Positions 1-64,000 of a stretch of DNA of 64,000 nt are shown piece after piece. A model generated the notes under the pieces. That model made no database searches, was not told the DNA's origin, and worked only from the letters and a program-made list of their open reading frames with translations. A program made the position numbers and the translations under genes. Origin of the DNA: an uncultured Nitrososphaerales archaeon (GTDB taxonomy: Archaea; Thermoproteota; Nitrososphaeria; Nitrososphaerales; Nitrososphaeraceae); the NCBI GenBank assembly GCA_963713605.1, contig CAVQMO010000001.1, positions 1-64,000 on the forward strand. Reading direction: 5' to 3'. Position 1 is the first letter of the stretch. Every line of letters starts with the position of its first letter.

Positions 1-1
1 G

Positions 2-106
2 TTAGAAGTAGCTAAATTCCTTGAAGAAATGTATGACTATAAATTAAATTCGTTGAAAGAATATGTAGAAAATAAGGAAAAGAAGAGGAAGAAGAAGTAT
101 GGTTAA
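2..106 (+). CDS. 3' end of a CDS cut by the window edge, possibly the C-terminus of an ArsR-like regulator
   Basis: Frame 2 reads LEVAKFLEEMYDYKLNSLKEYVENKEKKRKKKYG* with stop at 104-106; family guess is weak. Confidence 0.4.
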   Translation, partial: LEVAKFLEEMYDYKLNSLKEYVENKEKKRKKKYG

Positions 107-481
107 TTCATTAACTCTGCAAAACGAAATATTTTCTGCGTTAATATCGAGCTCATTACAACATGAGATTCACACATTTCCTTAAACAATTCCAAACTTA
201 ATCTCATATTCACTACAAAATGAGTACATTTTCAGTGATCGATGGAAGAAAACATTTTTTTCAAATATCATATTTTTCATCTTTTCTTGATTTGTTCCCA
301 CTACCTTATTTCAACTATGTAGAAAGGAGGCAATGTTGATATTTCATCTGATTTTTTATTTTTTATTTATGCTCACAAATAAGTAAATCATTTATTAGAC
401 GAGAATCTACCTTCGGAAGATATAATAGCACTAACTAATTCAGAAAATATTTAATAATAAAATCAAGTTCAATAAGGTCTT

Positions 482-791
482 CTATTCACCAATTACCTTT
501 ACTAATACTCTCTTGTTTCTCCGGCCGTCAAATTCTCCGTAGAATATTTGCTCCCATGGACCAAAATCTAATTTTCCATTTGTGATGGCAACTACAACCT
601 CGCGACCCATTATTTGTCGTTTTAGATGCGCATCTGCATTTATCTTCTCCTGTTTCATTATGTTTATACTGATCCGTAGGAGCGTGAGGTGCCAACCTTT
701 CTAGCCATTTATCAAAATCCTGATGCAGTCCACTTTCGTTATCATTTATAAAAACACTAGCTGTAATATGCATTGCATTTACCAAACATAA
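482..791 (-). pseudogene. yjbQ: YjbQ/UPF0047 family protein, N-terminally truncated, with one frameshift near 640
   Basis: [22 protein letters not shown]...HNETGED, then in a shifted frame [51 protein letters not shown]; similarity stops abruptly at about 791. Confidence 0.85.
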
Positions 792-913
792 TGCTAGCGA
801 TGCAACGTTTTATTAATACATTATGTTAATAATCCCTCATTCATAAATGCAGAAACACAACAATATTCACTCAATAAAAACAAAAACCAATGATATGATA
901 ATTAGCGACTATT

Positions 914-2126
914 TTGACGCAATGCAGACTGAAATTAACCCCAAGTGTTAATTACAGAGATCATCCGAAATTAGTTAAACAAATTATCGAGTTCCATAAC
1001 AATAAACCCTTTATTAAAATGAAAAGGGAGGATATCCTCTCCTACTTGAACGGTCTTAGAAAATCAGATGAAGTAGACCAATTACACAAGTGGATTGGTA
1101 CTTATAACTTGCATATTGGGAATCTTACTAGATTCTTTAAATGGTTGTATAACCCCACACTGGAACCTAGACAGAGACCTAAACCCAAACTCCTATACAA
1201 CATACCAAAACTGAAGAGAAAAGAGACTTCGATATACAAGCCAACAGATCTCTGGGCATTAGAAGATGATTTAGTATTTCTAAAATGGTGTCCTAACAAA
1301 AGAGACAGATGCTATCATGCAATATCAAGGGACCTATCTGCAAGGCCACAAGAGATTCTAGATCTAAAGATTAAGGATGTTATATTTAGACAGGTTGAAA
1401 ACAATAAGCAATATGCAGAGGTATTGTCAATTGTAAGACTGGCAGCTGACATTTACCATTAATTGATTCTCTCCCTTACGTAAAAGAATGGTTAGATCAG
1501 CACCCACAGAGAAATAACAAAAATGCATACCTTATTTGTACCATGAACAGAAGTAATGTAGGTGGTCGACTAACAAGAGATGGCTTATTACATATTTACA
1601 CTTCACAATATAAAGAGAAGTATTTTCCTATCTTGTTAAAGGATCCAACAGTATCCGAGGAAGACAAATTGAATGTTTGTTAACAAAACCATGGAACCTT
1701 TACATAAGAAGACATAGCAGTTTAACTCAGAAAAGCAAGTTCCTGAAAGAACATATTTTAAGACAACATGCGGGTTGGTCACCGCGATCACAAATGCACC
1801 TAAAGTATGTTCATTATTTTGGCAATGAATCATCAGAATCAATACTTCAAGAGTATGGTATATTACCAAAGAATAATAAAGAAGCGGACGTACTACGGCC
1901 TAAACAATGCCCCAATTTAGTAACGAACCTAAAAGACAAGACCAGAAATTGCGTTAAGTGTAGAATGGTGTTAACTTATGATGCCTACAATGAAACGATT
2001 GAAGAAAAACAAACTAAGGATAAACAAATTGAAGAAATGATGCGCAAACAGGAACAATTTGAACTGCTAATTCAATCCCTTATTGACTCAGGGCAAATAG
2101 TACCGACCACGGAGAGTATCGATTGA
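914..2126 (+). mobile_element. Tyrosine recombinase/integrase with C-terminal Zn ribbon; frameshifts near 1425 and 1670
   Basis: ARPQEIL (catalytic R), KTG in the shifted frame, YIRRHS, HAGW, KYVH (catalytic Y), CPN...CVKC. Confidence 0.85.
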
Positions 2127-2141
2127 CAATGGAAAAGATCA

Positions 2142-2867
2142 CTAAAATAATGATGAAAACAAGATATATCCATAAAGTTCTGGATGATTGAGCAATTCTT
2201 TGGCTTTATTTACTGCTAATAATTTTAACTCATTTTCATCTAAAGATCGTATGTAATCCTTATTTAATCGGAATGTATCCATATCTATTTTAACCTCAGT
2301 GTCGATTATCCCTCTTCTTGATACTTTAAATAACTCATCTATCCTATTCGCGTTACCATCTTTCACAGCATAGAATGAGGCTTCTAAAATAAATGCTAAT
2401 GTAGCCAACATACCCATACTCGATAGAGTTTTAACCACCTGTTTGTTGCCAGTCCATCAGAACATACTTTATTTAAAATTGCAAAAATATTTGGCATTTT
2501 ATAGACTGACGGTGTTCCCTTCAGCCCTAACTTCTGTTTAGATGTAATATTCTTTTTAACTTCTCTTTTACCCTTCAGATTAATTAGTCCAATCTCCTTC
2601 TGCAGGAGGTGCATAGCCTTATTCAGATTTTTGTAACTTAGATAATAATCTCCATCATCAGCCGAGCCGGTCGATGTTATCATATCACTCCATCAATAGA
2701 GACATCCGAATTGATTTCATCAATAATCTTTGTTCTGATTTCTCCTGGTGTATACAGATATGATGTGTCCACATTCTTATGGTCATAAACAATAAACAAT
2801 GCTGGAATAGTCTTCTTGTATTAGGCGCTGCAATACCTTTTCGGACCATATTTTCTTGGGCTATCAT
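2142..2867 (-). CDS. Hypothetical protein split over three adjacent ORFs, probably one frameshifted gene
   Basis: ORFs 2685-2867, 2396-2683 and 2142-2438 abut or overlap on the same strand. Confidence 0.45.
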
Positions 2868-3152
2868 ATTTTCTTATCTGCCGTAATGTAACATAGGCTC
2901 TGGCTACTATTATCTGTCAAAAGTCATCATATCATCTTGAATGAATTCGAAAGGCAGACTATTTCCCACTTTTTTCAATATAAGTGGTAAAAGCTTTTTC
3001 ATATAAATGCAACTCAAATACCTCGTTGAATAGAAGACACACGTTAACTATAGACCACGACGAGTTTATAAAATTGAAGAGCAAGGGTATTTTTGGGGAA
3101 TAATACAGTGACCTCATAGCACGCCTCATAGAAGATAACGAACGTTTGATAG

Positions 3153-3368
3153 ATGCTAGGGAAAAGAAAGAATGAGTTTCCCAATGAAATTAGATTTAAG
3201 AGCCGAGAATGTAAAAATGAAATGCATAAAGATTGCCATTACGCATGGCGTGGTCTAGGTCTTGAGTTTCTGTGTATGTGCGAATGTGGCCATTATAGAA
3301 AAAAAGGGTCGTTAGAACGGATTGGGCAACATGAGCGTTCTGCACAACAGCAGAGGGGTGGTATTTGA
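3153..3368 (+). CDS. Small Cys/His-rich putative Zn-binding protein
   Basis: ECKNEMHKDC...CMCECGH; overlaps the next ORF. Confidence 0.5.
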   Translation: MLGKRKNEFPNEIRFKSRECKNEMHKDCHYAWRGLGLEFLCMCECGHYRKKGSLERIGQHERSAQQQRGGI

Positions 3369-4466
3369 TGGATGATACTGATATGTTATCACATAAAACT
3401 AAAGATAAACATTTTGTTACTACTGCGCCAGAAAATGTACCATTAGGTAGTGTTGTAAATGTACCTGTTCATGAATCAGTCCATCGCCGGAAGAATATTT
3501 CTTCGCAAGAAATTAGAAAGCTCTCTGTCGAAACGTTTAATCATTCCAAGCACGGGATAACTTTCAATAACTTAATTAGCACATTTAAAATAACCAAAAG
3601 ACGAGCACAGCGTAAACTAAAGGGTTGTTGTAGGCGAAAAGTCTTATTTATACCGGAATTTGAAAATCACAAACCTCAGAGGTACTATCCTTTATGCCTA
3701 AGAGCAGATGTATTAAAACATCTTCTGAATAATAATGACCAAGTAAGACCCACGGTATCCAACGGGACTAAAGGGCATCCGCTACATATGGCAATAGAAT
3801 ATCAAAAGGCAAAGAATCTATTTGATATTCTAGTATCCATCAGTAATGGTGATGCTCCACTTTACATACATAAGTGGCACATACATCTAGCAATAGATAA
3901 AGAATGTTACCATCAATTAATCAAGCACGACCACTCTCCTCACAGAACAAATCAAAAATCATCGAAGAACGAATCGGCAAAACAGTGACTAAATATGCGT
4001 ATTCCCCCAAATGGCAAGGTTCTAGTTTACGTAGCATGTAGCATAATCCCTTTAGAATCCAAATTGAACAAGATGAAACTATATTGTTTGCATTTTTTTG
4101 GGCCAAGTCAGAAATCGAATGCTCTTTCACATAAGCAATCCGACTGAAAGAATAGTTCCACCATTGTTATCGTCGTCCTCACAAGGTAGTAGTGGGCTTG
4201 TTCAATGTGATATCAATAAGGACGTTGAAGTATCAAACATGATGCAATTAGGTTGCTTTAACATACAGCTCAAATACCTAGAAAGGGTCTTTCGACTATA
4301 CATAAAAACATTTCATGATAAGGCCGTCTGCAGGGCCGAAGAGTCGCTTACTATTAACATGCCAATATTTGAAGCCTTGAAGTCTATAAGGGGTGATCCG
4401 ACAGCGAGCCCAACTGACTGCACGTTATCTGCTAAAGGGAGAGAGAATAACAGCGATGACATTTGA
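3365..4466 (+). CDS. Hypothetical protein with possible N-terminal winged-helix region, frameshifted (element-associated)
   Basis: ORFs 3365-3988 and 4098-4466 are bridged by an intermediate frame; GITFNNLISTFKITKRRAQRKLK looks helix-turn-helix-like. Confidence 0.5.
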
Positions 4467-4958
4467 ATTAGCACAACCAACAGTGCAGACAAAAAGGGAG
4501 TTATCGATTACAATTAGCAGACCTTTTCGTAGAAATTAATACCACATTTGGACATGCTGAGGGAGCTACAACTTAGCAAAACAAGAAGGGATACACACCT
4601 TTAGGAGTAAAAACTTAATCATGGACAATATTCCGCAAGGCATTGCAGGAAGTTAGAGAAGGGAACCTTGACTTGCCCCGCCGTAACCGTGACATGGACT
4701 CATTTTTTTAATTGATTAACTTCGGGTACAAGTTGGTCTAGATGAAATGTAACCCCAACCCGAACCCGAAGTAAAAATAAAAAAGAAAGATAAAGTTAAA
4801 GCAAAGAACCCAGTAAAATAAAGTAAAAATGAAAGAGAATGATAACTAGACATTACAGGAAGACAAGAGAATACTCGATGAGTAATAGATTTCTCTAAAC
4901 ATAATCCCTAGTATGCTCTAGTAGTTCTTGGTAAGTTGAGGATATGGTTTACTATATA

Positions 4959-5560
4959 TTACTGTAGTTTCTCGTTATCGATAGCATTCTGATATTTCGT
5001 GATAGCCTGGCCAAGATCAGATAATTGTGCCCGCTGTAGCATAATAGTATTGTTCAAGTCTTTCTTTCTAAATTCCAGTTCGATGACGTCATTTGTAAGT
5101 TTCCGCATCTTGTTCTCCAATAACGGCAATTCATGACCTGCATATCTCAGAATCTTTAAGATATGCTGTTTACTTAGCATCTTATTTTTCTTTAATAGTT
5201 TGAACAGTTCGAAGAATGAATCAAAGTCATTTTTGAGCTGTTGATAAACTAATGGCAAATCATATAGCCGGTGTAAAGCCCAGAATTCCTGTTGCAGATC
5301 AAATACTTCACTTTCAGGAAGATCCAATTCTATTGCAACATCAATTGGTTTCTTACCATTATTGAACATGTATAATGCTTGACTCGCTTTGGATTTGTTA
5401 CTCAAGTCAATATCATCTAGGCTTGCCCGTCTATTCGTTTAATAATAGTGCCAATGTCCTTAAATCCCATATGCACTATCTCGGCTATCTGGCGAATAGT
5501 TTTATTCTCCTGATGTAATTTGACCACAAATTCTTTTTTTCTTTCTTGTTCAGCGACATT
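4959..5560 (-). CDS. HTH/coiled-coil protein of a repeated family, frameshifted; paralog of 33418-34110
   Basis: SKASQALYMFNNGKKPIDVAIELDL vs SKVTQALSLFLQGKRPVDVAIELDL; N-terminal part (KTIRQIAEIVHMGFKDIGTII) lies in another frame at about 5440-5560. Confidence 0.7.
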
Positions 5561-5635
5561 TTTTCAGACAATAATTATAAGTAACAGTTGTTCATAGATT
5601 TTTCTAACTGTTTTCGACTGTTAACACCATAAAGC

Positions 5636-5671
5636 TTACTGTTACCGATTGATACTAACTGTTATTTTGTA
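5636..5671 (-). repeat. 36-bp conserved non-coding block upstream of the HTH paralog, copy 1
   Basis: Reverse complement tacaaaataacagttagtatcaatcggtaacagtaa matches 33334-33369 at 31/36 positions. Confidence 0.8.
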
Positions 5672-6207
5672 TCATCTTATACATACGACTGGTCTAAAGA
5701 ACACAGCAGTAGCAGGATCTTCAATCTATTATTGTTCGATCTAGTCCGGGCTGTAATCCCCTTTTGAATCGTTATAGCACTCTTCAATCGAATCCCCAAA
5801 ACTTAGACATTGATTGGTATAAGCACAATTTAGTAACGGAACGTCAATTAGATAACTCCCCTGACATATCATCTTAATCTCAGATACATCGACGGCAATT
5901 AAAGCATTGTATATACGTTTGACCAAAACGACGGTATGACAGCAATGACACCAATTTATGAAAACTATTCTTTATGATATCAGTTATACTATTCCATCCA
6001 TTTTTTAAGTTATAGAATTCATTTCGCAAAATAACTTTATGGCTTTGTAATAATTGGCCACTGTCCCAAATACGATTTCTTTCTTTCTTGCTCTACCATT
6101 ATGAAACTCCAAAAACTTGACAATGGATTAAAATCGGGCAGAAACCATGCTTTTGTTGACGGTATTATTATGAAAGTGAGTCTAAATAAACGGTCAAGAT
6201 TGACGCG

Positions 6208-6234
6208 GGTTCGGTGGTATGTGAGTCAAATTTG
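6208..6234 (+). repeat. 27-bp direct repeat, copy 1, upstream of the pentapeptide gene
   Basis: ggttcggtggtatgtgagtcaaatttg; 26/27 identical to 7458-7484. Confidence 0.9.
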
Positions 6235-6417
6235 ACATAATTTTCGGATTCGTCACGATTAGACACTCATATGGCTGCGCGGTTTAAATAACAAATTGGA
6301 AGATCTTTGACGTTTGATGAACGTGCGGGCCAAGATTATAAGTCTTCTAGTGCGTGCATACTTTAAGTCTCCGATGACGAGCTAGAATATAAGAGCCAAA
6401 GGGTTGCTGACTGTATT

Positions 6418-7443
6418 ATGCCCGCTGTAGTAGATGTATTACGACGGCATAGGGTGGCAATTATATTCACTGCAATTGGTGTAATACTTAGCCCATTCGC
6501 CGCCGTCATTCTTAATGAGTACATCAGTGTCACTCCGAGGATGTTGTCTGGAATATTAGAAGACGATGAAGTATCAGTATTAGATCGTATTTTAAACATC
6601 ACAGAAGAAGCTAAATCTAAAGCAAATGTATTGGAATTTAACGACATAAGAAAAGAGTTTAAACAGCCAATCAGAATAGAGGGCTTAGATCTTTCCGATA
6701 AAACTCTAACTGGGGTAAACTTGGATTCTGTAGTATTTTTGAATTCTAATTTATCAGGTGCCAATCTGCAGAATTCTGAATTAAATAGTGTGCAAATTTC
6801 CGGTGATTTGTCAAGCATAAACCTGAGCAATGCCAGTCTCCTAAGCGCAGATCTATCCGACTCAGATCTTTCCGATGCTAACTTAAAAGATGCTTTATTT
6901 GCGAATGCCGATGTAACTAATTCACTTTTTATCGGTGCTAATCTAACTGATGCCGATCTCCGGTACGCTGATCTTACTGATGCCGATTTCCGGTACGCTG
7001 ATCTTACTGATGCATACCTACTTGATGCCGACTTATTGGATGCGGATCTCCGTTATGCCAATCTGACGGATGTCGACTTAAGTTATGCCGATTTAACAGA
7101 TGCTGATCTATCAAATGTCAGTTTAAAAGATGCTAATCTATCAAATGCTAATCTAAACCGTGCTATTATTGATTTCGCCAACCTGGCAAACGCTGATCTA
7201 TCAAATGCTAATCTAAACCGTGCAATTATTGGTCACGCTAATCTTACAAATGCAAGCCTCCGCCATGCCGATCTGACACAAGCAGATTTACGAGGTTCGT
7301 ATCTCACTAACGCATCTCTACATCTTGCAGATCTTGATGATTCTTTATTTGATTGTAACAGTGTGAGGACTGCTAATTTTACCGTTAATACGACTCAGGT
7401 TCACATTGTAGATTCGAATTTAGACGTAGTCTCTAATTGCTAA
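6418..7443 (+). CDS. Pentapeptide-repeat protein with N-terminal TM/signal segment
   Basis: Long A(D/N)Lxx array (ADLTD, ANLSN, ADLRY); hydrophobic VAIIFTAIGVILSPFAAVIL. Confidence 0.95.
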   Translation: MPAVVDVLRRHRVAIIFTAIGVILSPFAAVILNEYISVTPRMLSGILEDDEVSVLDRILNITEEAKSKANVLEFNDIRKEFKQPIRIEGLDLSDKTLTGVNLDSVVFLNSNLSGANLQNSELNSVQISGDLSSINLSNASLLSADLSDSDLSDANLKDALFANADVTNSLFIGANLTDADLRYADLTDADFRYADLTDAYLLDADLLDADLRYANLTDVDLSYADLTDADLSNVSLKDANLSNANLNRAIIDFANLANADLSNANLNRAIIGHANLTNASLRHADLTQADLRGSYLTNASLHLADLDDSLFDCNSVRTANFTVNTTQVHIVDSNLDVVSNC

Positions 7444-7457
7444 TAGTATTTCTTTCC

Positions 7458-7484
7458 GGTTCGGTGGTATGTGAGTCAATTTTG
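7458..7484 (+). repeat. 27-bp direct repeat, copy 2, just after the pentapeptide stop codon
   Basis: ggttcggtggtatgtgagtcaattttg. Confidence 0.9.
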
Positions 7485-7998
7485 CGGCCCTGTTAGTCTT
7501 CTAGTAGATACGTTCATTCAAACACTGATGGTTCAAACGCCGAAGCTAATCTGTTAACCTGTTTACGACCGTTAACGGATGCCTGACTTCGTAAACATTG
7601 TCGTTCTGCCGTATTAGTCGTTAACAGAATGTATTGAACACTTTATTGAAGTCTGATTATGTTACGCTCACCAGATATTGACAAGTTCCATATCGGACTC
7701 GTCAGGCTGTGCTTCAACGATCACTTGGACAATTACCAGAATTAGAATTCATAAGACACATCCACTACTACCACTGATAGACAGCTAGTGTCAATACGAT
7801 AGACGACATCTACATCTCAAAAAGAAAGTTGGGATTTGTGGACCAAATATTCTAGGCAGCAGAAAATGCTTCATTGACTTTGTTTATTATTGAGCCTACT
7901 AAGATCAAATAGTAGGTAGTCTACAGCGTGTTATCCATTCTTTTTAATTTTCTAAATCTATGAGAGTAAAGTTTGGACATGAGGGATAACTTCACTAT

Positions 7999-8631
7999 TC
8001 AGTCGGTCAGGTATAGATCTTTCTTTTTTCGATATATGAATCTCATCACCAATGAGGCAGGAATGATGAGGGCGGGGACTCCCAAGGCAAAATCAAGAGA
8101 ATAAACCGAAATCCCTAATGAAATCATGAAGACCACGGGTATCACAGTAGTACGGAAATATGTCAAATATATTATATTTTTATCAATAGTCTTATTAGGA
8201 GATATTAGCTCAGCTTTCAGCGCGTGAGTCCATATGCCAAAGAGCATAAAACCAGCAAAAATTTGAACTACGCAGTAAAATCCATAGGCATAGATATTGG
8301 TATCGTATATATTTGTTAGTTTAAATGTAAATGGTATCATTGTTATGAACATGAGAAAAATGATGTTTAGCCAAATCGCCAGATCTGTGGTCTTTGCCAA
8401 CATGGCAGATATTGATTGATAAGTAATCCAGTACAATCCTATAATTATGAAAGTAATAACAAACAAGATAATATCAGATACCAACTCCTCAAGATCATCT
8501 TCATTGAAGAGGCCGTCTTCTCCTACCTGTGGAATTGCAAAATCTACAGCGAGTAATGTGATCGCGACTCCAACAACCGCGTCGGTAAAGAACCTCGCAT
8601 GAGATTTATTTATTCCATATATATTTACCAA
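7999..8631 (-). CDS. TMEM175 (DUF1211) family K+ channel
   Basis: FFTDAVVGVAITLL (FSD-like motif), IIGLYW, WLNIIFLMFITMIPF; multiple TM segments. Confidence 0.85.
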   Translation of the reverse strand: MVNIYGINKSHARFFTDAVVGVAITLLAVDFAIPQVGEDGLFNEDDLEELVSDIILFVITFIIIGLYWITYQSISAMLAKTTDLAIWLNIIFLMFITMIPFTFKLTNIYDTNIYAYGFYCVVQIFAGFMLFGIWTHALKAELISPNKTIDKNIIYLTYFRTTVIPVVFMISLGISVYSLDFALGVPALIIPASLVMRFIYRKKKDLYLTD

Positions 8632-8772
8632 TCATAGTTAACCCCTATCTTTCAATTAACCTGCTCTGCGTATAAATAAGAATCGTATTGTTTGTATCCA
8701 AAAAAGCACAACAGATGGGTTTTATTATGGTTATCTTCATTACTCTGAGCTGGATTCAATTTTAGGTCTATC

Positions 8773-9087
8773 ATGAGACCACCGATTCAGTATTTACTAA
8801 GAGAGTACAGAACTTGGCTGGTAGCTGAAAAGATAAATGACAAACTAGAAGTAAAGAGATCTCGGAGATACAGTAATTCGAAGAACATTCATTACAGTAC
8901 CACGGATACTATTCCGTGGATCGAGAAACTCCTAACTATATCATTACCAGACTATCGCAAATATTGCGTGTGGCGCATACTTGCACCATATTTGCTTAAC
9001 GTCAGAAAACTTCAGGACGATCAAGCTGGCCAGACGGGAAAAATGAAGAACAGATTGCTGAAAGATTTGATAGAGATATATTGCTAG
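8773..9087 (+). pseudogene. Fragment with a PriX-like (primase non-catalytic subunit) domain
   Basis: WIEKLLTISLPDYRKYCVWRILAPYLLNVRKL resembles PriX-like domains; appears truncated. Confidence 0.55.
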
Positions 9088-9676
9088 TAAAAACTTGGAT
9101 TGGGGCTTTGAAGCAAACACATTATGTAACTACAAACTACTTTAACAAACTAGTTATAACGTCATATGGTGAAAATTTTCTTCAACAACTTGATTCATAC
9201 CGGTAATCGGCATGTGTATTGAACAAGCTGCTGTGTCCATCGGAATGGGTATGTAGAGACAAAAAAAGAGAGTTAAACTAACTTATTTTGGACTGTCACT
9301 TTCTTCTTTATCTTCAATAGCTTTGTTGGAAGCCGTCTAACGCTACAGTATTTTCATTGCCATGAAAGTAATCAAACCGGCAACCAATCAGGTTGAGTCT
9401 TGAGGCAACTCGGTGAACAAGCGAGAAACTTCATACCAGGTCTGTTGCTTTACATTACCAGGTGTGTAGAGCTTGTCATCTAACACCTGGACGCCAAATC
9501 CGCCCTTTTTAGGGTATATGTAATTATACCCTGATTTATTAATGGGATCTATTTCCAGAACCACATTAGGAAAGTACCGTTACCGTTACTATCTACACGG
9601 TTCTTATATATTGCCAATGAATTACTTAGAAAAGAAAGATCTCCAGTCGCTCCGTCATCAAAGACTGCTCGCTCCG

Positions 9677-9952
9677 CTACCATCTGATGTTCCATCTTGA
9701 TCGTATCGCGTCAAATCTATATACTGCTGTGTCTTCATTTTCAGCGACGAACTTTGTATCTCCTTGAAGGAACGCAGTATCGTTATCTCTAAAGGTTCTT
9801 GTATAATTCACTTCAGCACTCATATTTAAATTCCCATTTAGTATTCCTTGGCCAGTAAGGTTTCCTGGAATAGTCTCGTCTTGAAGTTCTAGTTTAGGAG
9901 TGTCTACGTCTGTCATAACTTGGATTCGCCGAAAGAAATGCTGCCGCTGCAT
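9677..9952 (-). pseudogene. Fragment of a probably secreted hypothetical protein
   Basis: Coding-like ORF (GQGILNGNLN...FLQG) that continues in other frames on both sides. Confidence 0.35.
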
Positions 9953-11134
9953 TCTGACGACAAATGTTTTATAATCTCAGTTCTTGGTCCCAAAATAGGG
10001 ACTTCAGCAAATCCTATGCATAGTATCCAAGACGATGATACTAGTACATTATTGTGGTCTTATCTTCTAAGATTTCTAAGACCATACAAGAATCCATATA
10101 TATATTTCAAAAGTTTATTCTGTCAGTATCTGCATATAACACGAAGTGAAATAGGAAAACCTGTGATTACTCCGATCGTCCCAACTCAACTCGCGAGATT
10201 CTGCTGTTCTGTTTTACTATGTCTATTGCTCCTGTTGCCGTTTAACCCCATTGACAATAATCTGAGCATGAAGACGACAACGGTATCAGAAGTATACGCA
10301 CAGACAACAACTTTTCCCTATTTTCCATACCTATACGATCCTTATTACTCCAATCAGTTTAACCTCAATAGAAATCCGTTTTTCATAACTAATCCAACGT
10401 CATTGGCATTGTCTACTCTTGTAAATGCGCCACTGGGTCCTCCATTTGGACAGCATCAGCTATCTCCGTGGTTTCCATCTATTCCCGCTATAGCATGCGG
10501 GGCTGGTCTATTCTCATTCACCATAACTGGAGTGCCTGATAGAGCCGTAGATATCCCAATAGCAGATGGAGATAATAATAATAATGATAATGATAAAGAA
10601 AAGAATCTTGTTTCATTACAAGTAATCCGTGACAATAATCGCTTCAGAATATTTGATGATGATGTACAAGGTCAGATAGCAGTAGGGGAGAAAAGTATAG
10701 AAAGACAGAAGTGGAAAGACTTTGAGGTTGAAGATCTATTCAATACCTGCAGAACATTAGCATATAGTTCATCACCAGATGTTAACAAGAATATAAAGAC
10801 GCCACTTCCAACTTTGGTGTTATCTGATGATGGAGTTCCTATAACACCTTTGTTAGCAGCACTTGCAATCAATCGAAACAGCTACAATCCTTACGCGCCA
10901 TACTATTCTACTACAACGGGTTATCCAAATACTTCGCCATATTACCCAACTTCTACATCGAGTGTTCCTTCAACATCAAACGGAAGTTGCAGTCCATCTT
11001 ATCCAGACGTATGTATACAGAATCCTCCGCCTCAGTTAGCCTGTTGGCAAGTTCCATATTCTAACTTCAGAGTACTCCCTCCTGATCCACATAGATTTGA
11101 CGAAAATAGGGACGGCAGAGGGTGTGAAGTGTGA
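9920..11134 (+). CDS. Secreted protein with C-terminal Excalibur-like Ca-binding domain; true start probably near 10160
   Basis: Signal-like CSVLLCLLLLLP...VYAQ; C-terminal CSPSYPDVCI...PPDPHRFDENRDGRGCE. Confidence 0.75.
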   Translation: MDSPKEMLPLHSDDKCFIISVLGPKIGTSANPMHSIQDDDTSTLLWSYLLRFLRPYKNPYIYFKSLFCQYLHITRSEIGKPVITPIVPTQLARFCCSVLLCLLLLLPFNPIDNNLSMKTTTVSEVYAQTTTFPYFPYLYDPYYSNQFNLNRNPFFITNPTSLALSTLVNAPLGPPFGQHQLSPWFPSIPAIACGAGLFSFTITGVPDRAVDIPIADGDNNNNDNDKEKNLVSLQVIRDNNRFRIFDDDVQGQIAVGEKSIERQKWKDFEVEDLFNTCRTLAYSSSPDVNKNIKTPLPTLVLSDDGVPITPLLAALAINRNSYNPYAPYYSTTTGYPNTSPYYPTSTSSVPSTSNGSCSPSYPDVCIQNPPPQLACWQVPYSNFRVLPPDPHRFDENRDGRGCEV

Positions 11135-12695
11135 AAAATTTATTCTATCATCATGGCTGCCTACATGCCTTACGCAACTCGAAGCTGAAAATACAGAAAA
11201 TATACCTACATTGTTATTCGTGAAAGCTCAAGTAATACTATCTTTCATGTACAAGTTGGATCGTAGTGCAATGAGAAATGCCCGTCTGCTTCTAATATCA
11301 TTAGCGCTGCTTTCAAGTTTTAGTATCATCATGGGAGGGGAAGCGTTAGCAACAATAACGATACCTAATATGACTCAAACAGAACCCCCGCTTGCTTATA
11401 CGGGCTTCCGAAACGCATCGTTATACTCTCCAAAACCAGTCGAACAGATGGCAATGAGCGCAAAGTTTATGCCACATGAAAATCCGGGTTTGGCCGACAA
11501 TGGATATTATCGAATGACGGCTTTTGGACTAAATCTGAGTCCAAACAGCCAGCTCTGCCCAGAAAACAATTGTCAATATGGATTTGAAGATGGACAGCTT
11601 TATCCCAATACGTATACGGGCGGATATGTTCTTGAGGGAAGGCTTATGGTATCAACACAACAGGCTACTGGCACGAGTTCTGAAATATATCAGGTAAGAG
11701 GAGAGCTTGTTAGGGTCAGGGCCATTGAGCAACCTGATAGGACTATTAGTTTTCTAAGTGGTGAACTAAAAATAGGAAAAGGAAATGTACTCATTGGGGG
11801 TGATTTTGATTACCAGATTCTAAATGGCTCATTAGCCTTTACTTCCGGAGGAGCAGACCTCGTGGTGTTAGGAGAAAGAAACTCAACCGCAAGTGTGCAG
11901 CAGCAACAGTCTTCAAATATGACCACACTACCCAGCCAACAAACTTCTAATATGACATTGCTCCAGCAGCCTGTGATCGGACAAACACCTACGTCTCCAC
12001 TATCACAACTGCAACAACTACCCACAACATCTCCGACCGCAACTCAAACTATCCCGCAGCAACAACAGTTCTTCCCATCTTCTCCCTTAACATCTACAAC
12101 TGGCACAGTGCAGCCTCAAGCATCGTACTTTCCACCTTCAAGTACGACGTTCCCTCCAGCTGTTTATCCACCTTCAGGTACAACATTTCCCCCCACTGTT
12201 TATCCACCTTCAGGTACAACATACCCCTCAACCGGTTATCCACCTGTCGGTACCTATCCAGGTACTGGATATCCTATGGCAGCGGCCGGTGGTATGGGTG
12301 GCGTCTCTTCACCTTCGCAAATAATAGCGCCATGGTTCCCGTCCCTTCCTGCCACTAATTGTGGTGGAACTTTTGTTATGACGGTAGAAGGAATCCCTAC
12401 TAGTAACAATGGTAACGGTGACGATAGGATTACTCCATCATCTGAAGGGGGAGACAATAATGGTAACAGTGATAACGATGACGACAACAGGCAGTCCAGC
12501 GGCAAAAGCAATAGAAGACTTGCAGTACAGATAAACTCCGATAATGGTCAAATAATCACAGGTCAACAGCAGGATGCCATATTCGGCCAGATATTTCAAG
12601 GGCAAAAGAATATAGATCAAAACAAAGCTAATGACTTTGATATTAGATCAATATTTAACGACTGTCAGATCTCGACATATAGTAGCCTAGGCTGA
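11097..12695 (+). CDS. Secreted Pro/Thr/Gln-rich protein; true start probably at MRNARLLL near 11271
   Basis: Signal peptide, P/T/Q-rich linker with YPPSGTT repeats, C-terminal domain paralogous to the upstream ORF. Confidence 0.75.
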   Translation: MTKIGTAEGVKCEKFILSSWLPTCLTQLEAENTENIPTLLFVKAQVILSFMYKLDRSAMRNARLLLISLALLSSFSIIMGGEALATITIPNMTQTEPPLAYTGFRNASLYSPKPVEQMAMSAKFMPHENPGLADNGYYRMTAFGLNLSPNSQLCPENNCQYGFEDGQLYPNTYTGGYVLEGRLMVSTQQATGTSSEIYQVRGELVRVRAIEQPDRTISFLSGELKIGKGNVLIGGDFDYQILNGSLAFTSGGADLVVLGERNSTASVQQQQSSNMTTLPSQQTSNMTLLQQPVIGQTPTSPLSQLQQLPTTSPTATQTIPQQQQFFPSSPLTSTTGTVQPQASYFPPSSTTFPPAVYPPSGTTFPPTVYPPSGTTYPSTGYPPVGTYPGTGYPMAAAGGMGGVSSPSQIIAPWFPSLPATNCGGTFVMTVEGIPTSNNGNGDDRITPSSEGGDNNGNSDNDDDNRQSSGKSNRRLAVQINSDNGQIITGQQQDAIFGQIFQGQKNIDQNKANDFDIRSIFNDCQISTYSSLG

Positions 12696-13142
12696 AAGAT
12701 GCCTTCTATGATAAATGACCAGTATATTCGCCGACCGTGGGTCGTCGTTTCTAGAATCTCTTCGATTATTCATAATATTATGTGCAATCGTTTAGCACAA
12801 AGCAAGTGGTATGGCCCTCCGCCTCTACCTTCATGTTTCTTGACATAGCTACTTCCAATCATTATGAGTTCCCTGCAGTGATAGCACAAAAACGCCTGTT
12901 GCCTTTCCCCCTGTATTCAGGTTCGCTAACAGTCGTTCATACCCGAGATGATTTAAGGTCTTATTATTTAGATGATTGTTTAACTTTCGTCTAGCATTTC
13001 ATATAGATGAAGTACAATCTTTCCTTCGTAAAACCTTAGAGGCTATGACCCGCACTTATCTTCTTCTCTACTTGGTAATCCACATCTTGATAAGTTAGGT
13101 GCAGCACCAGCCATTTTAACTTGATCTAGTAGCAGATGATGA

Positions 13143-13430
13143 TTAAATGAGGTTTAACTGCTTAGCGCATGCGACATGGTATGGTTTTCCCCCACTGGCC
13201 TTCTTAGCAAACGGTTCTCCCAGCTCAATGACTAAGCGACACTTATGGCATGGTATGCCATTAGCGGTCCTTGGCTTAAGTGATGCTATGCTGTAGTAGT
13301 AGCCTAACGCATAAGAAGTTGAATTAGCAGCAGCGGTGCGCCCCTTGCCATAAAGTTGATTACGAGCATGTCCAATCATCCTGGTTACATCAATCTGCTG
13401 CAGTGGTTTGACGATGACACGTCTAGGCAT
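13143..13430 (-). CDS. Small Zn-finger protein (CxxC...HxxC)
   Basis: CHKCRLVIELGEPF...YHVAC. Confidence 0.55.
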   Translation of the reverse strand: MPRRVIVKPLQQIDVTRMIGHARNQLYGKGRTAAANSTSYALGYYYSIASLKPRTANGIPCHKCRLVIELGEPFAKKASGGKPYHVACAKQLNLI

Positions 13431-14805
13431 TTATTTAGTGTCATAGCCGCCATCCACCATAATAATACCATTCGCTGGTTCGTTAGAAGAAGAAGAAGAA
13501 GCTAGGCCATAGCCACCTCTTTACATCTGATATCCGCATCGGTGATGTCTTCAGCCCCTTCAAAGGCAGATACTTACTGACATCATTTCCTATGTCATTA
13601 TGTTGTGGGTGCTATGTTGACCCTTGATCTGTGGGGCTCTGTTTTTGATCGTTTCCCTTGCCGTTAGAACATTAAGAATCATGTCGAGTTTTGCGTCCAT
13701 CGTTCGAAGCAATGGTATAAAACAATCATAGGTACTTTTACTTGCCATTTTATCTATTCCTCTGGAGCCACCTTAAGGCCTACCTCTTTTAACTGCCTGC
13801 GAGTACTTAAGTACGATTCTATCGCCTCTCTTCAGAACCAGTCACAATAAAGGAGGCTTTCATTCTTGCGTATGGTCTTCCTTCCCTTTTTCTGTGAGTT
13901 CAACATGAAACGAAATCTCTGAGTGATATCCTTCGTACGAGTTGAGCAGTTTATTGGGGAGACTATATCCTACCCGCATTCTTACTTCCTCTTTGTCACA
14001 TGCGATATCGTACCACTTTCACGCTCTCTGCTGCTACAAGTTCTCTCTGCTTCTTGTGCTTCTTTCTTTGCTTCTAAGTAGTGAATCAAACTACTGAGAA
14101 ATGAAGGATACCTAAAATTCCACTGGCTAATAGAACGATAACCAAACCAAATTTTACTTTTGACATTTTCTTCACTTTACAGCCACTTAATAATAAACTA
14201 GAATGATGACAATGAATACATTTGATGCAGCCGCTGCCAATTGCAATTTGCTGTATTCGGCTTCGCCTTCCGGTGATTGAATAAAACTATTTGCCATGTT
14301 TTAAAAATAGTCCCTCATACATTTGATTTTCTTCATAACATGATTTATGCATTAGATCCCTACCCGGCAAGATCATTATTTTGTTATTATCATCCTGTTC
14401 GATTCGATGCCTACAGACTTGACATACTCCCATTTCTTTTATCGCCTTATTTACCCATTCATCTCATCTATTGACTGCTCACGTTCTGCCATTGCTGCTG
14501 TTGTCGGTAGTAATGCTAGTACACTAGGTATTATGATACCGAGTGCCACTATGATTGTTATTACTTTTAGTATCATTAATGGGGGTTATATGCCGTCATT
14601 AGTAAGATGGTGGTTTGATATTTAGCTCTTAATCTGCTTATTATATTAATAGTAGACTTTCTTACTTGAACAAGGCAAATGGAAAGGATGAATAACGATG
14701 AGAAAAATAATCGAGTATCAGTTTATCGCTTGTGATAAAGTGAGAGTTCTAGACCAACGCCTTCTAATGCTGTAAATGATGTCAATTAGATAGCATGCTA
14801 TCTCT

Positions 14806-15283
14806 TAAATGGAGGGGGCTGCTGTTGGAGTAACGATTACGATAGTGAGGGTGGAACCACTAGGGACGGCGGCGTTGTTGCAGTCCATAAGCAGAATATC
14901 GCCTGGTAAACCTATTCCTGGTCCCTCTCCAAACGGAATACATGAACCTAATGCTCTGACCCAAAGGCTAACTCAGGACTCTCCCAAGTTATATAATAGG
15001 AAGTTCCGGGAATATGATTAGCGATTCCACTCAGGAGAACGCCAGTGGTACCAAGGGGTTGACCATTTGGATTGCATCCACGTTGACCTGGTTCTATTTT
15101 TGTTGCAATCTGATTCGAAGGTCCAGCCGGTCCTTCTGGTCCTTCTGGTCCTTCTGGCCCCGCTGGCCCTGTTGCTCCAGTTGCTCCGACTGGCCCCGCT
15201 GGCCCTGTTGCACCTGGCCCACCTGGCTCACCATGTTCGCCTTGAGGTCCTGCTGGTCCTTGCGGTCCAATCGGTCCTGGTGC
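14806..15283 (-). pseudogene. Collagen-like Gly-X-Y protein remnant
   Basis: 15277-15116 reads [54 protein letters not shown] (18 triplets); in-frame TGA just upstream and no start codon. Confidence 0.8.
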
Positions 15284-15679
15284 TCACGGATAAACTCTTA
15301 GATTCGCAACCAATAATAAGACGGGTAATAGACCAAATATAACACCTAAAGGAAGATGGTATCCGTCATTATTCACCAAAGATTAAGAACGTTACTAGTT
15401 AGAGCATATCATTTTTTCACGAATGGAATCACTAGCGATATAGCGCTAGTGCATAGCGTAAATGAACATCCAAGTTATTTCCACTACTCTAACTGGACAG
15501 GGATCTTTGTTTTCGTGAATTTGGCACTGGTATTTAATTTGAAGGGAGAAGCACCATTTATCCTATAGTATTTACCATCGTAGTGGATAGAAGGATATTC
15601 ATGCAGAGGGAATAGTGATAGATTCAGACCCTATAGATGTGCTTAATATTCTAGGTCAAAAACAGAGTCATTAAGTGAT

Positions 15680-15976
15680 TCAGTTCTTTCTGGAAATGTG
15701 ATCATTTGTCTGGTATTTTGATAGTTGATGATATTCTATGTCCACGACGAAGCCATATTTTAGGCTCTTATCAGCTGAAATTATTCTGCAGTCAGGTAAA
15801 ATGAATTGATCCCCATCACTATTAACGATTGCAATTTTGCCGTTCAAGTCTGTCATTATATGTCCTATTAGAAAACCATCTAGTGGTAATACGGGCTTAC
15901 TTCGGTGAGAAATTGATTTCGGCGAACGTGGTGAGTGTTCTTGTGCTAGTTGTTGGTCAGTTAGTATTCCAGTCAT
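15680..15976 (-). CDS. Hypothetical protein
   Basis: 98-aa ATG ORF with globular composition. Confidence 0.45.
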   Translation of the reverse strand: MTGILTDQQLAQEHSPRSPKSISHRSKPVLPLDGFLIGHIMTDLNGKIAIVNSDGDQFILPDCRIISADKSLKYGFVVDIEYHQLSKYQTNDHISRKN

Positions 15977-16253
15977 TCCATATTACACTATACGGCCAAA
16001 AAAAATAAACATGACTAATCAGTCAGTTTTATTTCTTAGGATCTTTAGTGATAATTAAAGCACCACAGGAGCGAAAGATGCCCCAATAATTCAGCACAGC
16101 TCGATTATTGGTTCAAGTTACTTTGAAACCTCAAACTCAAGCGTAGGTCTATCAATGCCGCAAAAGGGATCTGTAGAAAAACATACAAAGAAAATAAAAA
16201 GTGGCAGTAGTTTAGAAAGGGTTAATTTTGCATCCGATGACTTAACTCACTAC

Positions 16254-16523
16254 TCACCTGATTGCTATAATTTTTTCATCAAAGCCGAACGTTAAAAGCA
16301 ATTTAGCCACTTCGCCTTTGTGGTTTCCCTGCAACATTATTTTACCCTCCTTAAACGTACCTCCTGTTCCAATTCTATTTTTCAGATTCTTAGTTATCGA
16401 TAGAACATCCTTGTTATCCTGCAGACCTTGTACGATTGTAACAGGTTTATTGAATCTTCTGATCTCCGTTGAAACGGTTATCTGCGCCTTTTCAGCGTCT
16501 AGTTCCCTTAAGATTTCGTCCAT
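16254..16523 (-). CDS. Translation initiation factor SUI1/aIF1 homolog
   Basis: RRFNKPVTIVQGL...LKNRIGTGGTFKEGKIMLQGNH; 89 aa from ATG at 16523. Confidence 0.9.
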   Translation of the reverse strand: MDEILRELDAEKAQITVSTEIRRFNKPVTIVQGLQDNKDVLSITKNLKNRIGTGGTFKEGKIMLQGNHKGEVAKLLLTFGFDEKIIAIR

Positions 16524-16751
16524 GGATCCTTCTAAATTGTAACTTTTCTCCACTATAATTAATATCGACGTTTTAATTGATAAAGCTTTGTGCCTAGGCT
16601 TGAATCCGCAATAGTATGTTAGTACGTAACTTGCATGCTTTTTTATACGAATTTTGAAACGCAAGCGAAAAGCTCAAAAGGTCTCGTTTCGAAGCAACTG
16701 CGGTTCTGATCATGCTTACAGACATAAATTAAATACGAATAGTGTATTATA

Positions 16752-17679
16752 ATGGGTTATATCGAGATGGCAAACGCTACCGTATATGATCTTCATGACT
16801 CCTTTGATTCTGACACATATTTGGACAAATCTGAAAGAAATGTCCAAAGAGTGAGCAACAAGCTTGATGATTACATAAAGGAGCCAAATGGAGAGAACAT
16901 ACATGACATTCGTAAAGCCATCAGAAGATTAGAAGCTCAGCTATAGATCGCTTCCATCAAAGAAGGCACGAAAGAAACGGGTAATAAGAGAATTTACAGA
17001 GTACAGCAAAAAGCTTTTTAGCATAAATAGTCAAATCAGAGATTTTGATATTATTGGTGAAAAACTTTCCAGTGATGAAAACCCAGCTCAACAGGTTACA
17101 ATAATGTCAATCAAAGGATCATTGTTCAAACAGAGGAAGACAAAACTGAACGAAGCAATATCAGTTGCATTAGAGCTAAGGAAGCTGCGGGTCCCTAAAC
17201 TTACAAAGAAGATCAAGATATCAAATAAGAGATCAAAGAAAAGGTTCAGCAAGGTGATTGGCAAATTTGCGACCAGAATTGAGCATAATCTTCCTATAGT
17301 AGTCAATGACAACGAAAAAGTAACTGAGCTACACGAGCTAAGAAAAGATTGCAAAAAGTTGCGTTATCTATTGGAACTTTTACCAGATAATAGTAGTAGA
17401 GATCAGAGAAGTGAGAGGGATGACTATGTATCGAAGTTGATTGAAAAGTTAGAGAAAGTTCAAGATATACTTGGCATCACTCATGATTATGATACAATAA
17501 TTGCTTATCTCAATCGGCGCAAAAGTACTGGAAGTAGATCGACTCAAATCTATTCGATACTAGCGAAGATAAACCGAGAAAGACAGAATCAGTATGAGGA
17601 TTTTGTAAAATTAGTGAATGGAGATCTTGCCGCAGATGATAGTAATTTTTTAATTAGGATGACAGATGTAACGGCTTAA
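16752..17679 (+). CDS. CHAD domain (polyphosphate-binding) protein, frameshift near 16935
   Basis: ENIHDIRKAIRRLEA, IRDFDI in the bridging frame, ELHELRKDCKKLRYLLE, QDILGITHDYD. Confidence 0.9.
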
Positions 17680-17957
17680 CCTGGATTTGCGTCAACGAAT
17701 CCTAATTGAGGATCTCAATGCTTCTCAAACTGCGGGGATGTCGTCAATCCCTAGTCGACATTCGGGTACTAATTTTCCAAATAGATGCTTAAACAAACTA
17801 ATCTTTCACGCAGTAATCGTCGTCAAGATCCATGCTATATTACTGGCGTTTGAAGGCTAAAATTCATCCATCGTTACCGACTATGGATATAATATTATTC
17901 GCCATAGAACACATAGAACTATAAGGAATATATAGGACATGCTTCAAATGATTTGGT

Positions 17958-18446
17958 ATGTCAAAATCCACTCACGAGGATAATGATAATATTAAAACAA
18001 ACGATTTGGTTACGAACGACGAGACTCTAATACAGGACAATCTGGAGGAAGAAGATACTGAAACTCAATCTACCCCAAGTGAATCGCTTCTTTTTCAAGA
18101 TGATATTCAAACGACTTTAAAGGAATTCAATCAGAAAATAAATGAAAATGACAGGTCGATAAAACGAATTGAAGAAAGCATGGCGGCGTTGTACTATAAA
18201 TTGGATAGAACTCCCGAGGCGGAGGAATCAAAGACCTCATCAAAGAAGAAATTGAAAAAGAAGAAGGGGAGGAAGCTAGACAAGAAAGGGAAGAAGGGGA
18301 AGAGGCAAGACAAGAAAAAAGGAAAGAAGCTGAAGGGGAAGGGGAAAACTAAAGCAGCGAAAACTTTGACAAACGCAGAAAAAAAGAAGGGTCGGCGCAC
18401 TAATTCAAAGAACAAGAAGGGAAGAATGAAGAATGCAGGTAAGTAA
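17958..18446 (+). CDS. Bipartite protein: acidic N-terminus, coiled coil, very Lys-rich C-terminal tail
   Basis: About 32 Lys in the last 72 residues; D/E-rich N-terminus. Confidence 0.7.
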   Translation: MSKSTHEDNDNIKTNDLVTNDETLIQDNLEEEDTETQSTPSESLLFQDDIQTTLKEFNQKINENDRSIKRIEESMAALYYKLDRTPEAEESKTSSKKKLKKKKGRKLDKKGKKGKRQDKKKGKKLKGKGKTKAAKTLTNAEKKKGRRTNSKNKKGRMKNAGK

Positions 18447-18487
18447 AAGTGACACGTAGAGTTACATGTCACCACGATACCTCATAA

Positions 18488-19243
18488 ATGGATCTGTTTT
18501 TAATTAGGCATGGTCAATCAAGTTCTGGAAAAAGTTTAGGTCGTAATTTGAGCCAAGATGGAATAAACGAGAAAACACTGACTGCTGCAGGTATTGCTGG
18601 AATTAAGCGAACGGGCGAAGTACCTAAGACTCTGAACATGATACCAGACGCGATTGTCACAAGTCCTCTAAGATATGCATGTCAAAGTGCTAAAATAGTT
18701 GATAGCATTCTATTTGCCAATAAACGCGATCCAGTTGGAAAACCAAAGAAGGAGAAATCAAAAAGCGTTCAAATTTGGAATGACCTAGCTCCAGAGGGAG
18801 ATCGAGCGCTTGTGTATAACAACCTCGCAAAATTCAAGTATGATTCTAAAATTTTCGTCATAGGCCATAGCCCTTTCTTGACAAAAGTGGCAGCAGATAT
18901 TGTCTCTTCGTCATCATCATCGAACACTCTCAGAAGACTCAGGTATTCTTCAACTAGTTCTAATCCAAATTTAGGATACGATGGTTGCAATCATCGTAGC
19001 ATCGTGTTAAAGAGATCAGGATTGGCAAGGATCAGCATTACCTCTTTGGCTCCTAAACTTAAAGGTGAGTTGAGATGGCTACTTACTCCAATGTTATTAA
19101 AGGAGATATCACTAGTTAAAGAAAGTAAAAAGGAGAGAAAAAAGAAAAATCAAAAAATATCCAAGTATCCTCCGATAGGATCATCATCTAATTTCACGAC
19201 AGATTCTAAGACGAGACTGGCTGTAGCGGCAATTTATCAATAG
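18488..19243 (+). CDS. SixA-like histidine phosphatase with Ser-rich insertion and basic tail
   Basis: LIRHG, TSPLRYACQSA, VIGHSPFL, GELRWLLTP. Confidence 0.85.
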   Translation: MDLFLIRHGQSSSGKSLGRNLSQDGINEKTLTAAGIAGIKRTGEVPKTLNMIPDAIVTSPLRYACQSAKIVDSILFANKRDPVGKPKKEKSKSVQIWNDLAPEGDRALVYNNLAKFKYDSKIFVIGHSPFLTKVAADIVSSSSSSNTLRRLRYSSTSSNPNLGYDGCNHRSIVLKRSGLARISITSLAPKLKGELRWLLTPMLLKEISLVKESKKERKKKNQKISKYPPIGSSSNFTTDSKTRLAVAAIYQ

Positions 19244-19489
19244 GATTGTTCACGAGAAAGAGTACTGAAAAGGAAGCTATGCAGGGACACATGTTGGTTC
19301 TATAAGGCGCGTAAAAGTAGATACATTACTGGTTATTATGAAAATGGATGCAAGAGGTGTGTCGAATGTGATATCTTTCTGCAATGGGATGGTGTTAGGT
19401 GTCCTTGCTGCGATCATATCTTGCGAGTCAAACCGCACAACAACCAATCTAAGGGGAAATTGCTCGAAGCAGTATTCCGCGTGGGATGA
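19244..19489 (+). CDS. Small Cys-rich Zn-finger protein, start unclear
   Basis: Frame 2 reads CRDTCWFYKA...YENGCKRCVECDIFLQWDGVRCPCCDHILRVKP; absent from the ORF track. Confidence 0.65.
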   Translation, partial: DCSRERVLKRKLCRDTCWFYKARKSRYITGYYENGCKRCVECDIFLQWDGVRCPCCDHILRVKPHNNQSKGKLLEAVFRVG

Positions 19490-19681
19490 GAAGTCATTCG
19501 AAGCGAAACTAAGTATATCGAAGTCTCCTGAATGAGTCCTAATTGAAGTAACCTTAAACATGAAAATATGAAATTATAAGAAAAGGATGGTCATCGAACA
19601 TTGGAGGTATAATAGCTCTCACAAAAAGGGGGACGAGAAAGTAAAGCAGAATATTACAAGGGTCATAGACAGGCATGCTGG

Positions 19682-20098
19682 TTATTTAGCTGTGCTATCA
19701 GCTTCCCAAATTGCGAAGGCATTTTTCTCTGTATCTGTACAAATGGCAAAATAACCCAGCCCAGGAACTGCTGTTTTTGACATTTTAACCTGTCCTCCCA
19801 ATTGTGTTACTTTGGCTGAATATTCATCAACTGATTCGACATCAATATAGTTCGTAATCCCCTGCTGTTCTGGCATCTGTCTTTTCATCATCCCACCAGT
19901 AAGCGCCTTATTTCCTTTATCGTCCATGGTAGTTATCATCAAATATTCCGGTCCGCCTGGTAGATTCTCCGAGCCAGGCCACTTTTCTATGCCCCAACCA
20001 AACAGGTCATTATAGAATTTTTTTGATAGTTCAATGTCATCCGTAGGAATCTCAAAGTGTACTATAGTTGGCATATCTCTTAGCAATATAGAGGGCAT
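19682..20098 (-). CDS. VOC/glyoxalase family protein
   Basis: MPTIVHFEIPTDD...FYNDLFGW...GGMMKR...DTEKNAFAIWE. Confidence 0.9.
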   Translation of the reverse strand: MPSILLRDMPTIVHFEIPTDDIELSKKFYNDLFGWGIEKWPGSENLPGGPEYLMITTMDDKGNKALTGGMMKRQMPEQQGITNYIDVESVDEYSAKVTQLGGQVKMSKTAVPGLGYFAICTDTEKNAFAIWEADSTAK

Positions 20099-20272
20099 AG
20101 TACCCTAAAAAGTACTATGCTAAAACGAAGGGAGCTATGTGTTGTTCGAAATTGCTTGATTACCACGAAAAGAACGCATAGGCTCAAATTATGGCTAGTT
20201 GCATTAAGCTTTCGAATCATGTCAAAGCTGATGCCTTTTGATAAAATTAGTGTTCTTACAGAGAGGAGCTAG

Positions 20273-20779
20273 ATGAAAACACTACTTATTCTTCGTCATG
20301 CAAAATCCAGTTGGAAGGTTCCTGATCTATTGGATCACGACCGCCCACTGAACCGACGTGGTAAGCGAGATGCGCCAAGGATGGGAAAACTTTTGAAAGA
20401 AAAAGAACTATCTCCCGACATTGTTATTAGCTCAACCGCTACACGTGCAAAGGATACAGCATCAGCTGTGGCAGATCACAGTGGATACAAAGGTAAGAAG
20501 ATAAAATTTAAATCATTATATGCTGCTGAGCCTGCTGCTTATCTAGCAGTGCTCCGAGAACTTGATGATAAATATCAACGAGTCTTGATTGTGGGGCATA
20601 ATCCTGGTGTTGAAGAGTTGATTGAAATGCTCACTGGTGAAATCCATATAATTCCAACTTGTACGCTAGCTCAAATAGAGTTTAATACAGAAAAATGGTC
20701 CGCAATACTAAGGGGACGGGCTGATCGAGGTAGACTCATTGAGATATTGAGACCTGATGAGTCAAACCTGGAGATTTAG
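20273..20779 (+). CDS. sixA: SixA family histidine phosphatase
   Basis: LRHAKSSW, DHDRPLNRRG, SSTATRA, VGHNPG. Confidence 0.9.
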   Translation: MKTLLILRHAKSSWKVPDLLDHDRPLNRRGKRDAPRMGKLLKEKELSPDIVISSTATRAKDTASAVADHSGYKGKKIKFKSLYAAEPAAYLAVLRELDDKYQRVLIVGHNPGVEELIEMLTGEIHIIPTCTLAQIEFNTEKWSAILRGRADRGRLIEILRPDESNLEI

Positions 20780-20889
20780 AGCATGATTAGAAGAAGTAAG
20801 CCAAGTTACAGATATTTTGTAAGCTCGAGCAATACGCCTTTCGTGTCTAAGCAAATAGCCAGACACAAGGAAAGGTGCATTCTTAAACC

Positions 20890-21600
20890 ATGAAAGAAAT
20901 TCCGAAATTCTCGGAAAGATTACGGGAGTGGCGTTCATTTAGCAAAGTATTTCATAAAAGCTTCTTAAACATGATACATAAGTTACCCGTGAAATTTGAT
21001 CGCCCTACCAAAATGACTGATGATTATGTTTGGACCCCTGACTGTAATCTGAATGTTAAGTTGCGGGGACAGGACCTAAAAATAAAAGAGCTATTAGGGT
21101 CTCAGCCTTGTTACATGGATAATTCATTAGGTATCACCACTTACGCTGAGCAATGGACCACAGAGGTCTATAGCTTTCCAATTTCTACGTCTCTTATGAA
21201 AAGAATAGTAAAGGGATTAAAAATAGGTAATGTAACTAAATCTTTGCATATGGCAGATAACAAGGAACAATTTATTGAGTTACTTCAATCACAATCAAAT
21301 TCAGTTAAGATATTATCGATAGTTAAGGAAAGGGAGCAGCGTCTGCTTCCTATAGATGAAGACCTCAAAGACAAAGGCAACAAGGAACTAGGGAAGCTAG
21401 TCACAATTGAGGTTTCACATTTGACAAGCTCTGAAGATGCTTTTACTTTATCCGTAGAACATCCCAGCATCAACAAGGTAAGAGCTGCAATACCAAAGAT
21501 AATGCGAGATATGGATAAGCAGATCTACAGAGGCCTGGTATTCTTGAATTATTTGCAAGCAGTAAAAATATGGGGACTAGGTGAAAAAATATTTGACTAA
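20890..21600 (+). CDS. Hypothetical protein, possibly CYTH/triphosphate-tunnel-like
   Basis: N-terminal REWRSF, DDY, NVKLR..LKIK, EQW, KERE, IEVS pattern resembles CYTH-like proteins; gene context supports this. Confidence 0.45.
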   Translation: MKEIPKFSERLREWRSFSKVFHKSFLNMIHKLPVKFDRPTKMTDDYVWTPDCNLNVKLRGQDLKIKELLGSQPCYMDNSLGITTYAEQWTTEVYSFPISTSLMKRIVKGLKIGNVTKSLHMADNKEQFIELLQSQSNSVKILSIVKEREQRLLPIDEDLKDKGNKELGKLVTIEVSHLTSSEDAFTLSVEHPSINKVRAAIPKIMRDMDKQIYRGLVFLNYLQAVKIWGLGEKIFD

Positions 21601-21709
21601 TTGAAGTCGGTCCTCATTGTATTAGATGCTGAGTTGCCCTGGATTTTGAAGCTATCACTTATATCTAGTTCAATCGTTGTACTTCAGACACATCTGCTTG
21701 GCTCCCTAT

Positions 21710-22256
21710 ATGATCCCGTCCAGTCCTGGAAAAGAGCCGCCGGGACTAATTCATGTTGTAATAGAGATACCTAAGGGTAGCGGTGTAAAGTACCGAGGTC
21801 GACACCAAGAGCGAAATCCTTTATGCAGATAGAGTCCTTCCAACCTCGGTAGTATATCCTTGCAATTATGGATTTATTCCCAATACAATGGAACGCAATA
21901 GTAGCGACCCAGTGGATGTCTTTGTCATCGAAAATGAGTCATTATTTCCCTTTTCTGTAATCTCTGCACGTCCCCTTGGAGTAATATTGACCGAGGATCA
22001 GGGTGGAGATGACAACAAGATAATAGCAGTTCCGGAAAATCGAGTTGATCCCGAGTTCGCCAATATCGCGACTATTTCAGATATCCCGCTTCAATTTAGA
22101 AAGAAATTGGAATATTTTGTGAACCACCACAAGGACTTGGAAGAAGGAAAATTCGTTCGGTTGACCGGGTGGGGAGGTAAAGACTTGGCCGTTAAGATGA
22201 TTCAAAAATCTATAGACAGATATCAGAAGAAGCTAAAAAAGGAGACTTCGCCATGA
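21710..22256 (+). CDS. ppa: Family I inorganic pyrophosphatase, frameshift near 21795
   Basis: VIEIPKGS.VKY / ADRVL...YPCNYGFIPNT...DPVDV...EDQGGDDNKIIAVP...KDLEEGK. Confidence 0.9.
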
Positions 22257-23160
22257 TTAGGCTATTCATTTGAATTAGGGATAGAATTTCATATTTTCTA
22301 ACATGGTAAAGTTACGGGTCTGGCCGGAGAAATGGTTGATTCCTTTTTATGGTAGTTACCACTTTTGCGATAACACTTCCATCATATGATTGGTAACAAA
22401 AAAGTAGATCGGCTAGGGAAAAATTCTAGTTAAAACCTAGCCATCTACAGCTACTATATGCGATCCCTCATGCAGAGGCAGTACAGGGAGCGGTGATTTA
22501 ATCGACTGCCAAATTGTAATTGGGTAAGTTGCAATTGATTGTAGAAATCCATCTACTTAGAGTTTTGTCGAAAAAAAGTTACAATAACTAATAGGTGATA
22601 CTAAAAATGATAATTCTCTATAATAGGTTAAAGTGCACTGGTACCCTCAATCATGATGCGGCAGTATGTCTATAGTTGGTGAGGTAGAAAGAATTAAGAG
22701 TGTTAGGCGATGCTCGCTCTCGAATTCTTCAAATAAAATATGAAAACAACAACGAGGGGGCGACCATGCCTCATCCATGCCTAGAACTGGCTACCTACCA
22801 TCTCACGAGTGAAGTGTGTTCCCAGTTTGTTAAGGCCGCCAACCTGTCCGCAATCACAAATCTGTATGTGATCTATATACTTCTATTATTGTCTTTACTT
22901 CGCGTATAGTAATCACTACATTTTCCAAGCAGATGTTTATTTCTTAAGTACTCAAGATTGTGTCGCTAAATGATGGGAAACACACTGCTATATAAGTCTC
23001 TATCCCGCCAAATCAGGCTCAATGACTTCCATAAATTTAGGGGTATGTTGCGAATGATTCTCGAGACGCAACATACTCAAAATAACTCGGCTATTATCTA
23101 TTTATATTTAGATGATATTGTTTTATAGTATCTATATTCAAAATCCTTTTTATAATATGA

Positions 23161-23355
23161 ATGAAATACAGGAATAGAATGTCAGATATCTATGTAGGAG
23201 TTGAAGATAAGATGGCATGTATAATCATGCAAGATATCCACTCTGCATCATTTCACCTACAACATCACGTAACGGAGGATGGAACTATCATAGAGCTTGA
23301 ACCAAATTGCGAATATTGTCAAGTTTACATCGAAGAACAAAGGATACTACTATAG
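23161..23355 (+). CDS. Small hypothetical protein (His and CxxC)
   Basis: HLQHH...CEYC; AT-rich promoter-like region upstream. Confidence 0.35.
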   Translation: MKYRNRMSDIYVGVEDKMACIIMQDIHSASFHLQHHVTEDGTIIELEPNCEYCQVYIEEQRILL

Positions 23356-24424
23356 ATAAGTAAGTATTTTTATCCTAGCGTCTAAGCTGCTGTTTAACTA
23401 TTCAACTATTCATCCTGAGTATCTTCACCTACACTAACTATCACCATTGTCATCCTCGTCTGCATCCTTAAATACTTCTTATTCGGTTTTGTCCTCACAC
23501 ATTGTTCGCTCCTCCCACCTCTTCAATAAGGTTTTTTCGTTCCCGTTTGTACGGTTGGTCATTCTGCATAAGGGACTTGTATACTCATCTATCGTGTTGC
23601 ATAGATTATGCTAGAGCAGTCGCCTTGGTATCAATGACCCGAATATGGTCGTTAATGTCTGTGAGATTGATGGTTTTAGACACCAAACAAGGGTGCTGAT
23701 TATGAATTGCACTGTTTAGAAAATTTTAACTAACTTAAGAAACTATGAGGATTTATTATCCAACTGAAGCTGCAGCTGGAGCAGACGCCGAAAATGATAT
23801 TTGTGCTCGTGACTTTGTTCATGTATCTGCGTATGCAATTCGCAGACTATCACTCCTAAACACACGTCACATTCCTTACCTCTTCTCGGTACTACAATAT
23901 TCACACATAAACATCAAAGTCTCACAAATTGAGTGAGTCGGATCCCACCTAAATACTGTTTGGAAGCTTCATATTTGTCAGAGTATCTATAATCCCCTAT
24001 ACACCGAAGGATCTGGGTCTGATAAGGGCTAATAGATGTAAAATTCAACCCTTTTGTGGGGGTATGCTATTGCCAAGTTAAAGATGGTGGCTCGTAATTC
24101 GAGGTCAGGTAGGTCGCTAGTAACATGTACGTAATGCCGTGAGCGTGCAAGCTTAATTTAGAAGCCAAACCGAACCGAACCAAAGGAAGGGCCAACCTTC
24201 TAAAACTCAACAAAATTATACATGCATGTGAAACTCCACGATATATACTATAATTAATATTCGTAATGAATTTCTAATTTACCCTTGGTCGAGATTTATG
24301 ACAGTGAGCGTAGCAGTTATGAACAAAGGCAACAAGATAATTTGGATGTCAATTATGGCGAAAATGTGTCCCCCCTGAGGCAATAATATGTCATTACTGT
24401 GATTTAAAAAAATGTCCGTGTTGC

Positions 24425-24811
24425 TTGTTTGAAGTGAATTATTATTACAACTACGGATTATCTAGACGAAAAATAAGACTTTGTACCAATTGTTATAGTG
24501 AGGTTTACGGTAATGGACGAAAAATATCATCTGAAATAGTTACTAAGGCTTTCATAAGGATATGCGAGACAAGCACGAATTCTGCGACGGTTACAGATAA
24601 CCTTAGAAATTGTCAAAGGGTGAATTATTTTAACGCAGTTAAGTGCGCATTCGATATGAATTCTGAGGTGAGAGTATACTTAGGAGAGAATTGTAGTATT
24701 GACAAAAATCTAAGAGGATTATGGAGCTTTACCTATGCGATAATTAATGGGCGAGAACGTGGCATCAAAGTGTTAAACGCAGACCCCGATAATCTGGTCT
24801 TAGGCGTCTAA
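24425..24811 (+). CDS. Hypothetical protein with Zn-ribbon N-terminus, start uncertain
   Basis: In-frame CPCC upstream and CTNC within the ORF. Confidence 0.4.
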   Translation: MFEVNYYYNYGLSRRKIRLCTNCYSEVYGNGRKISSEIVTKAFIRICETSTNSATVTDNLRNCQRVNYFNAVKCAFDMNSEVRVYLGENCSIDKNLRGLWSFTYAIINGRERGIKVLNADPDNLVLGV

Positions 24812-25074
24812 TACAAAAAGATTTGTTTTTCTTCGTGACTTTAATTTGATTTTGAGCATCATTTATTTGAATATTGAACTTTTTATACTTCAATTTGATA
24901 TTTACAGTAATCCTGTTTAAAATACTTAAACAGTATGAAGAGCTCTACATCGCATCGTTAAGAAGGATACCAACTAACTCTAACTATTTGAATATGTAAA
25001 TCGCTAATTAGTCTGACCCAGCAATCTATATATCTCAGTATATTATCGGGAACATATAATAGTAAGGGACCCGA

Positions 25075-25266
25075 TTGGACACAGCAATAATTGTTGGTGT
25101 TATAGTAGGTTCTGTCGTAGCAATGGTACTGGTTTTTGGAAAAACAGTACTGGGTGTTGCATGGACGGGAAACATTACAAAAAGGTTTATCGCAGTACAG
25201 AGCGGGAATAAGAACAAAATTGTAACAACAGCACATGCAAGACAAGAACGATGGTTCAATAAATAA
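25075..25266 (+). CDS. Small single-TM membrane protein
   Basis: AIIVGVIVGSVVAMVLVF. Confidence 0.4.
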   Translation: MDTAIIVGVIVGSVVAMVLVFGKTVLGVAWTGNITKRFIAVQSGNKNKIVTTAHARQERWFNK

Positions 25267-25413
25267 TGCATCCTCAAAATTAAACAACGGCGATGGCAAT
25301 CGAAATTCTTCCCATGTTGAGAAGTAAAAAGGTCTCGACTTGTTGCTAAGCAAGGAATTTCCACATTTGATAATGTGACAATTGGAAGCATCAATGCGCT
25401 GCAGAACGGTTTA

Positions 25414-25479
25414 ATGTTCATATCCTATTCTCCACTGAGCTATGATGATGATGATGATGATGATGATGTTCATATCCTA
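25414..25479. repeat. (ATG)9 microsatellite with a flanking 14-bp direct repeat
   Basis: atgttcatatccta at 25414-25427 and 25466-25479; (ATG)9 at 25442-25468. Confidence 0.85.
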
Positions 25480-25876
25480 AAGGACTACAATATGATTCAA
25501 AATTATACTTCGGTGGATATATCTGCCATTACAACACCACAGTTAAGCATTTGAAAGAATAAAAGCACACCCAAAGGCATTTTATGGTACTATATGCTAT
25601 AGCCTTTAATGGATTACTACTATCTGATTGCAATTTATACCGAGAGCTGACAATCAGTTTAGAACTAGTAATATCATCATTTGTGTCATTCTTGTATTAA
25701 GAGAAGGAGTGTTCTGATACTCTTTACCGAAGGCAGAAAAGTAATTTTCTTTCATCAGATCCTTAGGGCATTGGTTGTCGAATTTCGTAGAGCAATCGCT
25801 TATTACGGGTTTTAGAATCCTTTGAGGGAATTACCTTGTTCTTTAACAAAAAGGAGAACAGTTAACTTAGAATTCA

Positions 25877-26317
25877 TTATCTTAATCCAATTACGGAGTT
25901 TTGTGGATGTTGACAGTTGCAGGCAGCACTTTTACAATGATTGTTTCTATCTTTATGGAGAGAGAAGGCGTGATTGCAATTCAGGTAATTGCATATGGGA
26001 TCCGGTTCCTCCTCTCCAAACACATTAATTATTGCCCTCGTAGGAGGGGGCTGTTGTTTGACGATCTCTATTTTCTCTTGTTTCAATCGCGATGTTCCTG
26101 CAACTAGTTTGCTGCTAGTTGCCGTATCACTTCCTATCCGTTGTTTCTCGTAAGGTAGAATTCTTTTCCCTAAAAGTTCATTCCTTTCTAAGCGCTCTTT
26201 TTTCCAATGACAACTCCAGCAGTATTTACATCTTACACACGTAAAGGAAGTCCTATTATCACAACATTTACAAATGTCGTATTTCCAGGATGAAGTTTCT
26301 CTGATGTATTCATGCAT
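25877..26317 (-). CDS. Cys-rich putative Zn-binding protein
   Basis: CKCC...CVRCKYCWSCHW...CNYLNCNHAFSLH...CNCQHPQN. Confidence 0.65.
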   Translation of the reverse strand: MHEYIRETSSWKYDICKCCDNRTSFTCVRCKYCWSCHWKKERLERNELLGKRILPYEKQRIGSDTATSSKLVAGTSRLKQEKIEIVKQQPPPTRAIINVFGEEEPDPICNYLNCNHAFSLHKDRNNHCKSAACNCQHPQNSVIGLR

Positions 26318-26603
26318 AGGGATTTGACCTTTTGTTTATTTTAATTGAGTATATCAAATGTAATGCTCTCAGCTTCAATAAAGCTTGACGTAAATGAAAT
26401 CAATTAATTCAATAGTTGAATATAGATCTATGCGACTAAAACGTTCTTTTCTGGGATGACTTTGAGCGACTGTCCTAGTTACACCGATATAGGAGCATGA
26501 TACTTTAATCATTAAACAAAGCCAAGGTCAAAAGTAGGGAGAGTTAGATCATTTCTTTTGTCGCTTTAATATAGATCATATAGAATCTACTTTAAATTAA
26601 TCA

Positions 26604-27320
26604 TTGTATCTTTGGTATTACAGAATAGAAGTGTTCCTTCCGATGAGAAGAGCGATGATTATCGTCGCGACGTTTTTCGTCATACCACTCTTTATTTCTA
26701 ATTTTGCCTCGAGTAATGCTTTTGGGCAGGATGAGTCTGAGACTTACATCTACTTAGTTGACTCTGAGCCTTTTGGAATTCCTTATTACAAGTGGACAGA
26801 ATCGTGGTGGAACTGGCTGGTTAGTATACCTTCTAGTTCCAACCCTGCCCTTGATATGGATGGTAAAGAATGTCAGAAAGGTATGCATTATAAGTACCCT
26901 GTCTTCTTCTTGGCGGGATCATTGAATAATACTGCCTCTAGGAATTGTACAGTTCCATCTGACGTATCAATATTCTTTCCGGCAACAACTTCCTATTGTT
27001 ATAATACTCTACTAGTGAATAGAACAGAAGACCAGCTTAGAGCTTGTGCCTCGCTACAAAAAAGCAATATGGATACGAAAGTAACGATTGATGGAAGTGA
27101 CCTTAACACATTTGCGTACAACATTACAAATACAAGGATGCAGTCAAACTTATTTGGAATCGAGGTACCGGATGACAACATTCTCGGGATATCCTCTCAA
27201 AATGTTTCAGGGATTGCAGCTGGTGACTGGGTTTTTCTGAAACCGAGTGTGTTTTTACCAGGGATTCTTAATATCTCATTTGTTGGGAACTTAAATGAAA
27301 CCTTGTCTGACGTTTCTTAA
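26604..27320 (+). CDS. Secreted hypothetical protein, probably C-terminally truncated
   Basis: Signal peptide; PFGIPYYKWTESWWNWLVSIP..NP..D.DGKEC...PVFFLAGS...RNCTVP. Confidence 0.75.
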   Translation: MYLWYYRIEVFLPMRRAMIIVATFFVIPLFISNFASSNAFGQDESETYIYLVDSEPFGIPYYKWTESWWNWLVSIPSSSNPALDMDGKECQKGMHYKYPVFFLAGSLNNTASRNCTVPSDVSIFFPATTSYCYNTLLVNRTEDQLRACASLQKSNMDTKVTIDGSDLNTFAYNITNTRMQSNLFGIEVPDDNILGISSQNVSGIAAGDWVFLKPSVFLPGILNISFVGNLNETLSDVS

Positions 27321-27396
27321 TTCCCTGAACATAACTGGGAGTAATAAATAAATCATACTTGAAATTGATTAAATTAATTTATATGAATATTGAACC

Positions 27397-28050
27397 TTAT
27401 CTAACAGAACCTATATTAAGAAAATCGCTAATACGTTTTAGGAGATCTGCGTTAATTTCTTCAATTGTACGATTTCCGTCTGTAGGAATCAATCCGTATC
27501 TCTTCTGCATCCTGTGAAATCCCTTTGCTAACATGTTTTGATACTTAATAAAGGACTCAAACATATCATCTGAGAGTCCCAAATCTACACAGAGATCGGT
27601 GAGTTTCTTTCCTACTAATTTGCATGGCCAGTCGCTGTCTGATTTCATTGACTTGGGAAAGTTGCCAAAAGATCTTTTGATGTTTGATAGCGCAGAGTTT
27701 GCCTACATAGATTCGGCAATGTTCCAGGGACCTTTCGCGCAAGACGTTGACACATGTGAAGTCGCAGTTATGACAGCCTGTACAAATCCATCAATCAATC
27801 AATTCTATGCGAGAAATCTGGTCCTCCATGGATCATGGAAACGACTTCTTACTTGGTATCAGATCTCGGATGGCGATCACTTGTGTGGTTGTTGTAGTCG
27901 TTTCGGCCAACTGGTCAATCGCGGATGTACACGGGAGCAGGCAAAAGAATTGGAATTACTATAAGAGGAACGCAGAAAGGAAGTAGCACAAATGCTAGCG
28001 CAAGGACATACAGAAACGGAGATCGCCAAATTGTTGCATGAACATTAGGT
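27397..28050. pseudogene. Fragments of mobile-associated hypothetical and HTH genes
   Basis: Minus ORF 27397-27648; plus-strand fragment EERRKEVAQMLAQGHTETEIAKLLH near 27965-28045. Confidence 0.35.
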
Positions 28051-28364
28051 CTCTGCATGTAAAAGGGTTCAATAGCATTTCCTATTTAGCTTTCTTTTTT
28101 GATTATCACTTCATATCTCTGCTTTGATTGATTGTCGAATCGGTATTATAGATGCTCCTGTCAATGTAGTTCGACTACATTAATAGACGTACAATAAAAA
28201 GTATATATCCTAGCATGAAGGTACATATGTATAACTAGGCATCTTTATCAATATAAATATCGATTTGCTATTTACGAATTATGCTATCGGTGCTCAACTA
28301 TTCCATAGATCAATAATGAAACAAGAGCAGGAAGAATTATTTTACTATCAGAGCGGAAATTCTG

Positions 28365-28721
28365 ATGAATCGAGACAATATTAGTGCATTAGTAATGGCA
28401 ATGACGATAGTAGTTTCTGTTATCGTTGGCTCTACAATATATTTCGATAATCCTAACATTAATCAGGCTTGGTCAGTACAAGAATGAAAGGATAAAGATT
28501 TGGTGGTAAGTGGTGTTCATTCACCGGAATTTCAATTCGAGAAAAACTACGATAATGCAACGAGGGCTGTCCAGACTGGAATAACTCAGCCGGCAATAGC
28601 AGCTGGAATGGTAGGAAATCATACTATGACTACGATCAATCTTAATACTACTCAGTTCCAGCAAATTGACAAGTCACAATTTAGAAAGGCACCAATGTGC
28701 TCTCTCGGTGGGATACAATAA
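28365..28721 (+). pseudogene. Scrambled remnant of a membrane-anchored thioredoxin-like (redoxin) protein
   Basis: TM N-terminus, then GVHSPEFQFEKNYDN, then QIDKSQFRKAP; CxxC core missing; internal stop. Confidence 0.6.
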
Positions 28722-28747
28722 AGTGGCAGGATATAGAAAATATCAAG

Positions 28748-30265
28748 TCATTTCCCAAGATTCGGTGCGACATATCCCTTGAGATCTTCCCCAATTATTA
28801 CGTCCTCTTCTGGGGGAATATAGTCAACTACTCCATACCTGCCAGGATATTTCTTTTGGGTTGCTAAGGCTACTACAACAAAGATTATAACAGATATTAC
28901 TGGAGGTATCAATGTATCTAGTCCTGCCAATTCTACTGGAATTATGAAGAATAAGGTCAGTCTAAGTAATGAACCAACAATGAGCGAAGACAATGCTGCA
29001 GGTGTATTGGCCTTCTTCCAGAATATACCAAATGTTAGTGGGGCCCACGCACCCGCAAATACGATATCAAATGCAAGGATAAGATAAACACCGGGCTGCG
29101 GGATCAGGTATGCAAGTACAAAAGCAGCTATCATCATAGGGATAGTGAAAATACGTGTTACCATCAACAATTTCCTGTCCCCCAATCCTGGGCGTTTTAG
29201 TATCCTTTTCAAGATATTTCTTTGAACAATGTTCCTCGACATGACACTGGAAATGGCGAGCAAGCCACCATTTGCAGTTGACATCGAGGCGCCAAGAACG
29301 CCCATGAGTAAGGCTAACCCAATAACGAATGGAACATGGTTAATCGCTAGATCAGGGTAAGCCGTATAGGGGTCAACCAGATCTGGCAAAAAGTATAGAG
29401 CCACTATCCCCATCATGCTTGTGGGAATAATGGTCAAGATTGTTAGTCCCGCTCCCATGAAGGCACCTCTACTCGCTGTTTTTCCATCCCTAGCTGCGAA
29501 CACTCTTTCCATGAAATCCAATGCTACAATGTCTCCTAGTGCCAAAGCCATGATTCCAGCCCAATTAACAAGGGCACCATTGCCCATATCCGTTAGTCCA
29601 GATAAATCCAAATACCCAGGTGGTGCGCTCCCAAGAATAGTATCAAAACTGACGCCCGCAAAGCCTCCTGCGAAGAATAGAAAAGCTGCCCAAAATGCAA
29701 CTATTGCCAAATAAATTTGAAAAATGTCCGTATATGCCGAGGAGAATAGACCCCCTGCGTAGGTATAGATTAGCACGATTATGGCACCAATTAGCATTGC
29801 CCATATGAAGTCGATATGTAAAACGACCGACAAGATGTAACCGGTTGCCGCAAAATTGCCTGCCACTAATACTACGAAGCTTAATCATCATGAGAATTCC
29901 AGAAATTCCTTCACTCGCATTGCCATATCTTCGGAAATAGAAATCTGGCAAAGTAAGCATTGACATTTTATTAAGTTTCTTTGCATAAAATATTGCAGTT
30001 AAGATGAGACATGGCAGCAAGTCCGATTGGAATGGCAGCTCCTGACCAGAATCCAAATTGATAAACAAGTGATACGTTTCCTAGTGAAGAATTACCATCG
30101 ATGGATTGAGGCAGCCAGCATAGTACCCACGAAGAAAAGCGGTAAGCTCTTGCCAGCGACCATAAACCGTTTGCTGCTTTTCTTTACAAGCTTCGAGGCG
30201 AGAGTCCCAACGATAACGGAAAGCGCCAAAAATGCGATGACCCCAATCGCATATCCGTCTACCAA
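28748..30265 (-). CDS. Sodium:solute symporter (SSS) family transporter; frameshifts near 30110, 30012 and 29880
   Basis: FMVAGKSLP, TLPDFYFRRYG, YTYAGGLFSSAYTDIFQ, GASMSTANG; TTG start with GGAGG upstream. Confidence 0.9.
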
Positions 30266-30622
30266 AGTGAGTCCTCCACTCTCTTTACAGAAGGTACGTT
30301 ACCACTAGTCAGACTAGAAGCAATAATGCCACCGAATTGCACATTGGTTTCTAAACGTGAAATTATATAAATTTTAGGCCAAATAATGTAAATTACGGAT
30401 ATGAGAGTGAACGAACATTCGTATACTACATGTGATTAGACGATAAAAAACAATTATTAGATTCATGTTCTTTAATTTCTCATAATCTGAATAGTAGACG
30501 ACTGAAATTCGAGATTTCAATTATTTATTAGGTGAGCGGTTCAAATCAATTATTAGAGATGACATTCTGATTCATTCATCAGACAAGCCTTATATAGTTC
30601 AAATCAGACACGTGGAGGATAC

Positions 30623-32327
30623 ATGGATCCTCGCACGGAGCAGCTGTTCGGTAATGGATTTAGCAGAAGTCAAGAGGGCGAGAGTCGTCGATATAATCTT
30701 TTGGCAGCTGCATTGATCTCAAACCTTATTAAAAATTCACTCGGTCCATGTGGATTGGAAAAAATGTATATCGATATAATGGGAGAGATTACTGTGACAA
30801 AAGATGGTTCAGCGATATTGAGAAAACTTGATGTTGAACATCCCGCAGCAAAAATTCTGATCGAGGCCGCCAATGCAGTAGATAATGAGGTAGGAGACGG
30901 TACTACTTCTGTTGTCATCTTATCGGGAGAATTATTATCCAAGGCACAAGAATTGTTGTTCTCTGGAATCGCTCCATCAATTATAATTGATGGGTATCTC
31001 AAGGGCCTAGAAATCTCACTTCAAACTCTCGATCAAATTTCAGTATCCTCAACAAGTATACACAGAGAAGTAATGAATAAGCTAGCCGAGACTTGTCTCC
31101 AAACTAGGTCTATCTCCGATGTAGTTGCTAGAGAAAATACCAGTGCTGCTGGTTTGGTTGTTGAGGCCGTTTGGAGTATAGCAGATTTAAGGAACAAAAC
31201 AATAGATGTAGATGATATCAAAATTGAGGAAAAACTGGGTAACTCTTCCGATACTACCCTAATAAGAGGCACGGTGATTGACAAGACCTTTGAAGCTTCA
31301 TTCGGGGCCAAACAGATTAAAAACGCCAAGATACTTTTGACTAACGAAGAACTCGATAGAAGCAGGACCCGGACTAATTCTGAATTAATTATATCATCAT
31401 TTGATCAGCTAGAGAAATACTACAGATCTGAATATGAACTGCTCGAAATAAAGGTACAGAATATTATAGATTCTGGTGCAAATATCGTGATTTCTCAGAA
31501 GGGAATAAACAAAATTGTCCAACAGCACTTATCAAGAGCAGGTGTTATCGCCCTTCATAGAGTCAAAGAAAATGACATACTGTGGTTGGAGAAATCAACA
31601 GGTGCAAGTATTGTTAAAGATTTGAATGACCCCATACCATCTAATAACTTGGGATACGCAGGGAAAGTGTACCAAAAATTGGTTGGCGATGATAAGATGG
31701 TCTTTATAGATGAATGTAAAAATCCCAAATCAATGACTCTCCTATTGAGGGCAAACTCAAAAAGAGGTACTCGATGAATACCACCGTTCTGTATTGGATG
31801 GATTTGCTGTTCTAAGAGATTATATTCTATCACCTCGAATAGTTGGAGGGGCTGGAGTTACTGAAATGAAGGCCGCAGCTATCATTAGAGATAGAGCTAG
31901 ACAAATTAAGGGCGGTGCTCAACTCGTTCTTCAGAAATTCGCTGAAGCATTAGAGGAAATACCAACCACACTTGCTAGAAATGCTGGGATGGATACCATC
32001 AACACGATAGCCCAATTGAGATCTAAACACTTGCCTGCTAATAGCAAGATTAGGTGGTATGGAATTGATCCAAAAAACAGAAAGGTGGAGAATATCATTT
32101 CGTCAGTAATAGAGCCATCCATTGTTAAAGAACAAGTTCTTAAAACAGCTGTGGAGGTAACCTGCATGTTACTACGAGTGGACGATGTCTTAATGGCTAA
32201 ACCAAAAATGCAGGCTCATACACACGCTGATGGTGTAGAACATTCACATCCAGGAGGAGACAAGAGGCATGATCACTATTTCGATCGACTAGGAAAACAA
32301 CAACGGCCCATGCATCACTATTATTGA
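30623..32327 (+). CDS. Divergent group II chaperonin (thermosome-like) with His-rich C-terminus; frameshift near 31765
   Basis: SLGPCGLEKM, TKDGSAIL, VGDGTTS, LARNAGMD, VIEP..VK, LRVDD; tail HTHADGVEHSHPGGDKRHDHYF...MHHYY. Confidence 0.9.
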
Positions 32328-33096
32328 TTTGAAACTTTCGGCGGTTTTGTTTTTATTCTTGTTCCGTATTCTCGTGGAGCCGGACCAGTTTTTCAATTGA
32401 TCCTGTCAAACAGTGGAACCAGTGAATTGCAAATGCATTCAACATAGGAAATATCACCAGTACTCCGATATCAGGCAAGACATACACGCGTTATTACACT
32501 GTCTGATCTTAAGTCTATGACTACTTATGGTATCTAAAGTTCCTTCTTAATGCGGGTCTAAATAACTCGTCTTTCATAGCATCTAAGGGTCAAGTTTTCG
32601 AGGCTGCTGTCCGGGTCTGTTTAACCAAGTAGTTAGGAATTGGATTAGGAAAATAAACCCCTTGCCGTCTACCAGCGATATAATCAATCAATCAATGAAT
32701 GATACAATATTTCCTATGCCGCCATGTAAATTATTGATATGCCACATTACACTATACTCACGGGATGAATACATTCCACACATGGTACGGGCCCATCTTG
32801 GTTTGATGCTCAATGTGTAAACACCGGGCCTACTCCGGTAGCACCTTCAACATTACGTCAAAATGTTGGTGGAGTCGCAGGCGGAGGTGAATTTACGGCG
32901 CAAGCAGTTCTAACAACTCCCTATGTTACTCAATCAACAGATATTGCAAATACGAAGGCTATAGGACAAACTTTTAGTGGAATCGTTATGCAGTAAAATT
33001 TGTTATTTTTACGGTGTGATGTATTGTACTAGCAACTACGATCTAAGAAATCGTAAGTGTGATTGATACTAATAAAATAGTGCTAGTAACTATTAA

Positions 33097-33369
33097 TTGT
33101 CAGAGACTCGCTATCCATACCCCACTCCCCGGGTCTATAAGTTACTGCTAATTTTATTAACAAAGAGTCAAGAATGTTTAACATACACTGTCGTGATTCG
33201 CATGACTAGCCGACTAAAAGAAGTCACTATGGAAGAGATCCCAGATATCACTAGCGATATGATTAAGAAACTTAACAAATTGAATATTAATTCAATCTAT
33301 CAATTAGCTGTTCAGAATCCGCACAAAATACATTACAAAATAGCAGCTAGTATCAGTCGGAAACAATAA
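33097..33369 (+). pseudogene. RadA-like N-terminal fragment cut by the HTH module
   Basis: MEEIPDITSDMIKKLNKLNINSIYQLAVQNP resembles the RadA N-terminal helical domain; similarity ends at the 33334 repeat. Confidence 0.45.
33334..33369 (+). repeat. 36-bp conserved block, copy 2
   Basis: tacaaaatagcagctagtatcagtcggaaacaataa; 31/36 identical to the reverse complement of 5636-5671. Confidence 0.8.
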
Positions 33370-33417
33370 CTACTACGGTAGTAACAGGTAACAGATCAAA
33401 AAGCTTTGTAGCGCGGA

Positions 33418-34110
33418 TTGCCAATAGAATATATTGCAAGTGGTATTAAACAAGCAAGAAAAAGAGCAGCTGGGGTCAAGCTATATCAAGAAGGTAAGCC
33501 GATTCGAGAGATTGCACAGCAAGGACATTTATCATTTGGAACTATAGGCAAGATCATTAGACGGATAAATAGTCTAGAAGGTGAAATTATGCCGAATGAT
33601 CTAAGCGGTAAAAGCAAAGTAACTCAAGCCTTATCCCTGTTCTTGCAAGGTAAGCGCCCCGTCGACGTTGCTATAGAATTAGATCTTTCGTCCAATGAAG
33701 TGGAGAATATATTACAAGAGTTTTGGGCTTTAAACCAGCTTCACGAGTTAGCATTTGCATATAGCGAGATCAACACCTTTCTGCCAGCATTTCTAAGGTT
33801 ATTTCATTTGTTGAAGGATCGTAAGATGCTGAATGAAAAGTATCTCTTAGAATTTCTAAAATATGCAGGCCAAGTTATACCCGAATTAACTTATAGATTA
33901 CAACAACTTGCAAACGAAGTCATAGATTTGGAATCAAAGAAAAAACTATCTATAGATGCGCTAACACAACTTGAGGATACGCTAAGCTGGTATCATAGAA
34001 ATACTGAGCTCAATAAACAAATCTTATCAGACTTGGAAAAAAAGATAAATCAAAAGCAAGTTGCATTAAATGAAAAACCAACAAAATCAATAAATTGGCC
34101 GGAATTGTAG
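33418..34110 (+). CDS. HTH/coiled-coil protein, paralog of 4959-5560
   Basis: LYQEGKPIREIAQQGHLSFGTIGKII; KRPVDVAIELDL; coiled-coil C-terminus. Confidence 0.75.
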   Translation: MPIEYIASGIKQARKRAAGVKLYQEGKPIREIAQQGHLSFGTIGKIIRRINSLEGEIMPNDLSGKSKVTQALSLFLQGKRPVDVAIELDLSSNEVENILQEFWALNQLHELAFAYSEINTFLPAFLRLFHLLKDRKMLNEKYLLEFLKYAGQVIPELTYRLQQLANEVIDLESKKKLSIDALTQLEDTLSWYHRNTELNKQILSDLEKKINQKQVALNEKPTKSINWPEL

Positions 34111-34444
34111 AACTATCTTCTATAAAGATACACTTACTTTAGCTTATAACGTCTCATCAACTTTGATCAGAAGCGAATATGAAGTATGTGTGGCTTAACA
34201 AATGTATGCGAAAAATATTTGCAATAATAACAGCATTGATCGTGGGTGGAATAAGTCTTGCATCGACATATGGTATTCAGGCAGTTGATGCAACAAGGGA
34301 ACTAGAAATTCCCCTTTCGAACCAGAGTCCACTGTGATAATCATACTCGTGGTTTATATCAGATTTCGGGTAGATAGCAGTTGAATACTGAATGTGATAG
34401 ATAACAAGGTTTTTGAATAAGATCTTTGAAGATATTCTAGTAAA

Positions 34445-35536
34445 CTATGTCAAATATAGTACAGCTAAATAGGCATCAGAAAAAAAGCGCTTGTAATCGA
34501 ACTTTACAATTAAGTTAAGACAAGGCGTCAATAGCAGAAATAATTCACATATGGTTTTCAGACATTGTTGACATAATTCAACTGGAGTATTCCCATTTAT
34601 ACTGACAGTTAGGGAACTGGCAATGGGTAGAGAATTCGTGGGCGAGGATGTGGATATAGAGGGTGACGATTCTGTAGGCGAAGACATTGAGTCACTTGCT
34701 TCATCAACTCCTTTTAATTCTGATTGTACATTTTCTCCATTCTGAAGAGAGCCCCGTATTTGATTTCGGCCTGTTGTTCTGGGATCTCCGGGATTAGTAT
34801 CTAAGACAAAGAAACCATGTCTGAAAAATGTATCTTTGTTCTTGTCGGAGACTGAAGCGACGTACCATACTATAGGATCTCCACCCTTGGTCAAGACACA
34901 GTTTTTACAGAGTTCGATGTCCGGCATCCCCGGAGTTAACTTACCGGTGCCCGCCGCACGTGCTGTTGCGATCTGTTCAGGTGGATTTAATAGGGTAAAT
35001 ATGTCATCCGGATCTTCTTCGCCGGGGTTATCTTTGACTATTGCTATCGCAATTGTTTGGCCTGGAACTAAGTTTGGAGTTCCCGGCGAAACTCCGGATA
35101 GGGGTTCACCCGTTGACGGCTCAACCATGGGATCTATCCTTACAGGAATCTTTGATTCTCCCCACCTCCAGTGCATATGAACACAATCGAACTCAGAAAA
35201 ATATTTGCAGCCAGGTATGAAAATTCCTTGGTTAGAATGGGCTGTGTGAATATTGTCATAGTCGCGTGGCTGACCATCTTTTACTGCTAAAAAAGCTACT
35301 TCATTTATTATCATAGGTTGATCTCCTATATTATTAATCAAACTTGAACCAAAAGTATCAGCATCCCTGATTCTGGCTAATCCAGTATCAGAACCATAGT
35401 CCAGTTTATAAAAGGCAGCGAATCTTTTTAGATTCGGATTGGGTGAATTTGGATCATACCAATCATAGCTTACCTTGGGAACGAACCTGTAACATTCGAT
35501 GGAATTGGGTTCACAGTTATCCACTTCCTTGGACAC
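34445..35536 (-). CDS. Hypothetical protein, probably extends upstream through frameshifts
   Basis: 363-aa ORF with DCVHMHWRWG and FFRHGFF motifs. Confidence 0.6.
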   Translation of the reverse strand: MSKEVDNCEPNSIECYRFVPKVSYDWYDPNSPNPNLKRFAAFYKLDYGSDTGLARIRDADTFGSSLINNIGDQPMIINEVAFLAVKDGQPRDYDNIHTAHSNQGIFIPGCKYFSEFDCVHMHWRWGESKIPVRIDPMVEPSTGEPLSGVSPGTPNLVPGQTIAIAIVKDNPGEEDPDDIFTLLNPPEQIATARAAGTGKLTPGMPDIELCKNCVLTKGGDPIVWYVASVSDKNKDTFFRHGFFVLDTNPGDPRTTGRNQIRGSLQNGENVQSELKGVDEASDSMSSPTESSPSISTSSPTNSLPIASSLTVSINGNTPVELCQQCLKTICELFLLLTPCLNLIVKFDYKRFFSDAYLAVLYLT

Positions 35537-36001
35537 AATAACGATATCATATGCTATACTCAGGCTGCTAGTATCTCCATCATCCGTCTTGAAATCTACT
35601 CCGGAAAGTAGAGCTCGTCAACTATTTTTTTTAGAGTAGTCTGGCACAACTGTCATAACCTTATTACGAATTCTGTAGTTCTACTCGTCCTGTATGAATG
35701 TACCTCTTCCGGTGCTGCACTTGGTGTACTCCCTGTACCAAGGACTCCGAAACCACCCTTAAAGAGAGTATATGGATATTATGTATAATGCACGAGAGTA
35801 TATGTATACTACCAATATTAGGATATCATAAAGCGGGGTTGAATCATGTAGATTACGAATTTATGCTGTTTTATAATAATGATTATTATTCATGTAACAA
35901 GTCTTGTTCAATAAAATAGGATTTGTACCAGTTATCCCATTAATGGCTTTCTTCGCTAGGAGCCTGCGAAAATGAATGCTTGAGTTTGAGACGTCAGTCG
36001 G

Positions 36002-36256
36002 TTAAAGAGGTTTCATCACGTCTATTAGCCTAGCATTAGTTATGATGCCATCTTGTTCTCTAATTGTAAGATCGACCACGTATTGAAGGTTATTTAACAT
36101 AAAAGTTGTCTGTGCGTCCCATTCCTCTCTTTTTTGTTCATTAGGGAGTGAGAATAATGATCTTAGTTTTAAATTTGTAATGTCTTTTCCATACAGTGTC
36201 TCAATTGCTCCTACTGCTCGAGATTGTACATCACTTTCATTTCTAACCGCATTCAT
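36002..36256 (-). CDS. Small hypothetical protein
   Basis: 84-aa ATG ORF (WDAQTTF...Y.VDL.I.E.DG.ITNARLID). Confidence 0.65.
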   Translation of the reverse strand: MNAVRNESDVQSRAVGAIETLYGKDITNLKLRSLFSLPNEQKREEWDAQTTFMLNNLQYVVDLTIREQDGIITNARLIDVMKPL

Positions 36257-36666
36257 TGCGTATTCCTATAAGGAGAGTAACTATAAAAAAGTATTGATTT
36301 ATCATTCATTTTATAATGTTTAGCCATCAGTATAGTATTATACAATGCGTAGATTACGTTAGTATATCATTTGACAAATCTCTTTATATCTTCAATTTAC
36401 GAAAATCTAATTATTAGAGAATTATGGTCATCATAGTTCCAAAAAGGTCGGTTTAGCTTAAAATCAATGAATTCAATGTATAAAACTTAGATGCAATTGA
36501 CGAGACCAGTATCATGTCCTGCTCGTGCCGTTAATTTCCATTATCTATGAATATCTGATTCTAAATCTAGGAACGTATGGCTTGTGTATAGTCGATGAAG
36601 CGATTCGTAAACTACTTAGAAATACTTAAAAACATTATACGTGTCCTAATATTTAGCGAATAAAAG

Positions 36667-37791
36667 ATGGGAATGGAATTCTATGGGGATTCGTACAAAG
36701 GTAATGATGAGCCAATTTTTGTTGGTATACCAACTTTTCTGAAGCTACCTTGGCTTAGATCCCGTCAGGAATTAGAAAAAATAAAACCAGATGTAGCTAT
36801 AATAGGAGAGCCATTCGATTTTGGAACAACGATACGTCCTGGCGCGAGATACGGGCCACGCGCAATCCGTGCAGCCTCAACCGTGCCATCTCCTCCCTAT
36901 GAACATTTCAACATTGAAACGGGAGTGGATCCTTTTGGTGTATTTAAAACTGTAGACTATGGTGACGTTGTAGTGTCTCCTGGCGATGTCATTGAATCAC
37001 ACAGAAGAATGACAGACAAGGTCAAAGAGGTTCTGGATATCGACGGGATTCCTGTAATGTTAGGTGGAGATCACTCAATTACTTTCGCTAACGTGAGAGC
37101 ATTTGCGAAAAAGTACAAAAACATTGGTATGATTCATATTGACACTCATGCTGATTGCGCCCCTCAAGGGCTTTGCGGATTCAAATATGATCATGGGGCG
37201 CATATAAGAAGAATTATGGAGCTGGGGTGTCTAAAAGGCAAAAATTATACACTTATTGGCCCAAGAGGATACTGGCCTGGACCTTATCTCTATAAGTGGA
37301 TGGCTGACCAGGATTTCCAGTGGTTTACAATGCTGGATGTAGAAGAAATGGGAATAGATGCAATTGCTAAGGAAGCAGCCGATAGGGCAAATGATGATGT
37401 CGATGCGGTCTATATAAGCTGGGATATCGATACGTTTGACCCCGCTTATGCGCCAGGTACTGGAGAACCAGAACCTAATGGCCTTACTTCAAGAGAGGGA
37501 ATGAGATTGATGCGATTATTGTCTACTTCTTTTGATCCAGACAAGTTTGCATTTGATTTGGTAGAAGTGGCACCCAACTATGATGTAAGTGATGTCAACT
37601 CCTACAACGGAGGAATCACTTCCGGCTTGGCAAATCGACTAATTGTCGAACTTTTGGCTGGACTTTCACTCACGAAGAAAGGGGAAAAGGAAGGAAATCC
37701 TGTAAGACCAAAGTTCTATCGCGGGAAGGGACATACTTATGACTTTGGTAACGGTCCTAAAGCAGTGCCCCCAAAAAGAAACAATCGATGA
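36667..37791 (+). CDS. Ureohydrolase of the agmatinase/guanidinobutyrase family
   Basis: RPGARYGPRAIR, GGDHS, DTHAD, SWDIDTFDP, PGTGEPEPNG, DLVEVAPNYD; metal-binding motifs intact. Confidence 0.95.
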   Translation: MGMEFYGDSYKGNDEPIFVGIPTFLKLPWLRSRQELEKIKPDVAIIGEPFDFGTTIRPGARYGPRAIRAASTVPSPPYEHFNIETGVDPFGVFKTVDYGDVVVSPGDVIESHRRMTDKVKEVLDIDGIPVMLGGDHSITFANVRAFAKKYKNIGMIHIDTHADCAPQGLCGFKYDHGAHIRRIMELGCLKGKNYTLIGPRGYWPGPYLYKWMADQDFQWFTMLDVEEMGIDAIAKEAADRANDDVDAVYISWDIDTFDPAYAPGTGEPEPNGLTSREGMRLMRLLSTSFDPDKFAFDLVEVAPNYDVSDVNSYNGGITSGLANRLIVELLAGLSLTKKGEKEGNPVRPKFYRGKGHTYDFGNGPKAVPPKRNNR

Positions 37792-38171
37792 TAGATATTA
37801 AAGTCTTAGTGCGTGGGGAAATTGATACTCCTTCATTCGTAAGGATATTCCAATATCCTGATAAGGAAGAGGAATCGATATTTTTCAATTCCGTAGCGTC
37901 GATCAAGAAAAAGATTGAAAGGGGGCTCAAGATCAATGCCAACGAAACACTTGCCATTTTTTGTGCGTATGTTATCGAACAAATGAGAAAGCACAAATCT
38001 CAGGACGAAATCGAAAATGCTGCAAAAGGCATTATTTCAAGTGACCAAGCGTTGATCGGTGTTCCAGAAACTTTGAGAGAAATGAGCTTTGACGTAATTA
38101 TTGATGATTTTCCAGAACAGCGAATAAAATTCCTCGAACCTATGAAGATTAGTAATTATATGATGACTTGA
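37788..38171 (+). CDS. Divergent urease gamma-subunit-like protein
   Basis: ERGLKINANET vs UreA RGLKLNYPEA; ISSDQALIGVPETL vs LTRDDVMEGVPEMI; ATGA overlap with the ureohydrolase stop. Confidence 0.75.
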   Translation: MIDIKVLVRGEIDTPSFVRIFQYPDKEEESIFFNSVASIKKKIERGLKINANETLAIFCAYVIEQMRKHKSQDEIENAAKGIISSDQALIGVPETLREMSFDVIIDDFPEQRIKFLEPMKISNYMMT

Positions 38172-38397
38172 ACAAATTATAGGCACGACTCCACAAGTCA
38201 TAACCCATCGGTTGAAAAACCAATTCTTCATAAGACTAGAAAGAATACTTACGATAAACCAATTGCCGAGTATAACGGACATGCTTACTTGATCTTAGTA
38301 TTATCAAAGGCCAGGATCGTACGGCAATACAAAGTATCACATTGAATACCTGCAAGTCATATATAGCTTAAACTGCAAATTTCTTATCGCTCAAACT

Positions 38398-39504
38398 ATG
38401 GAATCTATTGTATTCGCGGATGGTAGCTATCAATCTTTGATGTGGATTGCTTTTGGGTTATTCGTAGGGATAGCCTTAGCCTTAGACTTAGGGATGATTG
38501 AGGGTATAAGGCGAAGAATATCTTCAAACGATAAGAACTCCATAGACAACAATGTACAGCTTCTAAGTCAGCAGGAAAGGAGCAAGAAAACATTCGAACA
38601 TGCACTGCGTTGGACTATAATCTGGATTTCGCTAGCTGGCGTATTTGCAGGTCTAATTTTCGTTAGTATGGGATATGACAAATCACTTTTGTTCCTAACA
38701 GGATACGCTATTGAAAAATCATTAAGTGTAGATAACATGTTTGTATTTGTGCTAATATTTTCATCACTTGGTATTCCATACATTTATCAGCACAAGGTAT
38801 TGATGCTTGGAATACTGAGCGCAATTGGACTGAGAATAGCCCTCATTCTCGCAGGAATTTCTCTGCTTGAATCATTTCATTGGATGATATACATTTTTGG
38901 TGGGCTATTAGTATTCACCGCAATACGAATGATAGTAGAAAAAAAGGAAAAGAAAATAGAAATTGAAAAGAACATTGCAGTAAGAATTTTGAAAAAGTTT
39001 ATTCCTATCGAGTTAAAAGGTGATACCGGCGACAAATTTCTTCATCGAGCCTCTGATGGCATAATGTATGCAACCCCAATGCTAATTGCGCTAGTGATTA
39101 TCGAGATGACAGATTTGGTGTTCGCCCTTGATTCTATTCCTGCAATCCTTGCGATCACTACAGACTCATTTCTAGTAATAACCTCTAATATATTTGCCAT
39201 ATTGGGTTTGCGGAGCCTGTACTTCCTTCTCGCGGGGATGATAGACAAATTTTACTATCTTAAGCCAGGATTGGCAGCAATACTGCTCTTCATAGGGGTC
39301 AAGATGTTAATATCCGAGTTTTACGAGATACCCGTACCTACTTCCATAGCTGTTATTTTTGGAATTCTCGGATTAGCAATTATGCTCTCGTTTGTTAGAA
39401 TCAAATATGTTTCGGTTAAGGAAGGCAGAAACAAACCAGACGGAGATGTTTCACTCGACAAGAACGATTTTGATGAGAATCGGACAAACAAGTTCTCGGA
39501 TTAG
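38398..39504 (+). CDS. TerC/Alx family metal-homeostasis membrane protein
   Basis: GYAIEKSLSVDNMFVF, QHKVL, DLVFALDSIPA, TSNIFAILGLRSLYF. Confidence 0.93.
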   Translation: MESIVFADGSYQSLMWIAFGLFVGIALALDLGMIEGIRRRISSNDKNSIDNNVQLLSQQERSKKTFEHALRWTIIWISLAGVFAGLIFVSMGYDKSLLFLTGYAIEKSLSVDNMFVFVLIFSSLGIPYIYQHKVLMLGILSAIGLRIALILAGISLLESFHWMIYIFGGLLVFTAIRMIVEKKEKKIEIEKNIAVRILKKFIPIELKGDTGDKFLHRASDGIMYATPMLIALVIIEMTDLVFALDSIPAILAITTDSFLVITSNIFAILGLRSLYFLLAGMIDKFYYLKPGLAAILLFIGVKMLISEFYEIPVPTSIAVIFGILGLAIMLSFVRIKYVSVKEGRNKPDGDVSLDKNDFDENRTNKFSD

Positions 39505-39591
39505 CCTCGGATTGGCAATCAGTAATCGTATGAGACTTCAAGTATACGAGTAATCAATAATCTCAGTTATATATATATCCACCAACATCTT

Positions 39592-40992
39592 TCACTTACC
39601 TGTTATTTTATTAAGTATTGATAATCCAATTTTTGCAGCGAAGTGATCCTTGATGTTATTTCCAAAGGTAACATTCTGCTCTCCCTTTTTTGCAACAAAA
39701 CCTATCACCGTTGCTCTAAAGTTATGTCTTCGCAATTCATCGAGGATTATATTTGAAATATCTTTAGTTGCGATAATGGTGTGACATCCATTTATCGCAG
39801 CAGTTGGGTTCATGACAAGAGCTTCATTTGAGAGTATCCTTGCAATTTCCTCAAACATCATTGGAATGTCATTGACCACAAGATGACAATTACTTATACG
39901 GGCAAGCTTCCATAGGCCAAGAATACCGTCACTACCTAATGGATGAACGGCTATTATGTTCTCGTTATCCTGCAGGGGGGTCCCAAATACAGGACAATAT
40001 TTTGAGATTATTTTTCCAAGTGAAAAATGTGGTTCACAGAGATTCTTCATACATTCATCTTTTGCAGATACCAGCTCTTGATTGTTGATGCCTTTGTTTT
40101 CTAAAGTTGCAATAATCTTCTCATCTATATGTGCTAGCGTATAAAGACTTAATGCCATCAATGAACCGAGAGGATTAGTGACAATAATCTGCATGGTCTC
40201 TTTAATCTGCTCATAATAAGTAGGTAGTTCTTTGAAGGTGTTAGCAATCCCTGTTGCCCCAAAGAACAGCTTTCCTATTTTAAGAGAACTATAATCATCC
40301 ATCTTGAGATTGTATCTAGATGTAAATGCGTCAAGGTTTTTTCTGATGGTATCAAGTGAAGATTCTTGAGGGGAATCATATATGGGATAGAGGTCAAACC
40401 CTGATGTGCATCCAAGCAAATTCAAATGATCGATGCACCGTGTCATAGGAATGTCTGTATGAAGCTCAGAATCGGGCTCTAGTGTAGGATCAATTACGTG
40501 AGCAGTAGCATTATCGGCAACCGTAAAACCTACCTTATCCCCTCTGTGCAAACCTATGTAGTCCAGCAATGCAAATTGTGCATCTCTATGCTCTGTGACT
40601 GCAGACGTGCTCCTATTAATCGAAACTTTACATCGGAAATTTTTGAAGAAATTATTGAGAATCTCCGTAAAGAATGTAGAATCGTCCTCTATCTCCTTAT
40701 GTATCCGGAACAACGCAAGGGAGTGTTTAAGATCTACCTCGTTTTCAACCGCAGGTTCACGGATGGAAAAGACCCTTCTTGTAAGATCAGGTGTTTTCCC
40801 ATCTGCATAAGGGAATGCGTCGAACCAATTTGTATCCAACTTTATAGAGCTACGTTTCATTTCTTTTACCGCTTGATCAAGTTTCCAACTATCAACTTCA
40901 TTAGAACCAGTAGTAATCCACCTCAAAGGGTCGAACCCCAATTGTCGATATTCTTCTATCCGCCGCCAAAAATCTTCAGTCAACACTGACAT
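39592..40992 (-). CDS. SelD-related (PurM/SelD superfamily) protein
   Basis: EEYRQLGFDP N-terminus, NATAHVIDP, YPIYD, KLFFGAT; resembles archaeal SelD-related putative sulfur-metabolism proteins. Confidence 0.6.
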   Translation of the reverse strand: MSVLTEDFWRRIEEYRQLGFDPLRWITTGSNEVDSWKLDQAVKEMKRSSIKLDTNWFDAFPYADGKTPDLTRRVFSIREPAVENEVDLKHSLALFRIHKEIEDDSTFFTEILNNFFKNFRCKVSINRSTSAVTEHRDAQFALLDYIGLHRGDKVGFTVADNATAHVIDPTLEPDSELHTDIPMTRCIDHLNLLGCTSGFDLYPIYDSPQESSLDTIRKNLDAFTSRYNLKMDDYSSLKIGKLFFGATGIANTFKELPTYYEQIKETMQIIVTNPLGSLMALSLYTLAHIDEKIIATLENKGINNQELVSAKDECMKNLCEPHFSLGKIISKYCPVFGTPLQDNENIIAVHPLGSDGILGLWKLARISNCHLVVNDIPMMFEEIARILSNEALVMNPTAAINGCHTIIATKDISNIILDELRRHNFRATVIGFVAKKGEQNVTFGNNIKDHFAAKIGLSILNKITGK

Positions 40993-41312
40993 CCTCCTGC
41001 ATCTCTACCAAATGCATACATATACCACCAGATATTTAAAAAACACTATTTAGTAAAGAAATCCTTTGATATTCATGAATGCATATCAACAAAAATTAGC
41101 AGGAATTTCGATTGATGAATAGAATCATAATGACAAAACCATGCGCCAACACAAGTTTTGATCTCCTATTCATAAAATTGATACCCGATCTTATCATTAT
41201 GCAGGTATCATTGAGAGCAGGCTACGTCAATTTGAAAGTAGGCATTAAATACTAATATACATGGTTTACCTCCGAGAAGTTATCACAAAGGCCAAAAGAG
41301 TTTGTATCTAGA

Positions 41313-42017
41313 TTGATGGACGCCAATGTTGGAAACAGTGATTCAAAGGAGAAGCTTCTGGAGATTAATACAAGAGTAACTATGTGTCAGATGTGCCCGA
41401 GGTTATCGGAGCATATAAAATTAATTTCATCAAACATACCAAAACGGTTCGGAAATGATCTTTACTGGGCAAGACCAGTTCCCAGCTTTGGAGATGCGAA
41501 TGCAAGGTTACTAATAATCGGACTAGCACCGGCAGCCCATGGTGGAAATAGAACAGGACGCATGTTTACAGGTGATAGCTCGGGAGACTGGGTCGCCAAG
41601 GCATTGTTCCAAACGGGGTTTGCCAGCTCTTCTGTCAGTCAGTGCACGAATGACGGATTTGCACTAAAGGATGCATATATTACTGCAGTAGTACGCTGTG
41701 CACCCCCTTACAATCGGCCCAATTCGTCTGAAATAGCAAACTGTGCTCACTATCTGAGGTCTGAATTGGATTCACTTAATAAAACAGTCAAGGTCATCGT
41801 CACTCTCGGGCATATTGCGTTTCAAACATATTGCAAGCTTATCGGCATCACTGCAATAGAGTTTCACCACGGGGGTAAGTTCAATATCAAAGGCAGCAAG
41901 GTTCTTTTATCGTCATATCATCCAAGTAGGCAGAATACTAATACTGGAAGATTAACCTGGAGAATGTGGATACGAATCTTTGAAACTGCTAAGATGATTC
42001 TAGATTCTCAGGATTAG
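41313..42017 (+). CDS. udgB: Uracil-DNA glycosylase family 5 with 4Fe-4S motif
   Basis: CQMCPRL, GLAPAAHGGNRTGRMFTGD, VRCAPP, YHPSRQNTNTG. Confidence 0.92.
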   Translation: MMDANVGNSDSKEKLLEINTRVTMCQMCPRLSEHIKLISSNIPKRFGNDLYWARPVPSFGDANARLLIIGLAPAAHGGNRTGRMFTGDSSGDWVAKALFQTGFASSSVSQCTNDGFALKDAYITAVVRCAPPYNRPNSSEIANCAHYLRSELDSLNKTVKVIVTLGHIAFQTYCKLIGITAIEFHHGGKFNIKGSKVLLSSYHPSRQNTNTGRLTWRMWIRIFETAKMILDSQD

Positions 42018-42266
42018 TAACCAATGAAGTCCCGATAAAATTTATAAAGTGACATATTTCAAGTTGACCATGTCTTCTTTTCAAGTCTATGTTAGGCGAT
42101 TATTATCTCGTAGCTACATCCGCAAATCTTGGCGATTTGTGTAGCCAATCCAGGCACTACTGAAATAATTTATTATGTTTATATTTAGATTTCTCGAGCA
42201 GCTCTATATGCACATTTCAAACAGCAAATAGTTCACTCATAATCCCAAACAGTCATTTTGACTAGC

Positions 42267-43736
42267 TTATGCACTCAACTTCTCCAAAGATAGATTTAAC
42301 GTATTCCTTCCTAGCAATAAAACTACTATGGCTGCAACAAAACTAAATGAAGAGAGCCCAACCATCAAATTGAAAAATCCGAAAATTACAAGCATGATAA
42401 AGACAAAAGGACCAATTGTGGCAATTAGCCTACCAGTACCTTCAACAATTCCAGAGCCTGTGGAGCGAATCTCGGTAGGAAAATATTCTGCTGTGTAGGT
42501 TAAGAGATTCGAAATCATCCATGCGTTAGCCCCAAATGCTATGAAACTGGAGATAACCAATCCAACGTAATCATGAATGAATATACCTCGTAGGATAAAT
42601 GCCAACCCCATCATAATGCATGAAAATGCGATTTGATACTTTCTTTCAATTCTGTCTGCAACAATAAGAGAACATATGCCTCCAGCCACAAACCCCGAAC
42701 TTGCGATCATGTTCACAGATATGGATTCTGTGATATCATATCCTTGGTTAGTATATTCAACAACCAATAGAAGTGAAGCGTAAATCGGTATAAGCGCAAG
42801 AGACCAAATGGCTGACAGTATGAAAATCCTGCCAAAAACGAGTCTCCTATTAGTAACAAATTTCTTAAATAGAAGACTTAGATTCTTAGTTGCCCCACGA
42901 CTCGAGCTGTTTAGTCCTTTTTTGTCATCCTGTCCAATTTCCTTTGTGACATCTGAGACCTTATTTGACGTATTTTCCGTTTCAGAGTGATTTACAACTC
43001 CATGACGTGTAATCGGATCTAAACCAAGCTTGATAAGTAGTCTATTCGCTTCCTTTGTTTTACCCTTAGATATAAGCCATCGAAGGGACTCTGGCATACC
43101 CATTCTTAGAATTAGTGCAATCAGGGCTGGTACTACTGCTATCGCCAGAATTATTCGCCAACTCTCTATCTGGACTACATTGCCGATTTCGCTTTCGAAC
43201 AGTGCAAAAGAAATGGGCCCCGATAGAGCAATACCTGTCCACCCGAAAAAAACTATCAGTGAAGTGTATCTACCTCTCTTTGACTTTGGTGATATTTCTC
43301 CGATGTATGTCGTTACAATTGCAATCTCTGAGCCAATTCCAATGCCTGTAATCAATCTAAATATGACCATCTGAGTCATATTTTGTGCTGACGCCGACAG
43401 GATGGAACCTGCTGCCAAGATCAGAACTGAAATTATGAGCGCGGGTTTTCTTCCATAGAGATCCGCATAGATTGTAATGAGGACTGCACCTATAACATAT
43501 CCCAAAACTGTTAAAGATGCGCCGAGAGCGATCTCTGAATCTTGAACATTCCAGCTCTGCTTCAACATTGGGGATATGTATGCATAATTTGAAAAATCAT
43601 AATAAGTAAAAAAGCTAGCCAGACTTAAGGCCAATAAGACGCCAGTACTAATAGGTAATTTGTGTAGAGAATCTATTCTTGTTCCTAATTGAGATATCAG
43701 GAATTCAGTGTCATCTGAATCAGATGATGGCGGCAT
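42267..43736 (-). CDS. MFS transporter
   Basis: ADLYGRK, EISPKSKRG, PESLRWL, EYFPTEIRSTG. Confidence 0.92.
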   Translation of the reverse strand: MPPSSDSDDTEFLISQLGTRIDSLHKLPISTGVLLALSLASFFTYYDFSNYAYISPMLKQSWNVQDSEIALGASLTVLGYVIGAVLITIYADLYGRKPALIISVLILAAGSILSASAQNMTQMVIFRLITGIGIGSEIAIVTTYIGEISPKSKRGRYTSLIVFFGWTGIALSGPISFALFESEIGNVVQIESWRIILAIAVVPALIALILRMGMPESLRWLISKGKTKEANRLLIKLGLDPITRHGVVNHSETENTSNKVSDVTKEIGQDDKKGLNSSSRGATKNLSLLFKKFVTNRRLVFGRIFILSAIWSLALIPIYASLLLVVEYTNQGYDITESISVNMIASSGFVAGGICSLIVADRIERKYQIAFSCIMMGLAFILRGIFIHDYVGLVISSFIAFGANAWMISNLLTYTAEYFPTEIRSTGSGIVEGTGRLIATIGPFVFIMLVIFGFFNLMVGLSSFSFVAAIVVLLLGRNTLNLSLEKLSA

Positions 43737-44868
43737 ATTCCACTCATATAAAATGCATTGATATAAATACCTTGAAAATCATTTTGTTCCAATTGAGACA
43801 ATTGTCTGTCAAAATTTGGCGATCCGCTAAAATAAATTCCTGAACTTCAAAGTAATACGACATGCAATTGACATAACACGATGACTATTGCAATCATGTA
43901 GTTATTAATCTCCTATTTTATCTAAACTCTGATAGTCCACTTCTCAGCATTTGATATGGAATACTAACTAATTATCGGCCTCAGGGACCCATACGTAAAT
44001 ATGGCTGTCAGTCACTATTTTATGTGAAGCACTTTCACGTTAATTTTAAACCTATGGTTACCAATTCTTAGAAAACTATACACCATAAGATACATTACAG
44101 ATAGATAATCACGAGCTACTGTAGTATCATAATATGCTTTAAATTGAGAATCTGCGCCGGTTTCTCTAATCGATCTGCGCTGTAATGGACATTGATACAA
44201 GTTAGCTTTCCGAGATAGAATATGAGACTAACTGATGAGAAGGCTAGTATTATTATTTTAACGGTAGAAACAGAATGTTAAAATTTTAGGTAGAGTTATG
44301 TAACCATACCTTTATATCACCAGACGGATATCGACGCACATTTAGTCGATTTGTAACTACTTTATTATTATTAGTCTGTGATCTATGACTATTTTCTCTG
44401 CTATTCGGATCTATTAACACTTACGACACCTACCAGGCGGTGAACTTCATTACTCTAACGGTTTTACTCTGAGTAGCAATAAGTATGTGATAATGTATTT
44501 GCGACCTTCTGGATAAGACATTAAAGTGGATATATCTAGCTTCTGATAGGCAAATTTCCTTTTAAGCAGGAATATATCTGCCTTTTTGCCACAATTGTGT
44601 GAGTACTTACCTTCCATCTCTATTCTCAATACTCATGCATACCTTGCAAATCGTGGTTTGTGCTTAGTTCAAAATATTCGTCAAGTTGCAAATCGGCAAT
44701 CAAGTATAATCTCTACATTTTAATTTTTTATATCTCCATTAATAATATATCTATGATCTGCTTTCATGCCAACAAAATTGATGAACTTTTAGCTAAAAAC
44801 ATGAAAATTATCTAATGCGCGATGTTTATATCTTGCGAATGAATACTAATGACTGCACATTTTAGAAA

Positions 44869-46049
44869 TTGGACGACAGTAATACCGGAGCTTCTGATGA
44901 CGGTCTAAGCGATAGTGCTATGAATGGTTCATCTCAAGGTCGGGATAAAGGGTTGAACCTCGAAGGCAAGAAATTAAACGACTTGGAAGTATCAAAGAGA
45001 AATCGTAAGTTTTCCGAACATAGCAGCCTTGTGAGCGAAGGAATCATTGCAGGACAAAGAATTGCAAAAATATCCGTTGTTACTCTCATCAGCATTGGAA
45101 TTGTAGAAATTCTTACGGGATACTATAGTGGTAGTGTAGTAGCAACAGCAGACGGTATAGATTCTATGTCTGATGCTGCTATTTCATTTATTGTTCTATT
45201 AGGTCTGCGTATTGCTCACAAACCTGCTGACAAGAAATTTCATTTTGGATACCATAAGGTGGAAAGCTTGCCGCATTGATGGCTGCTATAGGAATGGTAG
45301 CCATAGGTATTGTAATATTTTACAATTCATATCAAGCTATTTTGCACCCACATGAAATAAGGCAACCAATTCTGACGATGGTTGTTTTGGCTGCAGCTGG
45401 TGCAATCTCATTACATAGGGCTTTTCAGATGAGGAATATTGCAAACAAGTACAATTTGTTATCATTGAGAACTGATGCTAAGAATTCGATAAAAGATGGT
45501 TCAGCATCAATAATTGGATTTCTGAGCGTTTTGATAGCTTCCCAGTTTGGATTTTTGCAAATGGATGCCATAGGCGGGATGATAATTGCAGGCTACATTT
45601 TTTCGGTATCTTACATCTCATTAAAAAAGTCATCCTTGATACTTGTAGATTCGTGGCAGAACCCCAAACTCACTGAACTTATTAAGCAACACATCGAACA
45701 AAAGGAGTTTAGAATTAGCCAAGGCCCGGAACTATTACAAACTAAAGTCAAGGTTCGCTCGGTGTTGCTTAGACCAGCCGGAATGGTCTCCCAAGCTGAA
45801 GTGCATATTGAAGTAGATGGTGATAAGCCGCTAAAAGACGTGGAATTGATATGTCTTCAGGTTGAAATGGAGATCCGTTCAAAATTTCCAGATCTAGAAA
45901 GAATTTCGATAATTCCGCATTCATCGATCGCTAAGCCAATGACAACACAATCTACTTCATTCAGGAGATGGATTTCGGTACCTGATATATTGCATCAGCA
46001 TCGGCAACAACAACAACAACAAAAGCACAAGCACGAGCATGGGAAGTAA
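44869..46049 (+). CDS. Cation diffusion facilitator, frameshift near 45270; His/Gln-rich tail
   Basis: ADGIDSMSD, KPADKKFHFGYHKVE, DAKNSIKD; C-terminus HQHRQQQQQQKHKHEHGK. Confidence 0.88.
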
Positions 46050-46235
46050 ACGCCTAAATGCATTGCGAGGATTATCTAATCCTACTTTTTTCAGATAGGT
46101 GTTTATTACTGGTTAAAATTAGCTGACCTGTTAGCGGAAGGAATAAGTGCTTAAATTATTTGGACAATATTTTGCTCCGAACCAAATTCTTATGTGCAAG
46201 TGAACAGTTTTTAAGGATGTAAAAAGATAACTCAG

Positions 46236-46622
46236 TTGATGACAAACTCAATCATCAAAGTGTTAATTCCTGTATTGACTGCAATGACAATCTTTACAAC
46301 TGCTGAGGTATTAGCACAAAAACAACAGAACACTGTCAACTTAGCGACATCACAAGTTGAATTAATAGCAGGTCCTACTAATAATGTAGAACTGGAAGGA
46401 CAAGTTGTAAACAATTCGACTGCGGCTGTAAATGATGTAAAAGTAAATGTGCAGTTCTACGATCCAAATGGACAACTTTTACTTGAGACCAGTAGGTTCA
46501 TCACTCAGCCGTCCCAGACACTCCAACCAGGTGAGTCAGTGCCGTTTACCATTTTGGAGACACTTGGTCGTGATCAAGTTGACAAACACGTGGTAATCGC
46601 AGAAGCGGACGCAGCTACATAA
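46236..46622 (+). CDS. Secreted FxLYD-domain protein
   Basis: GQVVNNS...VKVNVQFYDPNGQLL...LQPGESVPF; signal peptide. Confidence 0.85.
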   Translation: MMTNSIIKVLIPVLTAMTIFTTAEVLAQKQQNTVNLATSQVELIAGPTNNVELEGQVVNNSTAAVNDVKVNVQFYDPNGQLLLETSRFITQPSQTLQPGESVPFTILETLGRDQVDKHVVIAEADAAT

Positions 46623-47082
46623 AACATTCTACTAGCAAGTGACTCAATGCTTCAACGATATATTTTTTCATCGTAAATATTCTGTAACTAACTAATCCTG
46701 TATTTGGAATTAGTCAGTATATTTTAATCTGCATTAGAAGTTCAGGATATATACCGGCGACTTGTAAATTAGAATAAATCTTAAAATTGCTCTGAACCCA
46801 GCCTACCCTTGGGTTGAGTTCACCATTAGTACTGCGCATAATAACTCTACAAGGTCCTCGTCCTTATTAGTCATCTCACAGATTGATTCTAGTACGGATA
46901 CAATGAAATGCTATGGACAAAATTCCGAGAAACTTGAGGTTCACTCCCCGGTTCAATGTATACTACTAAACGATGATTCTGACCAAATTAGCCCAATCAT
47001 AGTATGAACTTGCTTACGGTATTGACTCGCTTACTCAGACTGAGGTAATAAACGTCATTCTAGTAATAGCTATTTTTTGATT

Positions 47083-47493
47083 TCATCTTCCGGATATGCC
47101 TCCGGTATAGTCCCCTGATACTTTCACGATACCTTCTTCAGATTCACTAATCACCTTCAGTAATTCCAAAGTCAGTCTCATGTTTGCCACATAGTGAGTA
47201 CCATTTTCATAAACTGACGGCAGAAGCCCTGTCTCTTTAAATATTAAATTTTTCATTTTTTCAGGGTCTGTGCTCTTCGTAGTGGATATTTCGACCATAT
47301 AAAACGGAGGAGACGACTTCGATGTCTCAATAGACTTTCGTACTTCCTCTTCTTCGCGGATGAGAAGATCGTGTATTAGTGCAGGACTTATTTTTGGGAG
47401 ATGTAACTGATACAGAGTTTGTAAGCCTTGAAAAACCATTCTTATTTCCTGCAATTCATCAGAAGGCATGAATATCCACCTACTAGTAGCCAT
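47083..47493 (-). CDS. Hypothetical protein
   Basis: LPKISPALIHDLLIRE...YENGTHYV...GDYTG; 136-aa ATG ORF. Confidence 0.7.
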   Translation of the reverse strand: MATSRWIFMPSDELQEIRMVFQGLQTLYQLHLPKISPALIHDLLIREEEEVRKSIETSKSSPPFYMVEISTTKSTDPEKMKNLIFKETGLLPSVYENGTHYVANMRLTLELLKVISESEEGIVKVSGDYTGGISGR

Positions 47494-47833
47494 AATATAA
47501 AGGTAAATTTCTATCGAAACTGCATGAATGTACTAGTCCTAGAGTAGGAAACGATAAGTTTAGTTCTTGCTGGGAGTAGTCTTTGCGTTGATCATAAAAA
47601 GTTAAGGATAACTTGTGTCAAATTTGAATAATATCAATTCGTCTATCGAGAGTTCCAAAATGTCATTTTTGATGTATTGATACGAACAATTCAGGCAGGA
47701 ATTTTGATGGAGAGCGATGTGTACAAACCTGGATGGCATCACTAATGCTTTTCATTATGGAAGATATTCTCAGTATCTTGCTGGCAACAAAGAGTTCATT
47801 CAATGACTTCAAGTCGTTCCGAACAATGAGTGA

Positions 47834-48785
47834 TTATCTCAAAGGTAGCATACACATTAACGCCTTCTGTACGTGTAGCCTATTTTCAGCTTGGTCCCAC
47901 ACTACAGATGACTTACCGTCAATTACTTCGGAAGTGACTTCTCGACCTCTGGAGGCCGGCAGGCAATGCATAAAAATGCAATCTTTCTTTGCAGACCTTA
48001 ACAGATCAGAATTTACCTGGTACCTAGGTAAAAATATCTCTTCCCTTCGTTTTCTTTCCTCATCCTTTCCAATGGATATGAATGTATCTGTTGCTAATAC
48101 GTCAGCATCTCGAACCGCTTCTAAAGGGTCATCTGTGATCGATATTTCTGTAGAATTATTGGAAGCTTCTTGTCTTGCTACATTTAGTACATCGTCATTA
48201 GGTTCGAAACCCGGAGGACAAGCAATCGAAAGATTTATGCCTATTTTCGAACACCCTAGTACTAAATCATTGCAAACATTATTACCGTCTCCTATCCATG
48301 CAATTTTCAATCCATTAAATGTATTTTTCTGCTCTTGAATCGTGAGGAGATCGGCCAAAATTTGGCAAGGATGAAAAGTATCCGAAAGCCCGTTTATCAC
48401 GGGAACAGAGGAATGAGCTGCAAGTTTCTCAATATCCGAATGCGCATATACTCGCGCCATAATCAAGTCAACGTAAAGCGATAGCGTTCGAGCTGTATCT
48501 TCGATTGATTCTCCTCTCAGCTAGTTGAAGGTCATTTGAACTCAGATAGATAGCGGTCCCACCTAGCTGTACGATTCCCGTTTCAAAACTTAGTCTGGTC
48601 CTAGTAGAAGGTTTCTGAAAAATCATGGCAAGCGTTATCCCTTTCAGTAATTGGGACGATTTTCCATTCTTCAAGTCCCTCTTGAGATCCTTCGACAAAT
48701 CTAAAATTGATAAGATTTCCTCTTTACCTAGGTCTTTCAAACTCAAGAAATCTTTCTTATTTAAGGAGGTCTTCAATGTCTTCAT
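47834..48785 (-). CDS. argF: Ornithine carbamoyltransferase, frameshift near 48510
   Basis: PSTRTR, HPCQILAD, GDGNNV, FMHCLP, QAENR. Confidence 0.95.
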
Positions 48786-50385
48786 CTGTTAGATAGACTA
48801 TTTCTTCTTCTTTGCCTTCCTTCTGACCTTTGATTTTTTTCTCATTGTCCTCGACTAAATCCTTAGTTTTGGACTTCCCTTCAGACTCAATGGCTGGGGC
48901 GAGGTCCTTTTCATGAGAACTCTTCATGGTACGATTATCCATTGTAGAGTACTTTTCTGAATCTTGTGTCTTCTGTTTATTTTTCTTTCCAAACAGACCT
49001 CTAAAAAAGCCTCCCGGTTCTTTTTTCTCCGATGTAGACTCGGGTTTCTTGTCAGATGTGACACTAATGAACTTGGGTTGCTGTTCTTGATAACCTTGCT
49101 GCCTGCTTTTGCTCTTGTTGTTGCGGGGGTACTTGCTCATGTTGTTGTTCTGAATGCTGTGGTTGTTTTAAAGGTCCTTCTTGCTGATCCGGCTGCTCTG
49201 TATAGTAAGCCTTTCAGAGGCGACTCTATCTAGTGATTCATATTTATTTGAACTAAAATCACCTGAATCTGGAGGCAATTGTGGGGGAGTTCCGTCTATT
49301 TTTTGACTTGGACTTTCAGAAGTATCTTCATTGCCTACAGTTCTCAAAGTTACCTCCTTATCCGGTAGTTCTATATCCATTTCTACTCTTTCATTCCTTT
49401 TCGAGTCTTGTTTGGTTATATCATGTTGAATGTTATTGTTAGAAAGGATCTCCATTTCACTAACTAAAGGGGAATTACCAAAGATTGAATCGAGAAATTT
49501 CTCAGAACTAAAAGGTGTGATGTCGTCATACCCTTGTCCCATTCCTAAAAGCACGATTGGCTTTGATGTGGTATGCACAATCGATATGGCTGAACCTCCT
49601 TTGGCATCTGCATCCGTTTTTGTTAGTATTGCACCATCGAATTTGGTATACTCAAAAAACTCACGTGCCTGGTTAATGGTATCATTTCCTGCCAATGAAT
49701 CACCAATAAATAATTTGATATCTGGCTTTACAACCCTAACTATCTTGTTAATTTCATCCATCAGATTCTTAGCAGTCTGCATTCTGCCTGCAGTATCAAT
49801 TAATACCGTATCTACCCGGTGTTTAGTGGCATAATCCACAGCGTCACGTCCAACCGCAGATGGATCAGCTCCGTATCGCTGCGAGATGACTTTGATAGAC
49901 AAATTTTCTCCGTGCTGCGATAGCTGTTCAATTGCACCTGCCCTATGGGTATCTGCAGCTGCAAGTACAGTCGAGATTCCATTCTTCTTAAACAGACGAG
50001 CAATTTTTGCGATAGTCGTTGTTTTACCAGTACCATTAATTCCAAGTAAAAGTATAACAAAAGGTCCTTTTCCTGCTTCCTTTTTAGATCTGATTTGTTG
50101 GATAAGATTCATATTTCCAGATTTGTTAAACATGTCCGCTATCCGAATTCTGAGCTTGAGCCTGATCACTTCTTCTGCCCTTTGTCCTTTTTCAAGTCCT
50201 AGACCAAGTAATTCGGTTCGCAGGCTTCCAACAAGATCGTCTACTACCTCTGGGGCAACATCACTTTCAAGAAGAGAAAGTTCAAGTTCAGATAATTGAT
50301 TACTTAAATCTCTTTCAGAAATTTCCTTATGAGACGATAAGTTTCTCGCTGCGTCGGAAAATGCCCTTTTGAGCTGTTCAAACAT
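48757..50385 (-). CDS. ftsY: SRP receptor FtsY with long C-terminal extension, probable frameshift near 49170
   Basis: GINGTGKTTT, DTHRAGA, DTAGR, TKTD, GGSAIS; ORF 48757-49140 appears to continue the disordered tail. Confidence 0.92.
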
Positions 50386-50410
50386 TTGCGTCTCTGTAAC
50401 CTTAACGCGA

Positions 50411-50893
50411 CTACTTATTATTACTACTGGGTTTACCCAAGTTGCTCCTGCCAGAGGTAGCTCTCTGCACCATTTCGTTGACTTGAACTTGGATTTGCTC
50501 CATCCGAAGAGATACCTGTTGTTTTTGTCCCATTAACTGTTTCAAAGCAATCTCGAACTCCTTCAACCTAGACTCTACGTAGTTGATTGTATCCTCTCTA
50601 CTCTTTTCCACTGCCACTCCTGCACCAATATTGATAAGCAATTTCCTAACAGGGGGTATTGATACTTTCATATGAACCCCAACACCGACAGGGACATACG
50701 ATTCAACTTCCGTTTCAGATTGAACCTCTTGCACTGCACTAGATGCTAATTTGGCTTCTTCTAGAAGTCTATTGACAGCTGCCTCACGAGCAATGATCTC
50801 ATTCAAATGAGCTTCAAGCACCCGTGCTTGCTGCATCATTTCATTAATCCTTTGTTCGAGGGCAGCTTGTTCGCCACTGATTCCGCTGCTCAT
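50411..50893 (-). CDS. pfdA: Prefoldin alpha subunit
   Basis: VPVGVGV, INIGAGVAVEK between coiled coils; directly upstream of ftsY as in other archaea. Confidence 0.92.
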   Translation of the reverse strand: MSSGISGEQAALEQRINEMMQQARVLEAHLNEIIAREAAVNRLLEEAKLASSAVQEVQSETEVESYVPVGVGVHMKVSIPPVRKLLINIGAGVAVEKSREDTINYVESRLKEFEIALKQLMGQKQQVSLRMEQIQVQVNEMVQRATSGRSNLGKPSSNNK

Positions 50894-51458
50894 TCAACCT
50901 TTAATCCTCGGGCTTTCTTATATTTGTGACTAGAAGTTTTAGTAAAATATTTCCCACTACAGACTAAAATAATATGTCAGATTCTTCGAACGCTTGATTG
51001 AATCTATTATTACGCTGCTAAAATGAGTTCTGATCTGATTTTGTCATAAAAGCCAAGTAAATTCCAGCAAGCATCATGGTGGTCACATCCTCGCAGCTGA
51101 AAATCAACAGGTACTCGTCGTTACCAGATATTAGTAAACGAATTTACTCAAGACAATACCTCAACGCAATAATATCCATACTAAAATACAATTCTGCTTC
51201 TAAACAAAAAATGAAAAAAAGAAAGATTTTTACTGAAAACGCATCGAATTGGAAAAAACAAAGGACAAGTTGATAGATACAACTCGACCACAGGCTCAGA
51301 GTAACTATTTCGTCATCTATCTCCCCAATTGTTGAATATTAGTCCCTTCCAGAATATAGTCCTCTAGTCGATGATACGATCCAGATTCTGATGATTTATG
51401 TGCCAGTATGGCTTATTCCAGTGCTAGCCAATGTAATCTGATCAACTAAGATCTTCCA

Positions 51459-52499
51459 TCATACCTTTGAGATCTTTAGCATGTTCTTCATTTCAACCTT
51501 CATTCCATATCTCTTTTCATTCATCTTCATGTGAGTATAGATTCTCAACAAGTCGCGAGAATTCCTTAACATGCTGAATCTGCCTGAGATTTTCATTTTG
51601 ATGAATTTATGAACCAAGGCGTATATATCAAACTTCCTTAATACTGCATTTCTGTATTGTTTCAAATTATTTAGATGTTCTACAAATAACTGTGCACACC
51701 AAGTAGATGGGACGATACCTTCACCCAACAATGCATAGACAGTACCAATCGATTCACCTACTCCGATTGTTTTTCTGCCGTCCGAAAACGGTTCACATAG
51801 AGAAGGGGGACTTATTCTGACTGGTCTGCCTACCTTGTGAATGATTTCGCATTTATGCGTGTTTAAAAAATCATCGAGGAATCCCATCGTGTACTTTCGT
51901 CCGAAATCACCAGCTCCTATGTGGGCATATCCATTACCGAGAGGAAAATACCAAAAATAACCTGACATACTCGAAAATGCCTTCAAGTAAAAGTCATCAT
52001 ATGGATTTTTATTCCGATCATATTTCACTTTGTATTGTACGCACGGAATCCAAGTCTCATTGGTAATTTTAGGCAAATAATTCCTGTGAAATCCTGTAGC
52101 ATCTACAATAAGATCAAAATCAGATTCTAAATTCTCCTTCTTTGGCACCTTTCCAAATTCTATGTCGGTACCACGTATCATATCTTTAATGAGCTGCAAT
52201 TTATCATAAGCAACCATGCCTCTTAACTTAACGTCAATACTATCATCTATCAATTCGACCTTCATATTTTTACCTTTGTGGAGAACGTACACGCTGAAAT
52301 CCAAACCGCATTCTTTTACTAAACCATCCATTACGTTCTCGCACGTCGCCCAAGCACACACCGCATCATGCTTTGACTCTGGCATTCTTTCAAAGCCCTT
52401 TACTGTGTTGTCCCCATCTTGACTGAGTTTGTTCATGATGTATGCACCAGCGACACCAATCCCAACTACAGCAATTTTCATTCTTAATGCATGATTCAC
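51459..52499 (-). CDS. FAD-dependent oxidoreductase (geranylgeranyl-reductase-like)
   Basis: VVGIGVAG, CAW, DATG, GYFWYFP, GESIG.V..LLGEGI. Confidence 0.85.
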   Translation of the reverse strand: MNHALRMKIAVVGIGVAGAYIMNKLSQDGDNTVKGFERMPESKHDAVCAWATCENVMDGLVKECGLDFSVYVLHKGKNMKVELIDDSIDVKLRGMVAYDKLQLIKDMIRGTDIEFGKVPKKENLESDFDLIVDATGFHRNYLPKITNETWIPCVQYKVKYDRNKNPYDDFYLKAFSSMSGYFWYFPLGNGYAHIGAGDFGRKYTMGFLDDFLNTHKCEIIHKVGRPVRISPPSLCEPFSDGRKTIGVGESIGTVYALLGEGIVPSTWCAQLFVEHLNNLKQYRNAVLRKFDIYALVHKFIKMKISGRFSMLRNSRDLLRIYTHMKMNEKRYGMKVEMKNMLKISKV

Positions 52500-52758
52500 A
52501 AGGGACTAATAAAAGGATTGACTAGATCCCCCTAAAAACATATTTTCTAAAAAGAATGGGGATAAGAAATAGAATAAAAAAATTGTAACAATTAATGACA
52601 TATTACAAATAATAGAAGGTGAATACATTTGATACGAAAGGTAGTGTCATTAACATCGGAAGAAAATACAGTAATTGGATCCTCCATACTACCTATTTAA
52701 TATAATGACTTCAGAAAGCTCGAGCCAATATCATCAGAAATCAACAAATCAACGAGGG

Positions 52759-54033
52759 CTAATATGCTTTAAAATTCTTGCCCAAGCTCTGTGAGCCAAT
52801 TTTGAGTGCCAGCACCTCATTCGTGCCTTCATAGATAATAGTCGCACGGGTATCCAAGAAGTGCCTTGTAACCCTAGATTTTTTGGTGTATCCAGCGGAG
52901 CCGAATATTTGAACTGAACGATTAGCGGCATCAAACGCACAATTGCTAGCATAGAACTTGGATATAGCAGAAATTCTGTCTGCCTCGTTTCTTAATCGAA
53001 CGTACTTCTTATTGGATTTATTCAATTTTAATTGCCAGTCCGTATTATCTTTCTTAAATGACTCGACATAATCTTGCAAATGCTGTCTAGTGACAGCCGC
53101 ACGATAAACAAGCCATCTAGAGCTCTCTAGACTTACAACCATCTTTGCAAGATGATCTTGAATTAGTTGTTTTTTACCTAGGAGGTCTCCGTGCTGAGTT
53201 CTGTGTTTGGAATAACGGATTGACTCTACCAAGCAATCTTTAATGACGCCTATGGCTCCTGCTGCGACGCTCAGGCGACCATCTATGAGTGCGCTGTATG
53301 CTATGCTTAGACCCTGCCCTTTCAGGCCTAAGAGGTTCTCCTTGGGAATAATGCAATTTCTAAAAAGAAGTTCAGCGTTCTCTACTGTGAGGAGACCCAT
53401 TTTATTTTTGATCTCTTTTCGCCTTATACCCTGACAGTCTTTATCTATTATAAATGCAGAAATTCTTCCGTCTCCACGTCCATCTTTACTGTTCCGTTCC
53501 TTAGCATATGTAGTCAACAGGTCTGCAAACGTTCCATTACCAACCCAATGCTTCCTTCCATTTAGGACATAGTGGTCGCTTTTTTCTTCAAATCCCATTT
53601 CCATAGAAGTTGGATCGCTTCCAGCAGTAGGTTCAGTAAGGGCGAATGCCATTATGCTTTTCCCTCTTGTGGTATGCGGAAGGTATTCTTTTTTCTGTGC
53701 CTCGTTAGCCCACCCTTGAAGGACCAGCTGACCAATTGAAGTGTGAGCTGATAGGAATGTTCTAACAGAACTTCCTTCTTCTCCTATCCTTTCCAGTGCA
53801 AGACAGTAGGTGAGAAAGTCGTACCCCAGACCCCCATATTTTGTAGAAATTGGACAGCCTAGCATTCCAATATTTTTGAAAACTGGTACAATCCTATCAT
53901 TGATTCTTTCTTTAAGGTAACACTCTTCTTCATATTCCCGCAATAATTTGGATGCGTTATCGACTCTTGATAAGAAATTTCTCTGTCTCCTTGAAATACT
54001 GAAATTCATTTCCGAAAGATCATGATAACGCAT
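52759..54033 (-). CDS. Acyl-CoA dehydrogenase family protein
   Basis: FALTEPTAGSD, LNGRKHW, GRLSVAA, QIFGSAG, IYEGTNEV. Confidence 0.93.
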   Translation of the reverse strand: MRYHDLSEMNFSISRRQRNFLSRVDNASKLLREYEEECYLKERINDRIVPVFKNIGMLGCPISTKYGGLGYDFLTYCLALERIGEEGSSVRTFLSAHTSIGQLVLQGWANEAQKKEYLPHTTRGKSIMAFALTEPTAGSDPTSMEMGFEEKSDHYVLNGRKHWVGNGTFADLLTTYAKERNSKDGRGDGRISAFIIDKDCQGIRRKEIKNKMGLLTVENAELLFRNCIIPKENLLGLKGQGLSIAYSALIDGRLSVAAGAIGVIKDCLVESIRYSKHRTQHGDLLGKKQLIQDHLAKMVVSLESSRWLVYRAAVTRQHLQDYVESFKKDNTDWQLKLNKSNKKYVRLRNEADRISAISKFYASNCAFDAANRSVQIFGSAGYTKKSRVTRHFLDTRATIIYEGTNEVLALKIGSQSLGKNFKAY

Positions 54034-54317
54034 ATCTGAACAATTATCGTAGCTGATATTAAAGCCGATTGTAACTTATGGCTACTTAACTATGTTGAGT
54101 AACTTCTATCAATAGTATTTGAAAATTTTTCTCATATACCGACCATCTCAGTTCTAATTGTTACTGTTACTGTGAGATAGGAGTATAATGTTCACATCAA
54201 TCTGCGCTTGAGAGTTAACTTGATGAGTAGAACAAGAAATCTAATTCTTAGCAAAGAATTAGCAGTCTATTGTTAACTAAAGAATTCCAGTTTATTGTGA
54301 TCAGCCATATTAATAGT

Positions 54318-55502
54318 TTATACAAAGTGAATTAGGCTCGAGGCCCTTTCATGCAGTATGTTTGCAAATTGTCGCATATCTATTTTATTAAATGGGCTGA
54401 TCTTTCTTAGAGTGTCTATTTCTTGCCCTTCTTCTAACATAGTTCGATTGCGCAATTCTTCTACGATTTTTTCCCTTAATCTCGGAGGACAGATCTTGCT
54501 ATGATAAATACAACCAAGAGACCCGAAGAACATTTCTTTAATGTGGTCATCTCCTTTCTCTTCATGAAAATGAGGATTGCGTGTTTCTACCTGACAAATT
54601 TCTATCCCCTTGTCCATTGCCTCTTGGTTTTCTGTGGGTAGAATTCCGCCAAATTCTTCCAGGACATTGACTATTTCATAAGGTTCTACTGAAAAGCCAG
54701 ATGAATAAGTAAGCAATTCGGCAAGCTTCATCGACATGCAATGTTCACCCGAATTCCCGGTACGCATAACTTCGGTCTCGAAGCCTGTATAATAAGAAAC
54801 TAGAGAGTTAAGATACTGATTAGTTATCTCAGAGACTCTCCCCCACTTGGAAAAGTACAGACCACTCTCTGAAACTTTAGGTTTGTATATCCATGAAATC
54901 CTAACCATCGTGTACGGGCTATTTGACATGGCAAGTCCTGATGCGAAGATCTTAACATATTCATTTACTGCGCCAGGAACATAATTATCTGCATCGATAA
55001 AACCAACGTAATCCTTTCCAGCCATCTTAGCAAGGAGCATCCCGGTGACCATGCCTTCAGCTTTTCCATTTCTAACTATGTCATCTGGTCCAAAGATGCT
55101 GTTATACCCTACCTCTTTAAGCGCATCTGAGAGCCCAGGATCTTTCTGGTGCAAAATTAACGCGTTCTTACCAACGAAACGGTTAAACTGCTCCAACGCC
55201 TCTTTTTCCAATTTGTACCTATCGACAGGTTGCCTGGGACTGTTGGAAACAATGATCGTAAGACAATCGTGCGGAATGCCACTTAACACACCCTCAAGAA
55301 GTTTTAATCGTTCGCCCTTAATTGGGATTACAATGGCCATTTTTTTCTCTATTTCAGAGATTTCTTCATTTCCAATGCTTCGAATAGTCTCTGAAGTGGG
55401 CCTTCCGTTACTAAAGCCAGAGTCTAACTCATATACACGCTGCACACCGTGTAAGCTTATTGCCCCAAATCTCTCAGTATACCTGGGATGATCAAGTTTC
55501 AT
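54318..55502 (-). CDS. mpgS: Mannosyl-3-phosphoglycerate synthase
   Basis: PRYTERFGA, LEGVLSGIPH, HQKDP, GKAEGM, GFIDADNY, ETRNPHFHE. Confidence 0.93.
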   Translation of the reverse strand: MKLDHPRYTERFGAISLHGVQRVYELDSGFSNGRPTSETIRSIGNEEISEIEKKMAIVIPIKGERLKLLEGVLSGIPHDCLTIIVSNSPRQPVDRYKLEKEALEQFNRFVGKNALILHQKDPGLSDALKEVGYNSIFGPDDIVRNGKAEGMVTGMLLAKMAGKDYVGFIDADNYVPGAVNEYVKIFASGLAMSNSPYTMVRISWIYKPKVSESGLYFSKWGRVSEITNQYLNSLVSYYTGFETEVMRTGNSGEHCMSMKLAELLTYSSGFSVEPYEIVNVLEEFGGILPTENQEAMDKGIEICQVETRNPHFHEEKGDDHIKEMFFGSLGCIYHSKICPPRLREKIVEELRNRTMLEEGQEIDTLRKISPFNKIDMRQFANILHERASSLIHFV

Positions 55503-55757
55503 TTTGAGAAAGGAAATGTTTTTATCGCTTATAACTATTGGGAGCTATGTAATCATTCAAAATGTCTAGCAGACTTACCAGATTGGGCTAATGTCATACT
55601 CTTCAGTAATAAATTTCCTGTAGTTTTAGCTGCAACTTAAAATACTGCCTCTTCCTGTTGTGTCATCTGTTTTCTAGAGCAAGACCCTTTAGACGAGAGC
55701 ATAAAACTGCACGACTAAGCAAAAAATTATGCATTAATCCTAAAAGAATAAAACTTG

Positions 55758-57960
55758 TCATTCTTTATCTATGAATTCGTCTGGATTTGGTGGGTCTGGA
55801 TTTAGACCCTTTCTTTTTCGTATGTCTGCGACTAGACTTTTTAAAATGGATTGGGGGACTGGCTGCCAGGATTTAAAATAGGTACTCCACAAAGCTTTTC
55901 CGGCGGTACCACCACGCATAACCTCAGAAAGGTCGAACGTTTCAGATGCAGGAACTTCGCCTTGGATAATTGTGATAAGTCCCTTCTGATCCACGTTAAT
56001 CAATTTGCCTCTCTTACTCGAGAGAATTCCTGCTACTGTACCAATCTGTTCCTGAGGACATTTTACCTCAATGCCAAGAATCGGTTCGAGTAAGGTGGGA
56101 TCTGCTATCAGCATTGAGCCAAGCATGGACCTACGTGTTGCCGGCATTAACTGAGCTAACCCTCTATGTGCAGGATCCTCGTGAGGAACAAAGTGATGTA
56201 ACACAAATTTGACTCCTCTCACGGTCTCATGTGCAATTGGTCCAGAATGTGTCACATCGTCAAACCCTGACCTAATGGAATCCATGGATTCTTGAATAAA
56301 TTGAACACCTTTTGTCTCATCAATAAGCATGTTTCCAGTTACGTCTAGAGCAGCGACGCTACGTGCCTCATCTGCACTCCATCCTTTTTCACGAAGGAGC
56401 CGAGCCATTTCCTTCTTGTCCATATCTTCTTTAATTTGCCCGGTCCTTATCATATCAATAATATCCTCATTTAGTGGCTCCACTCGCATGAAGATTTTGT
56501 TATGCTTATTAGGAGATTTGCTCATGATAGGGCTTGTTTTATATCTGCTGGTTTCACGATAGTTGATTAATGGCTGAGTCGTAGTTATTTCCAAACCTGC
56601 TTCCTGCAAAAGAGAGGTAGCAATTTCCAGATGAAGAACCCCCATGCCTGCCATCAGCGTTTCACCTGACTCCTCATTGATTTTTACAATCAGATTAGGA
56701 TCTTCAACTGTGATCTTCCTTAGGGCTTCAACTAATTTAGGCAGATCTCTTGGATGCTTAGGTTCGACTGCTATCGTTACAACTGGCTCTGAAACATATT
56801 TAATTGATTCAAAAGGCTGGAATTGACTTCACTGAAGAAATTGTTTCACCTGCGACAGCATAATCCAATCCAAGTAGTGCTGGAATATTTCCTGCAGGCA
56901 ACATGTTTACTAGTTCGCGGGTATTTCCCATATAGATATTCACGGATTGAATTTTTCCTGGCCGCTTTGCATCGATCAGATATGCTTCATCTCCATCTTT
57001 CACGGTACCTGAGAAAAGTCGTCCTGTTGCTATTCTACCTGCCTGAGGATCAACATTAATCGTTGTCACCATCATTACTACTGGACCTTTGTCATCACAG
57101 GAAATGAGAGATTTACCGAGTTCGGAATTCAAATCGCCAGGCCAAATTTTGGGAATTCGATACCGTTGAGCAACGTGAGGAGGTGGATGGTGTTCAACTA
57201 CCATCCCGAGAACGGCTTCATGCAGTGGTGCCCTCTCTGCCAGGTTCTTGATTGCTGAAGGATCATCAGAGGTATATGCATCGTAGACATCCTTAAAACT
57301 GACTCCTTTTTTCTGTGCAACTTTGAAATTAAATCCCCATCTATCCTTGGCTGAGCCAAAAGCAACGCTATTTCCTTGGATACCGACCTTCCATTTTTCT
57401 TTGATCTCAGGCTCTGCGTAAATATCAATCAAATGATTGAAGTCGGCGATGATATTAGATAACCACCTTTGCATTGCTGCGGCATCCAATCTCAATTCCT
57501 TTACCAGTCTGTCAATCTTGTTTATGTACAGGACGGGTCTTACCCTCTCTTCTAAAGCCTGCCTCGTCACTGTCTCGGTCTGTGTCATTATCCCTTCGAC
57601 GGAGTCTGAAACCACAACCGCACCGTCAATCGCCCGCAGCGCACGGGTAACCCTTCCAGTAAAATCTATGTGCCCGGGTGTATCAATCATGTTAATCACG
57701 TACTCTTTCCCCTCTTTTTCGTAGTACAAAGTAACATTAGCCCCTCTAATTGTCATCTGCCTATTCTGCTCAAGCTTCATTGAATCTAATGCAAGAGCCT
57801 GCCCTGCAATTGACGGCGAGATAATTCCTGATGCCGCCAAGAGGCTATCACTCATAGTAGTTTTGCCATGATCAACATGAGCAATGACCCCAAAATTGCG
57901 AATCTGCTCTTTATTTCCTATAATTCTAAGGATATCCTGGGTCGATTTGAATTTAGGCAT
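55758..57960 (-). CDS. fusA: Archaeal elongation factor 2, frameshift near 56812
   Basis: AHVDHGKTT, DTPGH, NKID, GMGVLHLE, HEDPAHRG (diphthamide loop). Confidence 0.97.
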
Positions 57961-58450
57961 CTATTCAGTCAGAAAATTTTGCTGGAGGTCTATTAAACGT
58001 TCCTTTGTCCTAAGTTCCCCGCATTCTATAGATACTGAATGCTTGTTCTGTAGAGGGAAATCAGGTCAACGCTGATTTGTGTCCGCGTCAATTGGGTACC
58101 GATTGGGAATGTGGTCAATGAAAGTACGGTAAACAAAGCTTCCTTGAGAGCTACTCGTGATTCATCACGACCAAAGTTCTCCCAAATGTCGCCTGACAGC
58201 ACCTCATTTTCGGAACAGTCAAATATTCCATTGCCCTTGCCCGCATGCTGCCAACATATTCATCCAATTTTTGCAAAAATAAAAAGGAGCGATATGGGCC
58301 GTAAATTTTTGGTAGTCAAGTAGGGTAAACTTAAACCAAGAATTCAGCCTTTCTGAAAATTAGTAACATTGAGTACTAATTGGCTTCACACTAACTTGCG
58401 AACACAAAATTATAAGTAAGGGGGAAGGGGCACCAGTAGATATATTCCGC

Positions 58451-59689
58451 ATGAACGGCGAAAATATCCCTACCAGTAGGCGTCCCACAATAGAGGATAT
58501 ATCCACAGCAAGAAGTTCACTTGACATGAGTATAAGAAAAACTCCATTACACAAATCTGATACGTTTTCAAGGATGGTGGGCACGGATATATTCCTCAAG
58601 CTGGAGTGTTTACAAAAGACAGGATCGTTTAAGGTTAGAGGTGCTTTTACCAAGTTAAATTCTCTGTCTGACAAGGAGCGATCCAATGGAGTAATTGCAG
58701 CTTCAGCAGGGAATCATGCCCAAGGCCTTGCCTACGCTTCTTCCAAAGAAAATATTCATTGTACTATTGTAATGCCTAGAAATGCCTCCCCTGCTAAAGT
58801 CGCCGCAACTAGGTCTTATGGAGCTAGGGTGATCCTTTCAGGTGAGAATTATGATGCGTCGTGGGATGAAACGGTTCGTATCGCAAAGGAGCAAAGGCTT
58901 ACAATTGTTCACGCATTTAACGATGGCCAGGTAGTATGCGGGCAAGGAACAATCGGCTTGGAGCTACTTGAGGATTTGAATGATTTTGATAGGATCTACT
59001 TGCCCATTGGGGGGGGTGGATTGGCAGCCGGAGTAGCTATCGCAGTAAAAGCAAAGAGGCCCAATGTTAAGATTATTGGAGTTGAATCGGAAGCATTTCC
59101 TTCAATAAAGGAATCTATTGCCAAAGGTAAATTGCAGACCATAAACTCAGGCTATACTATAGCAGATGGCATCTCAGTGAAATCACCGGGGGAGTTGACA
59201 TACGAAATAATAAGGGACTTGGTTGATGATATTGTGCTAATAGATGATACCTCTATCGTCAAGACCATGTTCCTGTTAATGGAACGAGCAAAGCTGGTAG
59301 TTGAACCTGCTGGAGCAGCTAGCCTAGCGTACCTTGTGTCCAACGGTTACGCCAAAAAGGATGAAAAGGTAATCGCCCTCTTATCTGGCGGAAATGTTGA
59401 CATGTACCTATTGGGACAGGTTGTAGCGAAGGGTCTAATGTATATGGGCAGAATGCTTAAAATATTTATTCAATTGCCAGACAAACCAGGAGCATTGAAG
59501 AATGTGGTTGACTGCATAGCTGGCTTGAGTGTGAATATTGTCGAAGTTGAACACGATCGACTAAGCTCTAACATTCCTGCGGGAACAGCAGGTGTCTATT
59601 TGAGCCTAGAGGTTGAAGATATCTCTCATGAGGAACGTCTCATAGACCGGCTTAAGAACCAAGGTATTAAGTTCAAAGTACTTAGATGA
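58451..59689 (+). CDS. ilvA: Threonine ammonia-lyase with C-terminal ACT domain
   Basis: KTGSFKVRGA, SAGNHAQG, GGGGL, SGGN, LPDKPGAL. Confidence 0.93.
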   Translation: MNGENIPTSRRPTIEDISTARSSLDMSIRKTPLHKSDTFSRMVGTDIFLKLECLQKTGSFKVRGAFTKLNSLSDKERSNGVIAASAGNHAQGLAYASSKENIHCTIVMPRNASPAKVAATRSYGARVILSGENYDASWDETVRIAKEQRLTIVHAFNDGQVVCGQGTIGLELLEDLNDFDRIYLPIGGGGLAAGVAIAVKAKRPNVKIIGVESEAFPSIKESIAKGKLQTINSGYTIADGISVKSPGELTYEIIRDLVDDIVLIDDTSIVKTMFLLMERAKLVVEPAGAASLAYLVSNGYAKKDEKVIALLSGGNVDMYLLGQVVAKGLMYMGRMLKIFIQLPDKPGALKNVVDCIAGLSVNIVEVEHDRLSSNIPAGTAGVYLSLEVEDISHEERLIDRLKNQGIKFKVLR

Positions 59690-60079
59690 AGGGATAAGAC
59701 TTGTTTTATAAGAGAGTTTTATTAGAGGGCTTTTATTTGACTCTTACCTCTTCAGAATTCGGTGAGAAGTGATTTGAGGACTCATTCTCAATGGGCTATA
59801 ACTTCAGCCGTATGCTAATCAATTTGTGTAGTTCACAATTGAGGTCGCTTGTTTTACATGTCATTTAATCATTTTCTAGCCCTTTGTCATACTGGTATGT
59901 TTTCTATAAGAATCCTAACTAACAGCCTGTTCTCATTCTTAGGATCAGGTTGGGTATCTGTAGAAACTTTTGCAAGAATCCATACCTTGGACAATCAAAT
60001 GATTTGGCTCAATACAATATATTAGATTAATATTCCAAACGTCCTAACAGGAAGATTCTTTCTGCCTATAGCAATATCA

Positions 60080-61546
60080 TCATACATCTGCATACATCGA
60101 AAATTCGTGTGGATGAGGTCTCACAGCTACCTCATTGTATTCATTAATTTCTTGTTCTAAGATCGTATCAATTGTATCATCGCTAAGTATTGGCTTCAGG
60201 AATTCTCTGTCACTACGTAATTCTTCGCAAGCATCACGTAAACTAGTTGGCAGTTGTCTTATGCCGAGTTCAGTTCTTCTTTTAGGGGTCATTTTAAAAA
60301 TATCCTCATCTATTGGGTCTCCTATTGAGCTACGCTTGTTGATACCATCAAATCCAGCGGCCATTATTGCTGAAAAAGCCAGGTATGGATTACAAGAAGG
60401 ATCGGGTGCTCTAAATTCAAGTCGCTTAAGGGCCGAGAACCTTTCACCCCTGTAGTGGGCAGGGACCCTAATAATGGCCGATCTATTTCCGGTACTCCAT
60501 GAGATATATACAGGGGCTTCATACCCTGGAACCAAACGACGGTATGAATTTGTAGTTGGAGCAACTATGGCAGCGAGCGCAGATGCATGATCTAATACTC
60601 CACCTCCAAAATTCCTTGCAAGCTCAGATACTTCTGCATAATTATCATTTGCATCAAAAAAGAGATTTTTGTTATCTTTCCACAGGCTTACATTAACATG
60701 CATCCCCGACCCATTATCCAACGCAATAGGCTTTGGCATCATTGTAGCAATCATGCCATGTTTCTTGGCTACATTTTTCACAATATATTTATAACTTTGT
60801 ACCGAATCTGCGGAATTAACCAGAGTATCGTATCGAATATCGATTTCACACTGACCGGCCGTTGCTACCTCGTGGTGGTGGGCATCACAGACAATCCCAA
60901 AGTTGTTGCTTAGCACATCTACACATTCATTTCGATACTCCATGAGACTATCTCCTGGGGCACTGGGAAGGTAGCCTTCTTTCAAACGAAGAGCGTAACC
61001 AGCGCCTTCTGCTGACCAAGGTGATTCCCTGGAAGTAATTTTATAGCTCTGGCCATGATACGGAGTCATGGTATTTACCTCAAGTTTGTCGAACACAAAA
61101 AACTCAACTTCGGGGCCCCAGTAAGAGTATTCATAGCCTTGCTTGCGAACATATTTCTCTGCCTTATCTGCAATTCCTCTGGGATCTCTGACAAATGCAT
61201 CCCTTCTAGAATCTCCTTTAATAACATCGCAAATCAATCGGGCAGTCTGATCCTTTTCGAGCCATGGGATAGTAGCGTATGTAGAGGCGTCAGGCATTAT
61301 TATTAAATCGGATTCCTGTATTTCTGTGAATCCACGTATCGATGATCCATCGACTTTCGGGAGCCCAATTTCGAAATCTTCAACGCGAAACATATTTGCA
61401 GCCACAGTAGTATGATGAAACCGTCCTGTTAAACCAGTAAACTGTAGATCAATGAATTTGATTTTATCAACCCTCAATCTACGCATCACTTCGCTTGGAG
61501 TAAATGACAAAGGTTCTATTCTACCGTCAGTAACTTTATACGGCAA
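60080..61546 (-). CDS. glnA: Glutamine synthetase type I
   Basis: DGSSIRGF, GPEVEFF, HHHEVA..GQCEI, NGSGMH, RLVPGYEAP, LEFRAPDP. Confidence 0.97.
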   Translation of the reverse strand: MPYKVTDGRIEPLSFTPSEVMRRLRVDKIKFIDLQFTGLTGRFHHTTVAANMFRVEDFEIGLPKVDGSSIRGFTEIQESDLIIMPDASTYATIPWLEKDQTARLICDVIKGDSRRDAFVRDPRGIADKAEKYVRKQGYEYSYWGPEVEFFVFDKLEVNTMTPYHGQSYKITSRESPWSAEGAGYALRLKEGYLPSAPGDSLMEYRNECVDVLSNNFGIVCDAHHHEVATAGQCEIDIRYDTLVNSADSVQSYKYIVKNVAKKHGMIATMMPKPIALDNGSGMHVNVSLWKDNKNLFFDANDNYAEVSELARNFGGGVLDHASALAAIVAPTTNSYRRLVPGYEAPVYISWSTGNRSAIIRVPAHYRGERFSALKRLEFRAPDPSCNPYLAFSAIMAAGFDGINKRSSIGDPIDEDIFKMTPKRRTELGIRQLPTSLRDACEELRSDREFLKPILSDDTIDTILEQEINEYNEVAVRPHPHEFSMYADV

Positions 61547-61744
61547 TGGAATATCCTATGTTAGGACACAGATCCCATAATTAAGCTTTCAAGGCATAGT
61601 CTGACCCATAAAATATGTCGAATATATTATAAACGTGATGTATTAAGTCAACCGTGTTTTCAAAATGTATAAAGTAAAAGGTAATGGTTCATTTGAAAGA
61701 TACTTCATAACAATTTTATTCTTTCAGATCAATTGCAATCACTG

Positions 61745-63115
61745 ATGCCTATCCTACCCTTAGATAGTGGTCGCTATGGAAGCAAAGAAATTCGAGAAAT
61801 ATTTGATGACAATTGCAAATTAGACTACCAGTTGAAATTTGAAGCTGAAGTTGCTATGGCACAAGGCGAATTAGGAGTGATCCCAGAAAATGCCTCCAAG
61901 GAAATTGCAGATGTCGCGAATTCTAGTAGAATAAGTTTGAAACGAATAAAAGAGTTGGAGTCGATTAGTGAACACGATACCGCTGCATTCGTAGAATCCG
62001 TCGCGGAAGAATGTTCAGAGGTGGCTAAGCCATGGGTACATTATGGCTTAACGAGTAGCGATATAGTCGATACAAGTACTTCTTTGCAATTAAGGGACTC
62101 GTTGAAGATTATCGAAAACAAATTACTTAGGTTAGCAAGGGTCCTATCGGATCGTGCTTTGCAATTCAAAGATTTGCCAGCAGTTGGTAGGACTCATGGT
62201 CAGCATGCCAGTATAATTGCTTTCGGTCTTAAGTTCGCAGTCTGGGCATCAGAAATTGTCCGGCACTTGGAAAGAATTGACGAGGGGAAAAAGCGCTTTC
62301 TGGTTTGCAAGACGCTGGGAGTAGTTGGAACAGGATCTGTGATGGGCAAACGTGCGTTAGAAGTGCAGAGATTAGTCGCTGACAGATTGGGCCTATTTCC
62401 GGTCGATTCTGCCACACAAGTAGTCTCTCGGGAACGATATGCAGAAGCCCAGTTTTTCCTCGCTCTTATAGGAACAACTTTGGACAGGATGGCAGTTGAA
62501 ATTAGAAATTTGCAGAGAACAGAAATTGGAGAAGTTTCTGAACCCTTCAAAAGAGGTCAGATGGGAAGTAGCGCGGTTCCAGTTAAACGCAATCCCATCA
62601 AAAGCGAGAGGATTTCATCTCTCTCCAGACTCTTGCGAGCGCTGGTAGGTGTTGCGATGGAAAACGTATCTCTTTGGCACGAACGTGATTTGTCAAACTC
62701 GGCCAACGAAAGATTTACCATTCCTATGACAGTTATTCTATTGGATGAAATGTTAAATTTGATGACAAATGTCATCAGCAATTTGGAGATTCACAACGAA
62801 AGAATTATTTCGAATTTGAAAATTACAGATGGCCAAATCTACGCTGAATTCGTGTTGGATCTGCTGATAAAGAAGGGTATTCCTCGATTTGACGCTTATC
62901 GAGGCATCCAAAGAGTTGCTTTCTCAGCAATCGAAAATAAACAGTCATTTCTCGACGCTATTCGAAATGATTCAGAATTGGGAAAACGTTTGATGTCAGA
63001 AGATTTAATCGACATTTTTGAACCAGGCAAACATCTTTCAGCATCGACAACAATAATTGAAAATATAGCAAAAATGGTCTATGATGCACAGCTCAAATAT
63101 GCTCAGCCAGCTTAA
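61745..63115 (+). CDS. purB: Adenylosuccinate lyase
   Basis: HYGLTSSD, GRTHGQHA, GSSAVPVKRNP, HERDLSNS. Confidence 0.95.
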   Translation: MPILPLDSGRYGSKEIREIFDDNCKLDYQLKFEAEVAMAQGELGVIPENASKEIADVANSSRISLKRIKELESISEHDTAAFVESVAEECSEVAKPWVHYGLTSSDIVDTSTSLQLRDSLKIIENKLLRLARVLSDRALQFKDLPAVGRTHGQHASIIAFGLKFAVWASEIVRHLERIDEGKKRFLVCKTLGVVGTGSVMGKRALEVQRLVADRLGLFPVDSATQVVSRERYAEAQFFLALIGTTLDRMAVEIRNLQRTEIGEVSEPFKRGQMGSSAVPVKRNPIKSERISSLSRLLRALVGVAMENVSLWHERDLSNSANERFTIPMTVILLDEMLNLMTNVISNLEIHNERIISNLKITDGQIYAEFVLDLLIKKGIPRFDAYRGIQRVAFSAIENKQSFLDAIRNDSELGKRLMSEDLIDIFEPGKHLSASTTIIENIAKMVYDAQLKYAQPA

Positions 63116-63144
63116 TATAGACTCCGCATCAATTGGTCGAAAGC

Positions 63145-63924
63145 CTAAAGACATTCTCGTTGATTACGATGATTGTGCTTAGTAAAATATTTGTGAATCA
63201 AAGAACCATATTGTAATGCCTTTTTGGGTTTCATAGCAGCTTCCTGTGGTATACCCATATCTAATGCAAGCCTACGTATGATATGTTTCCTAAGCATATC
63301 GTTTTCGCTCTTTATTTTCTCCCCGATTGGAATTGTGTTGGCAAATTCGATGAACTTCTCTGACAGAAATGGTTTTTTAATAGTTACTCCGTGATAAGAG
63401 GCTACTATTGCAATTTCCTCCATTAGTAACAGTTCATTTAGAATCATTCCGTGCATAAGTTCCATAATGCCAGATTTACCATATTTATACACAAATCGAT
63501 ATTGATTGTAGCCACAGAAAAGTTCGTCTATTCCATTCGCAGTCAGTACTATATTGAAACCATTTTCTTTAGCCAGACGAGCTACATATAAATAGGCAAT
63601 GCAGTTTTCCAAATGTGACACAATTCCGCAATTGATTCTCTGTTTTACCCTATTGAGGATTTCATAAAATTCATCCTCTTGGATAATATGTTTCTTGTAA
63701 GGGATCAGCAGCTGGGAAGCAATAGTCTCGGAAAAAATCATATCATGTGAGCCCGCAAATCCCACCGTCAATAAAGTCACTGACCTATTCAAATCTCTAC
63801 ACATCTTTGCAAGCACTGAACTATCAAGTCCGCCAGAGAAGGCTACTGCTACGGATTTCTCCTCTCCTAAAGAAGCTTTTAGTTCATCCTGCATTACTTT
63901 GTATAGTTGGGTAAACAGTTTCAA
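63145..63924 (-). CDS. Asparagine synthase C-terminal-domain protein
   Basis: AFSGGLDSS, ANGIDELFCGY, RKHIIR, KKALQYGS. Confidence 0.85.
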   Translation of the reverse strand: MKLFTQLYKVMQDELKASLGEEKSVAVAFSGGLDSSVLAKMCRDLNRSVTLLTVGFAGSHDMIFSETIASQLLIPYKKHIIQEDEFYEILNRVKQRINCGIVSHLENCIAYLYVARLAKENGFNIVLTANGIDELFCGYNQYRFVYKYGKSGIMELMHGMILNELLLMEEIAIVASYHGVTIKKPFLSEKFIEFANTIPIGEKIKSENDMLRKHIIRRLALDMGIPQEAAMKPKKALQYGSLIHKYFTKHNHRNQRECL

Positions 63925-64000
63925 GATCGTAAATGAGGGCTTAGGTTATTTTACTAAGTTGATTTCATACTTGTATTCTAAATTTCTTAGCTTTATCAAA

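Follow-up and report, generated by a model that had tools for sequence, protein, structure and literature searches.

A small gene in the 64-kb window, the whole stretch of archaeal DNA analysed here, encodes a paralogue of urease gamma that has diverged strongly from it; the gene lies directly behind that for an arginase-family ureohydrolase. We call the two proteins UGL (urease-gamma-like) and UH (ureohydrolase). UGL has the fold of urease gamma, has diverged far from the canonical subunit UreA and is under purifying selection, and its gene is strictly adjacent to the UH gene, frequently coupled to it, and set in a conserved neighbourhood. As the likeliest reading we propose that UH, in releasing urea, has UGL as its dedicated partner without catalytic activity, a proposal for which our judgement is evenly divided between acceptance and rejection. 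The features on which the argument depends are the following, where L017 is one of 30 related archaeal loci (numbered L001 to L030) that were fetched for comparison.

28760..30262, minus strand: sodium:solute symporter (SSS/SSF) gene, 66% identical to the SSF of L017, disrupted in the window
30623..32327, plus strand: thermosome-type chaperonin gene (Pfam Cpn60_TCP1), split into two ORFs in the window
36002..36256, minus strand: hyp84, a protein of 84 aa that travels with the pair, found in 22/30 archaeal loci at 40-96% identity
36667..37791, plus strand: UH, arginase-family ureohydrolase of 374 aa, guanidinobutyrase/guanidinase-like branch, binuclear-metal site intact
37788..37791, plus strand: ATGA overlap of the UH stop and the UGL start, a signature of translational coupling
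37788..38171, plus strand: UGL, diverged urease-gamma-fold protein of 127 aa (Pfam Urease_gamma; AlphaFold2 and Foldseek)
37788..37862, plus strand: N-terminal extension of UGL (aa 1-25), a predicted beta-hairpin with a conserved G-E-x-D-T loop

A urease gamma fold that has diverged from UreA

The resemblance of UGL to urease gamma is far beyond chance, because several types of comparison agree on it. UGL passes Pfam Urease_gamma (PF00547), scoring 43.4 bits where the gathering threshold is 23.9 (E 4.5e-11), its residues 25-106 aligning to profile positions 5-87 of 99. The best 13 matches in a phmmer search of the PDB are urease gamma chains (best E 1.7e-08), and hhalign, comparing the UGL family with canonical UreA, returns a probability of 98.5% (E 1.6e-15). 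Likewise, when the AlphaFold2 model (pLDDT 88.6) is compared with the PDB by Foldseek, the best 17 matches all come from urease gamma chains or domains; target-normalised TM values are 0.78-0.83 to free-standing gamma chains of ~100 aa, 11 of which have E <= 0.001. An earlier, sequence-only reading of this DNA had suggested a UreA relative and had named the lack of a structural match to UreA as grounds for abandoning the idea; the search with the predicted model found the UreA fold, and that objection therefore falls.

Compared with UreA (PF00547; Klebsiella aerogenes 2kau chain A, Sporosarcina pasteurii 5a6t chain A), UGL shares the fold with an rmsd of ~3 A over ~99 residues, retains the motifs LN..E, V..GVPE and a C-terminal P(I), and is likewise small and putatively non-catalytic, but it is just 20-23% identical to the free-standing gamma chains. 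Each UreA hallmark noted in the sequence-only reading can be located, ERGLKINANE spanning aa 44-53, IGVPET aa 90-95 and LEP aa 116-118, although most of the canonical invariant columns are gone, and the EP that had been called terminal sits near the C-terminus, not at the end. Specifically, of 37 columns without variation among 15 canonical UreA sequences UGL keeps only 6, where a column is taken as kept if 70% or more of 27 UGL sequences carry the same residue. The blocks EGARDG and QVEATFxDGTKLVTVH have been lost, and UGL hence lacks the full series of conserved blocks of canonical UreA (RGLKLN..E, EGARDG..V, V..GVPE and QVEATFxDGTKLVTVHxPI). It also scores far under the NCBIfam equivalog cut-offs for UreA (NF009712, 41.8 versus 123; TIGR00193, 37.6 versus 82.3). 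Automatic annotation pipelines label UGL as 'urease subunit gamma'.

The N-terminal extension that had been noticed in the sequence is real and is conserved across the family in alignments A1 and A2. In the AlphaFold2 model, its predicted strands span residues 2-9 and 17-23 (block pLDDT 85-92), and among 27 UGL sequences G10 is invariant and D13 nearly so. The Pfam and hhalign matches of UGL begin only at aa 25-26, and canonical UreA is devoid of this 25-aa hairpin. No conserved His or Cys was found in the UGL family, and the net charge of its members varies from -9 to +9. A role for UGL as a metal carrier was considered and rejected, given the lack of conserved His or Cys residues.

UGL and UreA separate with 100/100 support in our tree, with archaeal UreA falling within canonical UreA. 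The UGL family profile recovers 99 cluster representatives at E <= 1e-10, and most non-fragments among them match from the first profile positions, whereas canonical UreA reaches only ~E 1e-8 to 1e-9 and starts at profile position ~26. There are 1460 UGL relatives at 90% clustering, and the protein is conserved at full length across Nitrososphaerales and Nitrosopumilales; as far as seen here, the family is confined to ammonia-oxidising Nitrososphaerota. Identity among the fetched archaeal loci ranges from 30 to 87% and falls to 30-41% between clades. Nevertheless, dN/dS for the window sequence against 8 relatives is 0.12-0.20, which places UGL under purifying selection. The UGL gene is evolving ~10x faster than its neighbour (mean dN of 0.128 for UGL versus 0.013 for UH). 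We conclude that UGL is a real, selected gene and a strongly diverged urease gamma paralogue, and that it is not a subunit-grade UreA.

The ureohydrolase and the surrounding genes

The two ORFs (36667-37791 and 37788-38171, both on the plus strand) and their ATGA overlap are real and match the account given in the sequence-only reading. A 4-nt overlap is present at 17 of 31 junctions, counting the window and the 30 loci (TTGA in L024), and the remaining 14 have gaps of 14-22 nt. The sequence-only reading had named a lack of co-occurrence with the ureohydrolase as grounds for abandoning the idea, and UH lies directly upstream of UGL on the same strand in 30/30 archaeal loci. This count presupposes UGL, since UGL peptide patterns served to retrieve the loci. 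Moreover, these loci group into roughly six or seven clades, and the number of independent observations is therefore smaller than 30.

UH belongs to the arginase superfamily (Pfam Arginase PF00491, 267 bits versus a cut-off of 22, E 2.7e-79), whose metal-binding motifs are GGDHS, DxHxD and SxDxD. Among 24 sequences, none departs from the six metal ligands of UH (H136, D159, H161, D163, D253 and D255). Its nearest solved relatives are the guanidinobutyrase GbuA (3nio, E 8.8e-51), followed by guanidinases (GdmH; 7esr/7oi1, and 9fek from Nitrospira inopinata), down to E 1.4e-47. UH has metal ligands identical to those of these enzymes and keeps the Thr of the GTT motif as T55, as well as the catalytic His and Glu (H176 and E300, equivalent to His222 and Glu344 of GdmH). 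According to the published description of guanidinase specificity that we draw on (PMC11410670), the determining residues are Thr97 and Trp305 in Synechocystis, which correspond to Thr105 and Trp313 in N. inopinata. Sequence alignments show that the Trp is replaced by Glu267 in UH (PGTGEPEP versus PGTGWPEP), and UH thus carries only the Thr of the guanidinase specificity pair. UH likewise scores under the NCBIfam agmatinase cut-offs (NF002564, 204.3 versus 302; TIGR01230, 156.1 versus 174.3). At 271 and 287 aa, the N. viennensis proteins named 'putative agmatinase' are shorter, and they are encoded at other places in that genome.

UH is among the most conserved proteins of the fetched loci, with pairwise identities of 80-99% overall, 80-94% between clades and 80% between Nitrosopumilaceae and Nitrososphaeraceae, and with a dN/dS of 0.009-0.031. 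It carries a basic, conserved C-terminal tail (aa ~330-374) that distinguishes it from GbuA and GdmH. The AlphaFold2 model of UH, built from a shallow alignment of near-identical sequences, is unusable because its mean pLDDT is 40.

The pair resides in a recurrent neighbourhood. The transporter (SSF) and the chaperonin are each encoded in 25/30 loci, hyp84 in 22/30 and ureABC in 12/30. The window copy of the SSF gene has in-frame stops and a garbled N-terminal third, and Pfam SSF matches the remaining ORF. The two chaperonin ORFs cover Cpn60_TCP1 profile positions 1-346 and 357-490 and are ~52% identical to the L017 chaperonin. No Pfam or NCBIfam match was found for hyp84, for which there is a weak PepSY-like lead (Atlas feature score of 0.90 to clusters named PepSY). 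A search of Rfam gave no match at E <= 1 in 35500-38600, and neither an Rfam family at gathering score nor a tRNA was found in the whole window.

The window contains no ureB, ureC or urease accessory genes, as had been stated from the sequence and as both Pfam scans and tblastn now confirm. In scans of 46 ORFs (8 around the finding plus 38 of the 66 ORFs of at least 100 aa, with mostly overlapping ones omitted), UGL itself is the only member of a urease family, and tblastn of the window with archaeal UreB, UreC, UreD, UreE, UreF and UreG from L017 and L024 returned nothing at E <= 1e-6. Among the relatives, ureABC lies 2-4 kb downstream of the UH-UGL pair in 12/30 loci, separated from it by just the chaperonin gene, or in L024 by ureDGFE and one ORF. 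The proposed link to urea metabolism is therefore real, and the description of UGL as an orphan holds for the gene order of the window's lineage but not for these 12 relatives, in which ureABC shares the neighbourhood. On balance, the interpretation offered in the sequence-only reading finds partial support.

In relatives that have ureABC, a separate canonical ureA of 100 aa precedes ureB, and UGL stays behind UH rather than forming an operon with ureB and ureC. Canonical ureA accompanies ureBC in 11/11 ureBC loci, and also in L019, whose contig ends within ureA. Therefore, UGL is no stand-in for ureA. The pair occurs without ureABC in the fetched flanks of L001-L005, L007-L010, L011, L016, L022, L028 and L030, and for L001, L004, L005, L010, L016, L022, L028 and L030 this holds for up to 10 kb on each side. 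The transporter, the chaperonin and hyp84 are still found with UH-UGL in those eight loci.

A similar arrangement can be recognised in published data. Supplementary file 3 of PMC7785015 gives for Nitrososphaera viennensis the order SSF, NVIE_014910 ('arginase family protein'), NVIE_014920 ('conserved protein of unknown function'), thermosome, ureA2B2C2 and a hypothetical gene; genes for a regulator that responds to nickel and for an ABC importer of metal are listed after the putative pair and before ureA2B2C2. On the strength of gene order and names we infer that NVIE_014910 and NVIE_014920 are putative orthologues of UH and UGL, and their transcript values in the RPKM columns of that source are low and unequal (5.4 and 3.1, presumably log-scaled). 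Passages of Abby et al. 2018 (PMC5797428) and PMC11131427 describe ammonia-oxidising archaea whose urease loci contain a homologue of Hsp60/thermosome and an SSS-family transporter of urea beside 'agmatinase (SpeB)', a neighbourhood that matches that of UH-UGL. Those passages leave a UreA-like gene unmentioned and call the ureohydrolase an agmatinase. They also tie the chaperonin to urease, whereas in our loci the chaperonin, the transporter and hyp84 remain with UH-UGL even where there is no ureABC nearby.

Possible roles of the gamma-like protein

Under the partner model, UGL would be expressed from the same transcript as UH, usually by translational coupling, and UH should release urea from a guanidino compound that presumably serves as its substrate. 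We count the placement of UH in the guanidinobutyrase/guanidinase-like branch and the invariance of its metal ligands in favour of urea release. UGL would bind UH as a small subunit or adaptor, in a manner comparable to that in which UreA staples the urease trimer. UH and UGL would then constitute the urea-producing step of a conserved archaeal module that comprises a transporter, the ureohydrolase with UGL, a chaperonin and urease, and the urea probably passed on to urease would be split to give ammonia.

There is a precedent for a two-subunit ureohydrolase in the metformin hydrolase MfmAB (8snf, 8ryi), which the PDB search relates to UH with E 2.4e-34. However, the second subunit of MfmAB is, judging by its PDB molecule names, an arginase-family paralogue, and the candidate partner here has the fold of urease gamma, not that of arginase. 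We know of no UreA-like partner reported for GbuA or GdmH, and our literature search found no title, abstract or passage describing such a partner for any ureohydrolase. A bolder reading, which we offer tentatively and think more apt to be wrong than right, is that UH and UGL form a new two-component guanidino-compound hydrolase in which a repurposed gamma fold, rendered self-sufficient by the extra hairpin, would cap or staple a threefold UH or else tether UH to urease.

Several observations count against the partner model. UGL changes rapidly (30-41% identity between clades) beside a nearly invariant UH (80-94%), which is unexpected for proteins that share a large, tight interface. The spread of UGL charge, the lack of any conserved His or Cys in UGL, the low and unequal transcript values of the putative N. 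viennensis orthologues (5.4 versus 3.1) and the replacement of the guanidinase specificity Trp by Glu267 weigh in the same direction, as does the lack of a fused form: no UH-UGL fusion was found among the 99 representatives at E <= 1e-10, the longest of which has 215 aa. A prediction of the UH-UGL complex (alignments A3 and A4; score of 0.00, mark of 0.32, run without controls) is neutral on binding. We also rejected the idea that an acidic UGL might pair electrostatically with the basic tail of UH, because family members differ so widely in net charge (-9 to +9).

Among the other explanations, the one we rate highest, albeit as unlikely, is that UGL is an adaptor that tethers UH to urease by docking on, or replacing, the gamma subunit in (UreABC)3, such that urea made by UH would pass directly to urease, as in the channelling idea of the sequence-only reading. 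Ureohydrolases and urease both have a threefold-symmetric architecture, and this common geometry, the UreA fold predicted for UGL and the proximity of ureABC in 12/30 loci would all suit a tether. It is harder to reconcile with the loss from UGL of 31/37 canonical invariant columns, the two most conserved blocks included, and with the addition of an N-terminal hairpin foreign to canonical UreA. Furthermore, the pair persists with the transporter, the chaperonin and hyp84 in the eight loci that are without ureABC for up to 10 kb per side.

We consider it quite unlikely that UGL serves the pathway of UH as something other than a stable subunit, for instance by assisting the assembly or maturation of UH or by regulating it, in which case it might link the chaperonin or metal-loading proteins to the enzyme. 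The rapid evolution of UGL beside an almost invariant UH is compatible with such a role, as is the chaperonin gene near the pair in 25/30 loci. Guanidinase needs nickel and, in Synechocystis, dedicated loading proteins, as described in the cited part of PMC11410670, and in the N. viennensis table (PMC7785015) the nickel regulator and the metal importer lie between the putative pair and ureA2B2C2. Conversely, no His or Cys that might bind metal is conserved in UGL, and the window has no urease accessory genes. A passage of PMC10121161 on UreD and urease names polar contacts with the alpha and beta domains, which does not favour a gamma-fold maturation factor, although the legend also colours the gamma-domain surface.

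The name assigned by automatic pipelines and the membership of UGL in Pfam Urease_gamma would fit a second kind of gamma subunit that takes the place of UreA in urease under some conditions, with its adjacency to UH incidental, but we disfavour this explanation as highly improbable. UGL misses both NCBIfam UreA cut-offs (41.8 versus 123; 37.6 versus 82.3), keeps 6/37 columns and adjoins UH in 30/30 loci, whereas ureBC is nearby in just 12/30, each time with a canonical ureA. Finally, even though UGL is small, diverged and located in a window with several disrupted genes, the notion of a decaying ureA duplicate or a functionless chance ORF is refuted by its dN/dS of 0.12-0.20 and its full-length conservation across Nitrososphaerales and Nitrosopumilales (1460 relatives at 90% clustering), and its fold is predicted confidently.

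Implications for ammonia-oxidising archaea

Ammonia-oxidising archaea rank with the most abundant nitrifiers of soils and oceans, and the UH-UGL pair bears on the open question of which organic nitrogen compounds they can use. Recognition of the pair also corrects annotation, since UH is routinely labelled 'agmatinase' though it scores under the cut-offs of that family, and the automatic naming of UGL as 'urease subunit gamma' inflates urease gene counts in metagenomes. Similarly, the chaperonin, the transporter and the 84-aa protein are reassigned from a 'urease locus' to a wider island that would both produce and consume urea. The UH-UGL module is a directly testable target. To our knowledge, there is no earlier case of a urease structural fold being recruited to a different metallohydrolase, and UGL would be the first. 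If UH and UGL do form a two-component hydrolase of the kind suggested above, ammonia-oxidising archaea would possess a route from an unrecognised organic nitrogen substrate via urea to ammonia, served by an SSS transporter, a chaperonin and urease, that surveys restricted to canonical guanidinase and agmatinase genes would have overlooked.

A urease-gamma fold encoded behind a ureohydrolase

Two genes lie in direct succession in the window and are intact, although several of its other genes are interrupted. Their positions are given by both the ORF listing and direct reading.

36667–37791, forward strand: 374-aa ORF for an arginase-family ureohydrolase (UH; Pfam PF00491, 267 bits)
37788–38171, forward strand: 127-aa ORF for a urease-gamma-like protein (UGL)

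Direct reading of the window agrees with the sequence-only reading that the ATG of UGL shares ATGA with the TGA stop codon of UH. The DNA is archaeal; it also encodes a thermosome, prefoldin, EF-2 and mannosyl-3-phosphoglycerate synthase, and its nearest relatives are Nitrososphaeraceae records. The proposed absence of ureB, ureC and ureDEFG from the 64-kb window was borne out by Pfam scans and tblastn. UGL was the sole urease-family match among 46 scanned ORFs (eight around UH and UGL, plus 38 of the 66 window ORFs of at least 100 aa), and archaeal UreB, C, D, E, F and G queries from two related loci (L017 and L024) had no match in the window at E <= 1e-6.

UGL is a real urease-gamma-fold protein, and it is not a canonical UreA. 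Pfam Urease_gamma matches it at 43.4 bits (gathering score 23.9), and the NCBIfam UreA models lie far above its scores (41.8 versus 123; 37.6 versus 82.3). Its best 13 phmmer matches among PDB sequences are urease gamma chains. The suspected structural match to UreA was recovered with an AlphaFold2 model that draws on 27 members of the family (mean pLDDT 88.6, pTM 0.83), whose 17 best Foldseek matches in the PDB are without exception urease gamma chains or domains, 11 of them with E <= 0.001; target-normalised TM is 0.78–0.83 against free-standing gamma chains. A profile-profile alignment against 15 canonical UreA sequences pairs UGL residues 26–119 with UreA residues 7–99 (probability 98.5%, E 1.6e-15, 24% identity). 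Six of the 37 columns that do not vary in these 15 sequences are retained, with the same residue in 70% or more of the UGL sequences, and the EGARDG..V and QVEATFxDGTKLVTVH blocks are lost. The N-terminal extension noted earlier is a conserved 25-residue beta-hairpin added to the UreA fold, with predicted strands at 2–9 and 17–23 and an invariant G10. An unrooted maximum-likelihood tree of 34 UGL and 27 UreA rows parts the two by a 100/100 branch, with long UGL branches, and nests archaeal UreA of the same loci within canonical UreA, apart from UGL.

A search with the window UGL alone returned 118 relatives (61–100% identity, nearly all 127 aa), and a 27-member profile collected 1460 proteins at 90% clustering. 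Against 1.84 billion representatives, this profile gave 420 matches at E <= 1e-3, of which 99 also reach <= 1e-10 and 37 reach <= 1e-30. Fragments aside, most matches to about 1e-10 align from the first profile positions, whereas weaker ones begin near position 26 and resemble canonical UreA. Every named member and Atlas cluster belongs to Nitrososphaerota, under the database names ‘urease subunit gamma’ or ‘hypothetical’.

The gene pair and its neighbourhood

A single search of species-representative genomes for UGL peptide patterns yielded 32 loci, of which L031 and L032 are bacterial canonical ure operons and the other 30 (L001–L030) are archaeal. The expected co-occurrence with the ureohydrolase holds, with UH directly preceding UGL in the same orientation in 30 of 30 archaeal loci, a count that is conditional on UGL patterns and represents only about six or seven clades in the tree. 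UH is cut by a contig end in L007, L019 and L023, and is frameshifted in L005.

The genes overlap by 4 nt at 17 of 31 junctions (window plus loci). At the remaining 14, a gap of 14–22 nt follows the UH stop, and the conserved UGL N-terminus opens with CTG (11 loci) or TTG (three loci). These non-ATG starts (L012–L015, L017–L021, L023, L025–L027 and L029; for example L017:10001 and L012:4189) suggest non-AUG initiation or termination-reinitiation. Several such loci have a stop codon just 2–3 codons upstream of the UGL start. Gene callers choose a later ATG for these genes, and 83-aa truncated database entries in the same 90% cluster are consistent with such calls.

Among the 30 fetched archaeal loci, a sodium:solute symporter (SSS/SSF) and a thermosome-type chaperonin each occur in 25, the 84-aa conserved protein hyp84 in 22 and ureABC in 12; absences of the first three fall mainly in short or edge-limited loci. 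The usual order in the ureABC loci (L012, L015, L017–L021, L023, L024, L026, L027 and L029, with L019 ending within ureA) is SSF(-), UH, UGL, chaperonin(-), ureA, ureB, ureC, hyp84, as confirmed by Pfam scans of L017 and L024. L011, L016 and L022 retain UH, UGL, chaperonin and hyp84 without intervening ureABC, window-like loci L001–L005 and L007–L010 have TerC downstream in its place (L006 is too short), and no ureABC lies within 10 kb in the marine loci L028 and L030. Because relatives carry ureABC in this neighbourhood, the description of UGL as an ‘orphan’ from urease stands for this lineage's gene order and fails for the 12 of 30 loci with ureABC near the pair. According to the accessible part of PMC11131427, urease is encoded in every NS-delta genome, and the SSS transporter of these genomes lies in a cluster with an ‘agmatinase (SpeB)’.

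Abby et al. (PMC5797428, available portion) report that archaeal urease loci conserve a homologue of Hsp60, for which they propose a role in stabilising urease. The chaperonin adjoins UH–UGL, SSF and hyp84 without ureABC in the fetched flanks of L011, L016, L022, L001–L005, L009 and L010, and therefore its client may be not, or not only, urease. Hyp84 accompanies both UH–UGL and ureABC (copies at L017:14808–15059 and L024:8544–8837); it matches no Pfam or NCBIfam family and has a weak PepSY-like lead (Atlas score 0.90).

Other features of the window
14948–15283, reverse strand: collagen-like G-P-x repeat reading frame
28760–30262, reverse strand: SSF gene with in-frame stops and a garbled stretch
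30623–32327, forward strand: thermosome-type chaperonin, split into two ORFs
36002–36256, reverse strand: hyp84
38398–39504, forward strand: TerC/Alx-family membrane protein (NCBIfam TIGR03718, 343.8 bits)
39592–40992, reverse strand: SelD-related putative sulfur-metabolism protein (NF038049, 256 bits; cut-off 250)
44869–46049, forward strand: cation-efflux gene, split into two ORFs
55758–57960, reverse strand: EF-2, split into two ORFs

The interrupted genes are either pseudogenes or assembly indel errors. In the window-like clade, UGL is followed directly by the TerC/Alx and SelD-related genes, whose order is kept in L001–L005 and L007–L010 as far as the flanks reach (L009 stops inside the SelD-related gene, and L006 does not extend far enough). 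The collagen-like frame lies inside 12700–16250, about 3.5 kb without any ORF of at least 100 aa. No Rfam family or tRNA was found in the whole window.

The accessible part of supplementary file 3 of PMC7785015 lists, near the second urease set of Nitrososphaera viennensis, the SSF NVIE_014880, NVIE_014910 (‘putative arginase family protein’) and NVIE_014920 (‘conserved protein of unknown function’), followed by a metal ABC importer, a nickel-responsive regulator, thermosome ths1, ureA2B2C2 and a hypothetical protein. This order matches the archaeal UH–UGL loci, and from gene order and names we infer that NVIE_014910 and NVIE_014920 are orthologous to UH and UGL. The ‘putative agmatinase’ proteins listed there (271 and 287 aa) are encoded elsewhere in the genome. 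The Mnt-type importer and ‘putative nickel-responsive regulator’ (NVIE_014930–014970) between the putative pair and ureA2B2C2 hint at a metal supply organised as part of this island.

Predicted chemistry and conservation of the ureohydrolase

The nearest solved relatives of UH include a guanidinobutyrase (3nio, E 8.8e-51) and the guanidinases of Synechocystis (7esr, E 8.2e-49) and Nitrospira inopinata (9fek, E 1.4e-47). Scores against classical agmatinases are lower, NCBIfam agmatinase cut-offs are missed, and all six metal ligands are invariant across the UH alignment. Four guanidinase residues are highlighted in the available part of PMC11410670; the Thr (T55), His (H176) and Glu (E300) are present in UH, whereas the specificity Trp aligns with Glu267. 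Taken together, these features predict that UH should release urea from some guanidino compound, with agmatine unproven and free guanidine unlikely. That paper also reports that no guanidine-degradation genes were found in ammonia-oxidising archaea.

Across loci, UH is 80–99% identical to the window protein (mean column identity 91%), including a basic C-terminal tail that solved relatives lack. Even between Nitrosopumilaceae and Nitrososphaeraceae loci its identity is 80% (dN/dS about 0.01), and at the same distances its neighbours diverge normally (hyp84 40–63%, chaperonin 40–56% identity). UGL is 30–87% identical across loci (mean column identity 55%). By Nei-Gojobori counting, dN/dS is 0.12–0.20 for UGL (window versus eight relatives; median 0.21 over 36 pairs) and 0.009–0.031 for UH (median 0.014 over 28 pairs). 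Purifying selection acts on both proteins, and extremely so on UH.

Possible roles of the gamma-like protein

In the sources available to a literature search, we found no description of a UreA-like partner of a ureohydrolase. The proposal that UGL binds UH as its dedicated, non-catalytic partner is, in our judgement, evenly poised. Some observations speak against a tight subunit: UGL diverges far more quickly than the almost unchanging UH, its charge varies across the family, no fused form occurs among 99 family representatives (E <= 1e-10), and the adjacency count is both conditional on UGL and drawn from few clades. It is unlikely that UGL tethers UH to urease, given that the pair is also kept in loci without ureABC in the fetched flanks. 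A transient maturation or regulatory factor, with which rapid divergence under selection could be squared, is a very slightly less probable candidate. That UGL serves as an alternative urease gamma subunit is improbable, its fold notwithstanding, when so few invariant UreA columns are retained. A functionless relic can be dismissed almost entirely in view of the selection on UGL. Functional partnership between UGL and UH is the best-supported reading, because the two genes are strictly adjacent and coupled, are retained together without nearby urease and are both under selection.
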